Source of the DNA: a virus
IMG/VR virus record: IMGVR_UViG_3300006750_000004
Location: 1-64,000 of that record
Strand: one strand, 5' to 3'
Length of the DNA stretch: 64,000 nucleotides
The notes beneath the pieces were generated by a model, which made no database searches, was not told where the DNA came from, and was given only the letters and a program-made list of their open reading frames with translations. This document shows, one piece after another, positions 1 to 64,000 of this stretch. The position numbers and the translations under genes were made by a program. Positions within the stretch are counted from its first letter, which is position 1. Each line of letters begins with the position of its first letter.

Positions 1-406
1 CTCGTACCCAGGCATAAATAAGGTTATCGCCAAATTTTGGGTGTTTGACGCTATTCCACTTGTCTGGATTGTACATCGGGTGTGGTGCTAGAACAAGGTC
101 GTATCCAGATTGAGATATCTGGGGCGGGATTGTTAAAGTAAGGTGGAGTGCTGATTGTTTGGTGTCTGCCTTATAGGTGACTAGGTTGTTGATTAGCGGA
201 TTATTGGCGAAGGCTGAGACGTAATAAGTGGAGGTGTGGACATCCAGCACACAATCATCAAAGTGATTCTTGATGGGTCCGAACATCAAGGTACTATTGA
301 TGTTGTCGCCCCAGCTACCAGTTTGGATCAGGCAGATTTTCTTCCTGGTGTCCTTTTGGCTATACTTTGGCTGTTTGGTAGTAGGAGTAGCTTTAGCCAC
401 TTCCAC
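1..406 (-). CDS. GT9/GT-B-like glycosyltransferase, runs off the window edge
   Basis: Manual translation of the minus strand: ...RKKICLIQTGSWGDNINSTLMFGPIKNHF...SAFANNPLIN, a GT9-like GD motif. GTG start (406 or 400) follows AAGGGG. Not in the ORF track because it is truncated. Confidence 0.6.
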   Translation of the reverse strand, partial: MEVAKATPTTKQPKYSQKDTRKKICLIQTGSWGDNINSTLMFGPIKNHFDDCVLDVHTSTYYVSAFANNPLINNLVTYKADTKQSALHLTLTIPPQISQSGYDLVLAPHPMYNPDKWNSVKHPKFGDNLIYAWVR

Positions 407-443
407 TTTCCCCCTTGGTTCACGACGGACAATTGGTTCTTTT

Positions 444-1157
444 TTAACCTTTTGTCGCTTTAAGTTTGGATTTATCTTCTTCAAGGTCAAGATCTCGATA
501 TAGGGTACCGTTTTTATCGAACCGCATCTCTAGAGACTTGTTGTGGCGGAAATATAACACCAGATCTTCTTTAATCAATCCGAATTGTTCACCACCAGCT
601 TTCCATTTTTCCCATAGGCGTGCATCCCCTATCACACGATAATCGCCGAAATATCCATATTTTTCGTGTAATTCTCGACGCCATATAGGGCATGGTCCAG
701 CTGATGATTGAGGGTATGCTTTGAATGGCATTTTGCGTTTCCATTGCCATGTGGTGTGATCTGGTTGATTAGGTTTCTGTGTAACCAGCACACTAGAGGA
801 AACGCAAGCATACTCAGGATGTGAATCTAGCCAGCCACAACATCGTTGGACATAGCTGGGGTGTAACATATCATCCACATTGCTATTCAAGATAAATCGG
901 GAGGATGTGCCCAGTATGCCATCATTCCAAGTTGGATATAGATTAATGTGCTTGGAATACCTAATGTCGATAACATTGGGATTATCAACCAGGAATTCGT
1001 TGTAGATCAAGGCTTCCTTGTCGTGATTCTCACAATTGAGCAATACGACCCAACAATCCTCAAATCCTTCTAGAGCACGCAGATTCTCGAGCTTGGCTTC
1101 CAGGAATCGACCAGCTTTCCACAATGCAATGAGTATAGTTGCTAGCTTTTGTTGCAC
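444..1157 (-). CDS. GT2-family (GT-A) glycosyltransferase
   Basis: LYPTWNDGI, NSNVDD (DxD), IWRRELHEKYGYF, GDARLW; paralog of 2664..3389. Confidence 0.8.
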   Translation of the reverse strand: MQQKLATILIALWKAGRFLEAKLENLRALEGFEDCWVVLLNCENHDKEALIYNEFLVDNPNVIDIRYSKHINLYPTWNDGILGTSSRFILNSNVDDMLHPSYVQRCCGWLDSHPEYACVSSSVLVTQKPNQPDHTTWQWKRKMPFKAYPQSSAGPCPIWRRELHEKYGYFGDYRVIGDARLWEKWKAGGEQFGLIKEDLVLYFRHNKSLEMRFDKNGTLYRDLDLEEDKSKLKATKG

Positions 1158-1969
1158 TTAATAAACCCTAAAACGTCACTTAATTCTGCTGGGTTATGGA
1201 CCCATGTAATCTGGTTATTCCACTTCACTTCGGACAGTCTCTTTTCATATCTATATAAGTTGTCTGTCCAGAGACAGATGGTATTCTTGGGTTGGTGTTT
1301 TTTAGGGAGTGCGAGGGAAGCACAGAAGAAACCGGAACCAACTGAAAAGAAGTATTTGCATTTGGATAGTGCCATGATGCATTGGCGACGGGTATACCGC
1401 AGCATATTATCCACTGTGTGGTGTTTTGCTTTACCGACTGGACATCCCTCGTTACTGAGCCATAGGACACGGTGGGTGTCGCCGAAATGCTCTAGAATTT
1501 GAGTGAAATGGTTTGGCTTGGCCCAGCTTTGTGCTGATGTGTAGACACTCTCGATAGCAATTATTGGCCGTTCATCTTGTATCTCGTCTGCAACAGACAA
1601 TTCTTGTTCTGTCGGGATAAATATTGGCCGTTGATCGAAATTGTCGATTCCTAATTGATGACCAGTTAGTAATGGTGTGTCGATTAATGAATGGTTTGGG
1701 TCATGTTGTCGGAATTCGAAGAATTTTATGTTCTGAGTAATTTGGAAAACCGGTTTGCAATTGAGTCTCTTTAATTCATGAATTCCTTGGTTCATTTGCT
1801 TGATATCAATTATTTTGCTTATCCATGGCGTGTTGTATAATGCGTCTTTACAATGTGTCCTGGCTGCTACCCAAACCTCATCATTGTATTTTTTCTTCAA
1901 CTCACGAATCAAACTTAGGTTAAAACATAAGTCACCAAAACCGTGAGCTGATTCGATTCCAATGGGCAT
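1142..1969 (-). CDS. GT9-like (GT-B) glycosyltransferase
   Basis: HGFGDLCFNLSLIRELKK, LYNTPWI, FFSVGSG; heptosyltransferase-like layout. Confidence 0.65.
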   Translation of the reverse strand: MPIGIESAHGFGDLCFNLSLIRELKKKYNDEVWVAARTHCKDALYNTPWISKIIDIKQMNQGIHELKRLNCKPVFQITQNIKFFEFRQHDPNHSLIDTPLLTGHQLGIDNFDQRPIFIPTEQELSVADEIQDERPIIAIESVYTSAQSWAKPNHFTQILEHFGDTHRVLWLSNEGCPVGKAKHHTVDNMLRYTRRQCIMALSKCKYFFSVGSGFFCASLALPKKHQPKNTICLWTDNLYRYEKRLSEVKWNNQITWVHNPAELSDVLGFIKCNKS

Positions 1970-2669
1970 ACCTATTTCTCCAAAATCAAGGCATAAGCGG
2001 TTACCGATTGGTTTAAAAATCGGCAGATTGGTTATTACCTCTGAACCGTATAAGCGTAGTCTTAAGAGACATGATATTTTCTATGATTGTAAATGTGATT
2101 GTGGTGTTGTTAAGACAATAAGATCACAATATTTAAGCAATGGTGACGCAGTATCTTGTGGATGCCGGATGAGGGAAACTCAAATAGAGAACGGCTCCAA
2201 TAATATGTTGAAGCATGGTTTTAAACGCAGGAAATTAGTGCATCCACTTTACCAAACTTGGTATGGTATGAACAAAAGATGCTATAATAAAAATAACCAC
2301 TCTTACAAACGATACGGTGCAAGGGGTATTACTGTTTGCGAAGAATGGCGTAATAATCCTGACGTTTTTATCGAATGGGCAATTGCTAATGGTTGGGAGC
2401 ATGGTTTGGAAATCGATCGAGAGAACAACGACGGTTCGTACTCGCCAGAAAATTGTCGTTTTGTGACTAAAAAACAAAATTGTCGAAATCAACGATCGAA
2501 TCGTCTGATCACAATTAATAGCAGTACTAAAACAATGGTCGAATGGTGTGAAATTTATGATCGTTATTATCGAACTGTGAATGCTAGAATCAATTCGTAT
2601 GGCATGGACCCAGCTAAAGCTGTTTTATTACAGACCAAACGAGGATTTTGCGGTACATCGCATTCATAA
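1962..2669 (+). mobile_element. Free-standing phage HNH-type homing endonuclease
   Basis: GRLVI...CKCDCG, KHG, WYGMNKRC...YGARGITVCEEW, IDRENNDGSYSPENCRF...N; antisense to the surrounding operon. Confidence 0.8.
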
Positions 2670-3389
2670 TTTCCCTACCTTGTATCGACCTACTTTTCTG
2701 TGATATAGTCGCCATTCTTCTTTATTCACCTTTTGATACCATAAATTCTGGCCTTGTCGCCATAGGTATAGTGCTAAATTTTGGTTTACCCACAATAATC
2801 GTTTCTTAGAGACAAAATGAATTCTGGCCCACCAATCTGCGTCTGCCAATGCTTGGAATTCGGTATCAAATAGACCGATTTGATCATGGAGGTTTCTCCT
2901 CCAAAGTGGGAAGTGTCCTACTCCAGCAATATCGATGTTCCCATTATAGTTTCCAGGTTTTCCATCTGGTGATGCTGATGTCAGATTATCCCATGTCTGG
3001 TTTGGTTTGCTAGCTGTAAACCAACTACAATATGTTAGTCCAATACCTGGTCCTGATCGCTCCAGGTTGTTTATTAAAATTTGGTAACATTTTGGGGAGA
3101 CGAGATCATCAGTGTTAGCGTTGGTGATAAACTGACTATTAGAATTTTGAATTATATGATTCCATGCCTCGTAGACTGAAATTCTTTTGTCGAGTCGTTC
3201 ATATCGTATTTGTTTGTGTTTTTTGGCAAATGCTGTTGGGATGTTGTGATCTCGTTCATCTGGGCTGTCAGCGTTGACGCACCATATTTCTATATCCTTC
3301 AGAATATTACATTGTAGTAGATTTTGGAGCCTGTTTTTGATCCAATCCCCACTGTTATACATGGAGACCATGACAGTGAGTTTAGTCAT
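2664..3389 (-). CDS. GT2-family glycosyltransferase
   Basis: VMVSMYNS, YEAWN, NANTDD, LWRRNLHDQIGLFD, ADADWW. Confidence 0.85.
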   Translation of the reverse strand: MTKLTVMVSMYNSGDWIKNRLQNLLQCNILKDIEIWCVNADSPDERDHNIPTAFAKKHKQIRYERLDKRISVYEAWNHIIQNSNSQFITNANTDDLVSPKCYQILINNLERSGPGIGLTYCSWFTASKPNQTWDNLTSASPDGKPGNYNGNIDIAGVGHFPLWRRNLHDQIGLFDTEFQALADADWWARIHFVSKKRLLWVNQNLALYLWRQGQNLWYQKVNKEEWRLYHRKVGRYKVGKL

Positions 3390-3873
3390 TTTGTCCCCGG
3401 TTACGTTCGTTGTGCTCTTTTACTAATCTATTGCATTCTTCGACGTGATTAACATCTTTGGCCTCATAATCTGTGTAGGATTTTTCTTCCCGGATATCTG
3501 AGTCGAAGAATTCGTTGATTTCTTTCTTGATACGTGCTCGTTCATCGTTGGTCAGGTATACGGATCGTGCTAATTGGACGAATTTATCTCCGAAGTCTTG
3601 ACGCCGTTCGCAGTCTCGGATTTTGTCTTCGATGTCCCAAATTTTTTCGTTTATTTGGCGGAGTTTGGTTATGGCGGAGTTCAAAGCTTTTGAGTTGGCA
3701 ATTTTATTACCAGCAACCCATTCATGGAGTTTGCTAACTGATTTTTTGAGGATTGCTTGTTCGTTTTTGACGAATACGATTTTAGTATTGTCTTTGATCT
3801 TTTCGAGTTTGATTCCCAGGATTGTTAGTTTATCGAACAGCTCTCCTGGGGCTATTTCTACTTTGATTCGCAT
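3382..3873 (-). CDS. DUF6165-like protein
   Basis: GELFDKLTILGIK...INEKIWDIED.IR...FVQLARSVY.TND.RARIKKEIN...EEKSY. Confidence 0.75.
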   Translation of the reverse strand: MRIKVEIAPGELFDKLTILGIKLEKIKDNTKIVFVKNEQAILKKSVSKLHEWVAGNKIANSKALNSAITKLRQINEKIWDIEDKIRDCERRQDFGDKFVQLARSVYLTNDERARIKKEINEFFDSDIREEKSYTDYEAKDVNHVEECNRLVKEHNERNRGQND

Positions 3874-3885
3874 TGTTCGTACCAG

Positions 3886-5327
<1,442 letters not shown>

Positions 5328-5355
5328 ATCGGCTTCTAATCGGCCTCCACAGTTG

Positions 5356-5550
5356 TCAAACAGAATCAGGGGGTGAATTTTCCTTTGCGTTTTTCATGAT
5401 CGCCTCATAGACTTCCCGGCGGTGGACTGGGATTTCTTTTGGGGCTTCAACACCCAAACGGACTTTGTCCCCTCTGATTTCAACAATGACAATTGTGATG
5501 TCGTTGTTGATAACGATGGACTCATTTTTCTTTCGCGACAGTACTAACAT
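5356..5550 (-). CDS. csrA: Carbon storage regulator CsrA (64 aa)
   Basis: MLVLSRKKNESIVINNDITIVIVEIRGDKVRLGVEAPKEIPVHRREVY; ATG at 5550 with AAGGA SD (the track ORF is over-extended). Confidence 0.96.
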   Translation of the reverse strand: MLVLSRKKNESIVINNDITIVIVEIRGDKVRLGVEAPKEIPVHRREVYEAIMKNAKENSPPDSV

Positions 5551-5581
5551 TTCGTACTTCCTTGCCGGGATGTTAGGACTG

Positions 5582-6397
5582 CTAGGACTGCTCGTAGCCG
5601 TTCTTTGTGAGATTGGTTCGCTCTTTGTCGAGGTCTTTGACCGCAAACCAGGGCCGTTCTCGTTTACCACCTGTGACGGCTGTGTCGGAGAGGAATTCGG
5701 CGGTATAGAGGGCTTGCGATTTTTTGCCGAGAGCACCATTGTAAGTGTTAAAACAATACTTACGCGGTGTGGCGTTGGTGAGGAGCAGGCAGTGTGCACG
5801 CACATCTACTTCGGGGTGGTCGAATTTGACGTTCTTTTTCGTCCATAATTCGCAGCCGTCGAGGGCTTTGAGGTCATCGAAGTTGACAAGGATTGGTTCC
5901 TTGGCCACTTTCTTGGCTTTGTCGGCCTTGGGCTTGTCTGCTTTCTTCGTGTCTTTGTCACCCTTGCCTGTAGCAGTGGTGGCTTCCTTTGTCGTTGTCA
6001 TCGGTTTGACTCCTAGCCAGTGTAAGTTGAACTCACCATCATTAGGACAAGTGATCCGTTCGCAATTTGGCTCAACATCGAATACGTTCCCACATTTTGG
6101 GCAAACTGCACGGTATTTATCACTCGATTCAATGACAGTGGCTTTGCCATCTGAGTTGAGTGGTAAGATCCTGCGGAAATGCACTTTGCAAGTACGTGTG
6201 CCATCTCGTTCGCGGAGGGGGACGTGACCTTTCCGGTCGGCTCTGACGAAGTCTGGTTTGTTGGTATTGGGATCTTCGTCGTCAACCGGTTCTGGCTCGA
6301 CAACGTAGATCTTGGGCTCGATGATCCCTGTCAACAACAATACCTGCACTTCTTGGCTTATGGGGAATTTCTCTCGTCCACCCGAATTCTGCGTCAT
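5582..6397 (-). CDS. Hypothetical protein with Zn-ribbon-like CPKC..CPND and a Lys-rich linker
   Basis: 271-aa ORF, GGAG SD. Confidence 0.65.
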   Translation of the reverse strand: MTQNSGGREKFPISQEVQVLLLTGIIEPKIYVVEPEPVDDEDPNTNKPDFVRADRKGHVPLRERDGTRTCKVHFRRILPLNSDGKATVIESSDKYRAVCPKCGNVFDVEPNCERITCPNDGEFNLHWLGVKPMTTTKEATTATGKGDKDTKKADKPKADKAKKVAKEPILVNFDDLKALDGCELWTKKNVKFDHPEVDVRAHCLLLTNATPRKYCFNTYNGALGKKSQALYTAEFLSDTAVTGGKRERPWFAVKDLDKERTNLTKNGYEQS

Positions 6398-6522
6398 AAT
6401 CTAGTCTCCAGAGTCGAATACGTTGCAACTCTCCAAGTGTTACTAACGGACCAGCCTCTGTTAATGAGGACTAAAATTGGTATCTTTTTAAATACAGGAA
6501 AATATTCGTGGAGAACACCTAA

Positions 6523-6795
6523 TTATGGAAGACGGAGTCCATCTCGGAGAACGGGATCAAACCGATCTGGAAGAACGACATCCGTACCTTCAATGTATGG
6601 GATTTGGTGTTGTAGACGCTCCACCAGAGCTTCTAACTGTTCTTGGACCATGGCGAAAGACGCAGAATCGAGCGGACCCATGCTGAGGAATTCTAGGACT
6701 ATTATGTTCCGCTTGTAACCGCCGGTCTCTTCGACTGTTTTGTAACTTGGTGGGAATCCTGGGTATGGTTTACGCGGCACGTCAAGATTCTCCAA
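6523..6795 (-). CDS. Hypothetical protein
   Basis: 90-aa ORF overlapping the stop of the upstream gene. Confidence 0.5.
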   Translation of the reverse strand: MENLDVPRKPYPGFPPSYKTVEETGGYKRNIIVLEFLSMGPLDSASFAMVQEQLEALVERLQHQIPYIEGTDVVLPDRFDPVLRDGLRLP

Positions 6796-7177
6796 TAATT
6801 CCTGTCACCTTGCGTACGTGTCCCTTAATAATATCTCCGCCCCTGCGATCGAACAACTGCTGGAGAAGTGCTAGATAACTCTCTTGTTCCAATTTACCAG
6901 ATGAAAACATCCAGACAAGATCATTATTCTTTTTAATATTCTTACAATCTTTGCAAGAGGGAAGAATATTAGCTGGGATGTTGGGTGCAACTATTTTCAA
7001 TGGGAATGGATGATCTAGAGTTTCCGCTGCACTACCACAATACGCACATTGATTTTTGTAACATTCGATGATTTCTTCAACATCTGAAATCTCCAAATCA
7101 CTGTAGATATCTTGTCGTTTTGCACGATATCTCGATTGTCGGATCCAGCTGCTTATTGTTGCTCGTTCCATGGACAT
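6782..7177 (-). CDS. HNH endonuclease (McrA-like)
   Basis: CAYCG...LDH.FP...NILPSCKDC; start set to MSMER to avoid overlap with the divergent gene. Confidence 0.75.
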   Translation of the reverse strand: MSMERATISSWIRQSRYRAKRQDIYSDLEISDVEEIIECYKNQCAYCGSAAETLDHPFPLKIVAPNIPANILPSCKDCKNIKKNNDLVWMFSSGKLEQESYLALLQQLFDRRGGDIIKGHVRKVTGIIGES

Positions 7178-7201
7178 ATTTCCAATGCCTGGGAGGCTCT
7201 G

Positions 7202-8314
7202 ATGTTTGGAAGAATTTTCCATAATATCTTCGCGACTAGCCGTCGACGCGAAATAGGTGTTGAGAATTTTAATCATTGTTCGTCGATCTGCCAACATGGT
7301 GATGGCACAATGCTGGCCTGGTACTCTGGGTCGGGCGAATGCCGCGATGATCAGAGCGTCTATATTAGCTTTTGTAATGCTAAAGGCGAGTATACGGACC
7401 CTGTTCGTGTCGGGGACAAAACCGGTAATCCAGTAATTTGGTCGCATAGGGGGCATATTTACCTTCTATGGTCTAAATTCGAGGATACTGGTGACATTCG
7501 TAGCATTGTCGATCGTTGGAAGTTTTGTAGTCTTTGGATACAGAGGGTGGAGCTCCAAGACGAAATCACACTTGTCGACGAACCGGTGATGATAGCGTCG
7601 CCAGAGAGCCATCTTCTTGGCAGATGCAACCCATTATTTCTTGGCCAAACTTCCTGGTCTACTGATGAAGGCCCCGGCACATTGCATGCTGATTCCGCAT
7701 GCGATTATCTACTGCCACTGTACGATGAAGTAACGCGAAACGGAGTTATTTACAAAGTTCGAATAGATGATGTGACTGAAAACCAACTAGATCCAGTGCA
7801 CAAACGAGTCATCCATACCACCAGAACCGGAAATATTGGTATTGACATGATTCAGCCAACTCTCTGGCTTGGTAAGGCAGTTTTACCAAGCTATCCGCAA
7901 CGGGTGCATTCACTTAGCAGGAACTTTGGTGCAAAGACCTTCAGACGAACGAGATGCAAATATTGCTACTCAGACGATTCAGGCGAGACATGGTCAGAAC
8001 CACAAGAAACAGACATCCCCAATAGAAACAGCTCATTACATGCTATTCATTATAATGGATACGACCTACTTTTGTGGAATGACACAAATGGTCTTAGTCG
8101 GATAAATCTACGATTAGGTAAACTGTCATTTATAGACGATATTCCGGAAGTGGAGATGATCGCAACGATTGGAGAAGCCGGAGGATATCCCTCAATGTGC
8201 GTAGATGCTGCAGATAATCTTCATATGACATTTTCCAATAGAAAAAGAAAGATTGAACATCATGTCTGGAACACCAAACAGTTCGATACCATTAGCCAGA
8301 GAAATATCTCTTGA
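7202..8314 (+). CDS. BNR/Asp-box beta-propeller, exo-alpha-sialidase-like
   Basis: NHCSSI...LAWYSGSGE, GNPV, IQPTL, Asp-box YSDDSGETWS, PNRNS, GYPS; ATG 7202 after GGGAGG. Confidence 0.8.
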   Translation: MFGRIFHNIFATSRRREIGVENFNHCSSICQHGDGTMLAWYSGSGECRDDQSVYISFCNAKGEYTDPVRVGDKTGNPVIWSHRGHIYLLWSKFEDTGDIRSIVDRWKFCSLWIQRVELQDEITLVDEPVMIASPESHLLGRCNPLFLGQTSWSTDEGPGTLHADSACDYLLPLYDEVTRNGVIYKVRIDDVTENQLDPVHKRVIHTTRTGNIGIDMIQPTLWLGKAVLPSYPQRVHSLSRNFGAKTFRRTRCKYCYSDDSGETWSEPQETDIPNRNSSLHAIHYNGYDLLLWNDTNGLSRINLRLGKLSFIDDIPEVEMIATIGEAGGYPSMCVDAADNLHMTFSNRKRKIEHHVWNTKQFDTISQRNIS

Positions 8315-8483
8315 TGATCTGCCAGATGAGGAGGAAATTTCCCTTGATCTGCCAGATGAGGAAGAGATTATTATAGTTGATGAGATGCCAAAAGACAGGG
8401 TGCCACTCTATTTCGAATGCTCACCAGAATTTGGAGCATTCTCTGGCGACTATGTCGAGGATAAAGAATCTTCTAAATCCTGA
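8253..8483 (+). CDS. Small acidic hypothetical protein
   Basis: Duplicated (D)LPDEEE peptide, 30-bp period at 8315/8345. Confidence 0.4.
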   Translation: MNIMSGTPNSSIPLAREISLDDLPDEEEISLDLPDEEEIIIVDEMPKDRVPLYFECSPEFGAFSGDYVEDKESSKS

Positions 8484-8842
8484 ATCACGTTGGCAATTTG
8501 GAGCATCTCGTCGCGAGGTTTGACGCCCGCCTCTACAGCACTCTGATTAAGTCCTTGAGGGGGTGACGGGTCAAAAATTATTGTGGTGACGTCTGGTGCA
8601 ATCGACATTATTACCATTAACATATCTCTGGCATGCTCTTTTTTGCTACACACCTGAGTCGATAATTGGCGTTGATCGCCATGTTCCTTAATTACCTTCT
8701 GCATTCCATTACAGAATTGTGAAGCAATTACTGGATCACTAAATACAGGGAATAGAGGTATTCCTTCATTTTCATAGAGAAATAACTTCTTCTGGTCCGC
8801 ACCGAACGCCCCATAACTTATGACTATAAGTGGGAACTTCAT
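8450..8842 (-). CDS. Hypothetical protein
   Basis: 130-aa ORF; IPLFPVFSD..A..F is weakly SseB-like. Confidence 0.6.
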   Translation of the reverse strand: MKFPLIVISYGAFGADQKKLFLYENEGIPLFPVFSDPVIASQFCNGMQKVIKEHGDQRQLSTQVCSKKEHARDMLMVIMSIAPDVTTIIFDPSPPQGLNQSAVEAGVKPRDEMLQIANVIQDLEDSLSST

Positions 8843-8921
8843 TATTTCAATCTTTCTACTCTAGTCTATCAATGGCATAGAACCCCTGTTGGGTTTCTCA
8901 GAGATCAAGCAAAATTAAATT

Positions 8922-10727
8922 ATGAAATTGGCAAAGATTATAACCCTAGATGACCCGTACTACCTCCAATTGCGACGGTTGTTGGATGGAGCACGGCCAA
9001 TGGTTGTAGAACACACAATTCTCAAACTCAAAAACGGCACTGGCCGAGCTTATCAAGAGCCACAGCCAATACCCTATATATTCATCGAATCCGTGCTTGA
9101 TAGCAATGTGATGAGTGAGGGCGGTCTTGGGGAATTGTTTAAAACAGGGGTTGCTAAACTCAAAGCCGCCCTAACACCAGGGCCTAGTGGGGACCTAGAA
9201 ACATTACTGACGTTTATGGCTCCCAGCAGTGGTGGTCTCCAACAAATCAACCAATTAATCCAACAGGCCAGTAAAGCCGAAGGATCTCTCCTAGACCCCG
9301 CCAATAGCGCTTGGTGGGAAGAACTCTATGGTGCATTTGGGGTAAACGATCAAGAGACTAAGACCGCCGTCCAACAACAAGTCCAGCAAGATCTCTTAAA
9401 TCCTCAACCTGAAGAGCAACCTGAAGAGCAAGCAGATCCCACGGGTCAAGAAGGAACTAACACTGGTGCCGGAGGTGGTAAACAAGCCGCAGTCCAACAT
9501 CGATTACAAATGCTCATAAAGAGGATGCAAGAATTAAAGGCCAAAGCTCAACCCGAACCAGCTCAACCCGAACCAGCTCAACCCGAACCAGCTCAACCCG
9601 AACCAGCTCAACCCGTCGCAAAAGAACTGACCAAGAAGGAAATTCATGACCATATTGCTCGTCTTCGAAAACTGAACCGAGAGGGAAACCTAAGTCAAGA
9701 AGGACAGGAAACCCTCACTCAACTCATCAATCAGCGCAACGCGCCAGCCGACGACGAAGAGCACTTGAACAAGAAGCAAATAATTATGCCTGGAGATACT
9801 CAGCACAGTATGCCGGAAAACCGGATTGTTGCTGAATTGGCTCTCTCACTTTTAACTGAACGATGTGTCAGAAATAATATTGGTATTATTGCGAACTTGA
9901 TGCTCCGGAAAATTGGCTCACCCCAATCTGTGAGGATGCCACTTATCAGTGAAGCCGGTCTAGTCAGTAAACTGAAAGACGCCATCGGCGGTATTCCCAA
10001 TAAATTATCAAGAATGGCAAATACTGCCACAGATATGGTGTCGAATCCGCAATATGCCCAACAGCAACTTGCTGCTTCTGGTGCTAGTAGTAATAATGAA
10101 CGTGCTGCTAAACAAGCAGTGCGGATTTTGACGGATAACTTGAGAGGCCAATTCGAATCTAAGTTGTCTGCAAATGGTCTGACTCCCGACCAAATTCAGA
10201 CTACTTTAGCATCATGGCAGAAATTGAGGCCACAGGCTGAACGTGGCGAAGAAAAAGCTTTGCAACAATACAACATTGCTGCCGAAACCTTGAAGAAAGC
10301 ATTCAAACTCTTCAATGTGGCTGATGGGTCAGAACCCGATGACTACAGCAGCGTCACTGGTGGTTTCGAATCATTGGAACCAGTCGGTGCGCCAGGGAGT
10401 GGTACCCAAATCAGTGGTGTCCAACCAGCTAAATATGGATTCGAGGAACAGGGGATTCCTGCAACATATCTCACTGGAGGTATGACCATGGAACAAACAG
10501 CTCAATTACAAGCCATATTAGCCCACGATCGGTTGGATGTAAATCAATCTTTAATCGTTTGGCGATTAATTACTGGTCGATCACCTGACATGGATAAATT
10601 CCGAGCTGCAATACAAAAAACTGGTAATTCTATACCAAAACCAAAACTCATCAAAGCAGCCAAAAATACTGCAGACAAGATTAGAGCAGCCAACTACGAT
10701 CGTGATAATCCTGTGACCGGATTTTGA
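8922..10727 (+). CDS. Large helical Q-rich protein, putative internal head protein
   Basis: 601-aa ORF; MKL start; several (L/I/M)xE sites (VMSE, LLTE, LISE); AQPEP repeats. Confidence 0.6.
   Translation: MKLAKIITLDDPYYLQLRRLLDGARPMVVEHTILKLKNGTGRAYQEPQPIPYIFIESVLDSNVMSEGGLGELFKTGVAKLKAALTPGPSGDLETLLTFMAPSSGGLQQINQLIQQASKAEGSLLDPANSAWWEELYGAFGVNDQETKTAVQQQVQQDLLNPQPEEQPEEQADPTGQEGTNTGAGGGKQAAVQHRLQMLIKRMQELKAKAQPEPAQPEPAQPEPAQPEPAQPVAKELTKKEIHDHIARLRKLNREGNLSQEGQETLTQLINQRNAPADDEEHLNKKQIIMPGDTQHSMPENRIVAELALSLLTERCVRNNIGIIANLMLRKIGSPQSVRMPLISEAGLVSKLKDAIGGIPNKLSRMANTATDMVSNPQYAQQQLAASGASSNNERAAKQAVRILTDNLRGQFESKLSANGLTPDQIQTTLASWQKLRPQAERGEEKALQQYNIAAETLKKAFKLFNVADGSEPDDYSSVTGGFESLEPVGAPGSGTQISGVQPAKYGFEEQGIPATYLTGGMTMEQTAQLQAILAHDRLDVNQSLIVWRLITGRSPDMDKFRAAIQKTGNSIPKPKLIKAAKNTADKIRAANYDRDNPVTGF
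9546..9615 (+). repeat. 15-bp tandem repeat GCTCAACCCGAACCA, about 4.7 copies (AQPEP)
   Basis: Perfect copies read directly from the sequence. Confidence 0.95.
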
Positions 10728-10813
10728 TGCTTGGTGATCATGTGTCATGAGTGGATCGAGAAGCAACGCCGATTCGCACTAGGGTGTATACGGACCGGTA
10801 TAGAGAGGAACCA

Positions 10814-11068
10814 ATGGCTGATTCAAACAAAGACGACACAAACAACCCAGGCTTCAAGACTACTGAGCTATGGCTCACTACTATAACTGGTCTCGTCAGT
10901 ACTATTCTTGGTACGACGGCACCCAGCGAGACGACTACTGTTCTGATTGTCTGTCTTACAATCGCGGCCGTGACATATCTTCTATGCCGTACCGTGTTTA
11001 AGGTAGCCAAACTTAAGTATCGTCCATCTGACGCTGTCTCATTCGCCACACAAAAGGCAGAAGAATAA
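10814..11068 (+). CDS. Small 2-TM holin-like membrane protein
   Basis: PGFKTTELWLT followed by two hydrophobic helices and a basic tail; GAGG SD. Confidence 0.55.
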   Translation: MADSNKDDTNNPGFKTTELWLTTITGLVSTILGTTAPSETTTVLIVCLTIAAVTYLLCRTVFKVAKLKYRPSDAVSFATQKAEE

Positions 11069-11087
11069 CTCGATTAGGTGGGCAGCT

Positions 11088-11546
11088 ATGGATAGTCGCC
11101 ATACACAGGTGGGCCGTATGGCAATCAAAGACCCTAGCCATCCTCTCTGGTCCATCACACGACTAGTCATCTATATGGGAGCGTTGACCTTCCTCCTTTG
11201 GCTCAACGCATCCAACTTCGACGTCACAGAACTGCGGACAATCGTCCTAATGTTCCTAGCTGGCGGAATTGCTGCGGGCATCGGACAAATTATCAATGTT
11301 GTCCGGAAGAAAGAGAAAGCCCCAACAGACCCAATCCACCCATTGTGGGGCATGATCCGCCTCGCCATCTTGGGCACCCTCTGTTTCATTCTCTGGTTGA
11401 ACGCCTCTCACTTCGACAAGACTGAAGATAAGACTATTATGTGGATGTTCGTAGTCGGTGCAGGATCTGAGGGTCTTGGACAGCTTCTCAGTAAGCTCCA
11501 AGTGACCGTTCTACCTAGCGGTCCGGAAGTGACAGATGACCCGTAG
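11088..11546 (+). CDS. 4-TM membrane protein made of a duplicated 2-TM unit
   Basis: DPxHPLW..RL...LWLNASxFDxTE..TI occurs twice. Confidence 0.7.
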   Translation: MDSRHTQVGRMAIKDPSHPLWSITRLVIYMGALTFLLWLNASNFDVTELRTIVLMFLAGGIAAGIGQIINVVRKKEKAPTDPIHPLWGMIRLAILGTLCFILWLNASHFDKTEDKTIMWMFVVGAGSEGLGQLLSKLQVTVLPSGPEVTDDP

Positions 11547-11554
11547 ATACGGGC

Positions 11555-12187
11555 ATGCTTTCCTCGTTTTCTCTTTACTTCCGTGGGTCCGTCAGATATG
11601 AAGGTCGGGCCTTGGGCCTCCTTGGGCCTGGAGACTTTCTTCTGCTAAGGAAGAACGACGGAAGCGTATCCATCCATGGCGGTACCGGAATAGGTGCCAG
11701 GAATTACATGGGTGCCGGTACCAAGATGCAGGGTGCTATCACCCCTGGTGAAGGCATACTCTCGTTCTTACGTAAGGGTGAGACCATCGAAGTGAAGATG
11801 GATGAAATCCACTTCATGGAGCAAATGTTGGACTGGTCAGAGGATGAAGTAAAACTCAGGAAGACAGAGAAGGAATTAGTCCAGAAAATCTTCTGGAACT
11901 GGCCGGACTACGTGGATGTCCAGTGTGAGATAATAGAAATGGAGTACCACACCGATGTGGGTCCATTCGATCTGATTGGGTTCGCCACCCACGATATCCA
12001 CATCATAGAAGTAAAGAGACGTAAAGCCTCTATCCCTGATGTCACTCAGCTTAAGAGGTACGTGGACTACATGCGGAAGCGGTCCACAGTCTATGGGTAC
12101 CTCGCTTCTCCAGAGATAGGCACTAAAGCTCTGGAGTATCTCGAAGAGCACGGGTTCCACTGGCTGTATGTGGACTTTGATATCTAG
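11555..12187 (+). CDS. nucS: Mismatch-specific endonuclease NucS/EndoMS
   Basis: YEGRA..L.PGDFLLLRK.DGSVSIH, NY, TEKEL, EY.T.VGPFDL, IEVKR, QL.RY, LASP. Confidence 0.88.
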   Translation: MLSSFSLYFRGSVRYEGRALGLLGPGDFLLLRKNDGSVSIHGGTGIGARNYMGAGTKMQGAITPGEGILSFLRKGETIEVKMDEIHFMEQMLDWSEDEVKLRKTEKELVQKIFWNWPDYVDVQCEIIEMEYHTDVGPFDLIGFATHDIHIIEVKRRKASIPDVTQLKRYVDYMRKRSTVYGYLASPEIGTKALEYLEEHGFHWLYVDFDI

Positions 12188-12227
12188 TCAAATTGGGAAA
12201 GACTGCATGTCTATCCCTGTTTCGTTC

Positions 12228-12497
12228 CTAGGCACCCGCCACATCGTCAACCGGATCGGTAGTATACCATTCATTTGGACTGATTCCGGGTAATCTAATG
12301 AATGATTGCTGCCCAGCTTTGGACCCTCGAGAGCGGCCTGACCCGAGGGATAGGTGCTTTTGCTCTGATCCGGCGATCAACCCCAGTGCTTCGGTGGGTG
12401 TAACTCGTGTCTTATCTGTCTCTTTGTTCGGTGGGACTTGTACGAAGTCGTTGATTACTTGAAAATCGCGGTGGATTTTAATATCTTGGAATGACAT
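12228..12497 (-). CDS. Hypothetical protein
   Basis: GAGG SD; directly downstream of the adhesin gene. Confidence 0.6.
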   Translation of the reverse strand: MSFQDIKIHRDFQVINDFVQVPPNKETDKTRVTPTEALGLIAGSEQKHLSLGSGRSRGSKAGQQSFIRLPGISPNEWYTTDPVDDVAGA

Positions 12498-12507
12498 AAT
12501 GACCTCT

Positions 12508-15500
12508 CTACGTGAAGCTGGCTTCTGGCCAGGTGAATCGTGCTGGGAGAATTTCTCTGTGCTGGCTGATATGGTTCAGGACTCTGGATCGTCCCTTAAG
12601 AGAATCTAAATTGTTCTCGATAAGGACGAAACTTAATTTGGTCTCAATTGTTCTTGACCAAGTTGTCTCTTCCAGGGTGCCAGTGTTGAAATTCCTTTCG
12701 TACGGTGTATATTCGCCGACATTAATTCCCTTGACTAAAGCAAGATCTCGCAGAGTTAGTCGTTTACCATTGACCATTCTGTTTGGATCGAATAGATCTC
12801 GTTCGATCTGTAGTCGACGTGATACATTAGCCTCGCTGGTGATCGTCTCATTGTCACAACAATCTACTTCAAGGACTGGTTCATCACTATCACCCGGACG
12901 ACATAGTAATGGCCCAGATTGGCAAGAGAGATCGCTGAGATCATCACACCCAGGTACTGGGTATGGGTACGGCCCAGGATCAATTGGTGGTAAGATCAAT
13001 GGATTGCAGAGTAATGTTTCCTGGAAATCCGCCACCAACAATGGGATGTCTCCAAAGATCCTCTGGAACACAATGATATAGGACGTATTGATTGGGTCTG
13101 GAGGAAGCCCTAATGGGTACTCGTCGACTACCGAAATCTGACCCGGTGTGTTGAAGAATACTAATTGTAAGAGTTGGGCTTCGAGACCTTCCGCTGTGGT
13201 GTTCCACGGGATAGCAGTAGTAGTATCAGTCACACCATCAAGAGTCAGTGATAATTTGAATGATCCACCAGTAGCTCTGATGATTTGCAATCTTTGGCGT
13301 TCGTTGGAACCAGATCCATTGGTTACCTCAAGGATTTCGATTGGGGCTCCGGTTAGTTGTGACCCACTTGGGTCTGTCTGCATTTGTGGGATATCAGTTC
13401 TGGTGAAGGAACCAGTCCAGAACACATTCCATTGATATTCATCTACGGGGGAGCCAGACACTTTCGTGACCGCTATATCCGTTGTAGCCAGCCATGATGC
13501 GGCAGCTACAATTGCTGCTTCTACTTGTGTGGCGGACGCGTTGAATGGGATGGCTCCTGTATCAGCAAAAGCATTCCCGCCCTCGAGATTACTTGGGTCT
13601 GCAACTATTGTTTGCCAGTTCTTACTACCATCAGTTCCAGCAAATGTGATTGTGTATGTGACATTGGAGGGCAGTGTGCCAGATGAAGTGACAGTGACTT
13701 CTGATAAGTTCACCAGTGCGTTCAACGCATTTTGCACGCTGGTGGCTGAGGCGTTGAATGGAATATCGGCGGTTCTTTCACCTTCGACGATGAGTGCAAA
13801 TGTTCCAGCAACAGGGGAGCCAGTGAGTGTTACTGTCTGAACTTCATTAACGGCCCCTGTCAATTGCTGAGCAGCAACGGAGATATCTCCAACTGTAACT
13901 GCTGATGCTAGCTCTAAGTAAGTTTTGATAGCAGCCGAACTGTCGGTGCCCGTGACCAAATTGCTAGGTGCGACTGTATCCAGAATATCGACAAATACAG
14001 CATCACTTGGAGTAGTTAGTCCAAATGGGGTACCGAAACCAGTAACGGGGCCATTCCATTGGAAGCAATGGCGTTGGATTTCTGGATCCGTACCGCCTTG
14101 TCTAATATTTTGTAGTGTGTGGGTGAAGGTATCTGGCACACCGGGGAAGAAGGTGTTGTTGTCGATATTGGTGCTGCCAAGAGTACCACTAAATGTGATG
14201 TCATAACAATCTGTGTCGCTAATTCCACCTTCTGTGGTTGTATCAACTTCGATTCCGGGTGCTGTCCCGCCAACGTCGAATACCCGTAGGACAAACGTGC
14301 CCCCAGATGCTTGGACCGTGATGAGTTGATTCTCATCAATGCCACCAGCTGGTGGGGCTCCGCCCATCCAATCTTGCGTGACGGTGTATAATGATGACGG
14401 GCTTACCGTTGCCAGTTCGACATTTTGACCGCCGAATGATCCGATGAATTTAATTCTTAGTGGCCCAGTATATGCGTCATCTCTGCCAGTGGTGTCACCT
14501 GTGACTGAGATATTACCAGCACCAATGCTAGTAAGACCTTCAAGAGCTGATTGAGCTTCATTTAAGGTCCTATTGAATGCGAGAGGTGTGGTGGTCTGCC
14601 CACCGAATGAGATTAACAAATCAGCAAGGACTGTGTCATTGTTTCTAGAAATTGTTTGTTGTTCGTTGATTGTACCATTAGTGACAGTGGTAACAAACGC
14701 AGTTGCAGACCCAGTGAAGTTGTCTCCATTGCCGACTAAGATATTGTGGTCTCTAGCACCAAGGGTACCAACGAACGTGATTAAGAATGGGTTGGCAGTC
14801 GTGCCTGACCCAGTCACCCCCACGTTAGCTTTATCACCAATATTGGCCAAGCTTGCTAATCGATTTCGGACTTGCTCGGCACTAGCATTCCATGGAATAT
14901 TGGTGGTTGTCTCGACTGTACCAAAATCGAAGGTTAATGTCCATGTGCCGCCGGATGGGGATGGCAGAACGACCGATTGGACTTCGTTGACTGCTGATCC
15001 TGGTGACAGGTCGGTGATTAAAATTTCTGCTAAGCATGAATCAGTAAAGACACCTCTATTATTCTCAAATGCGAATTCTGGGAAAGTGAGGATACCTTCT
15101 CCAACCGCAGTGAAGAACAGGGCTGTGGTACACTGATCAAGACCACGCCCATCAACATCATCTAGAACAAATTCGAAACTCTCCCATCGTGCCGATGATC
15201 CTTTGAGGCCGTTATCTAGTGCTGAAACAGTGTCCCATGGTAGTCCAAGAGTAAAGTCATCACTCTGTTGCCAAACATCATTTTTATCGATTCGTTGTGT
15301 AAATTCACGTTGTAGACTCTTACTGTTCTTATAGCGGATTGAGATTGTGAGTTCTGAAGCAGGGTCAGGTTCACACGTAAATGGTCCTGGATTTTCTGGC
15401 GATGAATCAGCACCACTAGGGAGGACATGATTAGCTAGAAGAAAAACTTCAACATTTTCAATCAATCCAGCAGGTGGATCTTGGAACGCAATTGATAAGA

Positions 15501-18500
15501 CGTCTTGGACTCCTGATGACGTCGAAGCAGATGGGATATCCCAAATCCAGTTAGTTCTAGTTGCTACGCTTGCGAAATCACCTTTAGCAATTGAGTCGGC
15601 AAGAGATGGTGTTAGTCCAAATCCAAGGACACCTGATTGTGGTGTGCCACCTTGTCCTTGTTGTTTCCACATATCACATGAGGAAACTCCTAATACACCC
15701 TCGTCTGTAGCAATGTGTGTAGAAGTGGAAACGCTGAATGGGTCATCTGGGTCTCGGATAGTGTACCGAACGATAGCATTAAACAGGTTGGTTGGTTTAC
15801 GTGGAATCCCATCCCATTCGACCAGGACTTCTAGATCAGTAATGCTACCATCACATGGTGGTGCGTCTTGAGCACACACCAAAATATCATCTAAGTTGGC
15901 GTCGAAGATCGCCAAGTTCTTGATCAAAATCGTGACTTTATCATCTTGTACGATCGATGAAAACGTCTTGATTCCAGGTGTGCCATCAGTAGTGAATTGG
16001 TCAATAATATCGCCAGAATGAAACTCGATTTTGAATGTTCCGATACCGTCTGGGCTATTGAGAACATTGAAGCTGAGTTGGGCTGTAATACCTGGTTCTA
16101 GTGCTGTAAAAGTCTGGCTAAGAGTATCGTCTCCATTGGTTGCTTCTAATGTTACCAACTGGTCGACTGCGTCATGTGTCCCACCAGCCCAGGCACCTCT
16201 ATTTTCTGAAAAATCGTCAAATGACAATTTTTCGAATCCTGGGTCACAATCCCCAGATGTGTCACATAATAGGATATTACGAATTTTGGCAACGCCGCTG
16301 GTTATACCGCTTTTAAAGGAGACTGTCACTTCACCATCGGCCGGTGCGACGAAGTCTAACTGTAGTCTTTCTGGTGGGCTAGTATCGGCTGCGGTGACTG
16401 ATGATGTGGCGATCACCGCTCCGGTGCTGCTATAGATCGTATAGATCAATTCAATTGTGGTAATCACAGCTGGTTCAAGCGATGTTAACTCGAAGTTTAG
16501 GCTATAATTATTACCAGGCTTTAAATCTATGAGTGTGGTTCTTACTTCTGGTTCACCAGTAAGACTGACGATGATAGCATTTAGAAGGCTGTCCCATACA
16601 TCCTCATCATCGGTGGGTGTGATTGGTATATCGGCTGCATCATCCCAAAATTGAACTCCGGTTTCGAAATTCGGGTTCGAAATTAAGTTGCGTGTACCAG
16701 GACCGCAATCATCTTCTTTCAGAATGCACAATAGAACGTTGTCGACATAGAATGGTGAATCCTCGCCAGTTTCAGCATCGAAGAATACCTCTATTTCGCC
16801 ATCGAGCCCAATGGTGGTGAACAGGTCAAATCGTTGTGAATTGTCTTGGCCTGGCGGTTGTAGTTCAGCTTCTGTGACTGTGCCTGACGCTAGTGTGGAC
16901 CCAGATCCGTTGCGGAGTTTGTAGTTGAGGATGCTTTCGACTGGCGGGATGTCGTCGCCAATACATAACGAAGTTGCGAAAATTCCGGCTGTTGCCATTT
17001 CTTCTGGGTCAGCAATTAATCGGACGCATGCCGAAATTTGCTCGCTGATCGGCACGGTAGCAATTACTGAGAAAGTACCGCTTCCATTTATCGTTTCTGC
17101 CAGGATTAATGGGCCATCTAATAGTTGGATAGCTACTTGTCCTAGGGAAACGGTGTCTACATTAACTAATAGTTGGACGTCATCACCTGGGGTCAGATCT
17201 GTGAATGTCTTGTATGCCGACATTGAATTGGCGGACATCCTGGCAATACCGGTGAAGTTGGCGGTGAAATCGGGGAACAATTGATTTCTATTGTCACCAT
17301 CTAGTTCGTAGGTAAAGACAGTATTTTTCCCACTGTCTGCTAAGCAAATACGGCCAGCTGCTGTGTCTACTATCAGATCGTCACCGGTAGCAGTGGTTCC
17401 AATAACTGAGTAATTACTACCGTCCAAATCCATTTGGATTAATTCACCAGTTGTTGAGGCGTAAAGTTTTCCACTGTTGTAGTCGATGCCTATTCCACGA
17501 ACATTGGCTATTGTTGGTTGTGTGGATTCGTCTACAATGATTACGATGTTGGAGCCATCTAGATTGGATCGATATACTGTGCCATCAGTAGATGAGTTGG
17601 ATCCAGTCCAATAAACATGATCATTCTCTATATCTAACGTAATTCGCACAACCCTCTTTGGGCTGTTTGCTATGACTGTACTACCAGATCCATCGAAGTT
17701 GATTCTGAGAATTTGTGGTGTGATGGAGGTACCGTAGTAAATGTGTTGGTTCACTACGTCTAATCGGATGCCTAGTGATTCGTCAATATCTGCAATCTTG
17801 GCTTTGTTAGATCCATCAATGTTGACTCTGTAAATTGCGTCTTCAGTTCCCGCGAATTGGCTGATCTCCATCCAATAGATGTGTTTGTTAATAACATCAA
17901 CGTCGATGTCTCTGGCATTACCGGATCCTGTCACTACATCAGCTAAATTGGATCCATCAAGATCCGATGTCTTGATCTTATCACCTGCAGTCATAAACAA
18001 TTTGTCGGTGAAACTACCAGATCCCCCAGTTTCATTAGAGCTAATTAATTTCAAAGTACTTGTGGATATCTCAACCCCACTACCGGCCCATCCTTGTAGA
18101 GAAGTATTTCCTTCGCTCCAATCATCTGCGTCCACTAGAGACCATCCAGATGGGCAGGAAGGGGCTGCTTGTGGGGCGATAGCGGCTGCAGCGGCGGCGG
18201 CTGCTGGGGTTGTGTCTACATGGACACTAAATCCTAAAATGGCTAAGTCACCGGGTGTGAGACCAGAAATTGTCTGGCCTGCTGCACCATTTGTCTGCAA
18301 AGCCTGAAACCCGCTATTCCATGATGTGCTGCGGCCACTAACAGTGCTAAGATCCGTCCAATTGGCGATGCTCGTTTCGAATTTGCCGTTGAGAATTTTG
18401 TCTTCGCCGCCAGGACATTCTGGCGTTTGTGATGATTCACACACGCTTAGGATGAAACTAGTCATCAGTGCGAGGATATTATTCCCGGCTTGTGCGTGTA

Positions 18501-19500
18501 CCCAAAACCCATTAGTTCTTGTGGTTAGATCGTTGAACCATTCTATTTGTTTAGAGCCAAGAAGATGACTGGTCCATATGATGGCCAATCTGACGCCGCA
18601 TCGGTTCATTTCGTCAGCGGCGGTTCTTGCTGCTTCTATGTCGATTGGTGCTTCATCTGTGATAATAAATAGGATTCTAGCGTCGCTATCTTCGCGGTAT
18701 GTCCATTCATTGAACCAGTTGTATGCAATTGATGTGAGAGCTTGGTCCCATGGTTCGTAACCGCCATCAAGATCCATTTGGGCTGCGGCGGCTTGAAATG
18801 CTACTAGGTTTTGGCATGGCTGATTTGTTAAGTCGAGCCTAGTAATTACCCCTCCCCTATTTTCAGCTTGTCCGAATGTTTGCAGTGCGAATCGGTAACT
18901 TCCATTGGATACGGTAGTAATTAGGTTCGCCATTGCGGCGATGCCTGTTTGGACCTTGGTGATAGATTGCCCCATACTCCCACTATTATCGATGGAGAAG
19001 ACCGCGTCGATGTTACAATCGCTTTTGGGGCAATTGGCTGGGTTGATTATTGGTGCATTATTACCCGAGATCATGGCACAATTATCTGCTTGTGGACTAG
19101 CAAATCCGCTTAGTGGTACAACTTCTGGATCATTAATGATCATTTTGTTGAAGTCGACACTAGCTTTGGCCATTCCTAACCCGACCACTTTTTCTTGGTA
19201 TGCTTGGGCTCCTTCGCTTGTGATGGCATATTTGGCGGCGGCGATTTGGGCATCTAGGGTTTGTTGGGTTATTGCTTGGAATACTCCTGGTTTTCGCATT
19301 TCTGGGAGTTCGACGGGTGATTTACCATATGCAAGTATCCTCAGGGCCGTTCCAACGTCTGGGTTGGGGCCACTGGTAGCTCGGGTAATTACTTCTCGAG
19401 CCCAGATGAGTTCAGCGAATGTTGGTTGCCCGATTTCTACGAATTCACCACAAATGGGTCGTTTGATGTCTTCGTACGGGTCTTGTAACGTACCTGTCAT
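12508..19500 (-). CDS. 2330-aa virion tail/adhesin protein: VWA domain, CBM-like jelly-roll domains, YWTD-like beta-propeller, tail-protein repeats
   Basis: MIDAS IDNSGSM and ITDE; NGKFE/NPNFE..W; IYWM/VYWT and DGSN repeats; repeated NExQ...GGTFxL...IPxNASA units. Confidence 0.8.
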   Translation of the reverse strand: MTGTLQDPYEDIKRPICGEFVEIGQPTFAELIWAREVITRATSGPNPDVGTALRILAYGKSPVELPEMRKPGVFQAITQQTLDAQIAAAKYAITSEGAQAYQEKVVGLGMAKASVDFNKMIINDPEVVPLSGFASPQADNCAMISGNNAPIINPANCPKSDCNIDAVFSIDNSGSMGQSITKVQTGIAAMANLITTVSNGSYRFALQTFGQAENRGGVITRLDLTNQPCQNLVAFQAAAAQMDLDGGYEPWDQALTSIAYNWFNEWTYREDSDARILFIITDEAPIDIEAARTAADEMNRCGVRLAIIWTSHLLGSKQIEWFNDLTTRTNGFWVHAQAGNNILALMTSFILSVCESSQTPECPGGEDKILNGKFETSIANWTDLSTVSGRSTSWNSGFQALQTNGAAGQTISGLTPGDLAILGFSVHVDTTPAAAAAAAAIAPQAAPSCPSGWSLVDADDWSEGNTSLQGWAGSGVEISTSTLKLISSNETGGSGSFTDKLFMTAGDKIKTSDLDGSNLADVVTGSGNARDIDVDVINKHIYWMEISQFAGTEDAIYRVNIDGSNKAKIADIDESLGIRLDVVNQHIYYGTSITPQILRINFDGSGSTVIANSPKRVVRITLDIENDHVYWTGSNSSTDGTVYRSNLDGSNIVIIVDESTQPTIANVRGIGIDYNSGKLYASTTGELIQMDLDGSNYSVIGTTATGDDLIVDTAAGRICLADSGKNTVFTYELDGDNRNQLFPDFTANFTGIARMSANSMSAYKTFTDLTPGDDVQLLVNVDTVSLGQVAIQLLDGPLILAETINGSGTFSVIATVPISEQISACVRLIADPEEMATAGIFATSLCIGDDIPPVESILNYKLRNGSGSTLASGTVTEAELQPPGQDNSQRFDLFTTIGLDGEIEVFFDAETGEDSPFYVDNVLLCILKEDDCGPGTRNLISNPNFETGVQFWDDAADIPITPTDDEDVWDSLLNAIIVSLTGEPEVRTTLIDLKPGNNYSLNFELTSLEPAVITTIELIYTIYSSTGAVIATSSVTAADTSPPERLQLDFVAPADGEVTVSFKSGITSGVAKIRNILLCDTSGDCDPGFEKLSFDDFSENRGAWAGGTHDAVDQLVTLEATNGDDTLSQTFTALEPGITAQLSFNVLNSPDGIGTFKIEFHSGDIIDQFTTDGTPGIKTFSSIVQDDKVTILIKNLAIFDANLDDILVCAQDAPPCDGSITDLEVLVEWDGIPRKPTNLFNAIVRYTIRDPDDPFSVSTSTHIATDEGVLGVSSCDMWKQQGQGGTPQSGVLGFGLTPSLADSIAKGDFASVATRTNWIWDIPSASTSSGVQDVLSIAFQDPPAGLIENVEVFLLANHVLPSGADSSPENPGPFTCEPDPASELTISIRYKNSKSLQREFTQRIDKNDVWQQSDDFTLGLPWDTVSALDNGLKGSSARWESFEFVLDDVDGRGLDQCTTALFFTAVGEGILTFPEFAFENNRGVFTDSCLAEILITDLSPGSAVNEVQSVVLPSPSGGTWTLTFDFGTVETTTNIPWNASAEQVRNRLASLANIGDKANVGVTGSGTTANPFLITFVGTLGARDHNILVGNGDNFTGSATAFVTTVTNGTINEQQTISRNNDTVLADLLISFGGQTTTPLAFNRTLNEAQSALEGLTSIGAGNISVTGDTTGRDDAYTGPLRIKFIGSFGGQNVELATVSPSSLYTVTQDWMGGAPPAGGIDENQLITVQASGGTFVLRVFDVGGTAPGIEVDTTTEGGISDTDCYDITFSGTLGSTNIDNNTFFPGVPDTFTHTLQNIRQGGTDPEIQRHCFQWNGPVTGFGTPFGLTTPSDAVFVDILDTVAPSNLVTGTDSSAAIKTYLELASAVTVGDISVAAQQLTGAVNEVQTVTLTGSPVAGTFALIVEGERTADIPFNASATSVQNALNALVNLSEVTVTSSGTLPSNVTYTITFAGTDGSKNWQTIVADPSNLEGGNAFADTGAIPFNASATQVEAAIVAAASWLATTDIAVTKVSGSPVDEYQWNVFWTGSFTRTDIPQMQTDPSGSQLTGAPIEILEVTNGSGSNERQRLQIIRATGGSFKLSLTLDGVTDTTTAIPWNTTAEGLEAQLLQLVFFNTPGQISVVDEYPLGLPPDPINTSYIIVFQRIFGDIPLLVADFQETLLCNPLILPPIDPGPYPYPVPGCDDLSDLSCQSGPLLCRPGDSDEPVLEVDCCDNETITSEANVSRRLQIERDLFDPNRMVNGKRLTLRDLALVKGINVGEYTPYERNFNTGTLEETTWSRTIETKLSFVLIENNLDSLKGRSRVLNHISQHREILPARFTWPEASFT

Positions 19501-19547
19501 GGTCTCGTCTACTCCAGAATCTACAGTAGATTTGTGTAGATCTGAGG

Positions 19548-20018
19548 CTATAGATCCGAGACCTTTGTGACATCATCATTGTTGTCCAGCTCTTCCATAA
19601 TCGCTGTTTTTCGCGATTCTCTGACCTGGGTCACGACTTCACTGACTTCGATGGCACCAGATTTCATTTGTTTGGTGTACTCTTCGGTCAGTGCGATTTG
19701 GTCGTGTGACGCCACGAGAAGTGGATCAATATTCCTCATTCTAGATACGGCGACATTTAATTGTATTCTGAAATAATCATCCTCTTCCTCCCAACGTTCT
19801 TTGAGGAGAGGCATACCTGTTTCTTTCAAGCATTCGATGAATACTTTATATTTCACCGTCTCTTCGACCATTTGCTCCCATTCTTCACGTTCGACCTGGG
19901 TATGCAGGGTCAACATGGATCCCTCTTCATAAAAGAGGATAGTACCTTCTAATATGAATAATGTGGGATGATTCTCTTGCTTACGTTTGGGTTTCTTCTT
20001 GGATTTCTTTTTACCCAT
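19548..20018 (-). CDS. Hypothetical protein with basic N-terminus
   Basis: 156-aa ORF coupled to the upstream gene. Confidence 0.6.
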   Translation of the reverse strand: MGKKKSKKKPKRKQENHPTLFILEGTILFYEEGSMLTLHTQVEREEWEQMVEETVKYKVFIECLKETGMPLLKERWEEEDDYFRIQLNVAVSRMRNIDPLLVASHDQIALTEEYTKQMKSGAIEVSEVVTQVRESRKTAIMEELDNNDDVTKVSDL

Positions 20019-20322
20019 GGATTTCTGGTAGCCTCCTAGCTTTGTCGTCGATCAAGTGATCGTAATATGGTTTGTCTAATCGGAGCTGGTAGTATTTACA
20101 ACCCCACTGTTTCAGTTGTCGTTCCGTCAGTGAACGCCAATTAATGCCTGTTTTGGCACCGCGTGACGTCCAATAAATAACCGTGTGGCCCTGGTCGAAG
20201 ATCTCGTTGATTTTGTCTATATTATCTTGGCATGGAACTGAATTTTTGTAATCTGGCATTCCATCCTTGGTTGGTGTAAAACAGATGGTCATATCGATGT
20301 CGACATAGTATTCTTGCATCAT
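20011..20322 (-). CDS. HAD-family (capsule-biosynthesis-type) phosphatase
   Basis: VDIDMTIC, YWTSRG, KPYYDHLIDDKA; start trimmed to MMQEYY after GGAGG. Confidence 0.8.
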   Translation of the reverse strand: MMQEYYVDIDMTICFTPTKDGMPDYKNSVPCQDNIDKINEIFDQGHTVIYWTSRGAKTGINWRSLTERQLKQWGCKYYQLRLDKPYYDHLIDDKARRLPEIHG

Positions 20323-20342
20323 CCCCTCCAGGACTAAGTACC

Positions 20343-21020
20343 ATGAATTGGCTATTACCAAAAGATGCGAGCCCAGCTGATGTAATTCAATTTGTCCAAG
20401 AACATGGTATTGCAGTCCTAGAAGGATATGTCTCAGATCAGGACTTATTGAATAAAGCAAAAGATGAAGCTTTGGCTGAATCACTTAAAGCTAAGAGTGG
20501 TTATAAATTTGGGAAGGCTATGCGATACGGGCCACACCACATTAATGGTCCTGTGGAAAAATTACTAGCAATTAGTAATATTCTGGCAGATCCTAATTGT
20601 TTAGAGATAGAGAAACTCTCTGGTAAGAAACGCCAGGAAGTATTCATTACTCATGAGTATATCCAGAGTCCCGAACCAGAACGTAATGGATTCTTACATT
20701 TTGATAGGAATAGTACATTCAAACTCATATTCTACTTGATGGATGTGAACGAACAGTGTGGCCCGTTTCGGGCTATAATGGGCACACACATTTTGGGACG
20801 GGAACTTCGTACTAAGGAATGGAAGAGGACGCGAATCAATTCGTCAATCAAGAATAGACTAGCTATTGATTATCCGGAATTAGGATATACTGAGAATGAC
20901 GGTAATCCTGTGATTGGCCCAGCAGGTACATTAATTGTGCTTGATACCGATACCCTGCATAAGGGAGGATTGGTGGAATCACAACATCAGCGACTAATTT
21001 TGAGGACTCACTGCAGATGA
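20343..21020 (+). CDS. PhyH-like 2OG-Fe(II) dioxygenase
   Basis: LHFD, FYLMDV...GPF...GTH, GPAGTLIVLDT..LHKG, terminal R. Confidence 0.82.
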   Translation: MNWLLPKDASPADVIQFVQEHGIAVLEGYVSDQDLLNKAKDEALAESLKAKSGYKFGKAMRYGPHHINGPVEKLLAISNILADPNCLEIEKLSGKKRQEVFITHEYIQSPEPERNGFLHFDRNSTFKLIFYLMDVNEQCGPFRAIMGTHILGRELRTKEWKRTRINSSIKNRLAIDYPELGYTENDGNPVIGPAGTLIVLDTDTLHKGGLVESQHQRLILRTHCR

Positions 21021-21655
21021 TTATTGAACATGTTTCTCCAAAACTTGAAATATCAAAAAACCTGGCTATTGTTGGTTCTTGTGCTAAATTGAAGTTGTCT
21101 AAGTACGGAGATGAAATAGACAGTTTTGACGATGTTCTCAGATTTAATAGGGCACCAACTGAAGGATACGAAGAGATCGCCGGTAGTAAGACTACGGTGC
21201 GTATTACTAATGGCCATGTCTTCATGAGTATGCCATTTACGCGATGGGAAGAGGACCAGAATTTCGTACGGAGGCTACGGGATACACGGCTCATCGTTGC
21301 TCGGGGTCCAGAATTAATACCTCGTCGCGATGAGGCTATTGATAAGAGTATCGAGTTGTTTCAAATTACTCAGTCATTCGATCAGATTCTCAAACCGGAA
21401 GCGCCACATGTTAAGATGCTGCGACCACGGCGGCTCAAGATAACAGTGCCCACTGTTGGTTTAATGGGAATCATGCTTATGGTGAATTCTGGTCTCCGCC
21501 CTGTCGTCTATGGGTGGAGCACGTCAGCCGATGAGCCGATGAGTCATTATTTCAATAATCGGTCTCCCACGACCAGTAATTATCATAAGTGGGAGACGGA
21601 AATGGCGTTAGTACAGCACCTAATCAAGACAGACAAGATAGAGGTCCGCAAATGA
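21017..21655 (+). CDS. GT29 sialyltransferase-like protein
   Basis: Sialylmotif L AIVGS...YGDEIDSFDDVLRFNRAPTEGYEEIAGSKTT; motif S PTVG; motif 3 HYF; VS HKWETE. Confidence 0.85.
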   Translation: MIIEHVSPKLEISKNLAIVGSCAKLKLSKYGDEIDSFDDVLRFNRAPTEGYEEIAGSKTTVRITNGHVFMSMPFTRWEEDQNFVRRLRDTRLIVARGPELIPRRDEAIDKSIELFQITQSFDQILKPEAPHVKMLRPRRLKITVPTVGLMGIMLMVNSGLRPVVYGWSTSADEPMSHYFNNRSPTTSNYHKWETEMALVQHLIKTDKIEVRK

Positions 21656-22317
21656 AGATTGTCATTCTTGGTGATAGTCACACTAGGGCGTTCGCCCATA
21701 GAAAGGATGTGTATCCATTCTTCTTGGGACCTGGTGGGTCTATTAATCTAAAGTGCGGGACGGAAATTATTAAGCAGAAATCACATGATGTTTTAGAGTC
21801 GCTCCAATTGACTGAAAACGATTGGGTTTTCTTCCATCTTGGCGAACCAGATTGTCGCGTACAACTTGGTAGGGGCTGGCATCCTCACAAACTACTGGAT
21901 GTAGCCGAGACGGTGGACAAGAGATTCCTCGAAGAGTGCATAGTCAATTATATGTCTATTATTACTGGAACGCACGCCCCCAATAAAGGTGTGATTGGGG
22001 CGGCTACGGCTTACCCACCAGCGTTTGGAGCTGTGAAGTATTTCAATAACTGCTTGCAGAAACGTTTCGCCAACTACTTTGATATTTTTAATCACGTGTT
22101 CGATGGCACACGTGTTAAGCCGGAATATTGTGATCCAGATCCCAAACGTGATCCACTTCACTTGAATTCCACGATTGCTGGATTTTTTATTAGGCAATTG
22201 GCTAAGGCTGGTATTACTGCGGTTAAGAATCATCCACCGACTAGAGATCCATTTAATGTAATGGATGTCAAAAAAGATTTTAATGTCAGCCGATTTGGGA
22301 GTTTAACAATCAAATGA
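21652..22317 (+). CDS. SGNH/GDSL-like hydrolase or acyltransferase
   Basis: ILGDSH, LGEPDCR, DPLHLN; ATGA overlap with the GT29 stop. Confidence 0.7.
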   Translation: MKIVILGDSHTRAFAHRKDVYPFFLGPGGSINLKCGTEIIKQKSHDVLESLQLTENDWVFFHLGEPDCRVQLGRGWHPHKLLDVAETVDKRFLEECIVNYMSIITGTHAPNKGVIGAATAYPPAFGAVKYFNNCLQKRFANYFDIFNHVFDGTRVKPEYCDPDPKRDPLHLNSTIAGFFIRQLAKAGITAVKNHPPTRDPFNVMDVKKDFNVSRFGSLTIK

Positions 22318-23126
22318 AAATTGCGCTTTGTCTATTCGGAAATGTGGGTCATCAACTATGCCAGGGTGAGCGGAAACAGAAAAAGGGGCATGACCCATTT
22401 GAGGAAGCGTTTAAACCAAAGGGGAAGGGTTGGACTAATCCCACTCTTGGTGCAAATGCTTTCAAGAAGCATGTTATGGGTGGACACGATGTAGATGTCT
22501 TCTTGCATTCTTGGTCTGTTGATTACAAACAAGAACTGCTAGACATCTATAAACCAGTTGATCATGAGATAGTCGTCCAGACACAGTTTGGGTCAGACCT
22601 GGCAAAATATGGTCTTGTCGGTACAGACATGAGCAAATGGGAAATGTCTGAATTTGCGAAAAAGTCGTATGACTTATTACTACCAAGCCGTGGTTCAGCT
22701 CAAGCCATTATCGATGAGCTGAGGGAGTTGAGTTTTCGGACAGAAAGCAGATGGTGGAGTAACAAACGGGTTTTGGAACTCGCTAAAGCCCATGAGGCCA
22801 AGCACGGGATCGAGTACGATTTCATTTTGGTCTCTCGGTTTGATAATGTCTTTACCACGCCGTTGCCGTTCTCTGATCTTGACCCAACCAAATTCTATGG
22901 CAGTAGACGGTTTGGCAGACCAGATGAGAATTATTCGTATTTCGACTACTGGTTTGTCTCAGGCTCGGAGAACATGGGCAAATTCGCTGGTCTGTATGAT
23001 AATCGTTTCAATTATTCTATCCGTCCCACATTCGCCTGCCGCGAACATGTGGTTCAGACTATGGGTGTGGACGCTGTTGCTTTCTTATTCAAAAACGCCA
23101 AAGATTATCTCCTTGGGACCAGATAA
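22314..23126 (+). CDS. Putative glycosyltransferase (large-virus type)
   Basis: MKIALCL.G, DVFLHSW, YDFILVSRFD, DYWFV. Confidence 0.6.
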   Translation: MKIALCLFGNVGHQLCQGERKQKKGHDPFEEAFKPKGKGWTNPTLGANAFKKHVMGGHDVDVFLHSWSVDYKQELLDIYKPVDHEIVVQTQFGSDLAKYGLVGTDMSKWEMSEFAKKSYDLLLPSRGSAQAIIDELRELSFRTESRWWSNKRVLELAKAHEAKHGIEYDFILVSRFDNVFTTPLPFSDLDPTKFYGSRRFGRPDENYSYFDYWFVSGSENMGKFAGLYDNRFNYSIRPTFACREHVVQTMGVDAVAFLFKNAKDYLLGTR

Positions 23127-23139
23127 CCGGAGTGCTTAA

Positions 23140-24072
23140 ATGTTAACTGTCAATTTCAATAACCTACGGACTATTCGAGTACAACAACCCAAAGTCTTCG
23201 TGGAGACTGGTCTCCAACATGGGGAAGGTGTAAAACAAGCGTTGAATGCTGGATTTGAAACAATTTACAGTATTGAACTTCGAAAAGTGAGTTGTGATGA
23301 GGGTGAGAAGAAATTTGCACAACAGAGGAAAGATGGTAAAGTACACATAATCCATGGCAGATCGGAAGAACAACTTGGGCCGGTAATCAGTAAGATTAAT
23401 GAACCAATTACGTTTTGGCTTGATGCACATTTGGCTCCAGGGCATCTTACGACAATTGGTACGGATGAATATGGTGTATGGTGTCCTTTATATTCAGAAT
23501 TGGAGCATATCGCCAGGCACCCAGTTAAGAACCACATTATTCTGATCGATGATATCGATCGTCTTGATGAAGAATATAATTGGACTGAAGAAGTAAAACT
23601 GGATATCATCAAGTCCAAGGTTCTCGAGATTAACCCACATTACACCATATCTCTTATTTGTGGTGGGTCTATTCTTTATGCCCGTCTAGAGGCTAAGACT
23701 ATAGCATTCGACATAGATGATGTTATCTGTTTTCGGGACGAAACATCATCAGCCGAATTCATAATCGGTCCTGAAAAATATGAAGGATGCTCTCCCAACC
23801 AAGATAAGATACGGTTGGTGAATGAATGCTACGATGCTGGGTATATAATTATTCTATACACTTCACGTGGTATGGGTCAATTCAATGGAGATTCTGAGAG
23901 GTGTGAACTAGAACTTACTGAGGTGACCACCAGACTCTTGAATGAATGGGGAGTGCGGTATCACCAAATTGTTTTCGGTAAGATTCATTTCGACTTGTTG
24001 GTCGATGATAAGACACGAGATTCTAACGATATACACACTCTTAACGATGTGAAAGTCGCCTTAGGTGATTAA
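23140..24072 (+). CDS. SAM methyltransferase-like domain fused to a HAD phosphatase
   Basis: FVETG..G.G, SIE, FWLDAH, ILIDD; then AFDIDDVIC, YTSRGM, GKIHFDLLVDDK. Confidence 0.78.
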   Translation: MLTVNFNNLRTIRVQQPKVFVETGLQHGEGVKQALNAGFETIYSIELRKVSCDEGEKKFAQQRKDGKVHIIHGRSEEQLGPVISKINEPITFWLDAHLAPGHLTTIGTDEYGVWCPLYSELEHIARHPVKNHIILIDDIDRLDEEYNWTEEVKLDIIKSKVLEINPHYTISLICGGSILYARLEAKTIAFDIDDVICFRDETSSAEFIIGPEKYEGCSPNQDKIRLVNECYDAGYIIILYTSRGMGQFNGDSERCELELTEVTTRLLNEWGVRYHQIVFGKIHFDLLVDDKTRDSNDIHTLNDVKVALGD

Positions 24073-24845
24073 TGAAGCTGATCCCAAACAAACTTCGGCA
24101 GACAGTCCTAACGATGGTGCATGGTAACGGATCCGGGCACATCGGCGGCAGTTTCTCCATAGCAGAGGCAGTAGCTTATCTCTACTCCAATTTCAACCTT
24201 ATAGAGGGCGATGGAGATAAACTCGTTTTGTCTAAAGGCCACTCAATCCCGATTGTCTATGCGGCCCTATATGAATTGGGCCTCATATCGGACGACGACT
24301 TGAAGAAATTTCGCCAGATCGATTCACCGTTACAGGGCCACCCACATAAGCTAGCATTACCATATATCCATGCTTCCACCGGATCCCTTGGTCAAGGGCT
24401 AAGTATTGCTATCGGGCATGCGATGGGGATGAGGATGAGGGGTCAGACCACCAAATCATTTTGTATTATAGGTGATGGCGAGTCGCAGGAAGGGCAGATC
24501 TGGGAAGCTTTGATGTTAGCACCGAGACATAAACTTGGAAACCTGGTTTGTTTTATTGATCGGAACGGTGGTCAAGGAGACGGGCCTGTAGATGATATCC
24601 TGAGTTTGGGAGATCTGCATGCTAAAGTGAAAGCGTTCGGTTGGAACACCCGGACTATTAATGGTCATGATGTTTGGGAGATTGACCAAGCGGTGAATTC
24701 TGTTAAAGCTGATACTCCGACTTGTATTATATGCAATACAATTAAAGGTCGTGGAGTATCGTTCATCGAGGGTGGCTGGCATGCGAGAGTCCCGAATGAT
24801 GATGAATACAAGATGGCAATGGAGGAATTAGATGAAGGCAACTAG
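24072..24845 (+). CDS. Transketolase, N-terminal (ThDP-binding) subunit
   Basis: SGHIGGS, LSKGH, LQGHP, TGSLGQG, GDGE.QEGQIWEA, TIKG.G, WH. Confidence 0.93.
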   Translation: MKLIPNKLRQTVLTMVHGNGSGHIGGSFSIAEAVAYLYSNFNLIEGDGDKLVLSKGHSIPIVYAALYELGLISDDDLKKFRQIDSPLQGHPHKLALPYIHASTGSLGQGLSIAIGHAMGMRMRGQTTKSFCIIGDGESQEGQIWEALMLAPRHKLGNLVCFIDRNGGQGDGPVDDILSLGDLHAKVKAFGWNTRTINGHDVWEIDQAVNSVKADTPTCIICNTIKGRGVSFIEGGWHARVPNDDEYKMAMEELDEGN

Positions 24846-25773
24846 AGATGGCTTTGGTGATCAACTCGCTGCAATGGCTAATATCAAAACCCTGGTGGTC
24901 CTCAATGCGGACTTGGCGGACGCTACGCGTCTGAAGAAATTCGCAGCTGCCGCTCCTAATCGATATATGGAGATTGGCATTGCTGAGGCTAATATGATCG
25001 GTATTGCTGCTGGTTTATCCGAATATGGGTATAAGGTGGTCATTCCATCATTTGCTGCCTTCATTACTGGGCGGTACGATATTATCCGGTGTTCTCTAGC
25101 ATACCAGAACAAGCCGGTCTTGGTGGTTGGAACACATGCTGGGATGGCGATTGGTAAAGATGGTGTGACTCAGATGGGGTTGGAAGACATTAACCTCATG
25201 CGTGGTCTGCCTAATATGAATATCATCCAACCAGCCACTTATTATGAGGCAATGCGGGCTACCGAGTATGCAATCAATTCAGACAAGCTCATCTATTTGA
25301 GACTGGGTCGGCAACCGGTGAAAGAGATGTTCGATGAAGATTGCGAATTTAAATTTGGTAAAGGTCAGGTGTGTCTAGAGGGATCACATATTACGGTTAT
25401 CTCTAGTGGGTGTACTTTAGAAATGGCTCATAATGCGGCCACCAAGATGGGTGCATCATTAATCAACATGCCCACACTCAAACCCATCGACAAGGATATT
25501 ATCAAGATTTACGCCAGGACATCTAAACTCATTGTAACCGTGGAAGATCACACAATCGTGGGTGGTCTTGGCTCAGCCGTTGCTGAAGTCCTTGCTGAGG
25601 CTTACAACTGTTCATCGCAATTGTTGCGGATAGGGATTCAGGACGAGTTTGTTGAGTCAGGACCACCGGCCGATCTTTATGACAAGTATGGTCTTACTGC
25701 CGATAGTATTGTGAACCAAATAAATAGGTTAAGCTTCAGCCCCGAAAGCTCTAACCACTCGTCGCTTAAGTAA
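24832..25773 (+). CDS. Transketolase, C-terminal subunit
   Basis: ADL, GIAEANM, DG.TQ...ED, YLRLGR, TVEDH..GGLGSAVAE. Confidence 0.93.
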   Translation: MKATRDGFGDQLAAMANIKTLVVLNADLADATRLKKFAAAAPNRYMEIGIAEANMIGIAAGLSEYGYKVVIPSFAAFITGRYDIIRCSLAYQNKPVLVVGTHAGMAIGKDGVTQMGLEDINLMRGLPNMNIIQPATYYEAMRATEYAINSDKLIYLRLGRQPVKEMFDEDCEFKFGKGQVCLEGSHITVISSGCTLEMAHNAATKMGASLINMPTLKPIDKDIIKIYARTSKLIVTVEDHTIVGGLGSAVAEVLAEAYNCSSQLLRIGIQDEFVESGPPADLYDKYGLTADSIVNQINRLSFSPESSNHSSLK

Positions 25774-26394
25774 ACCTGTCGCGATATGCGATAGTTTGCC
25801 GACGCAATCCTCGAAGTGGAAGTTGTTGTTATTCCCACCAGTCTGCCCTGGGAAATTTGAATTCCCAGCGATGACGATGCCGTGATCGGCTAACTCTATA
25901 GCTGGTGTATCGCTGAATTTAGCGATAGCAATTGTCTTCATGCCGATCTCTTTGGCAGTCTTGATCGCCTGGACAATGTTCTTGGATGTACCTGATCCTG
26001 TGATTCCGATCAACAAATCACCAGATCCGCCGCCAAATCGGAGCTGTTCTGAGAAGATATGCTCTGGACCGATATCGTTCATAATAGCTGTGATTGACGA
26101 CCCGGATTCACATAGGTTAATAGCGTGTAGTCGCTTGGGAACCACCATTGGGGTGCTCTTGTCCTCAGATACAAATGGATGCATATTGAGGTCGGTGATT
26201 AGATTCCCAACAAAGGCCGCATTCCCGCCATTTCCGCAGGCGTAAACTTTAGCACCGGCTTCATAAGCATCGATGATCATATGAACGAATTTAGTGATGG
26301 CATGATCATCAATCTCACTGAAGACCTTATTAGCTTCGCGTTTGTAAAGTTTTACCAGCTCTTCTGTTGATGGAGGTCCCATTAGCACCATCAT
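25729..26394 (-). CDS. SIS-domain sugar-phosphate isomerase (GmhA-like)
   Basis: CGNGGNAA, TAIMND, GDLLIGITGSGTSKNI, FED. Confidence 0.85.
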   Translation of the reverse strand: MMVLMGPPSTEELVKLYKREANKVFSEIDDHAITKFVHMIIDAYEAGAKVYACGNGGNAAFVGNLITDLNMHPFVSEDKSTPMVVPKRLHAINLCESGSSITAIMNDIGPEHIFSEQLRFGGGSGDLLIGITGSGTSKNIVQAIKTAKEIGMKTIAIAKFSDTPAIELADHGIVIAGNSNFPGQTGGNNNNFHFEDCVGKLSHIATGLLKRRVVRAFGAEA

Positions 26395-27932
26395 CGTCCC
26401 CTTAAACATTGTGTTAGTCGTAACTTGCCAAACAAGAACAGGAACTCCCTGTACTTGGTATCATCGTACAAACTGGCAATAGTTATATATTGGAGAGCAC
26501 CAAGCATCTCAACATGTTTCCAATCGTAATCCTGTGATCTACAAAATTCTTCCAACTTATTCATCAACAGCAATAGATTGTATCTACTGTCAATATTGAC
26601 AAAAGCATTCCAGCCACGGATTTCGAGAGAATATTTGCCGTCTACGATGTTGGTTCCGTTGACGATCAAGGCGTGGTGCAACTTCCCTAGGTCGTAGTAA
26701 AGATCGCCAACCGTTGTGCTTCTACCAAAGGAGTCACGCCAGTCTAGGAGAGTAACACACTCCCGGTCTATGACGATATTTTCTGGTTGATAATCACCAT
26801 GGAAATGGAAGGGGATGGCCTTGTCGCAGATGCCCCACCAATCCACGATGTCTAATAACTCGGCAATAGGGCGTACCCCGATGCCATTGATTGTTACAAT
26901 ATTATCGACTTCTGTGCCGACGAAGGATTGTGCTCTTATTCTGGTCTTTTTCTCGTACATCTCCTGGCATGATTTGTTGAACTCATCGCCAGATTCTATC
27001 GGTAGTTCAACAAAAAAATCGCCACAAAACTGAATGAACTTGTCGAGCACTTTCTCATCGTAGGTGTGGGAGAGTAGATTCCCTATCACATATTCATAAC
27101 CGTATTGGTGGTCGCTCAATCGGGTAATTCGTGGTACTTTGCCAGCTAAAATTGTTGCTCTCTCACATCGGTGGCCGACTATCTCACTATCTGAGAAGAA
27201 TTTGACGACTTTGCCGTTGTCGATGTAGAGGACCTCTTCCTTTTTAGCTATGGTTACTGGTTGTGGGAAGTGTTTGAGAGTATTGTCGTATCGCTCATCT
27301 GTCCCGGTGTCCTGCCACCGAAATCTCTTGGCGGTCAATGGGACAGATGAGAATCCATTGATCACTTGGTGCTCATTGTTGATCGTGCTCTTGTCGGATA
27401 AACCGCCCCAGAACGCTTCATAATCGTGGATTCCGGCTATCCCGATGAAGACATCGTTGCCAAGTCCTTGGGCTGGGTCGTAGTAAAATCTCTTGACGTA
27501 CTCGTTGGGGCCTATATCCACTAGGCAGTATCCGGTTAGTTCGTCCCTTGGTCGTTGATCTACTCCCACCCAGTTATTAGTGGGTGCTTCTAATTTGGCG
27601 TTGAAAAGTGTGTCGATAGATGTGAACACGAATGGGCAACTGAGGTGTTCACGGCATGATAATAAGCTCAATCCAGGACCTGATCCTGGGCCGTCGTAGT
27701 TGTCTACTGTCACGAATGTGAAATTGTGATTTGGGTAGATGTACTCCAAGTAGGATTGGAGCTGATCGTGTAAGTGGCCCAATGCGATGACCACCTCAAC
27801 TGATGGATCCACACAATCTAGGATATATGAGATTGCGGGACGGTTGGCTAGTGGGAGGAGAGCTTTGTGGAGGTTGTGGAAGCGATCATTTCTAGTGCCG
27901 CGTCCTGCTGCCATTAGGCAGAGTTTAAACAT
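26391..27932 (-). CDS. Sugar nucleotidyltransferase fused to a choline/aminoglycoside-kinase-like domain
   Basis: AAGRGTR...HKALLP, WQDTG; HGDYQPENI, LLDWR, YYDLGKL. Confidence 0.85.
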   Translation of the reverse strand: MFKLCLMAAGRGTRNDRFHNLHKALLPLANRPAISYILDCVDPSVEVVIALGHLHDQLQSYLEYIYPNHNFTFVTVDNYDGPGSGPGLSLLSCREHLSCPFVFTSIDTLFNAKLEAPTNNWVGVDQRPRDELTGYCLVDIGPNEYVKRFYYDPAQGLGNDVFIGIAGIHDYEAFWGGLSDKSTINNEHQVINGFSSVPLTAKRFRWQDTGTDERYDNTLKHFPQPVTIAKKEEVLYIDNGKVVKFFSDSEIVGHRCERATILAGKVPRITRLSDHQYGYEYVIGNLLSHTYDEKVLDKFIQFCGDFFVELPIESGDEFNKSCQEMYEKKTRIRAQSFVGTEVDNIVTINGIGVRPIAELLDIVDWWGICDKAIPFHFHGDYQPENIVIDRECVTLLDWRDSFGRSTTVGDLYYDLGKLHHALIVNGTNIVDGKYSLEIRGWNAFVNIDSRYNLLLLMNKLEEFCRSQDYDWKHVEMLGALQYITIASLYDDTKYREFLFLFGKLRLTQCLRGR

Positions 27933-28570
27933 GGGTAATCTTTCCCGGTGTATAACTTAAACTGCTCTGCCGCCTGGATTGAGGCTAATCTTTGTCCCAT
28001 GGGCGTAGTGATCAGACAATCAATATAATGGTTGGATGGAACCGGTCGAACTTGTCTCTTCTCTAATGGAGTGCAATTGAATATAACAGATTGAGAAAGA
28101 TCCTGTATGCGGCCCCAATTGGTCCGTGTAATGAGTTCAAATTCCATCTCTAGGGTTTTACAGGCATATTGGACGGCTTGCGAATAACCACCATTACCTA
28201 GGATGTAGATTGTGTTTGACTGATGTCCTTTAAGAAACCATTCGGCTGCGATCCAGTCGGTATTGTAGGCGATTAGGTGTCCATCATTATTGATGATGGT
28301 GTTTGCGGCCCCGATATCCCTTACCGGGCCGGAGCATGCATCAACATGACTGATGACTTTCTTCTTGAAGGGCATCGAGATCCCGGCACCAGAAATCCCA
28401 AGTACACGCATTGCATCTAGTGCTTCTCTGATATTGTCGACACCGAATGATCTATAAATAGCATCGATCCCGAGATTTTGGAATCCTCTATTATGGAATC
28501 GGCAACCCCAGTTACCAGGTTCCTTGGAAAAGGACCCATAGATCTTAGTCTTCTTGTTGATGTTCGTCAT
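27914..28570 (-). CDS. Shikimate dehydrogenase-like (SdhL-type) oxidoreductase
   Basis: FHN, SMPFK, GAANTI, YNTD, LGNGG, NCTP, QAAEQFKLYTG. Confidence 0.85.
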   Translation of the reverse strand: MTNINKKTKIYGSFSKEPGNWGCRFHNRGFQNLGIDAIYRSFGVDNIREALDAMRVLGISGAGISMPFKKKVISHVDACSGPVRDIGAANTIINNDGHLIAYNTDWIAAEWFLKGHQSNTIYILGNGGYSQAVQYACKTLEMEFELITRTNWGRIQDLSQSVIFNCTPLEKRQVRPVPSNHYIDCLITTPMGQRLASIQAAEQFKLYTGKDYPCLNSA

Positions 28571-29003
28571 CGATCCTTCCGCTCGGCCGGTTAGTATCAT
28601 CCTCGTACCGCACCACATCATCTAAATGCGGAGTGGATGCTTCGATAGCCGTGTATGAGGTTTTGGCTACAACGCGGTGCTTGCGTCCGGTCGGGACAGA
28701 CCATCCGTTCCCGACTTTGTAAACCCGTGATTGGAGTACACCGTCTGCATCTTCTAGTAGAACTTCGGCCTCTCCTTCGATCACGAAGTTGGTCTCGTAC
28801 TTGTCTTCGTGCGATTGTAAGCTGCTCTGGTTCCCAGCGTCCATCTGGATGAGCTTCAACACGTAAAATTCATTGATCTCCATCCAGATTTCATAACCCC
28901 AAGGTTTCTTTACCCGGTAGGAACTGACGGTTAACTCATCCGGCTTCTGGTCTGCAATAAGCTGTCCGTAATCGGCTATGGCTTTGGCGATGAGGGGATT
29001 CAC
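28545..29003 (-). CDS. Cupin (mannose-6-phosphate isomerase type II-like)
   Basis: KKPWGYE, SLQSH..K.ET, HR, EASTP.LDDVVR.ED. Confidence 0.85.
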   Translation of the reverse strand: MNPLIAKAIADYGQLIADQKPDELTVSSYRVKKPWGYEIWMEINEFYVLKLIQMDAGNQSSLQSHEDKYETNFVIEGEAEVLLEDADGVLQSRVYKVGNGWSVPTGRKHRVVAKTSYTAIEASTPHLDDVVRYEDDTNRPSGRIDDEHQQED

Positions 29004-29722
29004 TTAGTTATCTCCACGTAAAGGCTGAAAGGTTGGCGGTTCGGCTTCCAGGAGTCGAACATGCCGCTCTCGAGCATGGTTTTTGAGTTCGATCTTTGAT
29101 ATTGACTTTCGTGGATGTCGACAAACCCTGCCTTTGTTAAAAGGGTTGAGAATTTATCGAAATTCCACCAGTTAATGTGTTGTGTGGTCACTTTAGGATC
29201 GTCTTTAGGTACCAGTCCTTGTGCCCATTCGCAAAATGCTTTAATTCCAAATGTAGCTTTTAATTTGACTTCCTGTTCTGGGATGCCCATTGGAGGTCCA
29301 CGGTAAAATCCCTTTGGACCTTGGTAGTCATAGTTAGCTACCCAGTGGAGCAGAAGACTCGAAATAGTGTCTGGCACATCATATTTTGCCCATTCTGGGC
29401 GTGCACCCCTGATAGATCGAAACCATTTCTCATCATTTAGGCGATATTTCCGAATGAAAAATTCGAAATCTGGCACAACTATTCTAAATATACCACCTGG
29501 TTTCAGGACTCGGTAGGTTTCTTCAAACAGATGTAATGATGTTTTGTCGTCTACATGTTCAAAGAAATGGGACGAATATGCATTTTCGACTGAATTGTCG
29601 GCGAATGGTAGAATAGTCTCTGCATTGAGAAAGTCGCCACATATCTTATCGATCCCACGCCAACCGGTTAAATTCCAGCTATCTCCTGATCCTAGATTTA
29701 TTCCTTTAACCATATTAATCAC
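29000..29722 (-). CDS. SAM-dependent methyltransferase
   Basis: NLGSG, LPFADNS, SHFFEH, RVLKPGG.FRIVVPD. Confidence 0.85.
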   Translation of the reverse strand: MINMVKGINLGSGDSWNLTGWRGIDKICGDFLNAETILPFADNSVENAYSSHFFEHVDDKTSLHLFEETYRVLKPGGIFRIVVPDFEFFIRKYRLNDEKWFRSIRGARPEWAKYDVPDTISSLLLHWVANYDYQGPKGFYRGPPMGIPEQEVKLKATFGIKAFCEWAQGLVPKDDPKVTTQHINWWNFDKFSTLLTKAGFVDIHESQYQRSNSKTMLESGMFDSWKPNRQPFSLYVEITK

Positions 29723-30347
29723 GGAGCGACAGAATTACGAATCCCAGTTTGATATCTGGTTGATTGTGTTGCTCTTCCTCGTAGTACTTGATTGTATATT
29801 TCTTAGTGAATGGGTCTAGAAAGTCTCTATTTGACAAAATTAGACCATTAGTATAATTGCTCCTGTAATTTGGTGATTCGATTGTTGTTGCACCAAGTTT
29901 GGTTTGGATTACCATGGTTGGCACAGCAATCGAATTCCAAATAGTCGCTATTTTCTTCCAATATTCATGGGTTGGGAAATGATGAATAACACTATAACAC
30001 ACTAGCAGGTCTGATTGTGTATCTGGTATTTGAGCATCTGGGTCTGAGAATTCGATTGTCTGAACAACCTTTTCACCGACGTAATCTGACGCTTCTTGGA
30101 GACTTTCTGAGGCAATGTCTAATAAAATAAGGTCTGAAAACTCTGAGATCATCTTCGCTAGCAATCCACCACCACACCCCCAATCAAGTGTCGTATTTAT
30201 AGCATCTGTGTCGATTTGGTCTAAAGCATGTTGCTGGAATCGGCCGATCAGCACTTGTTTCTTTTTAGGTCCTATCTTCTTTCTGAAGTGTTTATGTCCA
30301 TCACAGACTTGGCCCCTCCAGAATCGTTGTAAATCATTTGGTTCCAT
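29715..30347 (-). CDS. Class I SAM-dependent methyltransferase
   Basis: LDWGCGGG, LDI, YSVIHHFP; likely start MEPND in the second copy of the 40-bp repeat. Confidence 0.8.
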   Translation of the reverse strand: MEPNDLQRFWRGQVCDGHKHFRKKIGPKKKQVLIGRFQQHALDQIDTDAINTTLDWGCGGGLLAKMISEFSDLILLDIASESLQEASDYVGEKVVQTIEFSDPDAQIPDTQSDLLVCYSVIHHFPTHEYWKKIATIWNSIAVPTMVIQTKLGATTIESPNYRSNYTNGLILSNRDFLDPFTKKYTIKYYEEEQHNQPDIKLGFVILSLRD

Positions 30348-30404
30348 ACAATGCCTCGACCAATCGTTGTAAATCATTTGGTTCCATACAATGCCTCGAC
30401 CAAT
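30322..30404. repeat. Perfect 40-bp tandem duplication across a gene junction
   Basis: AATCGTTGTAAATCATTTGGTTCCATACAATGCCTCGACC at 30322 and 30362. Confidence 0.95.
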
Positions 30405-31060
30405 TGGACATCTTCAATCGTGTCGATGTCCAGAGACCGTGTTTTAGGCATTGAATATGCCCTTACTCGGCCTTTATAGAAATTCGGGCTTTTCTTAAAT
30501 GAGTCGGTCCACCGCAGGTATACGGCACCGTTGGGGCGGTAAATACCACTATGGTCTTGGGATCGTGTATTTCCTGTTAACCATGGTAGGCTGTGGTCGG
30601 AACAGTGAAGTAAACCATCTGGGTCCAGACACAAGCCTAAAGTTGGTGGGAAATCATAATCAGTAATACTTATTACGCCATCTATATTCTTATCAAGCAT
30701 GGCGATAGCACATTCGATGTCTTCTGTGCTTCGTAGCGGGCAAGTGGGAAGGAACTGGCCTACATAATCATATTCAGCAGCCATCCCTCTGTCAATAATA
30801 GCGTGAGTAAGAGAATCTAGGACGGTTGACTTGTCTGTGACAGTGCTGGCTGGCAGCATAAAAATCTCTGGATTGCAAGAATGCTTCTCAGCTATTTTGG
30901 TAATTTTATCATCATCAGTAGCTATGACGATCTTGTCGAATATTGGTGCCAAGGTATCGAGTGTGTGATGAATAAGGGGTCTGCCAAGTAGTGTGATAAT
31001 ATTCTTGTTTCGCAGCCTTTTCGATCCACCACGTGCTGGGACAAATGCTACACCCTTCAT
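30374..31060 (-). CDS. Acylneuraminate/ulosonate cytidylyltransferase (NeuA-like)
   Basis: PARGGSKRL.NKN, TDD, PTCPLR, NGAVY, SLDIDT.ED. Confidence 0.9.
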   Translation of the reverse strand: MKGVAFVPARGGSKRLRNKNIITLLGRPLIHHTLDTLAPIFDKIVIATDDDKITKIAEKHSCNPEIFMLPASTVTDKSTVLDSLTHAIIDRGMAAEYDYVGQFLPTCPLRSTEDIECAIAMLDKNIDGVISITDYDFPPTLGLCLDPDGLLHCSDHSLPWLTGNTRSQDHSGIYRPNGAVYLRWTDSFKKSPNFYKGRVRAYSMPKTRSLDIDTIEDVQLVEALYGTK

Positions 31061-31830
31061 GAGATCGCTACCTCACTGATTTTATCGAAGCGATTGAGTA
31101 GTCTAGCCCAATCTTTTAGCGGAATCTGGCAATCCGCGTCTGAGTAGGCTTGTGACGGATTTGGATGGACTTCAGCGAAGATGCCGGTGTATCCGAAAAT
31201 AGGGGCGGCTAGCATATATTTCATAGCTAATTCTCGGTCACCGCCAGTGAAATCGCCCTTGCGTTGTTGGGTCGAGTGGGTACAATCTAGAAAGACACGG
31301 TCCCCATAATCAGCCATTTCTTCGACAGCACCAAAATCGACGAACAACTTCTCATACCCGTGATTAGAACCACGGTCCGTAATCCAGACTTGTGCGTTGG
31401 GGTTTTGGCTTCTGATTTTCCCGGCGAAGTGTTTGGTGTTTTCTGGACTGACCCATTGGCCCTTCTTGACATGGACGATATCAAAGTGCTTGCCGCATTC
31501 GATAAGCAGGTCTGTTTGACGGCATAAGAAGGCAGGCACCTGGATGACGTCGATTAGGTCTTTGAGTGGCTCTACTTGATGGACTTCGTGGATATCAGTG
31601 GTAAGTCGTAGGTCTGGGAATTTTTCTTTGGCGGCGGCTAGTAATTCGAGTCCCCTTTCCCAACCTGGGCCACGTCGCCCTTGTACGGCGGATCTGTTGG
31701 CTTTGTCGAATGATGCTTTGTAGTACCAGTTACGGCCTTGCATCAGGTTGTTGAGTTTTTCAGCTGTGTTTAGATAGAGACTTTTTGTCTCCATTCCGCA
31801 TGGTCCGACTATCCATACAATATCCAGCAT
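31057..31830 (-). CDS. kdsA: KDO8P synthase (metal-dependent type)
   Basis: GPC..E, KASFDKANRS, TDIHE, QVPAFLCRQTDL, KKGQ, D.THS, EVHP.P..A.SD. Confidence 0.92.
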   Translation of the reverse strand: MLDIVWIVGPCGMETKSLYLNTAEKLNNLMQGRNWYYKASFDKANRSAVQGRRGPGWERGLELLAAAKEKFPDLRLTTDIHEVHQVEPLKDLIDVIQVPAFLCRQTDLLIECGKHFDIVHVKKGQWVSPENTKHFAGKIRSQNPNAQVWITDRGSNHGYEKLFVDFGAVEEMADYGDRVFLDCTHSTQQRKGDFTGGDRELAMKYMLAAPIFGYTGIFAEVHPNPSQAYSDADCQIPLKDWARLLNRFDKISEVAIS

Positions 31831-33590
31831 TAAAGACCTTCTTTATCCAGTCTGGATTCGATCAGCTGTAGAACTGCTTTGACTGCTTTGACGTGTTCTG
31901 GTTTCGCTTCACCAAATGATATCCTGTTGGTTGTTTTTAGTAGACCTTTTACGTTCAAGGCAATTTGGAGTGCGCGGTGCCATCCAATAGGTCCGAAGAC
32001 CGCGAATAGTGGGTCTTCGTACCGTTCTACTATTTTGTGGGCGGTGGTGGTGAGACCTTCTTTCATGGCGATGTAGAAGGCTTCTTCGATCTGTGGATAA
32101 ATATTGCCGATTCCACCGAGGAAATTTTGGGCTCCGGCGGGTTGAGTAAGCAAGTATCGACGACAACTACCTCCCGCCGGGAAGATGAGAAATTTGTGAT
32201 CAGCTTGGCGGCTTACTTTATAGGCCATTTCATAGGAGGTGCTCTCCTCCTTCATGCCGATAATATTATCGTGTTTCTTGAGTTTGGCGACAATCTCGGG
32301 TGTGAAGTTGTATGTGCCACCGGCTACCGCGTTCCGCATGAACATGCCGTGAACCATTACTGGCACTTTTAGTTTGTCGGCTGCCCTGAAGAAATAACCA
32401 CACACATCCTCGTCTGAGTAGTACCTGTCTGGGTACATGAGCATAACAGCGTCGGGTTCCCAACTATTGGCGTGGTCAATCCATCTACTTAATAATTTAT
32501 CTGGAACCGGGGGTAGCCCGAGAATCTTTGTACCTTGGAATTGGTTGCACGAGGCGTTGAGTGCCTCTATTTCATGGTTCGTCAACATGTTGAAGCGGGC
32601 TGTGCCAGCTGTCACCAAGATGATTTTAGCACCGTTCTTATGTAGGTGTTCCAGATAATTTTCGACGGCTACTTGGTCGAAGTCGCCTTGGCTGTCGAAT
32701 GCTGGTGGAATTGGGTAGATGACACCGCTGGTGAATTTTTCTGGGAACATTTCTCGTTTGATTCTGTCTGATATCGTCCAGGGGTATTGTTCGTGCTCGT
32801 AATAGTTGAATAATTCGTCGATTCCTGGTGGGATTTGTAGTTCGTCGGATTCTAGGACTGCGGGGATGTTGTTGGGTTTGCGGTCGTTGTCTGGTCGGAC
32901 GCATATTTTGGCGTCGATGAGTTTTTCGAGTGGTTTTTTATACGTACTAAAATACTTACTGTGCATGTCATACCCGTAGAATTGGGCTTTCATCGCCACT
33001 TTCTCGAGGTCCATTATTGAGTAGTGATGGCGGATTCCGATTTCTTTGGGTACGGGCCGGATGTCTTTTGGTGCACTACCGCGAATGATTTGTGGTCGGT
33101 GGATTAGGACCAGGCCCTGTTTTTTCTTGTGGATTCTGGCCGGTCTGTTCCAGAATTTCTTGGTGCCATCTTTAGCCACCACTACGTTGTAATATCTATA
33201 GTAATAATATTCGTGGTGTGAATAATTGAGTGTTTGAGTTTTGTCGATGTAAGCTCTTGTACCCTCGATACATTCTGGGGTATAGAATTCATCTGCATCG
33301 ATGTGCCAAACATAATCACCTGTGGCTTTGTTATAATAGGCAGCCACCATAGCATCCTTACCGACCCATGTATCTTTAGTGATAAGGATAATTTTATTAT
33401 CTGGATCTGGGAAGTCCCTGATTATCTGTAGGGTCTTATCCCTGGTCTTGGGGAACTTGTCACCTAGTTCTGTCGATCGCCCTTCGACTATAATTATTTC
33501 ATAGGCGTGGGGGTACAGATTAATAAGCTGTTGACGTATCAGATATGCCTCATTATAACAAATGAGACAAAATGAAATTCGCATTTTCAT
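31830..33590 (-). CDS. GT2-like glycosyltransferase fused to a DHDPS/NAL-family class I aldolase
   Basis: ICYNE, HIDADEFY, HHY; then PIPPAFD..G..D, NIIGMKEES. Confidence 0.8.
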   Translation of the reverse strand: MKMRISFCLICYNEAYLIRQQLINLYPHAYEIIIVEGRSTELGDKFPKTRDKTLQIIRDFPDPDNKIILITKDTWVGKDAMVAAYYNKATGDYVWHIDADEFYTPECIEGTRAYIDKTQTLNYSHHEYYYYRYYNVVVAKDGTKKFWNRPARIHKKKQGLVLIHRPQIIRGSAPKDIRPVPKEIGIRHHYSIMDLEKVAMKAQFYGYDMHSKYFSTYKKPLEKLIDAKICVRPDNDRKPNNIPAVLESDELQIPPGIDELFNYYEHEQYPWTISDRIKREMFPEKFTSGVIYPIPPAFDSQGDFDQVAVENYLEHLHKNGAKIILVTAGTARFNMLTNHEIEALNASCNQFQGTKILGLPPVPDKLLSRWIDHANSWEPDAVMLMYPDRYYSDEDVCGYFFRAADKLKVPVMVHGMFMRNAVAGGTYNFTPEIVAKLKKHDNIIGMKEESTSYEMAYKVSRQADHKFLIFPAGGSCRRYLLTQPAGAQNFLGGIGNIYPQIEEAFYIAMKEGLTTTAHKIVERYEDPLFAVFGPIGWHRALQIALNVKGLLKTTNRISFGEAKPEHVKAVKAVLQLIESRLDKEGL

Positions 33591-33598
33591 GGCCTATC

Positions 33599-34042
33599 TT
33601 AAGTGGACTGACTAGTTGCCCATTTCCTAAGTAGCCTCATGATGCGGTTTCGTTCACGACGGGCCGCGATATCAGTACAAAAGAGACTAGATTCGGGCAT
33701 CCATTCATCGTCAGAGTTTGAATAGAAAAATTCCGCAGTGTCCCGGCTTCGTATAACCTCTACAATAGTAAATGGTTCGACTCGGAATTCTGAGGTCAAT
33801 AAAGACGTCATAGCCGCAAAGTCCATGTGTTGCAATTTGGGCAACTTAGCTTTGCTGTTCCAAAGTCTCTGGTATGGACCGCGTTCATAGAGGACTTTTG
33901 GATGATAACTTACCATCCATTTTTGTTCTTCATCTAAGTCCGGAATGGAGTCTTTGTTGCGAAAGACTACCCACCAGACTGTTTCACCTGTCTTATAGCG
34001 AGACAACTCTAGGACCGATGAAATCCGTTCTTTTCGAACCAT
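33599..34042 (-). CDS. Hypothetical protein
   Basis: 147-aa ORF in a minus-strand run. Confidence 0.6.
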   Translation of the reverse strand: MVRKERISSVLELSRYKTGETVWWVVFRNKDSIPDLDEEQKWMVSYHPKVLYERGPYQRLWNSKAKLPKLQHMDFAAMTSLLTSEFRVEPFTIVEVIRSRDTAEFFYSNSDDEWMPESSLFCTDIAARRERNRIMRLLRKWATSQST

Positions 34043-34070
34043 TTGGAATGGCCTTGTATGAGCAAGGTTA

Positions 34071-34286
34071 TTATCCGAGAATAACCCTGTTGGTCGCCTG
34101 GCTGATAATATCTTCTGCGATTTTCTTGCTGATTCCTGACGCGACCGCAGTCCAAACCCCGGCCTGGTTTATCTCGATCTGATAATTGCCAGAATTTACA
34201 TTCTGACCAGGCATTGGGATCGCTCGGACTGCAGCAGTACCAGCTGCTTTGATTTTTTGAATTGCTTCGTTAACATTTACAGCCAT
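34071..34286 (-). CDS. Hypothetical protein
   Basis: GGAG SD, 71 aa. Confidence 0.6.
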   Translation of the reverse strand: MAVNVNEAIQKIKAAGTAAVRAIPMPGQNVNSGNYQIEINQAGVWTAVASGISKKIAEDIISQATNRVILG

Positions 34287-34324
34287 GGGTTACTCCAGGG
34301 TCCTGTTCTAGATTAGTTTTGACA

Positions 34325-35155
34325 CTATTCTATAAGGGCATCGAACGCGTCCAAAGCCATCTGAAACGTCTCCTGTTTTGTGTGGGCGTCTCCATGGCGT
34401 CTTCCGAAGGACGGTTCCATTATATACCAGCCATTGTACCCGTTGCCGATGGCGTCTTTTACAGTATAGTCAATCTTGGAGTCCCCAAAACCTGCTGGTT
34501 TGAATCCTTTACCTATCTTCAAATCCCGAACATCGATCGCAGCAACACTGGATTTCAATAATGTCCAATATTTTACGAATGGGTTTTGATTCTTCCTTAG
34601 GATAAATTGGGCTGGGTCATAAAGCAATTTCCAACGTTTGTGTTTGCGGAATTGGTTGGCTAATGCACTAGGTGTATCAAAATATGAATCAAATGTGATT
34701 TCGCACACAGGAGTTATATTGGCAGATATAGCTTTGGCAGATATCTTGCTCATCCACTCATCAACGAGGGATGTACATTCTTGCTGACATTGTTTACCAA
34801 TACCAATTCTGACCATTGGGGCCTTAAAATAGGCTGCCAGATTGAAGATATGATCAATCCGTGATTCACTGATTCGACTCAGGTTATTTGCCGCCTCGTC
34901 GCCCAAATCGCTGGCGATCATAATTACTGTCATATCCTTGTCGGTTATGATCTTACGTAATTTCTGGCAGGCGGTATCGGCGAGTGTGCCGATATTCCCG
35001 GTCCAGATATGTTTTAGAGCTATGTAGTGAATTCCGAAACCTAGGAGGTTGTCGCAGGAGATGCTAGGGTCTTCTCCGGCTTCCTCAAGATAAGAGGCGA
35101 CTCGGAGAGTATCACGCACTCTTCCTGGTTTAGTCGGTATTGTTTGCTTATCCAT
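34325..35155 (-). CDS. Xylose-isomerase-like TIM-barrel sugar isomerase/epimerase
   Basis: YDPAQF, DVRD, GFGD, GYNGWYIMEP. Confidence 0.75.
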   Translation of the reverse strand: MDKQTIPTKPGRVRDTLRVASYLEEAGEDPSISCDNLLGFGIHYIALKHIWTGNIGTLADTACQKLRKIITDKDMTVIMIASDLGDEAANNLSRISESRIDHIFNLAAYFKAPMVRIGIGKQCQQECTSLVDEWMSKISAKAISANITPVCEITFDSYFDTPSALANQFRKHKRWKLLYDPAQFILRKNQNPFVKYWTLLKSSVAAIDVRDLKIGKGFKPAGFGDSKIDYTVKDAIGNGYNGWYIMEPSFGRRHGDAHTKQETFQMALDAFDALIE

Positions 35156-35260
35156 TCTATCGGGAACACTCCTGGTGTCTCAATGTTTGTGAGGATGTTA
35201 CCTGCCCAACACCAACTATATACAGTGAGACTGCAGTCGCGTACGAGATTACCTGGCATC

Positions 35261-36430
35261 TTAATCCAGGAAGCAAACATGGTTGTTTTGTGGACCGGTT
35301 CCAACAATTGTGACTGGAATACCAGCAATATCTTCAACCATATGTATGAAATCCGTCACCTTTTTAGGTAGTGCACCATATTCGTTGGTGCCATAGCACG
35401 ACCAATCAATATAATTGGCGAAATTCAGAGCTATTTTGTTAGCTCCGTTGACGAGAGCAGCTTCTTTGAGCTGTTTCTTCGAGAACGTGAATACACGTCG
35501 TAATCTCTTGGTAACGGTGGTTAGTTCGCCTTTCATCACTTCTGGCGGGGCGTTTGCCTCTCGTGCTATGTTCTCCCACGATGTTTCTTCGTGGTCGTCG
35601 TAGTGGCCACCAGAGTGTCCAACCGTCTTACCGTCTTCGATGACATTGCCGACACGGATTGGTGCGGGTCTGATTACTAAATAGACGTCACCCATAGCAG
35701 TATGTGGTAAGCCCATGTCCGCCAAGTTCTGAATGGCGGTAGTACCCCGACTAGTGCATTGTGGGTAATGTGAGCCATGATTAATGTCGAGAGAGAACCC
35801 TTGGGCTCCTTCATGTAGGATAGTAACCCCGAAACGTTCCATAAGGACCATCAGCGTTTGTGGCAGGCTCATTCCTTGAACGTAATCAGAAATTTCTGGG
35901 TCGACATTATCAATCTTCTTGCCTATAGCCGATGGCATGTAACCAGATAGGGCATCATAATCTCGAGCAAGTTTAAGTTCCCTCTTACGCATGATTTTAT
36001 CTGCGAGAAAGGACCCACAACCCTGCATTGTGCTGGCTAGGTGTTTAGTACCAGTGGTTAGGTTGCCTTCGGCTTCCTTGTGGGCGTCTGTAATAACTCC
36101 AGCTCGTTCGTGGATTGTGAGTTGATAGCTGGATTCGGTTTCCTGGATCTCTTTATGCATCTGCTCAATGGTGAATGCTGCACTACACCCCACGACGATG
36201 TGTGGATCATATTCTTTGATCCACTTGCGAAGAATAGCTGCAGAGGGAAGAGCTTTTGCTACAAATTCGTCTTTGCCGTTTTCGTGAACGGCGGTATGGC
36301 CCGCATTAGCCATATTCGTAGTTGAGATGATTCCGGGGCGATAACGTGATGCTATGGCGGTACAAATAAGACCTTTGCCGCAACTACCCCAAGATCCGTC
36401 AGTTACTACATTAAATCGCCGGTCTTGCAT
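35261..36430 (-). CDS. purZ: PurZ-type 2-aminoadenylosuccinate synthase (PurA paralog)
   Basis: DGSWGSCGKG (Ser where PurA has the catalytic Asp), NMANAGHT, EGAQGFSL, YPQCTSR, ELTTVTKRLRRVFTFS, LNFANY (NFxN in place of TKxD), GTGP. Confidence 0.82.
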   Translation of the reverse strand: MQDRRFNVVTDGSWGSCGKGLICTAIASRYRPGIISTTNMANAGHTAVHENGKDEFVAKALPSAAILRKWIKEYDPHIVVGCSAAFTIEQMHKEIQETESSYQLTIHERAGVITDAHKEAEGNLTTGTKHLASTMQGCGSFLADKIMRKRELKLARDYDALSGYMPSAIGKKIDNVDPEISDYVQGMSLPQTLMVLMERFGVTILHEGAQGFSLDINHGSHYPQCTSRGTTAIQNLADMGLPHTAMGDVYLVIRPAPIRVGNVIEDGKTVGHSGGHYDDHEETSWENIAREANAPPEVMKGELTTVTKRLRRVFTFSKKQLKEAALVNGANKIALNFANYIDWSCYGTNEYGALPKKVTDFIHMVEDIAGIPVTIVGTGPQNNHVCFLD

Positions 36431-36505
36431 TTTCGTCTCCGTAGTTGTGTTGCGTTTTCATCACAGCATCTCAATACTGTGATGACTCGAAAACTTAACA
36501 TACAA

Positions 36506-36892
36506 CTATGTGGTGCGGAGAGCTCTAGATCCTGGAATATCATAGCCATCTTTATCCCAACCATAGACTTGGGCGGCAACATTTACTTCGTCTAGAGTAT
36601 CGACGGCTGGTTTTAGCAGTTGTTGTAGTGCATCGGGTAGATTCATTATCCGTATGACTATATCAACAACTTTTCCCTCACTGGAGCGAATAAGTTGCTG
36701 CACGGCTACCAAATTCTTCTGTTGCAACAATCTTTTTATACGTTGAGCCAGCAAGACTGCCCGAAGTTCGGTCGCCTTTTGTTCTAGATCACCTTGTAAG
36801 GCATTCCTTTGCGTCTCAAGCCAATCATCGTGTCGTGCGAGTAAGTCGGCATCCTCGCCCAACTCATTGATCTGAGTCAGCAAGTGATTCAT
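36506..36892 (-). CDS. Hypothetical helical protein
   Basis: 128-aa ORF. Confidence 0.6.
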   Translation of the reverse strand: MNHLLTQINELGEDADLLARHDDWLETQRNALQGDLEQKATELRAVLLAQRIKRLLQQKNLVAVQQLIRSSEGKVVDIVIRIMNLPDALQQLLKPAVDTLDEVNVAAQVYGWDKDGYDIPGSRALRTT

Positions 36893-37232
36893 CGATTTTC
36901 CTTACCCAATCTTCTGGTACCCATAGCCTCTTCCCCAGAATTTCGAGATGATAATGTTTGTGTTTACGGCCACAAATGAGGGCAATTTCATTGTGCCAAG
37001 GATGTTCTTCATTTACCAGGAGAACAATTTCTCCTTCTTCCAATACTGGGAGAATGATTGAGAGATTAACTGATCCAGTCTCCTGGATCGTAACGGCGTT
37101 TTCTGAAGTCAGTACGAAGGGTTTGTTGCAATGGTAACAATGGTAGGGACCGGCAAGATCAGTCCTAATAAATTCCCAACCTATGTTTCCACCGCAATGT
37201 GGGCAGGCAATATATTTATTGTGTGGTATCAT
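36864..37232 (-). CDS. Zn-ribbon plus SH3-like hypothetical protein
   Basis: CPHC...CYHC; small beta-rich C-terminus. Confidence 0.6.
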   Translation of the reverse strand: MIPHNKYIACPHCGGNIGWEFIRTDLAGPYHCYHCNKPFVLTSENAVTIQETGSVNLSIILPVLEEGEIVLLVNEEHPWHNEIALICGRKHKHYHLEILGKRLWVPEDWVRKIDESLADSDQ

Positions 37233-37932
37233 TTTCGTTCCCCAGCAATCGCCTTAATTCTTCAGGCTGTTGTTGGAGTTCTTTCACCACATTTTTGGCC
37301 TGCAGAAGATTTACAGCGAAGCGGGCCGCGTCATTGCAAGACGTAATAGTCCTGACGTTATTTATATTGCCACTTAGTTTTATTGGCACCTTAACAATGC
37401 TACGGATTGTTTCCATAATTTTATTATGGATATCAGGATTGGCCTTACTAACCTGAAGTTTCAGTTGAATATCAGTCCTGACATAAGCTGGCGTCCTGAC
37501 ATCCAACAATGCTTCACACAACGCTTTAATATTATCATCATCACGGCCATTAACTCCTAGCACAAAACGGACTTCTAAGGATTCGGCGAGATGAGTCTTG
37601 ATGAATTCTGTGAGTGCTTTAGCTTCGTTGCGGGAATCTATTTTATTCTTTCCGCCAGTCAGTAAGATTTCGAAGCCATCTGCATCTAGGGCATCTGTGG
37701 ATAGCCCACGCAGTTTGTTCTGACCGAAAATTTCCCCTTTAGGCCAATCAATAGGTGTGATTAAAAAATATCGTCCACCCGCCCTACCGCGATAGATCTG
37801 GGCTTCGGATGCTAGATCTGGGTGCACCACTAGTGCTGGTATTTTGTGTTTTGCGGCAAGTTCTGACGCTTCTGCAAGTTCGTTGGCTTGCATGACGTCG
37901 ATTTCAAGTCGATTGAGGATTGCTCCGCCCAT
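37216..37932 (-). CDS. Divergent DeoC-like (deoxyribose-phosphate aldolase fold) protein
   Basis: ALVVHP, TPIDWPKG (cf. TVIGFPLG), DADGFEI (cf. GADEID), YVRT (cf. FVKT), IKLSGNI (cf. IKASGGI). Confidence 0.55.
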   Translation of the reverse strand: MGGAILNRLEIDVMQANELAEASELAAKHKIPALVVHPDLASEAQIYRGRAGGRYFLITPIDWPKGEIFGQNKLRGLSTDALDADGFEILLTGGKNKIDSRNEAKALTEFIKTHLAESLEVRFVLGVNGRDDDNIKALCEALLDVRTPAYVRTDIQLKLQVSKANPDIHNKIMETIRSIVKVPIKLSGNINNVRTITSCNDAARFAVNLLQAKNVVKELQQQPEELRRLLGNENDTTQ

Positions 37933-38338
37933 ATTTAGTATCCAAGTAATCAAGAGTAAATTGAACGGCTTTATCCTCGTCCCTAAATCGGGAAACAATT
38001 GGCCGATTCTGGACTTCTGGTAAGAAATAGAATGTTTTCTTCTCCCCCATGGTGTCTTGTTCTGTAAGCAAGACGATCTTGACACCAAAAGCTCTGGCTA
38101 AACCCAGTTCACAATGTGAACCTTTACGAGCCGGGAACACCATAAAGAATACATCGGCGTTCTTAACACCAGTTTCTTCTGCGAGTCCATACTCTGCCAA
38201 TTCTTCATCGCTATATACTTGTCCGTGTGTGGTCCAATCATAAGTTATCTCACATCCAGCTTTTTTGAACCTGGCTTGGAGTTCGTTTGCTCTTTTAGCA
38301 TTTTGTAGGCTTGTGCCTATATAGATTCTACCACGCAT
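37904..38338 (-). CDS. Nucleoside 2-deoxyribosyltransferase / nucleotide N-hydrolase-like protein
   Basis: IYIG, TYDW, GVKNADVF, GSHCELGLA (catalytic Glu position). Confidence 0.72.
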   Translation of the reverse strand: MRGRIYIGTSLQNAKRANELQARFKKAGCEITYDWTTHGQVYSDEELAEYGLAEETGVKNADVFFMVFPARKGSHCELGLARAFGVKIVLLTEQDTMGEKKTFYFLPEVQNRPIVSRFRDEDKAVQFTLDYLDTKYGRSNPQST

Positions 38339-38400
38339 TTTGCTTTAATACAACGATTGAGAACGGAACGGCTAATATATTTTAGTTATCGCTATTATGA

Positions 38401-39033
38401 TTAAGCCTTCAAGTATTCATAGCCTGGCCAATCACGCACATCTTGTAATAAGATCTTTATTTTATTGTGCTCAATAGTCTCTCTAGTATATCCAACATTC
38501 CAATCAGGACCGATTTCGGGATCTGGATAAAGATTTAGGCCATCAATATCGACTTCAAGCATAGAACAATTCCCGCACATACAAGGATGGTGTGGACTAC
38601 CCACAGCACTAGGCATATGAGGATCTATAAAGTGACCGAGAAGATTATTAACAGCTTGTTTATCTAAAAACAAATAAATGCGGCCTTTTTCATTGGGTCT
38701 CAGACCTTTGGTTTTGATAGATGATAAATTTTCGGTTGGTGTGATATGGAATGCAAAACCGGTTGTTTGGAATGATTTAGTATCAGTAATCACAATTCGT
38801 AATGAATAATACTTCTTGGGTCCGCCAGAATGATATGGATTTGTTAACTCTTCCGATCCGATTAAATCCCAACCAATTTTGGTTAATTCTTGGCCCAATG
38901 CCTTCGTAGGGGGCGACTCAGAATTAACCCATATGTGGTCATCAAATGAACCCTTGATAAGAACTTTACCAAGATGTCTCTTGATAATTTCTAAAGCATC
39001 ATTCTTAGATTCACAAATACTTCGTAGTTTCAT
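38401..39033 (-). CDS. Tpt1/KptA-like ADP-ribosyltransferase-fold protein
   Basis: FHIT..ENL.SI.TKGLRP, RIYL, LEVD, LYPDP; N-terminal MKLRSICES. Confidence 0.6.
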   Translation of the reverse strand: MKLRSICESKNDALEIIKRHLGKVLIKGSFDDHIWVNSESPPTKALGQELTKIGWDLIGSEELTNPYHSGGPKKYYSLRIVITDTKSFQTTGFAFHITPTENLSSIKTKGLRPNEKGRIYLFLDKQAVNNLLGHFIDPHMPSAVGSPHHPCMCGNCSMLEVDIDGLNLYPDPEIGPDWNVGYTRETIEHNKIKILLQDVRDWPGYEYLKA

Positions 39034-39036
39034 ATT

Positions 39037-39996
39037 TTACAGCTTCGCTGCATGTTCCAAGATTGCGTCAACGTTTTTATGGCTCATTTTACCAAACTCG
39101 TTGACAAATCCCCAAGGATTATACTCTGTACAGAAAGTAAATTTTGCACGTTCATCTGGGGATAAGATCTTGGCGGCTGTGTCGTAGTGTTCTGCTTCTT
39201 TCTGGAACCTGTCCGCTCGGTTCTTTGGTTCTACATCGGGATTATCACCGTAGAAGTGTAGTTTCCCGTCTAGACCGTCTGGGTTCATATCACATCCGAA
39301 AATATAGATGTGTTCATATCCCATCCAGAGAGCAATTTGCATCGAAGCATAGACTGAGGACCGTCCGATATGCAATCCTTTGGACATATCGCGACTGAAG
39401 CCGTTGCCGCCCAAATTCTTGAACTGCATGGACTTCTCTTTTTGCTTTTTAATGGCTGTGCTATTAAAAACAAAGCCATTAAAATTTGTCCATAGGTCCT
39501 CATGTCTCCGCATTTGAGACCCGTCAAAGAATGACCAATGTGATGTTGGCCAAAGTCTTGCGTCTGGTTTGTTGATCGACAGAGTGTCGACGTTGGGAAT
39601 ATTGCGGAGTTTCTCGAGTGGTGTTTCGTTTAGAGATGGCCCATTGCCGACGATGATTAGGATTTTTCCTTTACCAATATTCCTGATCGAGTTGACTTTG
39701 GCAATAGATTGGGGGGATACACCTCTAGAGACGTATCGAACTTTGGTCGCTCGCCTGATACCACGGCGGTTTTTGTGGACTACCGCTCCTGATGGTGGTA
39801 TTTGTTGTTGTGGTGGCTGTGCTTGTTGTTTAGCACTTTGCGACCGGATGCGGACTTGCTTCAGTTGCTTTGGTTCAGCAACTTTGGGCTTGCCAACACT
39901 TTTGACTACTACTTTGACGGTCGGGGGGACCCGAACGATGGCCCTTTTACGGACTAGTTGTGGTTTTAGTCGAGATGTTACAACTTGTTTTACCAC
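39037..39996 (-). CDS. Maf/DUF115 (MptE-like) glycosyltransferase-like protein with basic N-terminal extension
   Basis: IIVGNGPSL, SINK, SSVYASMQIALWMGYEHIYIFGCD, HFY. Confidence 0.7.
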   Translation of the reverse strand: MVKQVVTSRLKPQLVRKRAIVRVPPTVKVVVKSVGKPKVAEPKQLKQVRIRSQSAKQQAQPPQQQIPPSGAVVHKNRRGIRRATKVRYVSRGVSPQSIAKVNSIRNIGKGKILIIVGNGPSLNETPLEKLRNIPNVDTLSINKPDARLWPTSHWSFFDGSQMRRHEDLWTNFNGFVFNSTAIKKQKEKSMQFKNLGGNGFSRDMSKGLHIGRSSVYASMQIALWMGYEHIYIFGCDMNPDGLDGKLHFYGDNPDVEPKNRADRFQKEAEHYDTAAKILSPDERAKFTFCTEYNPWGFVNEFGKMSHKNVDAILEHAAKL

Positions 39997-40213
39997 GGCT
40001 TGTCTGCAATAATTGTTGCAGAAGCGTTGGGAGGTAAGCCGCCAGTCGGCTTGGCTCTCCTAACTTCATGAAACATGTTATTGTAGATTCGCCTTCAGTG
40101 GCTGTGTCTGGGTCTAAGAGCAAGACGAGTGCCTCTTGATGCTCTCCCAGAAGTGCTCGAACTGATTCTGATGGCTGGTTAGCCTGTCCCTCCGTGGGTT
40201 TTTGATCTTTCAT
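39947..40213 (-). CDS. Hypothetical protein
   Basis: 88-aa ORF. Confidence 0.45.
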   Translation of the reverse strand: MKDQKPTEGQANQPSESVRALLGEHQEALVLLLDPDTATEGESTITCFMKLGEPSRLAAYLPTLLQQLLQTSRGKTSCNISTKTTTSP

Positions 40214-40369
40214 TGGAGGAACCCTCTAGTGTTATCATTGATCTCTTCTCCTACATCTATAATACGTTTGCTAGTATTCCCACCAACATGTCATATTAGA
40301 GGGTTGGTGTCCGTGAGAGGTTCTGATGTCATAGACAAAGCATACTCTATAGATCTTGACAGAAAGATT

Positions 40370-41152
40370 TCAACGTGTTCTAATTGGGCGTCGTGTCGGC
40401 GTACGTAGAGACCTTTGCGAATCGGGGAGAGTGCCCGCTTGGGCAGCTTCAAGCAATCTTGCTTGCCCCTGTTTTCTATTAGACCGCCGATTCATAATTG
40501 AATACATACAGCGGTGAATTGTCGTGGTGAGAAGGTTAAAAACGGGTGCTTTGCCCGGAATATACACAAGCTTTCCTTTAACAAGCTTGTTGGTAACTTG
40601 CAAAAGGGCCTCGTTGGCAAGATCCAACCGCTCTTCATCTGTAGGTTGCTTAAACTTCATTGCGATCCCTTGGCACATTTTATCGATGTCTCTCAACATC
40701 GCATGCCAGGACACCTCTTCTGGAACCTCTCGCACGTACCCGTTCACTTCGATATGTGGGAGTGTCACATGTTGATTCAACGGGTTCTCCAAATTATGCA
40801 CCCACGAATCCGAAAGGAGATGCAACTCACTGACCAGGGATTCTATTTCGATCGGTTTATGATGACCATCAATGAACACAGTCCCCGAAGATTGCGGAAC
40901 ACCACTATAACTGCTCAAGTATACTGGATGCCCCAAAGCAATGCAATGGGCTCTTGTCGGATACGACGGGTCCAAAAGCGGTATCCCACGACGACAAATC
41001 TCTGTGTCGTCATCCCGTCTAACGGTGCCAATCACCTTTGTCCACAGCACCCCCGCCTTCCGGAAAGCCTCCAGTGTTGGTACGGACGAAGACAGCAACC
41101 AGTTAAACCAGTTCTGTTCCAAAATCTTGGTGTCGCAATATTGACTCATCAT
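40370..41152 (-). CDS. Sigma-factor-like protein (region 2 only; gp55-like)
   Basis: IAMKF...RLDLANEALLQV...YIPGKAPVFNLLTTTIHRCMYSIM resembles sigma regions 2.2-2.4. Confidence 0.5.
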   Translation of the reverse strand: MMSQYCDTKILEQNWFNWLLSSSVPTLEAFRKAGVLWTKVIGTVRRDDDTEICRRGIPLLDPSYPTRAHCIALGHPVYLSSYSGVPQSSGTVFIDGHHKPIEIESLVSELHLLSDSWVHNLENPLNQHVTLPHIEVNGYVREVPEEVSWHAMLRDIDKMCQGIAMKFKQPTDEERLDLANEALLQVTNKLVKGKLVYIPGKAPVFNLLTTTIHRCMYSIMNRRSNRKQGQARLLEAAQAGTLPDSQRSLRTPTRRPIRTR

Positions 41153-41277
41153 ATCCCTTTTGTAACAAGATTACCGGATGGTTCTCCCCACAATACGGAT
41201 CTATCAGTGGGGCGTTCCAATAACTATCATGACAAGTGCAACGTTTCAAGGACGTTTTATCCCAATCGGAGGAATTC

Positions 41278-42591
41278 ATGGCACTCGTACGCCAAATGCC
41301 GGAACTTTATCTTAGAGGTTCACTCGCAAATGTGACCATGGTCAACCTGACACCTGACGAAAAGCAACACGTCGAGTTTATTGTTGATTACGTCGCCAAG
41401 CACCCAGGAATGTCACGGCACCGAGCCGGGATTATGGAAGAGCTTGGAAACACGATTGGAGGCGACTACGCCAGCGACAAACGCTGCGGAGAAGCCGAAT
41501 TCCAAATCGCCATCTGGAAGGCCACGGTGGAACTCTACCACCACCGACAATATACCTTCTGCTGCAAAGCCTGTGGTTCCAACTCCTGGATCACTCAACA
41601 AGGCATCTCCCGCCAAATCAATCGCCAAAAATTAGATTGCCCCAACTGTAAACAAGTCCGCGTCACCGACCCAGGTGACACCAACCTCGTGAAGAACACA
41701 TACGTTCCCTTCACAGTCTTCCAGAACAGTTACAAATATTTCACCCCTGTCCAAACAGCTCCTAAATGTGAATCACCAATCTATTATATTCCAGGAGTTA
41801 AGAAATACTTAGACCCCGACAAAATCATCAATTGCGACACGCAGCTAGTCAAATTCTTCGGAGAATTTGTCTGGAATTACTTCCGGCAACAACTCGCAGA
41901 AAACGGCCGCAAAGAACACCGTAAAGAGCCCCAAAAAATCTGTGGACGGGCCGACGAAATTATCACGGAAGAGCTGTTATCGCTCTGTCAACGGCTCAAA
42001 ATTGATTATAATCACAGCACAAGAGACCAACCGTCTAATGGTTATTACTCCATCGCCGTTGTTGGTTTACTCACACCACCTGAATTCACAGCAGAGTTCG
42101 CTGTATTACGACAAAAAGCAAAAAATCACTCAGTTGAGATTAATTGCACGCCGTCCGAGATTCGGGTCATCGAAAATTCCGACGCTGGAGAATTAGAAGC
42201 ATACGTCTCAAAGCCGGAACACGTCCTGATTCTCGATAACCACACCAAGAGCGGAGATGATGAGGGAAGCGATTTCACAATCAGCCAACTCTCGTTTCGC
42301 ACTATCGGAGCACAAAAGATGGATCAAGACGACCACGTCGCAACAATCGACGCAACAGACGTAATGATTGCAGTACGAGAATCACTCCCAGAAGGCGATT
42401 GCCAAAGTATCTTCGATATCCAGTGCGGACTCGGAGACATCTACAACGAATTCTCCAACGAATATGGCGATGACCGGCCACGAAAAAACCATATTTCCAA
42501 ATTCCTCGGAATTACGGTACGATCGGTCACCATCTATATGGAGAATATTAGGACCGTCTGCCTAGCCCACGGATTAGTACCACAGAATTAG
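41278..42591 (+). CDS. Sigma-70-like protein with inserted Zn ribbon and C-terminal HTH
   Basis: EFQIAIWKA, CKAC...CPNC, FGEFVWNYFRQ, C-terminal ISKFLGITVRSV; GGAGG SD. Confidence 0.5.
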   Translation: MALVRQMPELYLRGSLANVTMVNLTPDEKQHVEFIVDYVAKHPGMSRHRAGIMEELGNTIGGDYASDKRCGEAEFQIAIWKATVELYHHRQYTFCCKACGSNSWITQQGISRQINRQKLDCPNCKQVRVTDPGDTNLVKNTYVPFTVFQNSYKYFTPVQTAPKCESPIYYIPGVKKYLDPDKIINCDTQLVKFFGEFVWNYFRQQLAENGRKEHRKEPQKICGRADEIITEELLSLCQRLKIDYNHSTRDQPSNGYYSIAVVGLLTPPEFTAEFAVLRQKAKNHSVEINCTPSEIRVIENSDAGELEAYVSKPEHVLILDNHTKSGDDEGSDFTISQLSFRTIGAQKMDQDDHVATIDATDVMIAVRESLPEGDCQSIFDIQCGLGDIYNEFSNEYGDDRPRKNHISKFLGITVRSVTIYMENIRTVCLAHGLVPQN

Positions 42592-43154
42592 GTACCATAT
42601 CCCGAGCGGTTGAATTGTTGCGGCATTCCACGGCCACCATAAGCCTGACCTGGCTCACCAATCGGGCGAGTCCCAGGAGCAAGATCGATATATCCAGCCT
42701 TATGATCACCCAACACTCGCGTAATAAACGCCACAATCCTGCGAGGAGTAGTCTGACGGCGAGCAGTGGACCCTAAAGTCTCTTCTGGCATAATAATACC
42801 AGTCTTGACCTGCCTTGCCAAATCCTGCAGATTATTGTGGTACGTTTCTCCCAGGTACATCCGTTGATTCCCTAGGATAAACATATTCCACCCAAGGACA
42901 GCCTTCCCAATCGACGTGTCGATCTCCTCAGCGTGGGGGACTACCTCAATCTTATTCGACAAAGCCGGGATGACCATCGGCAAATCCTGAATCAACCCAG
43001 GATACATCTGACGATCGAAACTCTCTACGAATCCCTTATCGACAAAATACTTAATCATCAAACGCCGAATAACCTCGGTGTTTGAGACCTTTTTCAACTT
43101 ATCAACTGTGCAGGAGTCCATAGGATATATTTGCTTTACCTGAACCAATTCCAA
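42588..43154 (-). CDS. Hypothetical protein
   Basis: 188-aa ORF. Confidence 0.6.
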   Translation of the reverse strand: MELVQVKQIYPMDSCTVDKLKKVSNTEVIRRLMIKYFVDKGFVESFDRQMYPGLIQDLPMVIPALSNKIEVVPHAEEIDTSIGKAVLGWNMFILGNQRMYLGETYHNNLQDLARQVKTGIIMPEETLGSTARRQTTPRRIVAFITRVLGDHKAGYIDLAPGTRPIGEPGQAYGGRGMPQQFNRSGYGT

Positions 43155-43192
43155 AGGCTAATATCCGTGATTGGTCAAGGCCCACCAAAAAT

Positions 43193-45019
43193 CTACACCA
43201 CTTCGGTAATCTGAGAAAACCGATTGGTCCGAGTGACCCGAAGTTCCTTAGGGAATGTATCATACATCAAGTTCCGGTGAGAGATAATTAGAATTGTCTT
43301 CACCTTGGGAGCCAGATCATTCTTGATGATGTTGATGAGCGAGTCAATGCCGTCATCATCAAGACGGCCATCCACCTCGTCCAGCACTAACATATTGCAC
43401 TGACGACCATACATTTGTTCATGAAAATCGAACATTGCCAACATAAACGCGACATCCGTTCTTTTTCTCTCACCGCCTGATTCGAATTCATATCCCCACA
43501 AATTACTGGTAATACCCAACGCGGGCGTCAATTCAATCTGGACATCAAGCCCGAACACGTCCAGATAATGACGTAGTCGACTATTGATAAATGGAACATG
43601 TTCCTGGAATACAAAACTCTTGATCTTAGTTCGATCATTGTATGCTTTATAAATATAAGCATAATGCCGATTCAAGAAGGTCTCTTGTTCAATGTCCTTC
43701 TCTAGTTTAGTGATATCCTCACCATGCTCCTCTACGGATTTCTTGGTTTCGGCAATAGTAACAGTATGTGGGTTCTTTTCTTTCTGGATTTTAGCGGCGT
43801 CGGCCTTAAATCGGGCCATGGCTTTATCGTGGCGTTCCCACGATGAATGGGTGTCCTTGGCGGCCCGTATGGTTGTCTTGGGCTTTTTATCAGCCAATTG
43901 ACCTTCAGCCAATTTAATGGTTTGGTGGGTTTTAGTGAGATCTTCCTGGTGCTTTGCGAGTTTGGTCTTCTCTTCCACCAATAATTTCTTAATCGGATCA
44001 ATCTTAGAGGCTGTGTGGGCTGTTGGTACTTCCTGTTCGCAGGCATTACATATCTTCCCTGCTTTAGCCCCCCAGGTTTTGATCTTCTTACTTAGTGATT
44101 CAACAGTTCCTTCAATAGTAGCAATTAGACGGGTTGTGACATTGAGTTTGGTCCGAAGTGAGCCGACGTATTCTTCGACTTTTTTAACCACGTCCCATTT
44201 GGCTTGTAATTTTTCCAGGTTTGGTCGCTCGATGGCGTCTCGTCTCTTTTTCTCGTCTATAGCGGTCTGGAGTGATTCAGTGACTCGACGGTCACGGTCT
44301 TTACCATAATTCTCGGATGCGGCGGTTAGACGTTCTATCTCTTGGTTGAGCCGCACGATATTTTGGTTGAGCGTATTAATCTGACCACGTTTAGTGTCGA
44401 TACTACTATCAAGTTGACCACACTTACCTTTAGCATTCTTGGCGTAATAGGCGAACCGGTCTACATGAAGCACTCTTTCAATCGCTTTTTTACGTGTTGA
44501 ATCAGCCATCTCCATCCACGGTTTACCGTATTGGTTGAAGAATATGGATCCACAGAATACTTCCCAATCCAGATTGAATTCTCGATTGAGCTGTTTTTGT
44601 TGATTCTTCTGAGTGGATAAAGTCTCACTCGTCAAAGTGATCTCATTGCCGTCTTTAACGAAGTGTAACTCATTGTGGCCGCCAGATTTTCTAGTCCTGG
44701 TTATAAAGTCGCCGTTGGTGAATTCTAGACGTGCTACACAGTCTTTACCGGTGAAATAATTGACTATTTTATCACCAGGACTGCTAGAGTGCATGGTCCG
44801 ACCAAAAAGGACCCATTGAATAGCATTAACTACCGTAGACTTTCCGGCACCATTGGATTTGGTGATTTGTAGATTGGCACTATTATCGTATAGTGACTTA
44901 TCACCATCCACCACCTCTCCGGTAATGAGGCATTGGCCTAGTTCGTCCAGGTTTAGTACCGTCTCGTAATCGCCATACGACATGAAATTCTGCCAGGCGA
45001 CTGTCTTCAGCTCAAGCAT
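43193..45019 (-). CDS. sbcC: SbcC/Rad50/gp46-like recombination ATPase
   Basis: NFMSYG, Walker A SNGAGKS, Zn-hook CNAC, coiled coils, signature ESGGE, Walker B LVLDE, ISH. Confidence 0.92.
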   Translation of the reverse strand: MLELKTVAWQNFMSYGDYETVLNLDELGQCLITGEVVDGDKSLYDNSANLQITKSNGAGKSTVVNAIQWVLFGRTMHSSSPGDKIVNYFTGKDCVARLEFTNGDFITRTRKSGGHNELHFVKDGNEITLTSETLSTQKNQQKQLNREFNLDWEVFCGSIFFNQYGKPWMEMADSTRKKAIERVLHVDRFAYYAKNAKGKCGQLDSSIDTKRGQINTLNQNIVRLNQEIERLTAASENYGKDRDRRVTESLQTAIDEKKRRDAIERPNLEKLQAKWDVVKKVEEYVGSLRTKLNVTTRLIATIEGTVESLSKKIKTWGAKAGKICNACEQEVPTAHTASKIDPIKKLLVEEKTKLAKHQEDLTKTHQTIKLAEGQLADKKPKTTIRAAKDTHSSWERHDKAMARFKADAAKIQKEKNPHTVTIAETKKSVEEHGEDITKLEKDIEQETFLNRHYAYIYKAYNDRTKIKSFVFQEHVPFINSRLRHYLDVFGLDVQIELTPALGITSNLWGYEFESGGERKRTDVAFMLAMFDFHEQMYGRQCNMLVLDEVDGRLDDDGIDSLINIIKNDLAPKVKTILIISHRNLMYDTFPKELRVTRTNRFSQITEVV

Positions 45020-45061
45020 AATCGCGTTCCCCAGGTATAGAAATATACCTTAAATACGCGA

Positions 45062-45535
45062 TTACTCGTCTGGATGAGCAATACTACCATACAACTCTTG
45101 CATAGTATCAGCAACCACCATGCTGTCGAATTGTTTCTGTTGTTCTATAGCCCATTCTGGAAAGATTGCTTGGCGATTATTTCCATGAATAGCGTAGATC
45201 CAACAGTCGTTATGTTTGGCAAGCCTAGAAAGAATGCCGATTATGGATTCTTTGGACCATTGATCGGGTTCAGATTGGTGGCAGATAATCGCCAGACCTA
45301 ACGGAGTGTTGTGGATATCAATGATACAACCAAGCTTGTCTGGTCGAAGCTCTTTTGGCACAGACTCATCAGATCTCCATTGACATTGGTAAGTCCGACA
45401 TTCTTTGGGTTTGCTTATGTGGATATCACATCCACCTTCGCACTGATGCTTACATCGTTGGTGAGGGTGTTTGACTAGTTCTTGAACACCGATTAGCATA
45501 CAACAGAGTTGGCAATCACCACATTCTCTAGCCAT
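45062..45535 (-). CDS. YkgJ-like cysteine-cluster protein
   Basis: CGDCQLCC...C.H...C.I...P.EC..Y.C.W...LRPD. Confidence 0.75.
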   Translation of the reverse strand: MARECGDCQLCCMLIGVQELVKHPHQRCKHQCEGGCDIHISKPKECRTYQCQWRSDESVPKELRPDKLGCIIDIHNTPLGLAIICHQSEPDQWSKESIIGILSRLAKHNDCWIYAIHGNNRQAIFPEWAIEQQKQFDSMVVADTMQELYGSIAHPDE

Positions 45536-45730
45536 TGAGTATACTCTCTATCCTTGCGAATAATTTCGGATAACCCGAAGAAGAGCTTCTACTGGTTCAA
45601 CTTCCTTAGTTAGAGTCCACCAAAACACACGCTCCTTGAAAATGACTCCAGACGCATGTCCGTTTTGTACTGAATTTGTTGGAAAAAGTGCAACCGACGA
45701 ACCAGGTATCAACCCATATATAAAATTGAG

Positions 45731-47551
45731 TCATTTGTTCTGGATAGCTTCCAAGAACCAATCTGGTAACATATTCTTCGCAACCTTGAGGAAACGATCG
45801 ATTGCTTCATCAAGAATAAAAGTGTCCGCGTAATCGTCGACACTACGGACACTACGGCCATAGGATTGAACCAATTTGAGAGCAGTTAGCCACTCATAAT
45901 ACTTTCGGTCGATCTCTACTCGCCGGGCCAATTGCTCATTATCAAAACAATTTGGATAAGGCACCTTACAGATAATCTGAAACCGGCTCAAATCACCAAC
46001 TAAATCAATCCCCTCATGCATCGCCGGAGCAATCAACACATTGCCCGGAGTTCTAGCATGATAGATCAACATGTCAGCCTTATCCCTGAAACTACGCTGA
46101 TGACAAAGTCGAGCTCTGGTAGTTGCATGACATTTGGTCAGAATATTGTCCATAATAGCGAAATTGTGAGTGTGAATAATACCCTTATCATTTGGATATT
46201 CAGCCACGATCTCATCTACACGACGCACCACCTTAGGCATCCACCCACCCATTTTCGCCTTGCCGCCAGTCATTTTGGCGACACGATCCAAATAAATTGG
46301 GCGATTCTTAGCTGGGAACCGGTTTTTCATTCGGAACGCAGCCACATCTTTCCGATCGATACCAAGCGATCGACACATCACACCAACATCCAACACCGTA
46401 GCACTCAACATCAGAATCTTATCTGCATATTGAAATAAGAGATCCTCTGGAAAATTCATCGCATACACCGGGCGTAATGTCACAGTCCGATGTGCCACAC
46501 CGCCCTTACCATCTGCCTTCTCCTCATATTCACAAACCCATTCAGCACCAGTTTTAGTGACATGGTTCATAAACATCTCATATTTCTTCAAAGTCCTAGA
46601 CAGTTCATCCACGACCTTGTTCTTTTCATCCACTTGAGCCTGTTTGATGATCTGGATTAGAGTCTGTTCAATCTTGGCGTCGCTGAAGAATAGAGCATAC
46701 GCATCAGCAGTCTCCAACTCCGGAATAAAAATCCCGTGATCCTGTAATTGCATATCGTTGATTGTCAACGAAACAAAATCCAACAAAATAGGCTCGACAT
46801 TATGACACTCGTCGATCACCATCAAATTACGCGGCGTGTTGAATCGTGGCGTGAGACTGGTCTGGAACAAGAAACTCGAAAAATTCATCACACATTTGCG
46901 GCCGTAGATCGCCTTAAAAACCTGCTCGTAATACGGACACGTGCTATAATCGTATCCTGGCGGCAGATGATCTAATTCACCAGGTGGAACAATAACTCGA
47001 GGAGGTGGTGCTGCCGAATCTTTATGTGCTTCAAAGCATTTATTGCATTTGTGTTTACGGATTTTCTTCTTACCTGGCTCCTGATTCCATTTGGTGCGAC
47101 AGAACCCATCTGCACAAGTACCATGATCCTTTTTGAAATTAGTAAGGTCTGATTGACTCCAAAGTTTTTTGTTGATATAATTCTGACCATACCTGTCCCA
47201 GAAAGTGCACGAATAAGCATTCCGGCCTTTCAACTCTACAATAGGATCATGATAGCCGGAATCCTCGCCAAAATCGCCTGTTAGCTGATCCTGCAGGATT
47301 TTAGTAATAGTGAGATAGTATGAATCCTTCACCATATCTGCGAGAGTCATGGCAACAGGCGACTTACCGCTGCCTGTGGGTGCCTCGATGATGACGATCT
47401 TTTTGCCGCTATTAAATGCGTTGGCGGCATATTCAATAGCGGATTTCTGTCCTTCCCGATATTCTTCCATCGGGAAATGATCGTCTATAGCATCCACATC
47501 GAAATGGACAGAGGGACGGAGCATTGGCTCCGTAGCGGTATCAATTGCCAT
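45731..47551 (-). CDS. DinG/XPD-like superfamily 2 helicase
   Basis: Q motif REGQ, APTGSGKS, KGRNAY.C, DECH, SAT, EGID, K.PYP, QSYGRSVRS..D, ILD. Confidence 0.9.
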   Translation of the reverse strand: MAIDTATEPMLRPSVHFDVDAIDDHFPMEEYREGQKSAIEYAANAFNSGKKIVIIEAPTGSGKSPVAMTLADMVKDSYYLTITKILQDQLTGDFGEDSGYHDPIVELKGRNAYSCTFWDRYGQNYINKKLWSQSDLTNFKKDHGTCADGFCRTKWNQEPGKKKIRKHKCNKCFEAHKDSAAPPPRVIVPPGELDHLPPGYDYSTCPYYEQVFKAIYGRKCVMNFSSFLFQTSLTPRFNTPRNLMVIDECHNVEPILLDFVSLTINDMQLQDHGIFIPELETADAYALFFSDAKIEQTLIQIIKQAQVDEKNKVVDELSRTLKKYEMFMNHVTKTGAEWVCEYEEKADGKGGVAHRTVTLRPVYAMNFPEDLLFQYADKILMLSATVLDVGVMCRSLGIDRKDVAAFRMKNRFPAKNRPIYLDRVAKMTGGKAKMGGWMPKVVRRVDEIVAEYPNDKGIIHTHNFAIMDNILTKCHATTRARLCHQRSFRDKADMLIYHARTPGNVLIAPAMHEGIDLVGDLSRFQIICKVPYPNCFDNEQLARRVEIDRKYYEWLTALKLVQSYGRSVRSVDDYADTFILDEAIDRFLKVAKNMLPDWFLEAIQNK

Positions 47552-47552
47552 A

Positions 47553-48131
47553 TCACTTTTTCTCGGCCAGGACTAAGCCGACGCTAATCGGCTTTGTGAG
47601 TGTTTGTAGTATTCGCCACCCCGTATGCTTTTCGAGATATGGGCGTAGCTTTACACATTTTTCTGCGACTACAATACGCTCGCCATCATTGTGTTCTATT
47701 CTGTCCCAGTCATGACAGGCAAACCATGACCCAGATGCCATTCTAGTTTCTAAGAGTTTGAAATCCGAAAGTGATAAGTCCGCATCATTTGGGCCATCAA
47801 AGAAAGCAAAGTCTGGATTCAAGGTTGGAATAACCTCTGTCGATGGTTTCAAGAGGCATGTAACATGTGGTCGCCAATGATCCGTATTGAATATTTTTTT
47901 GGCTTCTGTATAGAGTATTGGGTCTACTTCGCATGTGGTGAGATGGCCTCCCACATTCGCATCACGGATAGCATTAGCTATTTGCCAAGTTGAACCACCG
48001 CCCTTCCAAGTTCCAACTTCTAACACAACTTTGGGTTGGGATTTCTTGACCCATTCATACAGACTTTGCCGCTCTCGCGGCTTTAGTTGTCCTTGCATAT
48101 TTGGCCTATTTAGATCTTGTGACTTTACCAT
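47553..48131 (-). CDS. Class I SAM methyltransferase (Methyltransf_24-like)
   Basis: LEVGTWKGGGST, FFDG, HDW. Confidence 0.8.
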   Translation of the reverse strand: MVKSQDLNRPNMQGQLKPRERQSLYEWVKKSQPKVVLEVGTWKGGGSTWQIANAIRDANVGGHLTTCEVDPILYTEAKKIFNTDHWRPHVTCLLKPSTEVIPTLNPDFAFFDGPNDADLSLSDFKLLETRMASGSWFACHDWDRIEHNDGERIVVAEKCVKLRPYLEKHTGWRILQTLTKPISVGLVLAEKK

Positions 48132-48636
48132 GAATTGTTTCCGGTGCCACAGAAGCCTGAGCTATCTGTTTTGGTGTTGTGGAGTCCACTCCGGGCTGCA
48201 CCGCTGAGGTGATACCCTTTCTTCTTGGATCAGGTATTATTAAACTAGTTACGTTGGTGTCATGGGTAATAAATGTGCCCTGTGGACAAGACCATGCCAT
48301 TTGCCCAGCAATCCCGTTCCTTCTAGTAAAGAATTCTGGGATACCCAACCGCTCCCAACTCTCATAAGAAATCAAAGATGCCGGTCCATAAATAATGTCT
48401 CCATCCAACACCAACGAATCGGTGTGAAAGAATCCATTATTCCGTGTCCTGGTGAGATGGATCACCTTAATCTTCCAGTGGTGGACCACGACACATTTGT
48501 TATCTGCGAAGAAACACCCAGTCCAATTCTCGAAGATGAGTGGGACATTATGCTTTGCAAGATCATCCGCCTCACAGATTTGGACATGCTCATAAGATTG
48601 TCCATCACCAAGAGAAATAAGTTCAGCATTAAACAT
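48106..48636 (-). CDS. Hypothetical protein
   Basis: GGAGG SD, 176 aa. Confidence 0.6.
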   Translation of the reverse strand: MFNAELISLGDGQSYEHVQICEADDLAKHNVPLIFENWTGCFFADNKCVVVHHWKIKVIHLTRTRNNGFFHTDSLVLDGDIIYGPASLISYESWERLGIPEFFTRRNGIAGQMAWSCPQGTFITHDTNVTSLIIPDPRRKGITSAVQPGVDSTTPKQIAQASVAPETIHGKVTRSK

Positions 48637-48918
48637 GATAAATCCTCCGCAGTATTTTTAATGAGCAATAGCGTAACTAATGTCAAATCCCTCATTAATC
48701 CGATCCGGGAGGCTTACATTCTGTGTCCTTAAATAGGGCATCTTGAGTCTGGATAGAGCCAGGGGGCATGAAACCAGACGCAGGTTTCCTTTAGCAATAC
48801 CACGTTTGAGTTGGATGATGTTCCAGGTGCACCAAGTAATGGGAGCCTAGAGCTGTTCATGTATTGTCCGTAAATAAATGTTACAAATTCCAGAACCACT
48901 GTTAATAAAGACAAACAC

Positions 48919-50016
48919 ATGTCAAAAGTTGCAATTACCGCCGATGTTCATTTTGGCGTCACAGACAAGTTAATGGATACCCTATGGGCATGCAGAGTAA
49001 TGCGAGAATATTGTCAAGCAGCCAATATTGACACCGTACTCGTTCTCGGAGATCTCTACCACGATCGTACGTCAATCGGAATTGACGTACTCTCACATGT
49101 TGCAAAATTCTTCGAAGATACAAAAGAGAAATACAACCAAACCTGGATTGCCTTCCCAGGTAACCACGACATGTTCTTAAGACATTCGTGGGGTGTCAAT
49201 AGTCTGGACATCATGCGGCGGCACATGACTGTTATTGATGATGTTAAATTATTAACACTGGATGACCGCCGATTCTGGGTTCTACCCTTCATTACTTATG
49301 AGAAATCATTTATGAAGGTGCTTTATGAAATTGAAAAACAAGTGGAAGACGGGGATTGTCTTCTAACCCATATCGGGGTTAAAGGAGCATTGTATAATAC
49401 ATGTTTTCTACTCCAGGATTGGTCCGTCGTTAATTTCGAACGTACCCCATTCAAACGGATTTATACCGGGCACTTCCACAGCAAACAACAAATTGGAGAG
49501 AATTGTTGGTATCCAGGATCACCAATTCCCTTTAAATTCGACGAGGGAGATGTTGCTCATGGATTTTATGTATATGATCTAGAGGCGGATTCCCATAAAT
49601 TCATCAACATTTGGAAAGCTGGTGCTAAATTCTTCCCAGATGAGGTAGCACCACCTCAATTTCACACATTCTTAGATGAACTTCTGGAAGAAAAAACTGC
49701 GGCCGATGTGTCCAATAATATGATTCGCGTTGGTCTCCAGCGAGAATACACTATAGACGAGAAGCATAGTATACGTAAGTCGTTAATGGATAAGGGGGCC
49801 AGAGTCGTCCGCTGGTGGGATCTAATCACGAAAAAGGAAGAGAAATCCCAAATTACTAAGGGTATCGATTCATCTCAACACAACAGTCTATTTAATGCAT
49901 TCTTATCAGCAGACACCAAAGGAACGAAAGAGTTGAATCATGAGATACTTCTCAAAAGGCACTCAGAAGTGATCAACGAGGGTGATCACGAGTATACTAT
50001 AGAGGAATCAGAATAA
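48919..50016 (+). CDS. sbcD: SbcD/Mre11/gp47-like nuclease
   Basis: D.H, GDLYH, GNHD, TH, GHFH, YPGS. Confidence 0.9.
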   Translation: MSKVAITADVHFGVTDKLMDTLWACRVMREYCQAANIDTVLVLGDLYHDRTSIGIDVLSHVAKFFEDTKEKYNQTWIAFPGNHDMFLRHSWGVNSLDIMRRHMTVIDDVKLLTLDDRRFWVLPFITYEKSFMKVLYEIEKQVEDGDCLLTHIGVKGALYNTCFLLQDWSVVNFERTPFKRIYTGHFHSKQQIGENCWYPGSPIPFKFDEGDVAHGFYVYDLEADSHKFINIWKAGAKFFPDEVAPPQFHTFLDELLEEKTAADVSNNMIRVGLQREYTIDEKHSIRKSLMDKGARVVRWWDLITKKEEKSQITKGIDSSQHNSLFNAFLSADTKGTKELNHEILLKRHSEVINEGDHEYTIEESE

Positions 50017-50098
50017 GATTCAGAAGTATCAAATAACTCAAAAATACGATAGACATCCAAAAAGCAAGGAGGCTATAGATCAGACAAGGGGTCAAAAC

Positions 50099-50329
50099 AT
50101 GATCCAAAATATCATCAAACAGTTCGGGCGAGGTGAAATCACTCTCACAGAAATGTGGAAACAAATCGACAATATATTAGACATTCATAATTATCATAAG
50201 ACCTTTACAATTTCTTCTGAATTAGATGGTTCATTCACCAGAAGAAATCGCACACTAATTAGTGACACCCATATGGCATTGGCTCCTGATGACATGCCTG
50301 ACATGCCTGACATTTCTGCACAGACGTGA
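50099..50329 (+). CDS. Hypothetical protein
   Basis: 76 aa, AAGGGG SD; 9-bp repeats (DMP) at the C-terminus. Confidence 0.45.
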   Translation: MIQNIIKQFGRGEITLTEMWKQIDNILDIHNYHKTFTISSELDGSFTRRNRTLISDTHMALAPDDMPDMPDISAQT

Positions 50330-50348
50330 TCAGAGCCGAGACTTAAAC

Positions 50349-51632
50349 ATGAATTACTTTGAACTTGAATTATCCCGTGTGCTTGGGGAAGCATTACAAG
50401 ATAGTGGTCTGGTTGCACAAAAACTTGGCATAGATCTAGAAGTATTGCAACAGATCTTGGATAAAACGGACCCAACTGCGCACGGCAAGTATGCACAATT
50501 TATTGCTAAGTTGATGCTGCGAAAGCTTGTAAATCTTCCAAAAGATCGTGAACGAGTGTACCAAGCTCTAAGTGCGTTCGATAAGTTTAAAAAACACATT
50601 AAGCTCAAGGATATCAATCAATACAAATCTCTAGAAGATCTTGAAAAAACAGTTGACCCTTTCTTAGCAAAGATCTCTAACCGAAAAGGTGGTTCTGGAG
50701 ATATCTTTGGGCTTTCTGGAGTGACCCAAATCGATCGAGAAGGTGATTTCAGTCTGACAAAAGTTAGTAACCGCCGGTCACTAGAAGAAATTTCGAAAAA
50801 CACTAAATGGTGCACAAAAGCAAAGCTTGGCAAAGCTTTGACGTATCTCAAGACGTATAATCGCCTCTATCATGTTTTTTATAAAAACAAACCTGTCTTG
50901 ATGCTTACTCCGGACCTCTCCCAAATCATGGATCATGATAATGAGCCATATAATTTCGAAGATAAGAGAGTAAATCGGCTTATTTCATTTCTCAAGCCTT
51001 CCTGGTTACCAGAGGGGGTAGGTGAATATGCGACGTATTCTGTCTTTGCTGATGTAAGTCCTGAATTCATTCAGCAATATATTGTACTAGAGATACAGGA
51101 CGAGGTCGCGAATAGCATCAAGCGGTTCAATCAGGCACAGGAAAGGATGACCCCCGGCCCAGCGAGCCGTGAATCGCATGTGGGGCTACCTGTTGGGCCG
51201 AGGTGGAAAAGGACAATGCAATGGTCTGACTCGCATGATCGCATAGTGGAATCTTGTACTCCGAAAGCCAAGCATATAATATATAAAAAATTCAAATTTT
51301 TTGCGTACATGAGTACGGATGGCCAGCCAGCCCACGTCAATGGCTGGAGAAGCCCATCACGCCCGGTGGATGTGGCGGTTGGACTCAATCGATTCTACAT
51401 TCTCAATTATGCTTCTATGCCTCTTTATAAAGCACTCGTAGAAGCTGGTGTCCCTAATGATGAATTGCCGCGTTTTCGGAATAGGGCTCGGTCGGCTTGG
51501 AAACCTTATAAAGCACTCGTAGAAGCTGGTGTCCCTAATGATGAATTGCCGCGTTTAGAAGAGTCTAACTTTAGTCTTTCCGGAGAGCGCTGGTCGCTCG
51601 TGAATGCGCGCCCGCGCGCGCGCGGCTACTGA
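50349..51632 (+). CDS. Large-phage family protein (DPT..KY / KDINQYKS / TKWCT motifs)
   Basis: Motifs recalled from a multicopy jumbo-phage family; C-terminus has a duplicated peptide. Confidence 0.6.
   Translation: MNYFELELSRVLGEALQDSGLVAQKLGIDLEVLQQILDKTDPTAHGKYAQFIAKLMLRKLVNLPKDRERVYQALSAFDKFKKHIKLKDINQYKSLEDLEKTVDPFLAKISNRKGGSGDIFGLSGVTQIDREGDFSLTKVSNRRSLEEISKNTKWCTKAKLGKALTYLKTYNRLYHVFYKNKPVLMLTPDLSQIMDHDNEPYNFEDKRVNRLISFLKPSWLPEGVGEYATYSVFADVSPEFIQQYIVLEIQDEVANSIKRFNQAQERMTPGPASRESHVGLPVGPRWKRTMQWSDSHDRIVESCTPKAKHIIYKKFKFFAYMSTDGQPAHVNGWRSPSRPVDVAVGLNRFYILNYASMPLYKALVEAGVPNDELPRFRNRARSAWKPYKALVEAGVPNDELPRLEESNFSLSGERWSLVNARPRARGY
51425..51556 (+). repeat. Two perfect 51-bp direct repeats separated by 30 bp
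   Basis: 51425-51475 equals 51506-51556; encodes YKALVEAGVPNDELPR twice. Confidence 0.95.
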
Positions 51633-51840
51633 TGAAATCCTATCGCGCTCCTCAATGGGCACGCCCCTAGCGACGTCCTAAATACGGACGTGCTTCTTCT
51701 TGAATTCGGGCGTTGCCGATAGTGGTGTCAGTCTTGATTAGATCAATGGCTATCAAGACCATGGTTGGACATTGCTTGAATTTAACCAGTACGAATCCGC
51801 TGCAACAATGTAGAAACTTAACTTTCGTACAGGAGATCCT

Positions 51841-52629
51841 ATGGGCTTTTTCAGAATGCCGGATATTTTCTATACCAAACCGGCACCGCCAACTCTCTTC
51901 AAGGAACGCTACGGCAAGAAGCCGATGCAGACCATCAACGTCCGAATCCCGGACGGCGACGGCCCCTTCCCCACGATCTTTCTTATCCACGGAGGCCAAT
52001 GGAAGAAAGCCTACACTCACAAGCAGATGGAATACCTGGCCGAAGAACTAAAAGCCCAAGGAATCACTACCTGCAACCTCGAATTCAAAAGACTCGGACA
52101 CATTGACGGCGGATATCCAGGCACCTTCCGCGACCTCCTAGATGGCATAGCATACTGCCTCCAACACGCCAACGAATGGAAGCTAGACACTAATAAGCTC
52201 TCAATTCTTGGTCACTCATCAGGAGCCCACCTAGCATTCTGCCTATGCGGAGCTAAAGACTTCGACGGGCATGCCCTCAGCCCCGACAGTGCCTTAGGCT
52301 TCACCCCTTACTCTGCGATCGGCATCGCTGGTGTCTACGATCTGCGAAACGCCAGAGAGGGCTTACAGACCCCGATCAACGATTTCTTCGGCGATCACCC
52401 CAAGCTCTCACCAATTGAAATGCTGCCGACCGGAATCCGGCAACGGCTCATTGTCGGCGACCAAGATAAGCTGACCGAGCAAGCCCTCAGCTACGTCGAA
52501 GCAGCCCAAGAAGCTGGAGAAGACATCACCTTCACTCTGGTCAAAGGTTGCTCACATTTTCGGGTCATTGATCCAACATTCGAAGGATGGGCGACCATCC
52601 TAAACGCCATCACCGAAATAACCAAGTGA
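51841..52629 (+). CDS. Alpha/beta hydrolase (HSL-like esterase)
   Basis: IHGG.W, GHSSG, GDQD, HF; AGGAG SD. Confidence 0.88.
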   Translation: MGFFRMPDIFYTKPAPPTLFKERYGKKPMQTINVRIPDGDGPFPTIFLIHGGQWKKAYTHKQMEYLAEELKAQGITTCNLEFKRLGHIDGGYPGTFRDLLDGIAYCLQHANEWKLDTNKLSILGHSSGAHLAFCLCGAKDFDGHALSPDSALGFTPYSAIGIAGVYDLRNAREGLQTPINDFFGDHPKLSPIEMLPTGIRQRLIVGDQDKLTEQALSYVEAAQEAGEDITFTLVKGCSHFRVIDPTFEGWATILNAITEITK

Positions 52630-52859
52630 GAACTTACATCTACGAAATAGCCGGAATCCACGCTGTCGTCGTCGCACCCAACTCGGTGGCAGCGTGGAAG
52701 AAGGTCCGTACCAAATACCAAGCATCGCCGAGATTGTTATGGAGCACCGACTTACCCACCGACGAGGCGGAGGTAATCTGCCAGATTACTACGACGCCAC
52801 ATGGCACTATATCGTGCGAGAGTGGAAGCATGATGGCCCCAACGAGTACCTCGCAATAG
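52626..52859 (+). CDS. Hypothetical protein
   Basis: GTGA overlap with the hydrolase stop. Confidence 0.4.
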   Translation: MRTYIYEIAGIHAVVVAPNSVAAWKKVRTKYQASPRLLWSTDLPTDEAEVICQITTTPHGTISCESGSMMAPTSTSQ

Positions 52860-52974
52860 CCACAGATGGCTGCACCGACAACATTAACACAGCATACCAG
52901 ATCTGTAACAGTTCCAATAGGCCAAGGCACATTTTTGACACCCGGCAAGACAAAATCATCTACAGGAGCTACTG

Positions 52975-53190
52975 ATGAAAACTTCTGACGACGAACTGGC
53001 TGTCCGTAAAGTGAGTGAAGAGTTGCTCGACGCAGCCGTCCTCACTGAGAGCGCACTAGTCCACTTCGAAGACATCATCGTATCAGAACCAAGCGACAGT
53101 TTCGCCGCCGCTGTGATCCTCGCCCTCAAATCCGCTCATAACGTAATGAGCAAAGCATCCGACGATCTGACGAAAGTAGTGGGAGAATGA
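52975..53190 (+). CDS. Hypothetical helical protein
   Basis: AGGAG SD, 71 aa. Confidence 0.6.
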   Translation: MKTSDDELAVRKVSEELLDAAVLTESALVHFEDIIVSEPSDSFAAAVILALKSAHNVMSKASDDLTKVVGE

Positions 53191-53616
53191 TCAATATGCG
53201 ATTTCCTGGAATCCCTGCCATTGTTGCCAGCTAATAACATTCCAATTATCGCCATAATTGATTAGCCAAGATACACCATATGTGTCAGTTACCCAAATCA
53301 CAAATAGATCGTTAGTGAAATTTGGATCGCGTCCTGGAGTTATAACACGTCCAACTGGGAGGGTGGCGAAGTAACTGGGTACGACTGGAACGTCCTGATC
53401 CAACTCACCAAATCGACGACCATCAGGAAGTCCTTCTAGGATCCCATGTTTGTCGACAATATTGATCACGCCATTATTCTCTATTGCTTTGATACCCTCT
53501 TGATGGAAATAAGCAGCTATTTGTTCGGCTTCTTGTCGATTAGAACCATCATCGAATTGGTCGTTGTCTTCGAGACCGTCGTAGTCGGATGATTCGGTGA
53601 TATATTTAAGTTTCAT
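53191..53616 (-). CDS. YxGLED-tag family protein (1 tag)
   Basis: MKLKYITESSDYDGLEDNDQF followed by a unique domain. Confidence 0.75.
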   Translation of the reverse strand: MKLKYITESSDYDGLEDNDQFDDGSNRQEAEQIAAYFHQEGIKAIENNGVINIVDKHGILEGLPDGRRFGELDQDVPVVPSYFATLPVGRVITPGRDPNFTNDLFVIWVTDTYGVSWLINYGDNWNVISWQQWQGFQEIAY

Positions 53617-54422
53617 TAGTACTCGGCTGCACTGAAGATGTCTAATATTGCTTGGATGTCTTCTTCTTTGAGTTCTGGGCCGTTCCAGTCGTACCCAGTT
53701 ACTTCGTCACCCTGAATGGCCAGCCAGCCCACGTCAAGGCGGTCGTAGTAGAGAGTTAATCTACCTATGAATGGTTTGAAAGTTGGGTCAGGACTTCCTG
53801 CTTCTTGAGTAGCCAATAATTCAGCTTTTCTGGCTGGGTCTATATCCACGGGCTCGGGGTCTGCCGCATCACCGCCAGCTAGGGCATCGCCAGCTACGCG
53901 CGCGCGAATATTATCCACCATTGTGGTGCCGGGTTGTCCGGCTACTTGTATTTCAATAATCCAGGATCGTGATCCTTCTTCATTCTGGTCTTCTGGAACT
54001 GATGTTACATCTATTTGAACCCACCTGTCCATCATGTCGACAAGATGGAGACCCTCTTCACCGTGTGGGTCGTAGAATCTGTCGTTGTCTTCGAGACCGT
54101 CGTAGTCGGATGATTCGGTGAGCTTCGGACGCTTACGGAGATCCGAAGGGAACGCTGATTTTATACATTTTTTACATTGTCCAGATGACCCGAAACTCGG
54201 CAGTTCGCCACAAAATCCACAAAACAGATAATCACATTCAGTACAAGAAGCAAGGGATCGTTCATAACCACTCACATCACAATAATCACAATTTTCCATT
54301 GTATCTTGATCATCGTCATCTGGTTCCTCGATGAATTCGTCGGCGTCTTCGAGGCCGTCATAATCAGATTCGTCCGGATCTTCCGAAATCATTCTGGCTA
54401 TTTTTTTAGGGTCAATTTTCAT
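53616..54422 (-). CDS. YxGLED-tag family protein (2 tags; Zn finger plus second cargo)
   Basis: MKIDPKKIARMISEDPDESDYDGLEDADEF, four CxxC, KLTESSDYDGLEDNDRF. Confidence 0.75.
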   Translation of the reverse strand: MKIDPKKIARMISEDPDESDYDGLEDADEFIEEPDDDDQDTMENCDYCDVSGYERSLASCTECDYLFCGFCGELPSFGSSGQCKKCIKSAFPSDLRKRPKLTESSDYDGLEDNDRFYDPHGEEGLHLVDMMDRWVQIDVTSVPEDQNEEGSRSWIIEIQVAGQPGTTMVDNIRARVAGDALAGGDAADPEPVDIDPARKAELLATQEAGSPDPTFKPFIGRLTLYYDRLDVGWLAIQGDEVTGYDWNGPELKEEDIQAILDIFSAAEY

Positions 54423-54459
54423 ATCCGTCTCGTCAGTAAGCTTCAATGTTCTTGGCGTA

Positions 54460-55953
54460 CTATCGCCCGTCATCTCGTCGTCGCCAATCGAGTCGCTCTG
54501 CCTCCTCACAATTCGGACATCGCTCGCAGAAGGGACCGTGGATACAAGAACAAGAGAGAGGTAAGGCCGTAGTGCACCATTGACAATTCCAAAAATCACT
54601 TTGTTCTTGTTTTTCTACACATACATCGCACCACATTGTGTTGCAGGAGGCGCAATAAACACCGTGATTAATTATTGCAAGGGGGGAATCCCCCGTAGAT
54701 TCATCTTCTACTGGTGTGCCACACGTCGTGCATGGTGCACTATACCCTTCCGCATCGCTAAACTCATCGGCATCTTCAAGCCCCGCATATTCGCCAGACT
54801 CTCTAATATTGCTCTCGCGGGCGAAGTCTTCATCAGCTATGCAGTCTTGGCAGATATCAAGCGGGGATATTCCCCGCCATCCTGCATGTGAAGTACAATC
54901 GTCACACATTGATTGATTGCATTTGTAGCAATGTGTGACACGATCCCCTTCTTGCCAGGCAGTTCCACACCAACAAAAAGAATTATCTTGAAATTCATCG
55001 GCATCTTCAAGCCCGGCATATTCATTGGCATCTTCATTCACATTTTCAGGTCCAAGAGAACCATGTCCTTGGCAGTAGTCAGTCCGCTCCCCACAATCCG
55101 GACACGTCTCGCAGTATTCCGCATCGGGATCGCAAAATTCGTCGGCGTCCTCGAGTCCCTCGTATGATTCGTTTACGTTGCGTTTATTGGCGGAAGAGAT
55201 CCATTGTTGACGATTTGAGCGTCTAAAGAATCCTAATGGCCCTTCCCGTCCGTTGAATTCTTCCACATCCTGGTCGTTGGCGACCAGAAGTGCGCCGAGG
55301 TTCTGAATGAATTCTTCACTGTCCAAGTACTCTTTACATGATCGACAATATTGATCGTCCTGCTCTAGATCGTTAGTTCCACACACGCCGCAAACATTTG
55401 GTTCGCCGAATTCGTCGGCGTCCTCGAGTCCGGCATAGTCGGATTCGGTAATATGCTTGAGTTTCATTGGAGACCGACGCGCCTCGGACAACTCGCCGTC
55501 GTTCCAGAGATCCATATCTGGCGGCACAGTTTCCTTATAGTGAGCGAAAGCAATATCTTGGATGGCATCTCTTAGGATAGAGGGCTTTGATCCCAATTGG
55601 GGATTTTGGTTTTGGAACCATTGTTCATATTTGGGGTATTCGGCGAGAATAGCGTCTTTAATGCTATCTAGTTCTGAACACCAGCGACATTTGTCAAGGT
55701 CGTAGTCATTTCCGACAGCCCAAATTGGTGGGCCTGTACGAACTGGCTTTTCGAATGCTTCCGATCTGACGAAGATTATTACACTGTCAATATCCCTACT
55801 TTCTTGTTCGTACATGGTGTGAGCAGTGAAGAGATATGGTCCTACTTTCACTGGGCCATAATTATCTTGTTGCCATTCAGCTACGTCGTCAGTGAATTCG
55901 TCGGCGTCTTCGAGGCCGTCGTAGTCGGATTCGGTGATGTGGCGAAGTTTCAT
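54460..55953 (-). CDS. YxGLED-tag polyprotein (5 tags, multiple Zn fingers)
   Basis: Five Y[DAE]GLEDADEF motifs; internal MKLKHITE; many CxxC pairs. Confidence 0.8.
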   Translation of the reverse strand: MKLRHITESDYDGLEDADEFTDDVAEWQQDNYGPVKVGPYLFTAHTMYEQESRDIDSVIIFVRSEAFEKPVRTGPPIWAVGNDYDLDKCRWCSELDSIKDAILAEYPKYEQWFQNQNPQLGSKPSILRDAIQDIAFAHYKETVPPDMDLWNDGELSEARRSPMKLKHITESDYAGLEDADEFGEPNVCGVCGTNDLEQDDQYCRSCKEYLDSEEFIQNLGALLVANDQDVEEFNGREGPLGFFRRSNRQQWISSANKRNVNESYEGLEDADEFCDPDAEYCETCPDCGERTDYCQGHGSLGPENVNEDANEYAGLEDADEFQDNSFCWCGTAWQEGDRVTHCYKCNQSMCDDCTSHAGWRGISPLDICQDCIADEDFARESNIRESGEYAGLEDADEFSDAEGYSAPCTTCGTPVEDESTGDSPLAIINHGVYCASCNTMWCDVCVEKQEQSDFWNCQWCTTALPLSCSCIHGPFCERCPNCEEAERLDWRRRDDGR

Positions 55954-56004
55954 TGATGCTCCAGAATTTCATTGTATCTTCGCCCAGATGGTGCCGGTAT
56001 TTAA

Positions 56005-56625
56005 CGAGTGACGGTAGCCCAACTGCCGTCGACATAGTGGTGACGTTTACCACGAATGATTTCTGCTAATCTTGATCGGTTGGAGCATCGGTTCTTATGG
56101 TGTTCTTGTGGCTTCCTTCGGGGAGTCCGGGTCTCGACAAAGTCGGGTCACCTGCTTCCAACCACCTTACAGGACGTAAGGCTTAAAAGAAACACTGGGC
56201 CTATCTGATAATGATTATCGGCTGCCCGAGATTAAGATGACCGCAGGCTTGGTGAGAACATTGTTGGGGTTACCCAGTGTACCAGCAGACAGATTTGAGC
56301 GTCTAAAGAATCCTAATGGCCCTTGTGCAATTATTCAAGATAGTCCGAAGCTCAAGCGTAAAGTCTGTAAGCATTGGCAGTTGTAATATTTCATCAAGTA
56401 ACTCGACGTCCTTGAGAATGCCGAACCTGATAGAGCATTCGGACTCCCTGGCGGGAGTTGATGACGGCAAGGATATGGACCAGGGGTCGACCAGCACAAT
56501 TCTCCCCAAATCGATTTTAGTGTTGGAGCTTTCCTGAAATCTGAGAGCGGCAAGTCCGCTAACCCGCTTAATTTGTCAGAGACTAAATGAAAGTTTTTGG
56601 CGGTTAGGACGGGGGGAAACGATGT
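56005..56625 (+). ncRNA. Candidate large structured non-coding RNA (~620 nt)
   Basis: No credible ORF; more than 10 helices, a C(UUCG)G tetraloop, long-range pairs; G-U pairs favour the + strand. Confidence 0.6.
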
Positions 56626-56644
56626 CTATCTATAATACTTTCAA

Positions 56645-56791
56645 ATGACTAAAATCCAGAAATTGGAAGCCCCTGACTTTCTAATAGCTCTAAAGCTCAC
56701 ACTATTAATATCAGACCACGCTGGGGCAATCGCTGACACGTTGTTTTTATTGGACAAAGCTGGGCAATGTGCAGTCTATCGAAGGGACTAG
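56645..56791 (+). CDS. Small hypothetical protein (48 aa)
   Basis: MTKIQKLEAPDFLIALKL...; TATAAT at 56631; below the track cutoff. Confidence 0.35.
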   Translation: MTKIQKLEAPDFLIALKLTLLISDHAGAIADTLFLLDKAGQCAVYRRD

Positions 56792-57081
56792 CCATTATGA
56801 TTCTGCTCGATCCTCGCCAAATCATCCTTGAAGTACTGCTGGCAGGAATGGCAGACAATCAGTTGGCCAGATGGATCTTTTAGATTGAAATTGCTGATAC
56901 AATCGCTGCAGAAGTATGCATTTCGGCATCCATCACAACGGAACAACATATGTATTCCGAGTCCGCATGCGTCACATGTTTCCTTATCAACGAACTTGTC
57001 ATCGTCTTCGAGGCCGTCATAATCAGATTCGTCCGGATCTTCCGAAATCATTCTGGCTATTTTTTTAGGGTCAATTTTCAT
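56788..57081 (-). CDS. YxGLED-tag family Zn-finger protein
   Basis: MKIDPKKIARMISEDPDESDYDGLEDDDKF plus four CxxC. Confidence 0.75.
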   Translation of the reverse strand: MKIDPKKIARMISEDPDESDYDGLEDDDKFVDKETCDACGLGIHMLFRCDGCRNAYFCSDCISNFNLKDPSGQLIVCHSCQQYFKDDLARIEQNHNG

Positions 57082-57550
57082 GAATTATACGCCTATTTAT
57101 CGGAGGTTCGCCGGGGAGCCAACCATGATCGTCGGCATACCAAGCACGACCACCTGCCCCGTTTTTGGTCACAATGGCCCATTCATTTTCATTATCGATT
57201 TCTATTTCATAAGTATTATCGATCCCCCAATGTTCGTTTTTAGGATTATCTATTGTTGTTATATAACTATCTGGTTCTGACACCTCGTCTTCGTCATCTC
57301 CAGAAGGGAAATCAGCATCTATATATAATACTCCAAGCTTACCATGGCCCGCTGATACATATCCAGCTTCAACATTATAATGATTGAGAAAGTCTGCAAA
57401 GTTACCATTTTCATCCCCAAACTCATCGGCATCTTCAAGCCCCGCATATTCGTCATCTTGTTTGTTAGATATGTATTCATCGGAGCGATCACTAGGAATA
57501 TTCGGATCTTCCGAAATCATTCTGGCTATTTTTTTAGGGTCAATTTTCAT
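57071..57550 (-). CDS. YxGLED-tag family acidic protein
   Basis: MKIDPKKIARMISED...EYAGLEDADEF. Confidence 0.75.
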   Translation of the reverse strand: MKIDPKKIARMISEDPNIPSDRSDEYISNKQDDEYAGLEDADEFGDENGNFADFLNHYNVEAGYVSAGHGKLGVLYIDADFPSGDDEDEVSEPDSYITTIDNPKNEHWGIDNTYEIEIDNENEWAIVTKNGAGGRAWYADDHGWLPGEPPINRRIIHEN

Positions 57551-57639
57551 TTGCAAGCCTTATAATATAGAACTTTTTGATCACCAAGGGCCTGCTTCTC
57601 TAGACCATCTTTCCCAGGTACCCTCTTCTATTTCGTATT

Positions 57640-58143
57640 TCACACACGGTTTGTGCTGGCGGCAAGTTGTGCTGCGACGATTCGTGCTGCAATAATATTG
57701 GCAGCTACTGTGGGTTTGGTTCTGAGTGATGCTTGTGCTTGGGAGGTGAAATTAGCGACTATATTATCACCAATTTGTTGGAATTTATCGATTCCGGCTA
57801 GTCCATTATCAGCTCCGGCTGGAGAGCCATCCCGAAGTCGATTCCCGCCGATTCCATATGCTTGGCATGATTTAGCTAATTCATGTTCGATTAATTTTTC
57901 TAGTTTGATTGTCATTTCTTCTGGTGATTTGTTGATTATCCATTCGCGTAGTGGTCGGTCTTCGATACAATCGGTGCATACTTCTTCTGGTTCATGTTGC
58001 CGATGGGAGTATCGCCATCGTATTATATCTGCTGCATTAGATCCTATTCCGCAATCGACACATCCATCCGAGAATTGGTCATCGTCCTCGAGACCATAGT
58101 AGTCGGATTCTTGGTCGTTTTCGATTATGTGTCGTAGTTTCAT
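57640..58143 (-). CDS. YxGLED-tag family protein with Zn ribbon
   Basis: MKLRHIIE...DYYGLEDDDQF, CVDC..CTDC. Confidence 0.72.
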   Translation of the reverse strand: MKLRHIIENDQESDYYGLEDDDQFSDGCVDCGIGSNAADIIRWRYSHRQHEPEEVCTDCIEDRPLREWIINKSPEEMTIKLEKLIEHELAKSCQAYGIGGNRLRDGSPAGADNGLAGIDKFQQIGDNIVANFTSQAQASLRTKPTVAANIIAARIVAAQLAASTNRV

Positions 58144-58183
58144 ATTCTAATTTTGGCGGGATGTAGATAAAAGATATGATGAA

Positions 58184-58227
58184 ATTTTGTGTGAGAAATG
58201 AGTATATTTTGTGTGAGAAATGAGTAT
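58184..58227 (+). repeat. 22-bp tandem duplication spanning a start codon
   Basis: ATTTTGTGTGAGAAATGAGTAT twice. Confidence 0.92.
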
Positions 58228-59971
58228 GGCAGATAGTTGTGAAACCAAACCATTCCTGCCACGAAAGGGATCTGAAGGGGATGAGGTTTGTGACAAGTAC
58301 GGGAATCGTTGGAAGTATGATCTAGAGAGTAATGGTTGGATTTCTTCTGGCACGATTACTGATACTCCATTAGTCACAGAGAAGATAGATGGATTGATTA
58401 CATCTGATGCTTTTTCCAATCTTCGGAAATTGCAGACGTACGTTGATCTGGATCCGGACCTCAACACCTTTAAGATGCTCCCTGGTAGGGATGCATATTG
58501 GTACTATTTCCGATCCAGCGATAAGCTCTTCCGGTTTAGGCAGGAAGGAGAAGATTGCCTCCGTGTCGAGGTGGATAAGGGGCGGTTTTTTCAAATTTTG
58601 ATGAAGGAGGTGTGCCCCGGTACTAAGGGGCCAAAGGGAGAGAAGGGCGATAAAGGATTGCCGGGTAATGTTGGGACGGCGGAGGTTTGCTTTACTCCGT
58701 CAGCGATTAATGGCGATCAGATGGATTTCGCCATTTTTACCCCGACTCCGTTGGTTGAGAATGGTCCGATATCCCTGCCCGGTGGTGTTGTGCCTAATGT
58801 CTCTGTTCGGTTGTTTGAAGCAACTATCCCGATTGGTGCGACAGCTACGCAACAAGACCAGATGCAAGATCTGGCTATCTTCTTCAACAATCATGATCCA
58901 CGAGACGAGATACTTCCCAAATTCCAGGCTACTAGGGATTTGTTGCGGAAACGCAGTATGGGAATTATTGCTCAGGATAGTTTGTGCCAGATTCCTTTGA
59001 GTCAGGTTGCTGTTTTACCGTCTGGCACTACGTTAGCTGCTGCACCAAGTGTTACGGTTGAGGTGAATCCGGCAAATCCGTCTCAAGTCACTATTAGTGG
59101 TACTATTCCGGTTGATAATGTCCGTACTGCTAATTCGATTCAGTTTGATCCAGAAACGAATATTGCATGCGGTTCTATTATTTTGGAGCCAGGTAATCAA
59201 TGGTCTGACTTGGAAGCTGATGATTGGTGTATCAAGTCTCGTCAGAAAGGGCCGAATGGTCTGAAGGGGGATGCTGGAGAGTGTCGTATCAAGATCGTTG
59301 AGTGTTTGATCGATGATACGAATATTCGTGCTACGTGTCCTATTGTTAATGCGAGACTCGATTGTGATCGTGAGATAATTTATACCTTATGTTCTGATTT
59401 ATTGACAGAAATCTGTGTCGATAAAGTTAGTTTGCTCCCTGAGTCGACGACACTGGCGAATACCAATGCTTTTAAGAGTGTTTTTGCTGCGGCAGAGATG
59501 ACTCTTGAGGAATGTAAGAGAATCAACCGCTACAAAGTGGGATTAGAGGCGGATGAGCTGCCTGAACTTGATTTGTTGCATTGGGACCCACAACCAGGTT
59601 GTTCTACAAGGAGGCATTATGACAGACACAAGTTTAATTGGATTCCGGACACTGACCTTCCAGCATGTGATTCAACCGCTGCTTGGTTTGGGCCTGATAC
59701 GGTTCGATCTGGGAAGTATCCGCATGAGATTGTCATACCTCCAGAACCGCCAGTTGACGAGTGTTGTCAGGATGAATTCTTCTATTGTCCCAATGTTCAG
59801 GAAGCACCATGCACTGATGACCCGCCATCACCGCCATCACCGCCATCGCCACCGTCATCGCCGTTAGCGGCAGCAGCGGGTCGTGCGGAGGTAGGCGATA
59901 TACCGCTTGGTGGGAGACCCTCTTCTCCTCAACTTCAAATGGGTACGCGTAAGTGGCAGGTAAGGACTTAG
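58220..59971 (+). CDS. Cys-rich virion structural protein with short collagen-like segments
   Basis: GTKGPKGEKGDKGLPG, KGPNGLKGDAG; DKYGNRWKYD; PPS repeats. Confidence 0.65.
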   Translation: MSMADSCETKPFLPRKGSEGDEVCDKYGNRWKYDLESNGWISSGTITDTPLVTEKIDGLITSDAFSNLRKLQTYVDLDPDLNTFKMLPGRDAYWYYFRSSDKLFRFRQEGEDCLRVEVDKGRFFQILMKEVCPGTKGPKGEKGDKGLPGNVGTAEVCFTPSAINGDQMDFAIFTPTPLVENGPISLPGGVVPNVSVRLFEATIPIGATATQQDQMQDLAIFFNNHDPRDEILPKFQATRDLLRKRSMGIIAQDSLCQIPLSQVAVLPSGTTLAAAPSVTVEVNPANPSQVTISGTIPVDNVRTANSIQFDPETNIACGSIILEPGNQWSDLEADDWCIKSRQKGPNGLKGDAGECRIKIVECLIDDTNIRATCPIVNARLDCDREIIYTLCSDLLTEICVDKVSLLPESTTLANTNAFKSVFAAAEMTLEECKRINRYKVGLEADELPELDLLHWDPQPGCSTRRHYDRHKFNWIPDTDLPACDSTAAWFGPDTVRSGKYPHEIVIPPEPPVDECCQDEFFYCPNVQEAPCTDDPPSPPSPPSPPSSPLAAAAGRAEVGDIPLGGRPSSPQLQMGTRKWQVRT

Positions 59972-59999
59972 CGTACGTAGTTGGAAACATGAGGATTCA

Positions 60000-61418
60000 A
60001 TGGCATCACTTATTGTCTATCTTGCGGATACCAAGTATATTGGTCGTACGTTGGCTGAAATAGCTGACAAAACACCACCGTACTTGCTTGAAGACTTAAT
60101 CATCTGCAATGACACCGGACAAGAATACGAAAATGATCGTGCTCTAGTGATCAATTCAGATAGGATTGGTCGATCTAAATGCTGGAACGAGGCTGCCAAA
60201 CAAGCTACGTCTGACGAATTGGTGTTCCTACGTGATACTACCAAACTGAGTAAGGACTGGTTGCAACCACTTATTTCGAGGGTGAAAGGATCTAACTCCT
60301 TGGTGAGTCCTAGAATTCACACTTTAAATACTGATTTCTGGAGTACCGAGAATGAGTCGTGGCGGCGATTTGGGTGGAGATGGGATCTGTCTTTATATAG
60401 TCGCCAAATGCTTCGGAATTCTGAATCTCCGGCGGTATCTTCTAATTGTATTGCTGTGACAGCTGATTGGTTTGAGCATCTTGGTGGGTTTGATGAGGGG
60501 ATGGTTGCTGGGGTTGGTGAGGATATTGAGCTGTCGATTCGGTCTTGGTTATTCGATGGGAAGGTCGAGGTTGAGGATGATAGTTTGATTGCGGTTCGGT
60601 CTGAGATAGACAATAGTCGGCATACGATTAACAATTTGGCGAGGATTGTTGAGATTTGGATGCCAAAATATTCCAGCCGGTTTTATTCTGCCAGGGATGT
60701 GAAGCCGAGTGAATTGGATACAGGTAAGTTGTCTAATCTGATGATGCTTCAAGATAGACAAATCCACAAGATTTCATGGTTTCTTGAGCGTTGTCAGCCA
60801 GAGCTTGGTGATGTATATGACTTGAGGGGGACGGCGTCTGGCAAGTCTGTGGCGGTTATTGGTCCTGGTGCTTCGGTGGATTTGATTGATCCGTCATTGA
60901 TTTATCGTCATGATTTAATTATCTCTGTAGATTATATGGGGATGGCGTTTGAGTCTGATTATGTGGTTACGGATTTGTCGCATGTGGCGGTTGAGTTGAG
61001 GTCGCGGTATCGGGACAGGCAGTTTGTGTTGCCATTGGCTTTGGCGGATCGGACTTCGGCGGAGTTTATTGCTGCTGGTGAGGTGGTGGTTGATTGCTAT
61101 CAGTTTGAGTTGTCTGGTTTGCGTGGTAGAGTGATTTCTGATTCTCCTCCATTTTGCAATTTTGAGCAGTCGTTGCATTCGGCCGTGAATTTTGCTTTGT
61201 TTTTGAACCCTAGGACAATTTCATTATTCGGGTGTGATAATAAAATTGTGGGGGATAGGAGTCATTCGGCGAAGATAGAATATTATGATGATGGTAGGTT
61301 GTGGCCGGATTCTGATGCTACTCGGCGGAAGTTTGCGTATTCCGAGTTTGGTATCGGCCAGCTTGGGAACCTTGCTTATTCTTTGGGTATTCCACTAATC
61401 CGGATGAATCATACATAA
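60000..61418 (+). CDS. GT-A glycosyltransferase (ppGalNAc-T-like) fused to a Maf/DUF115-like domain
   Basis: VSPRI, LGGFDEGM...GEDIELSIRSWL.DG, NLARIVEIWM; then AVIGPGAS, AVNFALFL....SLFGCD. Confidence 0.72.
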   Translation: MASLIVYLADTKYIGRTLAEIADKTPPYLLEDLIICNDTGQEYENDRALVINSDRIGRSKCWNEAAKQATSDELVFLRDTTKLSKDWLQPLISRVKGSNSLVSPRIHTLNTDFWSTENESWRRFGWRWDLSLYSRQMLRNSESPAVSSNCIAVTADWFEHLGGFDEGMVAGVGEDIELSIRSWLFDGKVEVEDDSLIAVRSEIDNSRHTINNLARIVEIWMPKYSSRFYSARDVKPSELDTGKLSNLMMLQDRQIHKISWFLERCQPELGDVYDLRGTASGKSVAVIGPGASVDLIDPSLIYRHDLIISVDYMGMAFESDYVVTDLSHVAVELRSRYRDRQFVLPLALADRTSAEFIAAGEVVVDCYQFELSGLRGRVISDSPPFCNFEQSLHSAVNFALFLNPRTISLFGCDNKIVGDRSHSAKIEYYDDGRLWPDSDATRRKFAYSEFGIGQLGNLAYSLGIPLIRMNHT

Positions 61419-61420
61419 CC

Positions 61421-61744
61421 ATGGTAGATATTGTAGTTTCAATCTTTTTGATGGGGACCTTGGTGTGTGAGATCGCTGTTGTGGTTTTGGCTTACCGGGT
61501 CGTGTCTAAGATTGGAAGTATTCCCGCCAGTACTTTGAGAGACATAGCAAATGCCTGGAGCGAACGACGAGTTGCTCCGGTCGATGAAGCATCAACTGGA
61601 TATAACGAGAGCGAAAGCAGACAGCGAGCAGCCACAAAAGTCGAAGAAATCCCGCCAGAAATCTTCGCACCAAGTCTCAAAAAACCGCCAAGGCCCGAAG
61701 GTGGTTTCGGCTCTCGTGTCAGTAAAGATGATGGCGATCCATAA
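61421..61744 (+). CDS. Single-TM hypothetical protein
   Basis: N-terminal hydrophobic helix. Confidence 0.55.
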   Translation: MVDIVVSIFLMGTLVCEIAVVVLAYRVVSKIGSIPASTLRDIANAWSERRVAPVDEASTGYNESESRQRAATKVEEIPPEIFAPSLKKPPRPEGGFGSRVSKDDGDP

Positions 61745-63257
61745 TTTTTCCAAAAAGATAAGAGTCCAAACCCAAGAAGTAAAGGTAGTACAATGCGAGA
61801 CGAAACCGTTAGCCGAGATGCCGCAGCTAAAAGCGAGTGCTGTGGTGGAGCCGAGAGTCAAGAAACTCCCCGAGAGGAAGAAGGCTGTTGCGGCAGAAAA
61901 GCTTCCAACCAAGAAGCCGATTCTGGGTGTTGTGGAGATGACCCCACTCCTACCAAGCTCCAATCCAAAACTTCCACAGACACCACTCCCACCAAGCTCC
62001 AATCCAAAACTTCCACAGACACCAAGTCCAAGCCCGGTGGCTGACGCCCTTTCAAGCGATAGCCGAGTTTCGGCTAATCCGAACTATCAAGTATACAGGC
62101 TCGGTGATGTCTTCACCGGTAGGAGAATATTGATGAAACAATTAGGGATTGATATCGGGACCAAAACTGTTGTCGTTGCCTATCGAGGTGATGACGGGGA
62201 AATTGGATATATCTCCGAAATCAATGGATGGTGGCCATTCGAGCGAGCCACAAAGTTCATTGAGAAACTTCTGGCCGATCCGACTAAAGTCCGATCTGAT
62301 GGTACGCAACGACCAGCTCGTTGGATTAAGATGCCAGAAACCAATCAAATCGTCGTATTAGGTAAAGACGCGGAAGAATTTGCGTATGCTAAGAACGACA
62401 CCCTACGCCGCCCTATGGCCGAGGGCGGTATCTCTGCAGACGAAGAGGCGATGATTATTCTTGCTAGTATCGTCCAAGGTCTTATGGAAATGGCGGAGAC
62501 TGAGTTAGGTGAATTTGGTGATTCAGTAAAGATTACTTATTGCACCACTGCCCCAGCCATCAATAAGAGATCCTCTAATGTAGAGTATCACGAGAGAGTC
62601 GTGAACTTGATCATCGAAGGATATGAAACCAAGGCCAAAGTTGAGCTGGTTGGTCCATACGACGATCATCAAGGTGCTATAAAAGAATCGCACGCTATCG
62701 TCCTGGATATGGACGATCAACACGGCAATGAAGGTACTGGCATTGGCATCTCGTGGGGGGCTGGTACCGTCACAGTCAGTTACGTGAAATGGGGAGAGGA
62801 AATCTATTCGTTCTGTTGGGTTGGTGCTGGTGACTGGATTGATAATGAAGTGGCTAAACGGCATGGGTACGAGCCTGATGTTATGAGTATAATGAAAAAG
62901 GCTAAGGAAACACCTACTACCGTTGCCAAGCGGAAAGAGACAGTTGACCTAACCCCAGGAATAGAACCAGAAGATCGCGTTGGCCTAGATATTGTGCTAC
63001 ATTATGACGTGCTCATCGCCAAAGTCATTGAAGGTGTGGTAGCCGGATTTGTAGAGAATGAAGACAGAGCCCGTATTGATGGTGCTGTCAATATTTATAT
63101 GGCTGGTGGTACTAGCTCCCCACAAGGATTCGTGGAACGTGTGGCTGCCAAGTTTGACGAGAAAGATCTACCGTTCGAAATCGGTCAGATTTTCAAATCT
63201 GATAAGCCTCTCTATTGTGTGGCTACTGGTTGTCTCAAGGCAGCTGAAATGTTCTAA
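61728..63257 (+). CDS. Actin-like ATPase (MreB/ParM superfamily); core starts at 62133, with an in-frame Pro/Lys-rich extension
   Basis: GIDIGTKT, LRRPM..G, ESHA, GISWGAGT, AGGTS, PLYCVATG. Confidence 0.82.
   Translation: MMAIHNFSKKIRVQTQEVKVVQCETKPLAEMPQLKASAVVEPRVKKLPERKKAVAAEKLPTKKPILGVVEMTPLLPSSNPKLPQTPLPPSSNPKLPQTPSPSPVADALSSDSRVSANPNYQVYRLGDVFTGRRILMKQLGIDIGTKTVVVAYRGDDGEIGYISEINGWWPFERATKFIEKLLADPTKVRSDGTQRPARWIKMPETNQIVVLGKDAEEFAYAKNDTLRRPMAEGGISADEEAMIILASIVQGLMEMAETELGEFGDSVKITYCTTAPAINKRSSNVEYHERVVNLIIEGYETKAKVELVGPYDDHQGAIKESHAIVLDMDDQHGNEGTGIGISWGAGTVTVSYVKWGEEIYSFCWVGAGDWIDNEVAKRHGYEPDVMSIMKKAKETPTTVAKRKETVDLTPGIEPEDRVGLDIVLHYDVLIAKVIEGVVAGFVENEDRARIDGAVNIYMAGGTSSPQGFVERVAAKFDEKDLPFEIGQIFKSDKPLYCVATGCLKAAEMF
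61944..62024 (+). repeat. 39-bp near-perfect tandem duplication (PLxPSSNPKLPQT twice)
   Basis: Read directly from the sequence. Confidence 0.9.
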
Positions 63258-63281
63258 ATCGATAGGATTCTGTAGGACTTA

Positions 63282-64000
63282 ATGTTTACAGATGAAGGCG
63301 AACCTCTCTGTACCGCCCCTTTCACCAGCTTCCTTGTAGACGTCAACAAAGGTGTGAGGCCATGCTGTGTCTGGGAAGGACCATATCTAGGAAATCTCAA
63401 AGACTCCGGTATTCGTGATATAATTAACGGAGCCGAATGGGTCAAACTCCGGCGACAAATGATGATGGGTCTCTGGCCCGACAGTTGCTTAGAATGTCGT
63501 CATCGTGAAGAAAAGACCGGATGGAGCGTCAGGAAAGAATTCCTAAAAGGAGGAATTTTCCATAGCGACAATTGGAAAGAGATAACCTATATAGAATTCA
63601 GTGATTCTAATGTCTGCAATCTCGCTTGTATGCATTGTTCCGCCGGATTCAGCAATAGCTGGATACAACAAGAGAAAATTTTCCAAGACATATTACCCGA
63701 TCGACAAAGCCCAGAAGACAACACTAGATATAGAACCCATGAAGTCCATGCACCAGATGAATCAGTAATAAACGATATTGTGTCCAAAGTAGAGCTTGGT
63801 TATCTTGAACAAATCATGATCAAGGGCGGTGAGCCGATGCTCAACAGTGATGTGGCATTACTTCTAGAGCAATTGGACGCGGCCGGTATCCTAGCACTGA
63901 TTAAGGTCAACATGGTTACCAATGGGACACGCCCACATTCAACTCTCACCGACAGAATTTATAACTTGTTAACTAAAGCTCGCGAAGTGCACTTCGACGT
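63282..64000 (+). CDS. Twitch/SPASM-domain radical SAM protein, truncated by the window edge
   Basis: Manual translation: CTAPF...RPCC...C.EC, SNVCNLACMHC (CxxxCxxC), KGGEP, VTNGT. Confidence 0.88.
   Translation, partial: MFTDEGEPLCTAPFTSFLVDVNKGVRPCCVWEGPYLGNLKDSGIRDIINGAEWVKLRRQMMMGLWPDSCLECRHREEKTGWSVRKEFLKGGIFHSDNWKEITYIEFSDSNVCNLACMHCSAGFSNSWIQQEKIFQDILPDRQSPEDNTRYRTHEVHAPDESVINDIVSKVELGYLEQIMIKGGEPMLNSDVALLLEQLDAAGILALIKVNMVTNGTRPHSTLTDRIYNLLTKAREVHFD

Follow-up and report, generated by a model that had tools for sequence, protein, structure and literature searches.

To our knowledge, only a handful of bacterial or phage RNA classes of at least 600 nt with complex folds backed by covariation have been described (OLE, GOLLD, ROOL, HEARO and raiA). 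ROOL, whose hosts are prophages of Firmicutes and which is often located beside tRNA islands, forms a homo-octameric RNA-only cage, and GOLLD is conserved in its 3′ half and poorly conserved in its 5′ half. Two further RNAs serve here as points of comparison: ColE1 RNA II, which involves a C-rich/G-rich contact, RNase H processing and the antisense copy-number RNA I, and phi29 pRNA, which is ~170 nt long, is encoded near the genome end beside the packaging genes and oligomerizes via intermolecular loop-loop pairing. ROOL RNAs are phage-borne, ~600–660 nt long, have a dense multi-helix fold with pseudoknots identified by covariation and a non-conserved linker, and have no known linked protein partner; GOLLD, a large phage and prophage RNA also present in marine metagenomes, has two domains and, between them, a variable linker able to hold extra elements (bioRxiv 10.1101/2024.12.08.627333). 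Taken together, the two classes are phage-borne, 600–800 nt long and pseudoknot-rich, and both, like OLE, have recently been shown to form RNA-only assemblies (bioRxiv 10.1101/2024.12.08.627333). The motifs in the phage RNA survey of Fremin et al. (2023) span only 29–151 nt (PMC10690425).

We analyzed a window of 64,000 nt (positions 1 to 64,000 of IMG/VR record IMGVR_UViG_3300006750_000004) from a marine phage. Judging by comparison with related phages, positions 55997–56619 of its + strand almost certainly encode a real, conserved, structured RNA of a new family. The stretch had been singled out because it lacked a credible gene, and this was borne out. Between the start of the 497-aa tag-array gene (54460–55953, − strand; start at 55953) and the 97-aa gene that ends at 56788, the largest ORF does not exceed 73 aa, and no ORF appears under table 4 or with TAG read as Q either (three genetic codes in all); six-frame translation of this gap gave no coding signal. 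Mismatches relative to the related phage G001 are spread evenly over the three codon positions (52/52/55), so that no codon periodicity is seen, and the indels relative to G001 are 1, 2 and 4 nt long. Comparison of a 48-aa ORF further downstream (56645–56791) with the ORF at the corresponding G001 site was also negative. The stretch 55997–56619 (+) is non-coding.

Homologs of the RNA were found in all nine other IMG/VR contigs (eight distinct sequences) that carry the gene for a collagen-like 583-aa protein, and in 10 of 10 contigs the RNA is co-oriented with that gene and lies upstream of it. The relatives are uncultured huge phages with genomes of ~350–410 kb. The RNA is ~620 nt long in the window phage and exceeds 1 kb in relatives, and it is present in a single copy in both complete genomes (G002 and G004); the window copy aligns over its full length with those of G004 and G003. 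A covariance model of the 3′ core (R1), built here like the second one, matched 10 loci with E values of 1e-23 to 1e-53, all on the same strand as the 583-aa gene, and a model of the 5′ domain (R2) matched eight; on contig L036, R2 gave no match at E ≤ 1, and the 5′ hairpins P1 and P2 and the long arm are recognizable there by eye. The window copy has the features by which members of the family are recognized: it matches both models (190.9 bits for R1, 191.6 bits for R2), contains the loop-tail pseudoknot described below and lies on the + strand upstream of the 583-aa gene.

As far as searched, the family is confined to this small clade of uncultured huge phages. A blastn search of 50,697 GenBank phages returned no match, and a strict pattern for the core found one metagenome contig, which is the same phage, and none among genome contigs. 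A looser core pattern gave eight extra viral matches and at least 119 genome matches; all 8 of the viral and all 80 of the genome matches listed fail model R1, and we attribute these to chance. A search for related loci with the 497-aa tag gene as query yielded no pattern match. The stretch is contained in 20 listed marine metagenome runs, all of them DNA.

The fold is supported chiefly by covariation, with counts that come from alignments partly fitted to the models and from only 8–9 distinct, related sequences. In the 5′ domain (R2), 94.9% of cells pair, against 32–42% when the partners are slid, and compensatory changes occur in 39 of 49 pairs; the corresponding values for the 3′ core (R1) are 95.3%, 37–47% and 29 of 41 pairs, and none of 500 shuffles attained the observed values for either domain. 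Three sequences alone already show compensatory changes in 47 of 157 pairs. The initial annotation had proposed an Rfam search, homolog collection, covariation and a folding z-score as checks, and each of the four supported its proposal. The z-score is −2.60 for the whole region on the + strand and +0.45 on the − strand, −2.93 and −1.49 for the 5′ domain, where only 2 of 200 shuffles matched the + strand value, and −1.47 and +0.61 for the 3′ part. The thermodynamic signal is moderate (z −1.5 to −2.9); the covariation is decisive. There are 79 G-U/U-G cells against 9 A-C/C-A cells, which confirms the earlier proposal of a + strand RNA. The RNA is conserved in phages whose neighboring proteins share just 48% identity, and the comparison shows that selection maintains the fold, rather than a protein or the tip sequence. 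In four marine metagenome runs, no variants were seen in the RNA versus five in flanking genes, a weak contrast given the low depth and the use of contigs only.

The layout runs from two 5′ hairpins through a multi-branch domain and an arm with a variable tip to a 3′ three-way junction and helix stack, closed by loop-tail pairing. Most of the helices in the initial annotation were recovered with support from the homologs. The 5′ hairpins (56009–56053) are P1 (56009–17/56023–31) and P2 (56037–42/56048–53), separated by a conserved CAUAG. Both had been proposed from the window alone (P1 at 56010–30, P2 as GTGGTGA/TTACCAC) and are supported by the homologs: the P1 stem is GACGG/CCGUC in the window, GGUGG/CCACC in G004 and GGCGAC/GUCGCC in L039, and P2 shows compensatory U-A to C-G changes. 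The 5′ multi-branch domain modelled by R2 (56061–56248) is closed by helices 56061–66/56243–48 and 56069–77/56230–38 and has three branches: 56078–87/56153–63, which contains 56109–16/56129–36; 56165–70/56176–81; and 56197–200/56224–27 with 56205–10/56216–21. The previously noted GCUUCC/GGGAGU hairpin and CCUUAC/GUAAGG helix were recovered within it.

The two domains are joined by a long arm (56247–56399) composed of helices 56247–57/56389–99, 56263–80/56371–87, 56285–90/56363–68 and 56291–300/56350–59, in which CCAGUGU/GCAUUGG and CAG/CUG are retained and covary in eight sequences. This arrangement displaces an earlier proposal of a long-range pairing between ACACTGGG and CCCAGTGT: CCAGUGU pairs with GCAUUGG instead (56274–80/56374–80), and GGGC/GCCC forms a local helix. 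In the 3′ core (model R1), an invariant AACUCGA junction is followed by a three-way junction (together 56400–56474) of helices 56408–14/56468–74, 56416–22/56433–40, the loop of which contains the invariant CUGAUAGAG, and 56442–48/56453–59; both-sided changes occur in 18 of its 21 pairs. Stacked helices (56477–56542) follow, namely 56477–79/56540–42, 56481–85/56532–36 and 56491–97/56520–26, with invariant internal loops UCGACC and GGAGCUU and a C-rich apical loop (56498–56519). Next come (56546–56610) a hairpin at 56546–50/56556–60 and a variable A/U-rich 3′ hairpin (~56563–56610) that differs in length and sequence in each homolog. The GUCCUUG/CAAGGAU junction enclosing two hairpins and the AGCGG/CCGCU hairpin of the initial annotation reappear here as R1 helices; its possible CTAACC/GGTTAG pseudoknot proved to be the base of the nested variable 3′ hairpin.

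The RNA ends in a G-run (56611–56618) that pairs with the C-rich loop at 56500–56507. The UUCUCCCC/GGGGGGAA pairing suggested earlier (56500/56611) was thus recovered as a covarying pseudoknot: complementarity of 6–12 bp is present in 9 of 9 sequences, and C-run loops carrying an A fit only tails whose G-run carries a U. This contact is a pseudoknot, or perhaps a kissing interaction between molecules. A search by strict all-sequence complementarity revealed no further long-range helices across the two modelled domains. The G-run also marks the 3′ boundary. Nucleotide identity with G001 is 74% over 56005–56620 and drops sharply to near random beyond ~56620, so the originally suggested limits of 56005–56625 agree with both the conservation drop and the requirement of the pseudoknot for 56611–56618. 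The RNA is predicted to stop where the G-run pairing ends and to start either at P1 (56009) or at a GUAUUUA box (55997–56003). This box, noted earlier as a GTATT motif just upstream, recurs at the corresponding position in 8 of 9 distinct sequences; it might mark the RNA 5′ end or act as a −10-like promoter element. GTATTTA is not a genome-wide motif, occurring 10 times in the window against 7.5 expected, and scans for consensus sigma-70 promoters and intrinsic terminators gave nothing convincing, with no terminator-like element 3′ of the RNA.

Comparison with known families supported the earlier statement that the RNA could not be assigned to one. Rfam 15 cmscan gave no match at the gathering score for the window and nine homologous loci and no large-RNA match at E ≤ 10 for the window, G004 and G003 copies; the only near-match was a chance hit to CRISPR-DR66 outside the RNA (E 1.9). 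The covariance models of ROOL (RF03087) and GOLLD (RF01998) were not matched, which speaks against membership of either family; in contrast to GOLLD, both halves of the RNA are conserved here. Group I and group II introns were rejected because there was no Rfam match and the flanking ORFs in G004, G003 and G002 are separate, with their own starts and stops; tmRNA and RNase P RNA because ARAGORN reported 0 tmRNA or tRNA genes and Rfam gave no match; and omega-RNA/HEARO, tracr/crRNA and retroelement RNAs because no nuclease or reverse transcriptase is conserved next to the RNA. Neighbors named by Pfam or PHROGs are metabolic, structural or a free-standing HNH endonuclease.

On balance, we favor the reading that this "ornate" phage RNA has a gene of its own, acts in trans and founds a new family, similar in kind to ROOL and GOLLD and belonging to neither. 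That it acts in trans, and not as a leader in cis, is quite probable: the genes between the RNA and the next + strand gene differ from lineage to lineage and in the window lie on the opposite strand, yet the RNA is intact. The RNA would operate as a compact folded particle, by RNA-only assembly or as a ribonucleoprotein scaffold, by analogy with ROOL and GOLLD; a scaffold or self-assembly mechanism in particular is less likely than not. The hypervariable tip would be a tolerated or "cargo" region, and the tip of the window phage would have acquired 33 nt antisense to the neighboring tag-array gene. A more specific version, which we consider unlikely, would place the family beside ROOL and GOLLD as a third class of large phage RNA, of independent evolutionary origin, whose molecules likewise assemble unaided into an RNA-only multimer or cage. 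The C-loop/G-tail pairing, two invariant palindromic UCGA stretches, or both, would then serve as intermolecular contacts, and the tip would be an internal linker with lineage-specific cargo in the form of tandem repeats or the antisense 33-mer.

In the window phage, the tip of the arm (~56301–56349) is ~50 nt long. Seven homologs have 123–297 nt between the two modelled domains, and the G002 tip holds at least 30 tandem 9-nt repeats. One alternative is a protein-binding RNA, either a sponge or a ribonucleoprotein subunit. Its conserved core would dock a phage or host protein, and single-stranded GUUGA(A/C) words repeated in the variable tip would titrate an RNA-binding protein, as CsrB/RsmZ do. 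Five of 9 lineages show GTTGA enrichment in their tips: L035 has three copies against 0.19 expected, L036 three against 0.33, L037 two against 0.14, G001 one, and the tandem array of G002 at least 28. The invariant unpaired stretches (AACUCGA, CUGAUAGAG, UCGACC and GGAGCUU) are what contact surfaces would be expected to look like. However, the tips in G003, L039 and the window phage lack the word, and G004 has it inverted; the tandem repeats may equally reflect neutral slippage in a tolerant loop; and, with neighbors that vary, the RNA has no linked candidate partner gene. We therefore regard a protein-binding function as rather improbable.

The RNA adjoins an SbcD/SbcC/helicase module, and the IMG/VR record carries PurZ, SbcCD and helicase genes, the best cultured relatives of the helicase being ~31% identical or less (tblastn). 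In both complete genomes it is found immediately rightward of the main −/+ orientation switch and at a cumulative GC-skew minimum: in G002 the minimum is global and falls at the contig junction holding the RNA, and in G004 it is local (~130 kb), with the RNA at 125.5–126.4 kb. At the 3′ end, A/T-rich DNA comes after the conserved G-run, and the C-rich/G-rich contact resembles that of ColE1 RNA II. Together with the location, this would suit a replication-origin transcript, a structured primer whose G-rich 3′ end stays hybridized to the DNA in the manner of ColE1 RNA II or the R-loops at T4 oriF/oriG. Yet GC skew follows gene orientation in these genomes, and the switch and the skew minimum are therefore not separate lines of evidence; the window phage has the RNA 7 kb away from the switch; RNA-RNA pairing is the simpler account of the loop-tail covariation; the nine-base repeats fit iterons poorly; and no initiator, RNase H site or analogue of antisense RNA I was identified. 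An origin function is accordingly very unlikely.

The position upstream of the 583-aa gene raises the alternative of a giant cis-acting leader (an attenuator, antiterminator or riboswitch-like element) of a late operon starting with that gene. Besides the invariable co-orientation, the RNA lies only 125–300 nt upstream of the gene in L035/L042, L036 and L039 (three distinct sequences on four contigs), a spacing that would allow for a cis role in an ancestor, and a TATA-like box is found 3′ of the G-run. But the two are separated by 1.6 kb of genes on the opposite strand in the window, and by 0.8–3 kb of unrelated genes in five other lineages, with equal conservation of the RNA; the genes up to the next + strand gene vary by lineage and include NUDIX and HNH genes in G001 and a PduO-type adenosyltransferase gene in G004. 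The lack of a terminator-like element after the RNA, and a length of 620 nt with two independent domains, far beyond known leaders, also make this explanation very unlikely. The initial annotation placed the RNA inside the tag array; the RNA is older than the array, because relatives carry the RNA without it.

Within the variable tip, a 33-mer (56292–56324, + strand) is identical to positions 55212–55244 (− strand), a linker of the 497-aa gene encoding ...EGPLGFFRRSN..., and is thus perfectly antisense to the mRNA of that gene (33/33; E ~1e-12 in the 96-kb record). The match has sharp edges, and independent metagenome contigs cover each of the two copies. A diversity-generating retroelement (DGR) or retron origin was rejected, reverse transcriptase (RVT_1) being absent from the record. 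Pairing with the mRNA could in principle cause its decay or block its translation, and control of the tag-array gene might then be the main role of the RNA; besides the complete match, the target gene is adjacent and the predicted accessibility of the 33-mer slightly exceeds that of the entire RNA (mean unpaired probability, 0.45 vs 0.37). However, no counterpart is found in G001 or the complete G004 genome, and the 33-mer therefore cannot explain a 600-nt fold conserved throughout the family. It may also be a recombination scar. Its 5′ part is one strand of an RNA helix, and the other strand of that helix is not within the repeat, as would be expected if the gene had copied the RNA rather than of a designed guide. 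Moreover, the 33-mer is internal and occurs in one phage only, unlike a guide at the end of a scaffold. Antisense control as the function of the family is thus highly improbable, although the 33-mer may add a lineage-specific antisense effect. That the stretch is a decayed gene or spacer with coincidental structure, as its place within a fast-changing gene array and its moderate z-scores might suggest, is refuted computationally by the covariation and codon tests: compensatory changes in 68 of the 90 modelled pairs, a drop in pairing to ~40% when partners are slid by one base, conservation where neighboring proteins have diverged, and the absence of a codon signal.

The RNA described here adds a further class of large RNAs, from uncultured huge phages (marine in the case of the window phage), with a clean, well-supported secondary structure, a defined pseudoknot and a naturally hypervariable insertion site. 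It is a candidate for cryo-EM and for addressing what such RNAs do in phages, its location by the main strand switch and replication and recombination genes provides a testable link to replication or to early/late transcription, and models R1 and R2 are available for its annotation in further metagenomes.

Among known systems, phi29 pRNA shares with this RNA its being phage-encoded and structured, but no sequence or structure likeness and no Rfam match were seen. ColE1 RNA II and similar R-loop primers are closer, with a length of ~550–620 nt, a required conserved fold and a G-rich element near the 3′ end, to which the location here, at a strand switch and GC-skew minimum beside replication and recombination genes, can be added; they differ in that the C/G contact here covaries as an RNA-RNA helix. 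The likening to GOLLD and ROOL in the initial annotation holds in kind, since size, phage origin, pseudoknots and a non-conserved linker agree. It is an analogy and not homology, because there are no tRNA genes nearby (none in the window or within 6–10 kb of any homolog) and no Rfam model is matched. GOLLD is likewise a large phage RNA of two domains with a variable linker, found in marine metagenomes, but here there is no model match or tRNA adjacency, and the 5′ domain is also conserved and covarying. The RNA differs from ROOL in its failure to match the Rfam model, its lack of nearby tRNA genes and its occurrence in uncultured huge phages; in common with ROOL, it is phage-borne, has no known linked protein partner and combines a similar size with a dense fold, a covarying pseudoknot and a non-conserved linker.

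The DNA at 55997–56619 (+) specifies a conserved, single-copy + strand RNA fold, in which two domains and a long-range C/G contact covary and a tip varies freely. It is flanked by the start of a 497-aa gene (54460–55953, −) and by a 97-aa gene (56788–57081, −), both part of a − strand gene run with common YxGLEDADEF repeats, the tag array. The initial annotation described a long stretch devoid of a credible gene, and this was borne out: across 55954–56790, no ORF exceeds 73 aa in any frame, including when TGA or TAG is read as a sense codon. Mismatches to the copy in the related phage contig G001 are spread evenly over codon positions (52/52/55) and indels are of 1, 2 and 4 nt; thus, the stretch is not coding.

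The window covers the initial 64 kb of a virus record that is 95.7 kb long and estimated to be ~26% complete. The phage encodes PurZ-like, SbcC/SbcD-like, helicase and sugar-pathway genes and has no close cultured relative, its helicase being at most ~31% identical to that of any GenBank phage. DNA near-identical to 54000–58500 is present in 20 marine metagenome runs (15 studies). In contigs from two runs, distant tag-array genes are joined over shared exact repeats of 34 and 23 nt (54759/57419 and 57527/54400); these joins are either real recombinant array variants or repeat-driven assembly jumps.

Homologs were collected using the co-oriented downstream gene for a 583-aa protein (58220–59971, +), which led to four and then nine related phage contigs; related contigs span 90–408 kb, with two near-complete at 354 and 408 kb. 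The blastn search recovered a G001 copy with 75% identity over 55964–56617 and a piece of the RNA in G004, and in the pairwise alignment sequence conservation ends abruptly past the G-run, at ~56620. R1, a covariance model built on the 3′ core, found the RNA once per contig in 10/10 contigs carrying the 583-aa gene (E 1e-23 to 1e-53), and R2, built on the 5′ domain, matched 8/9 distinct sequences. In pattern scans, the family was confined to the ten viral contigs and one short metagenomic contig belonging to the window phage; among the matches listed and checked, it was absent from cellular genomes.

The 583-aa protein itself is collagen-like, Cys-rich and Pro-rich and has no significant Pfam or PHROGs match. 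Its alignment with homologs (A9) displays a G-x-y run of the collagen type, numerous invariant cysteines and a poly-Pro stretch at the C-terminus. A GT2 glycosyltransferase gene follows next, and in the related contig G003 the homolog is part of a fused 1145-aa ORF. The protein is probably a glycosylated structural fibre.

Folding energies were judged against dinucleotide shuffles on both strands. The energy is lower than that of shuffles on the + strand only, with z-scores of −2.60 (+) vs +0.45 (−) for the whole region, −2.93 vs −1.49 for the 5′ domain and −1.47 vs +0.61 for the 3′ part; these values are moderate and alone would prove nothing. The comparison of homologs is more telling. RNAalifold predicted 157 pairs from three sequences, 47 of them with compensatory changes. 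In alignments of related sequences fitted to the models, 95.3% of cells form standard pairs for R1 (9 distinct sequences) vs 37–47% when partners are slid by 1–3 columns, and 94.9% vs 32–42% for R2; pairing thus collapses in a control that preserves relatedness. Both sides have changed in 29/41 pairs of R1, and 39/49 pairs of R2 are compensatory, values equalled in 0/500 shuffles for either model. The central helices of the long arm that joins the two domains (56247–56399) are kept in eight sequences, and the 5′ hairpin P2 in nine. G-U/U-G cells outnumber A-C/C-A cells 79 to 9, and therefore the RNA is the + strand, as G-U positions had originally suggested. Two proposed elements did not survive: the long-range helix ACACTGGG/CCCAGTGT is absent from G001 and G004, and its rivals, CCAGUGU/GCAUUGG and GGGC/GCCC, are the helices that covary; CTAACC/GGTTAG, taken for a possible pseudoknot, makes up the base of a nested 3′ hairpin that varies between lineages.

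The proposed pairing of 56500 with 56611, in contrast, was confirmed. The last stacked helix ends in a C-rich apical loop, and the 3′ tail carries a G-run (56611–56618) within a conserved (U/G)AGGRCGG motif; the two can pair over 6–12 bp in 9/9 distinct sequences. In three lineages the C-run contains an A (CCCCAC, CCCACC, CUCCACC), which is matched by a U in the G-run (GUGGGG, GGUGGG, GGUGGAG). When loops and tails were cross-compared, the A-bearing loops paired well (scores 14–20) with G-runs that bear a U, from the same lineage or from another of the three, and poorly (scores 9–12) with the plain G-runs found in the remaining six sequences. The 3′ limit of the RNA is therefore at 56618 or beyond. 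In ROOL and GOLLD, covariation-predicted ‘pseudoknots’ proved to be contacts between molecules (bioRxiv 10.1101/2024.12.08.627333), and by analogy the C/G pairing may be either intramolecular or intermolecular. The stretches AACUCGA (56400–56406) and (U/G)UCGACC (56486–56491), both unpaired and invariant, each contain the palindrome UCGA and could pair mutually or with their counterpart on a second molecule; since both are invariant, covariation is not possible there.

The RNA was initially placed within the tag array, yet it is not an array product: in G002, G003 and G004 it directly follows the SbcD-like gene, with no adjoining − strand tag-type genes. In both complete genomes (G002 and G004) it is found immediately right of the main leftward-to-rightward gene switch, ~1.5 kb away in G004, and at a cumulative GC-skew minimum, with which the switch itself coincides. 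The switch, where the SbcD-like gene is the first rightward gene, is found at 48636–48919 in the window, at ~127.9–128.2 kb in G004 and at L081:12423–12480; in the window, the RNA is set apart from the SbcD-like gene by ~6 kb of additional genes. The switch region is a candidate for a replication origin or an early-promoter region, and at such a location the RNA could conceivably be an origin primer, an improbable rival reading. Skew tracks gene orientation in these genomes, so that the switch and the minimum are one signal, not two, and do not establish this reading.

Neighbouring genes nameable by Pfam or PHROGs (NUDIX, HNH, PduO-type adenosyltransferase, C39-like peptidase) differ by lineage, and hence no linked protein partner is evident that would accompany a protein sponge or RNP, a rival reading. 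What looks to be a hot spot for insertions adjoins the RNA on its downstream side, holding a PduO-type cobalamin adenosyltransferase in G004 (L006:9299–9853) and a NUDIX hydrolase and an HNH endonuclease in G001 (L003:8521–9048, 9476–9997). A giant cis leader would accord with the position of the RNA upstream of the 583-aa gene, on the same strand, in 10/10 contigs (R1). We favor action in trans, because conservation of the RNA is independent of the downstream genes and the next genes in the window are on the other strand. A CTATA/TATAAT-like box 9–15 nt past the G-run in every homolog (56620–56645 in the window: TCTATAAT) may be a promoter of downstream late genes, orphaned in the window since the genes that follow there are oppositely oriented.

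The two modelled domains are separated by 123 to 297 nt in seven homologs. The tip of the arm has ~170 extra nt with CAACAGUC repeats in G004 and at least 30 tandem copies of CCAGUUGAA in G002; GUUGA words occur 2–3 times each in loci L035, L036 and L037 vs 0.1–0.3 expected. L037 has an extra G+C-rich insertion of ~130 nt (L037:2620–2765) after the long arm and ahead of the AACUCGA junction, which is a second expansion-tolerant site. The G002 copy is split over both contig ends, the break lying inside the tandem repeat in the arm. Both ends of this 354-kb contig (IMGVR_UViG_3300013121_000020) lie within one 9-nt tandem repeat, CCAGTTGAA, with 16.6 (L032:1440–1592) and 14.1 (L033:1–150) copies seen, the array being broken between them; the assembly is therefore circular or permuted, broken by the repeat.

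In the window phage, 33 nt of the tip (56292–56324) are identical to 55212–55244 within the 497-aa gene on the opposite strand, so that the RNA is perfectly antisense to the mRNA there. The edges of the identity are sharp, and independent metagenome contigs cover each of the two copies. A dedicated antisense regulator is an unlikely rival reading. No such match exists in G001 or the complete G004 genome, making the 33-mer lineage-specific. Its 5′ end belongs to an RNA helix whose other strand is outside the repeat, and this helix is kept in G001 with different letters; judged from these sequences, the gene more likely copied the RNA than the reverse. The remaining rival, a stretch without function, is refuted on computational grounds by the covariation of both domains and the lack of a codon signal.

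The RNA represents a new family by sequence and structure. As the initial annotation had found no assignable family, so Rfam 15 yielded no match at gathering score in the window and nine homologous loci, and no relevant match at E ≤ 10 on three RNA copies. This excludes membership, as currently modelled, in GOLLD, ROOL, OLE, HEARO, group I/II introns, RNase P, tmRNA, riboswitches and the rest of Rfam. ARAGORN detected neither tRNA nor tmRNA, whether in the window or close to any of the homologs, and the whole record encodes no reverse transcriptase. A structured-RNA survey of IMG/VR reported only motifs of 29–151 nt (PMC10690425), and our full-text literature search found no description of a comparable RNA. 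In kind, the RNA joins the few large ‘ornate’ phage and bacterial RNAs. The likeness to GOLLD and ROOL suggested at the outset appears to hold: like them, it is phage-borne, falls in the 600–800 nt range, has pseudoknots and a non-conserved linker and lacks a partner gene (bioRxiv 10.1101/2024.12.08.627333). By this likeness, it may act as a scaffold or a self-assembling particle.
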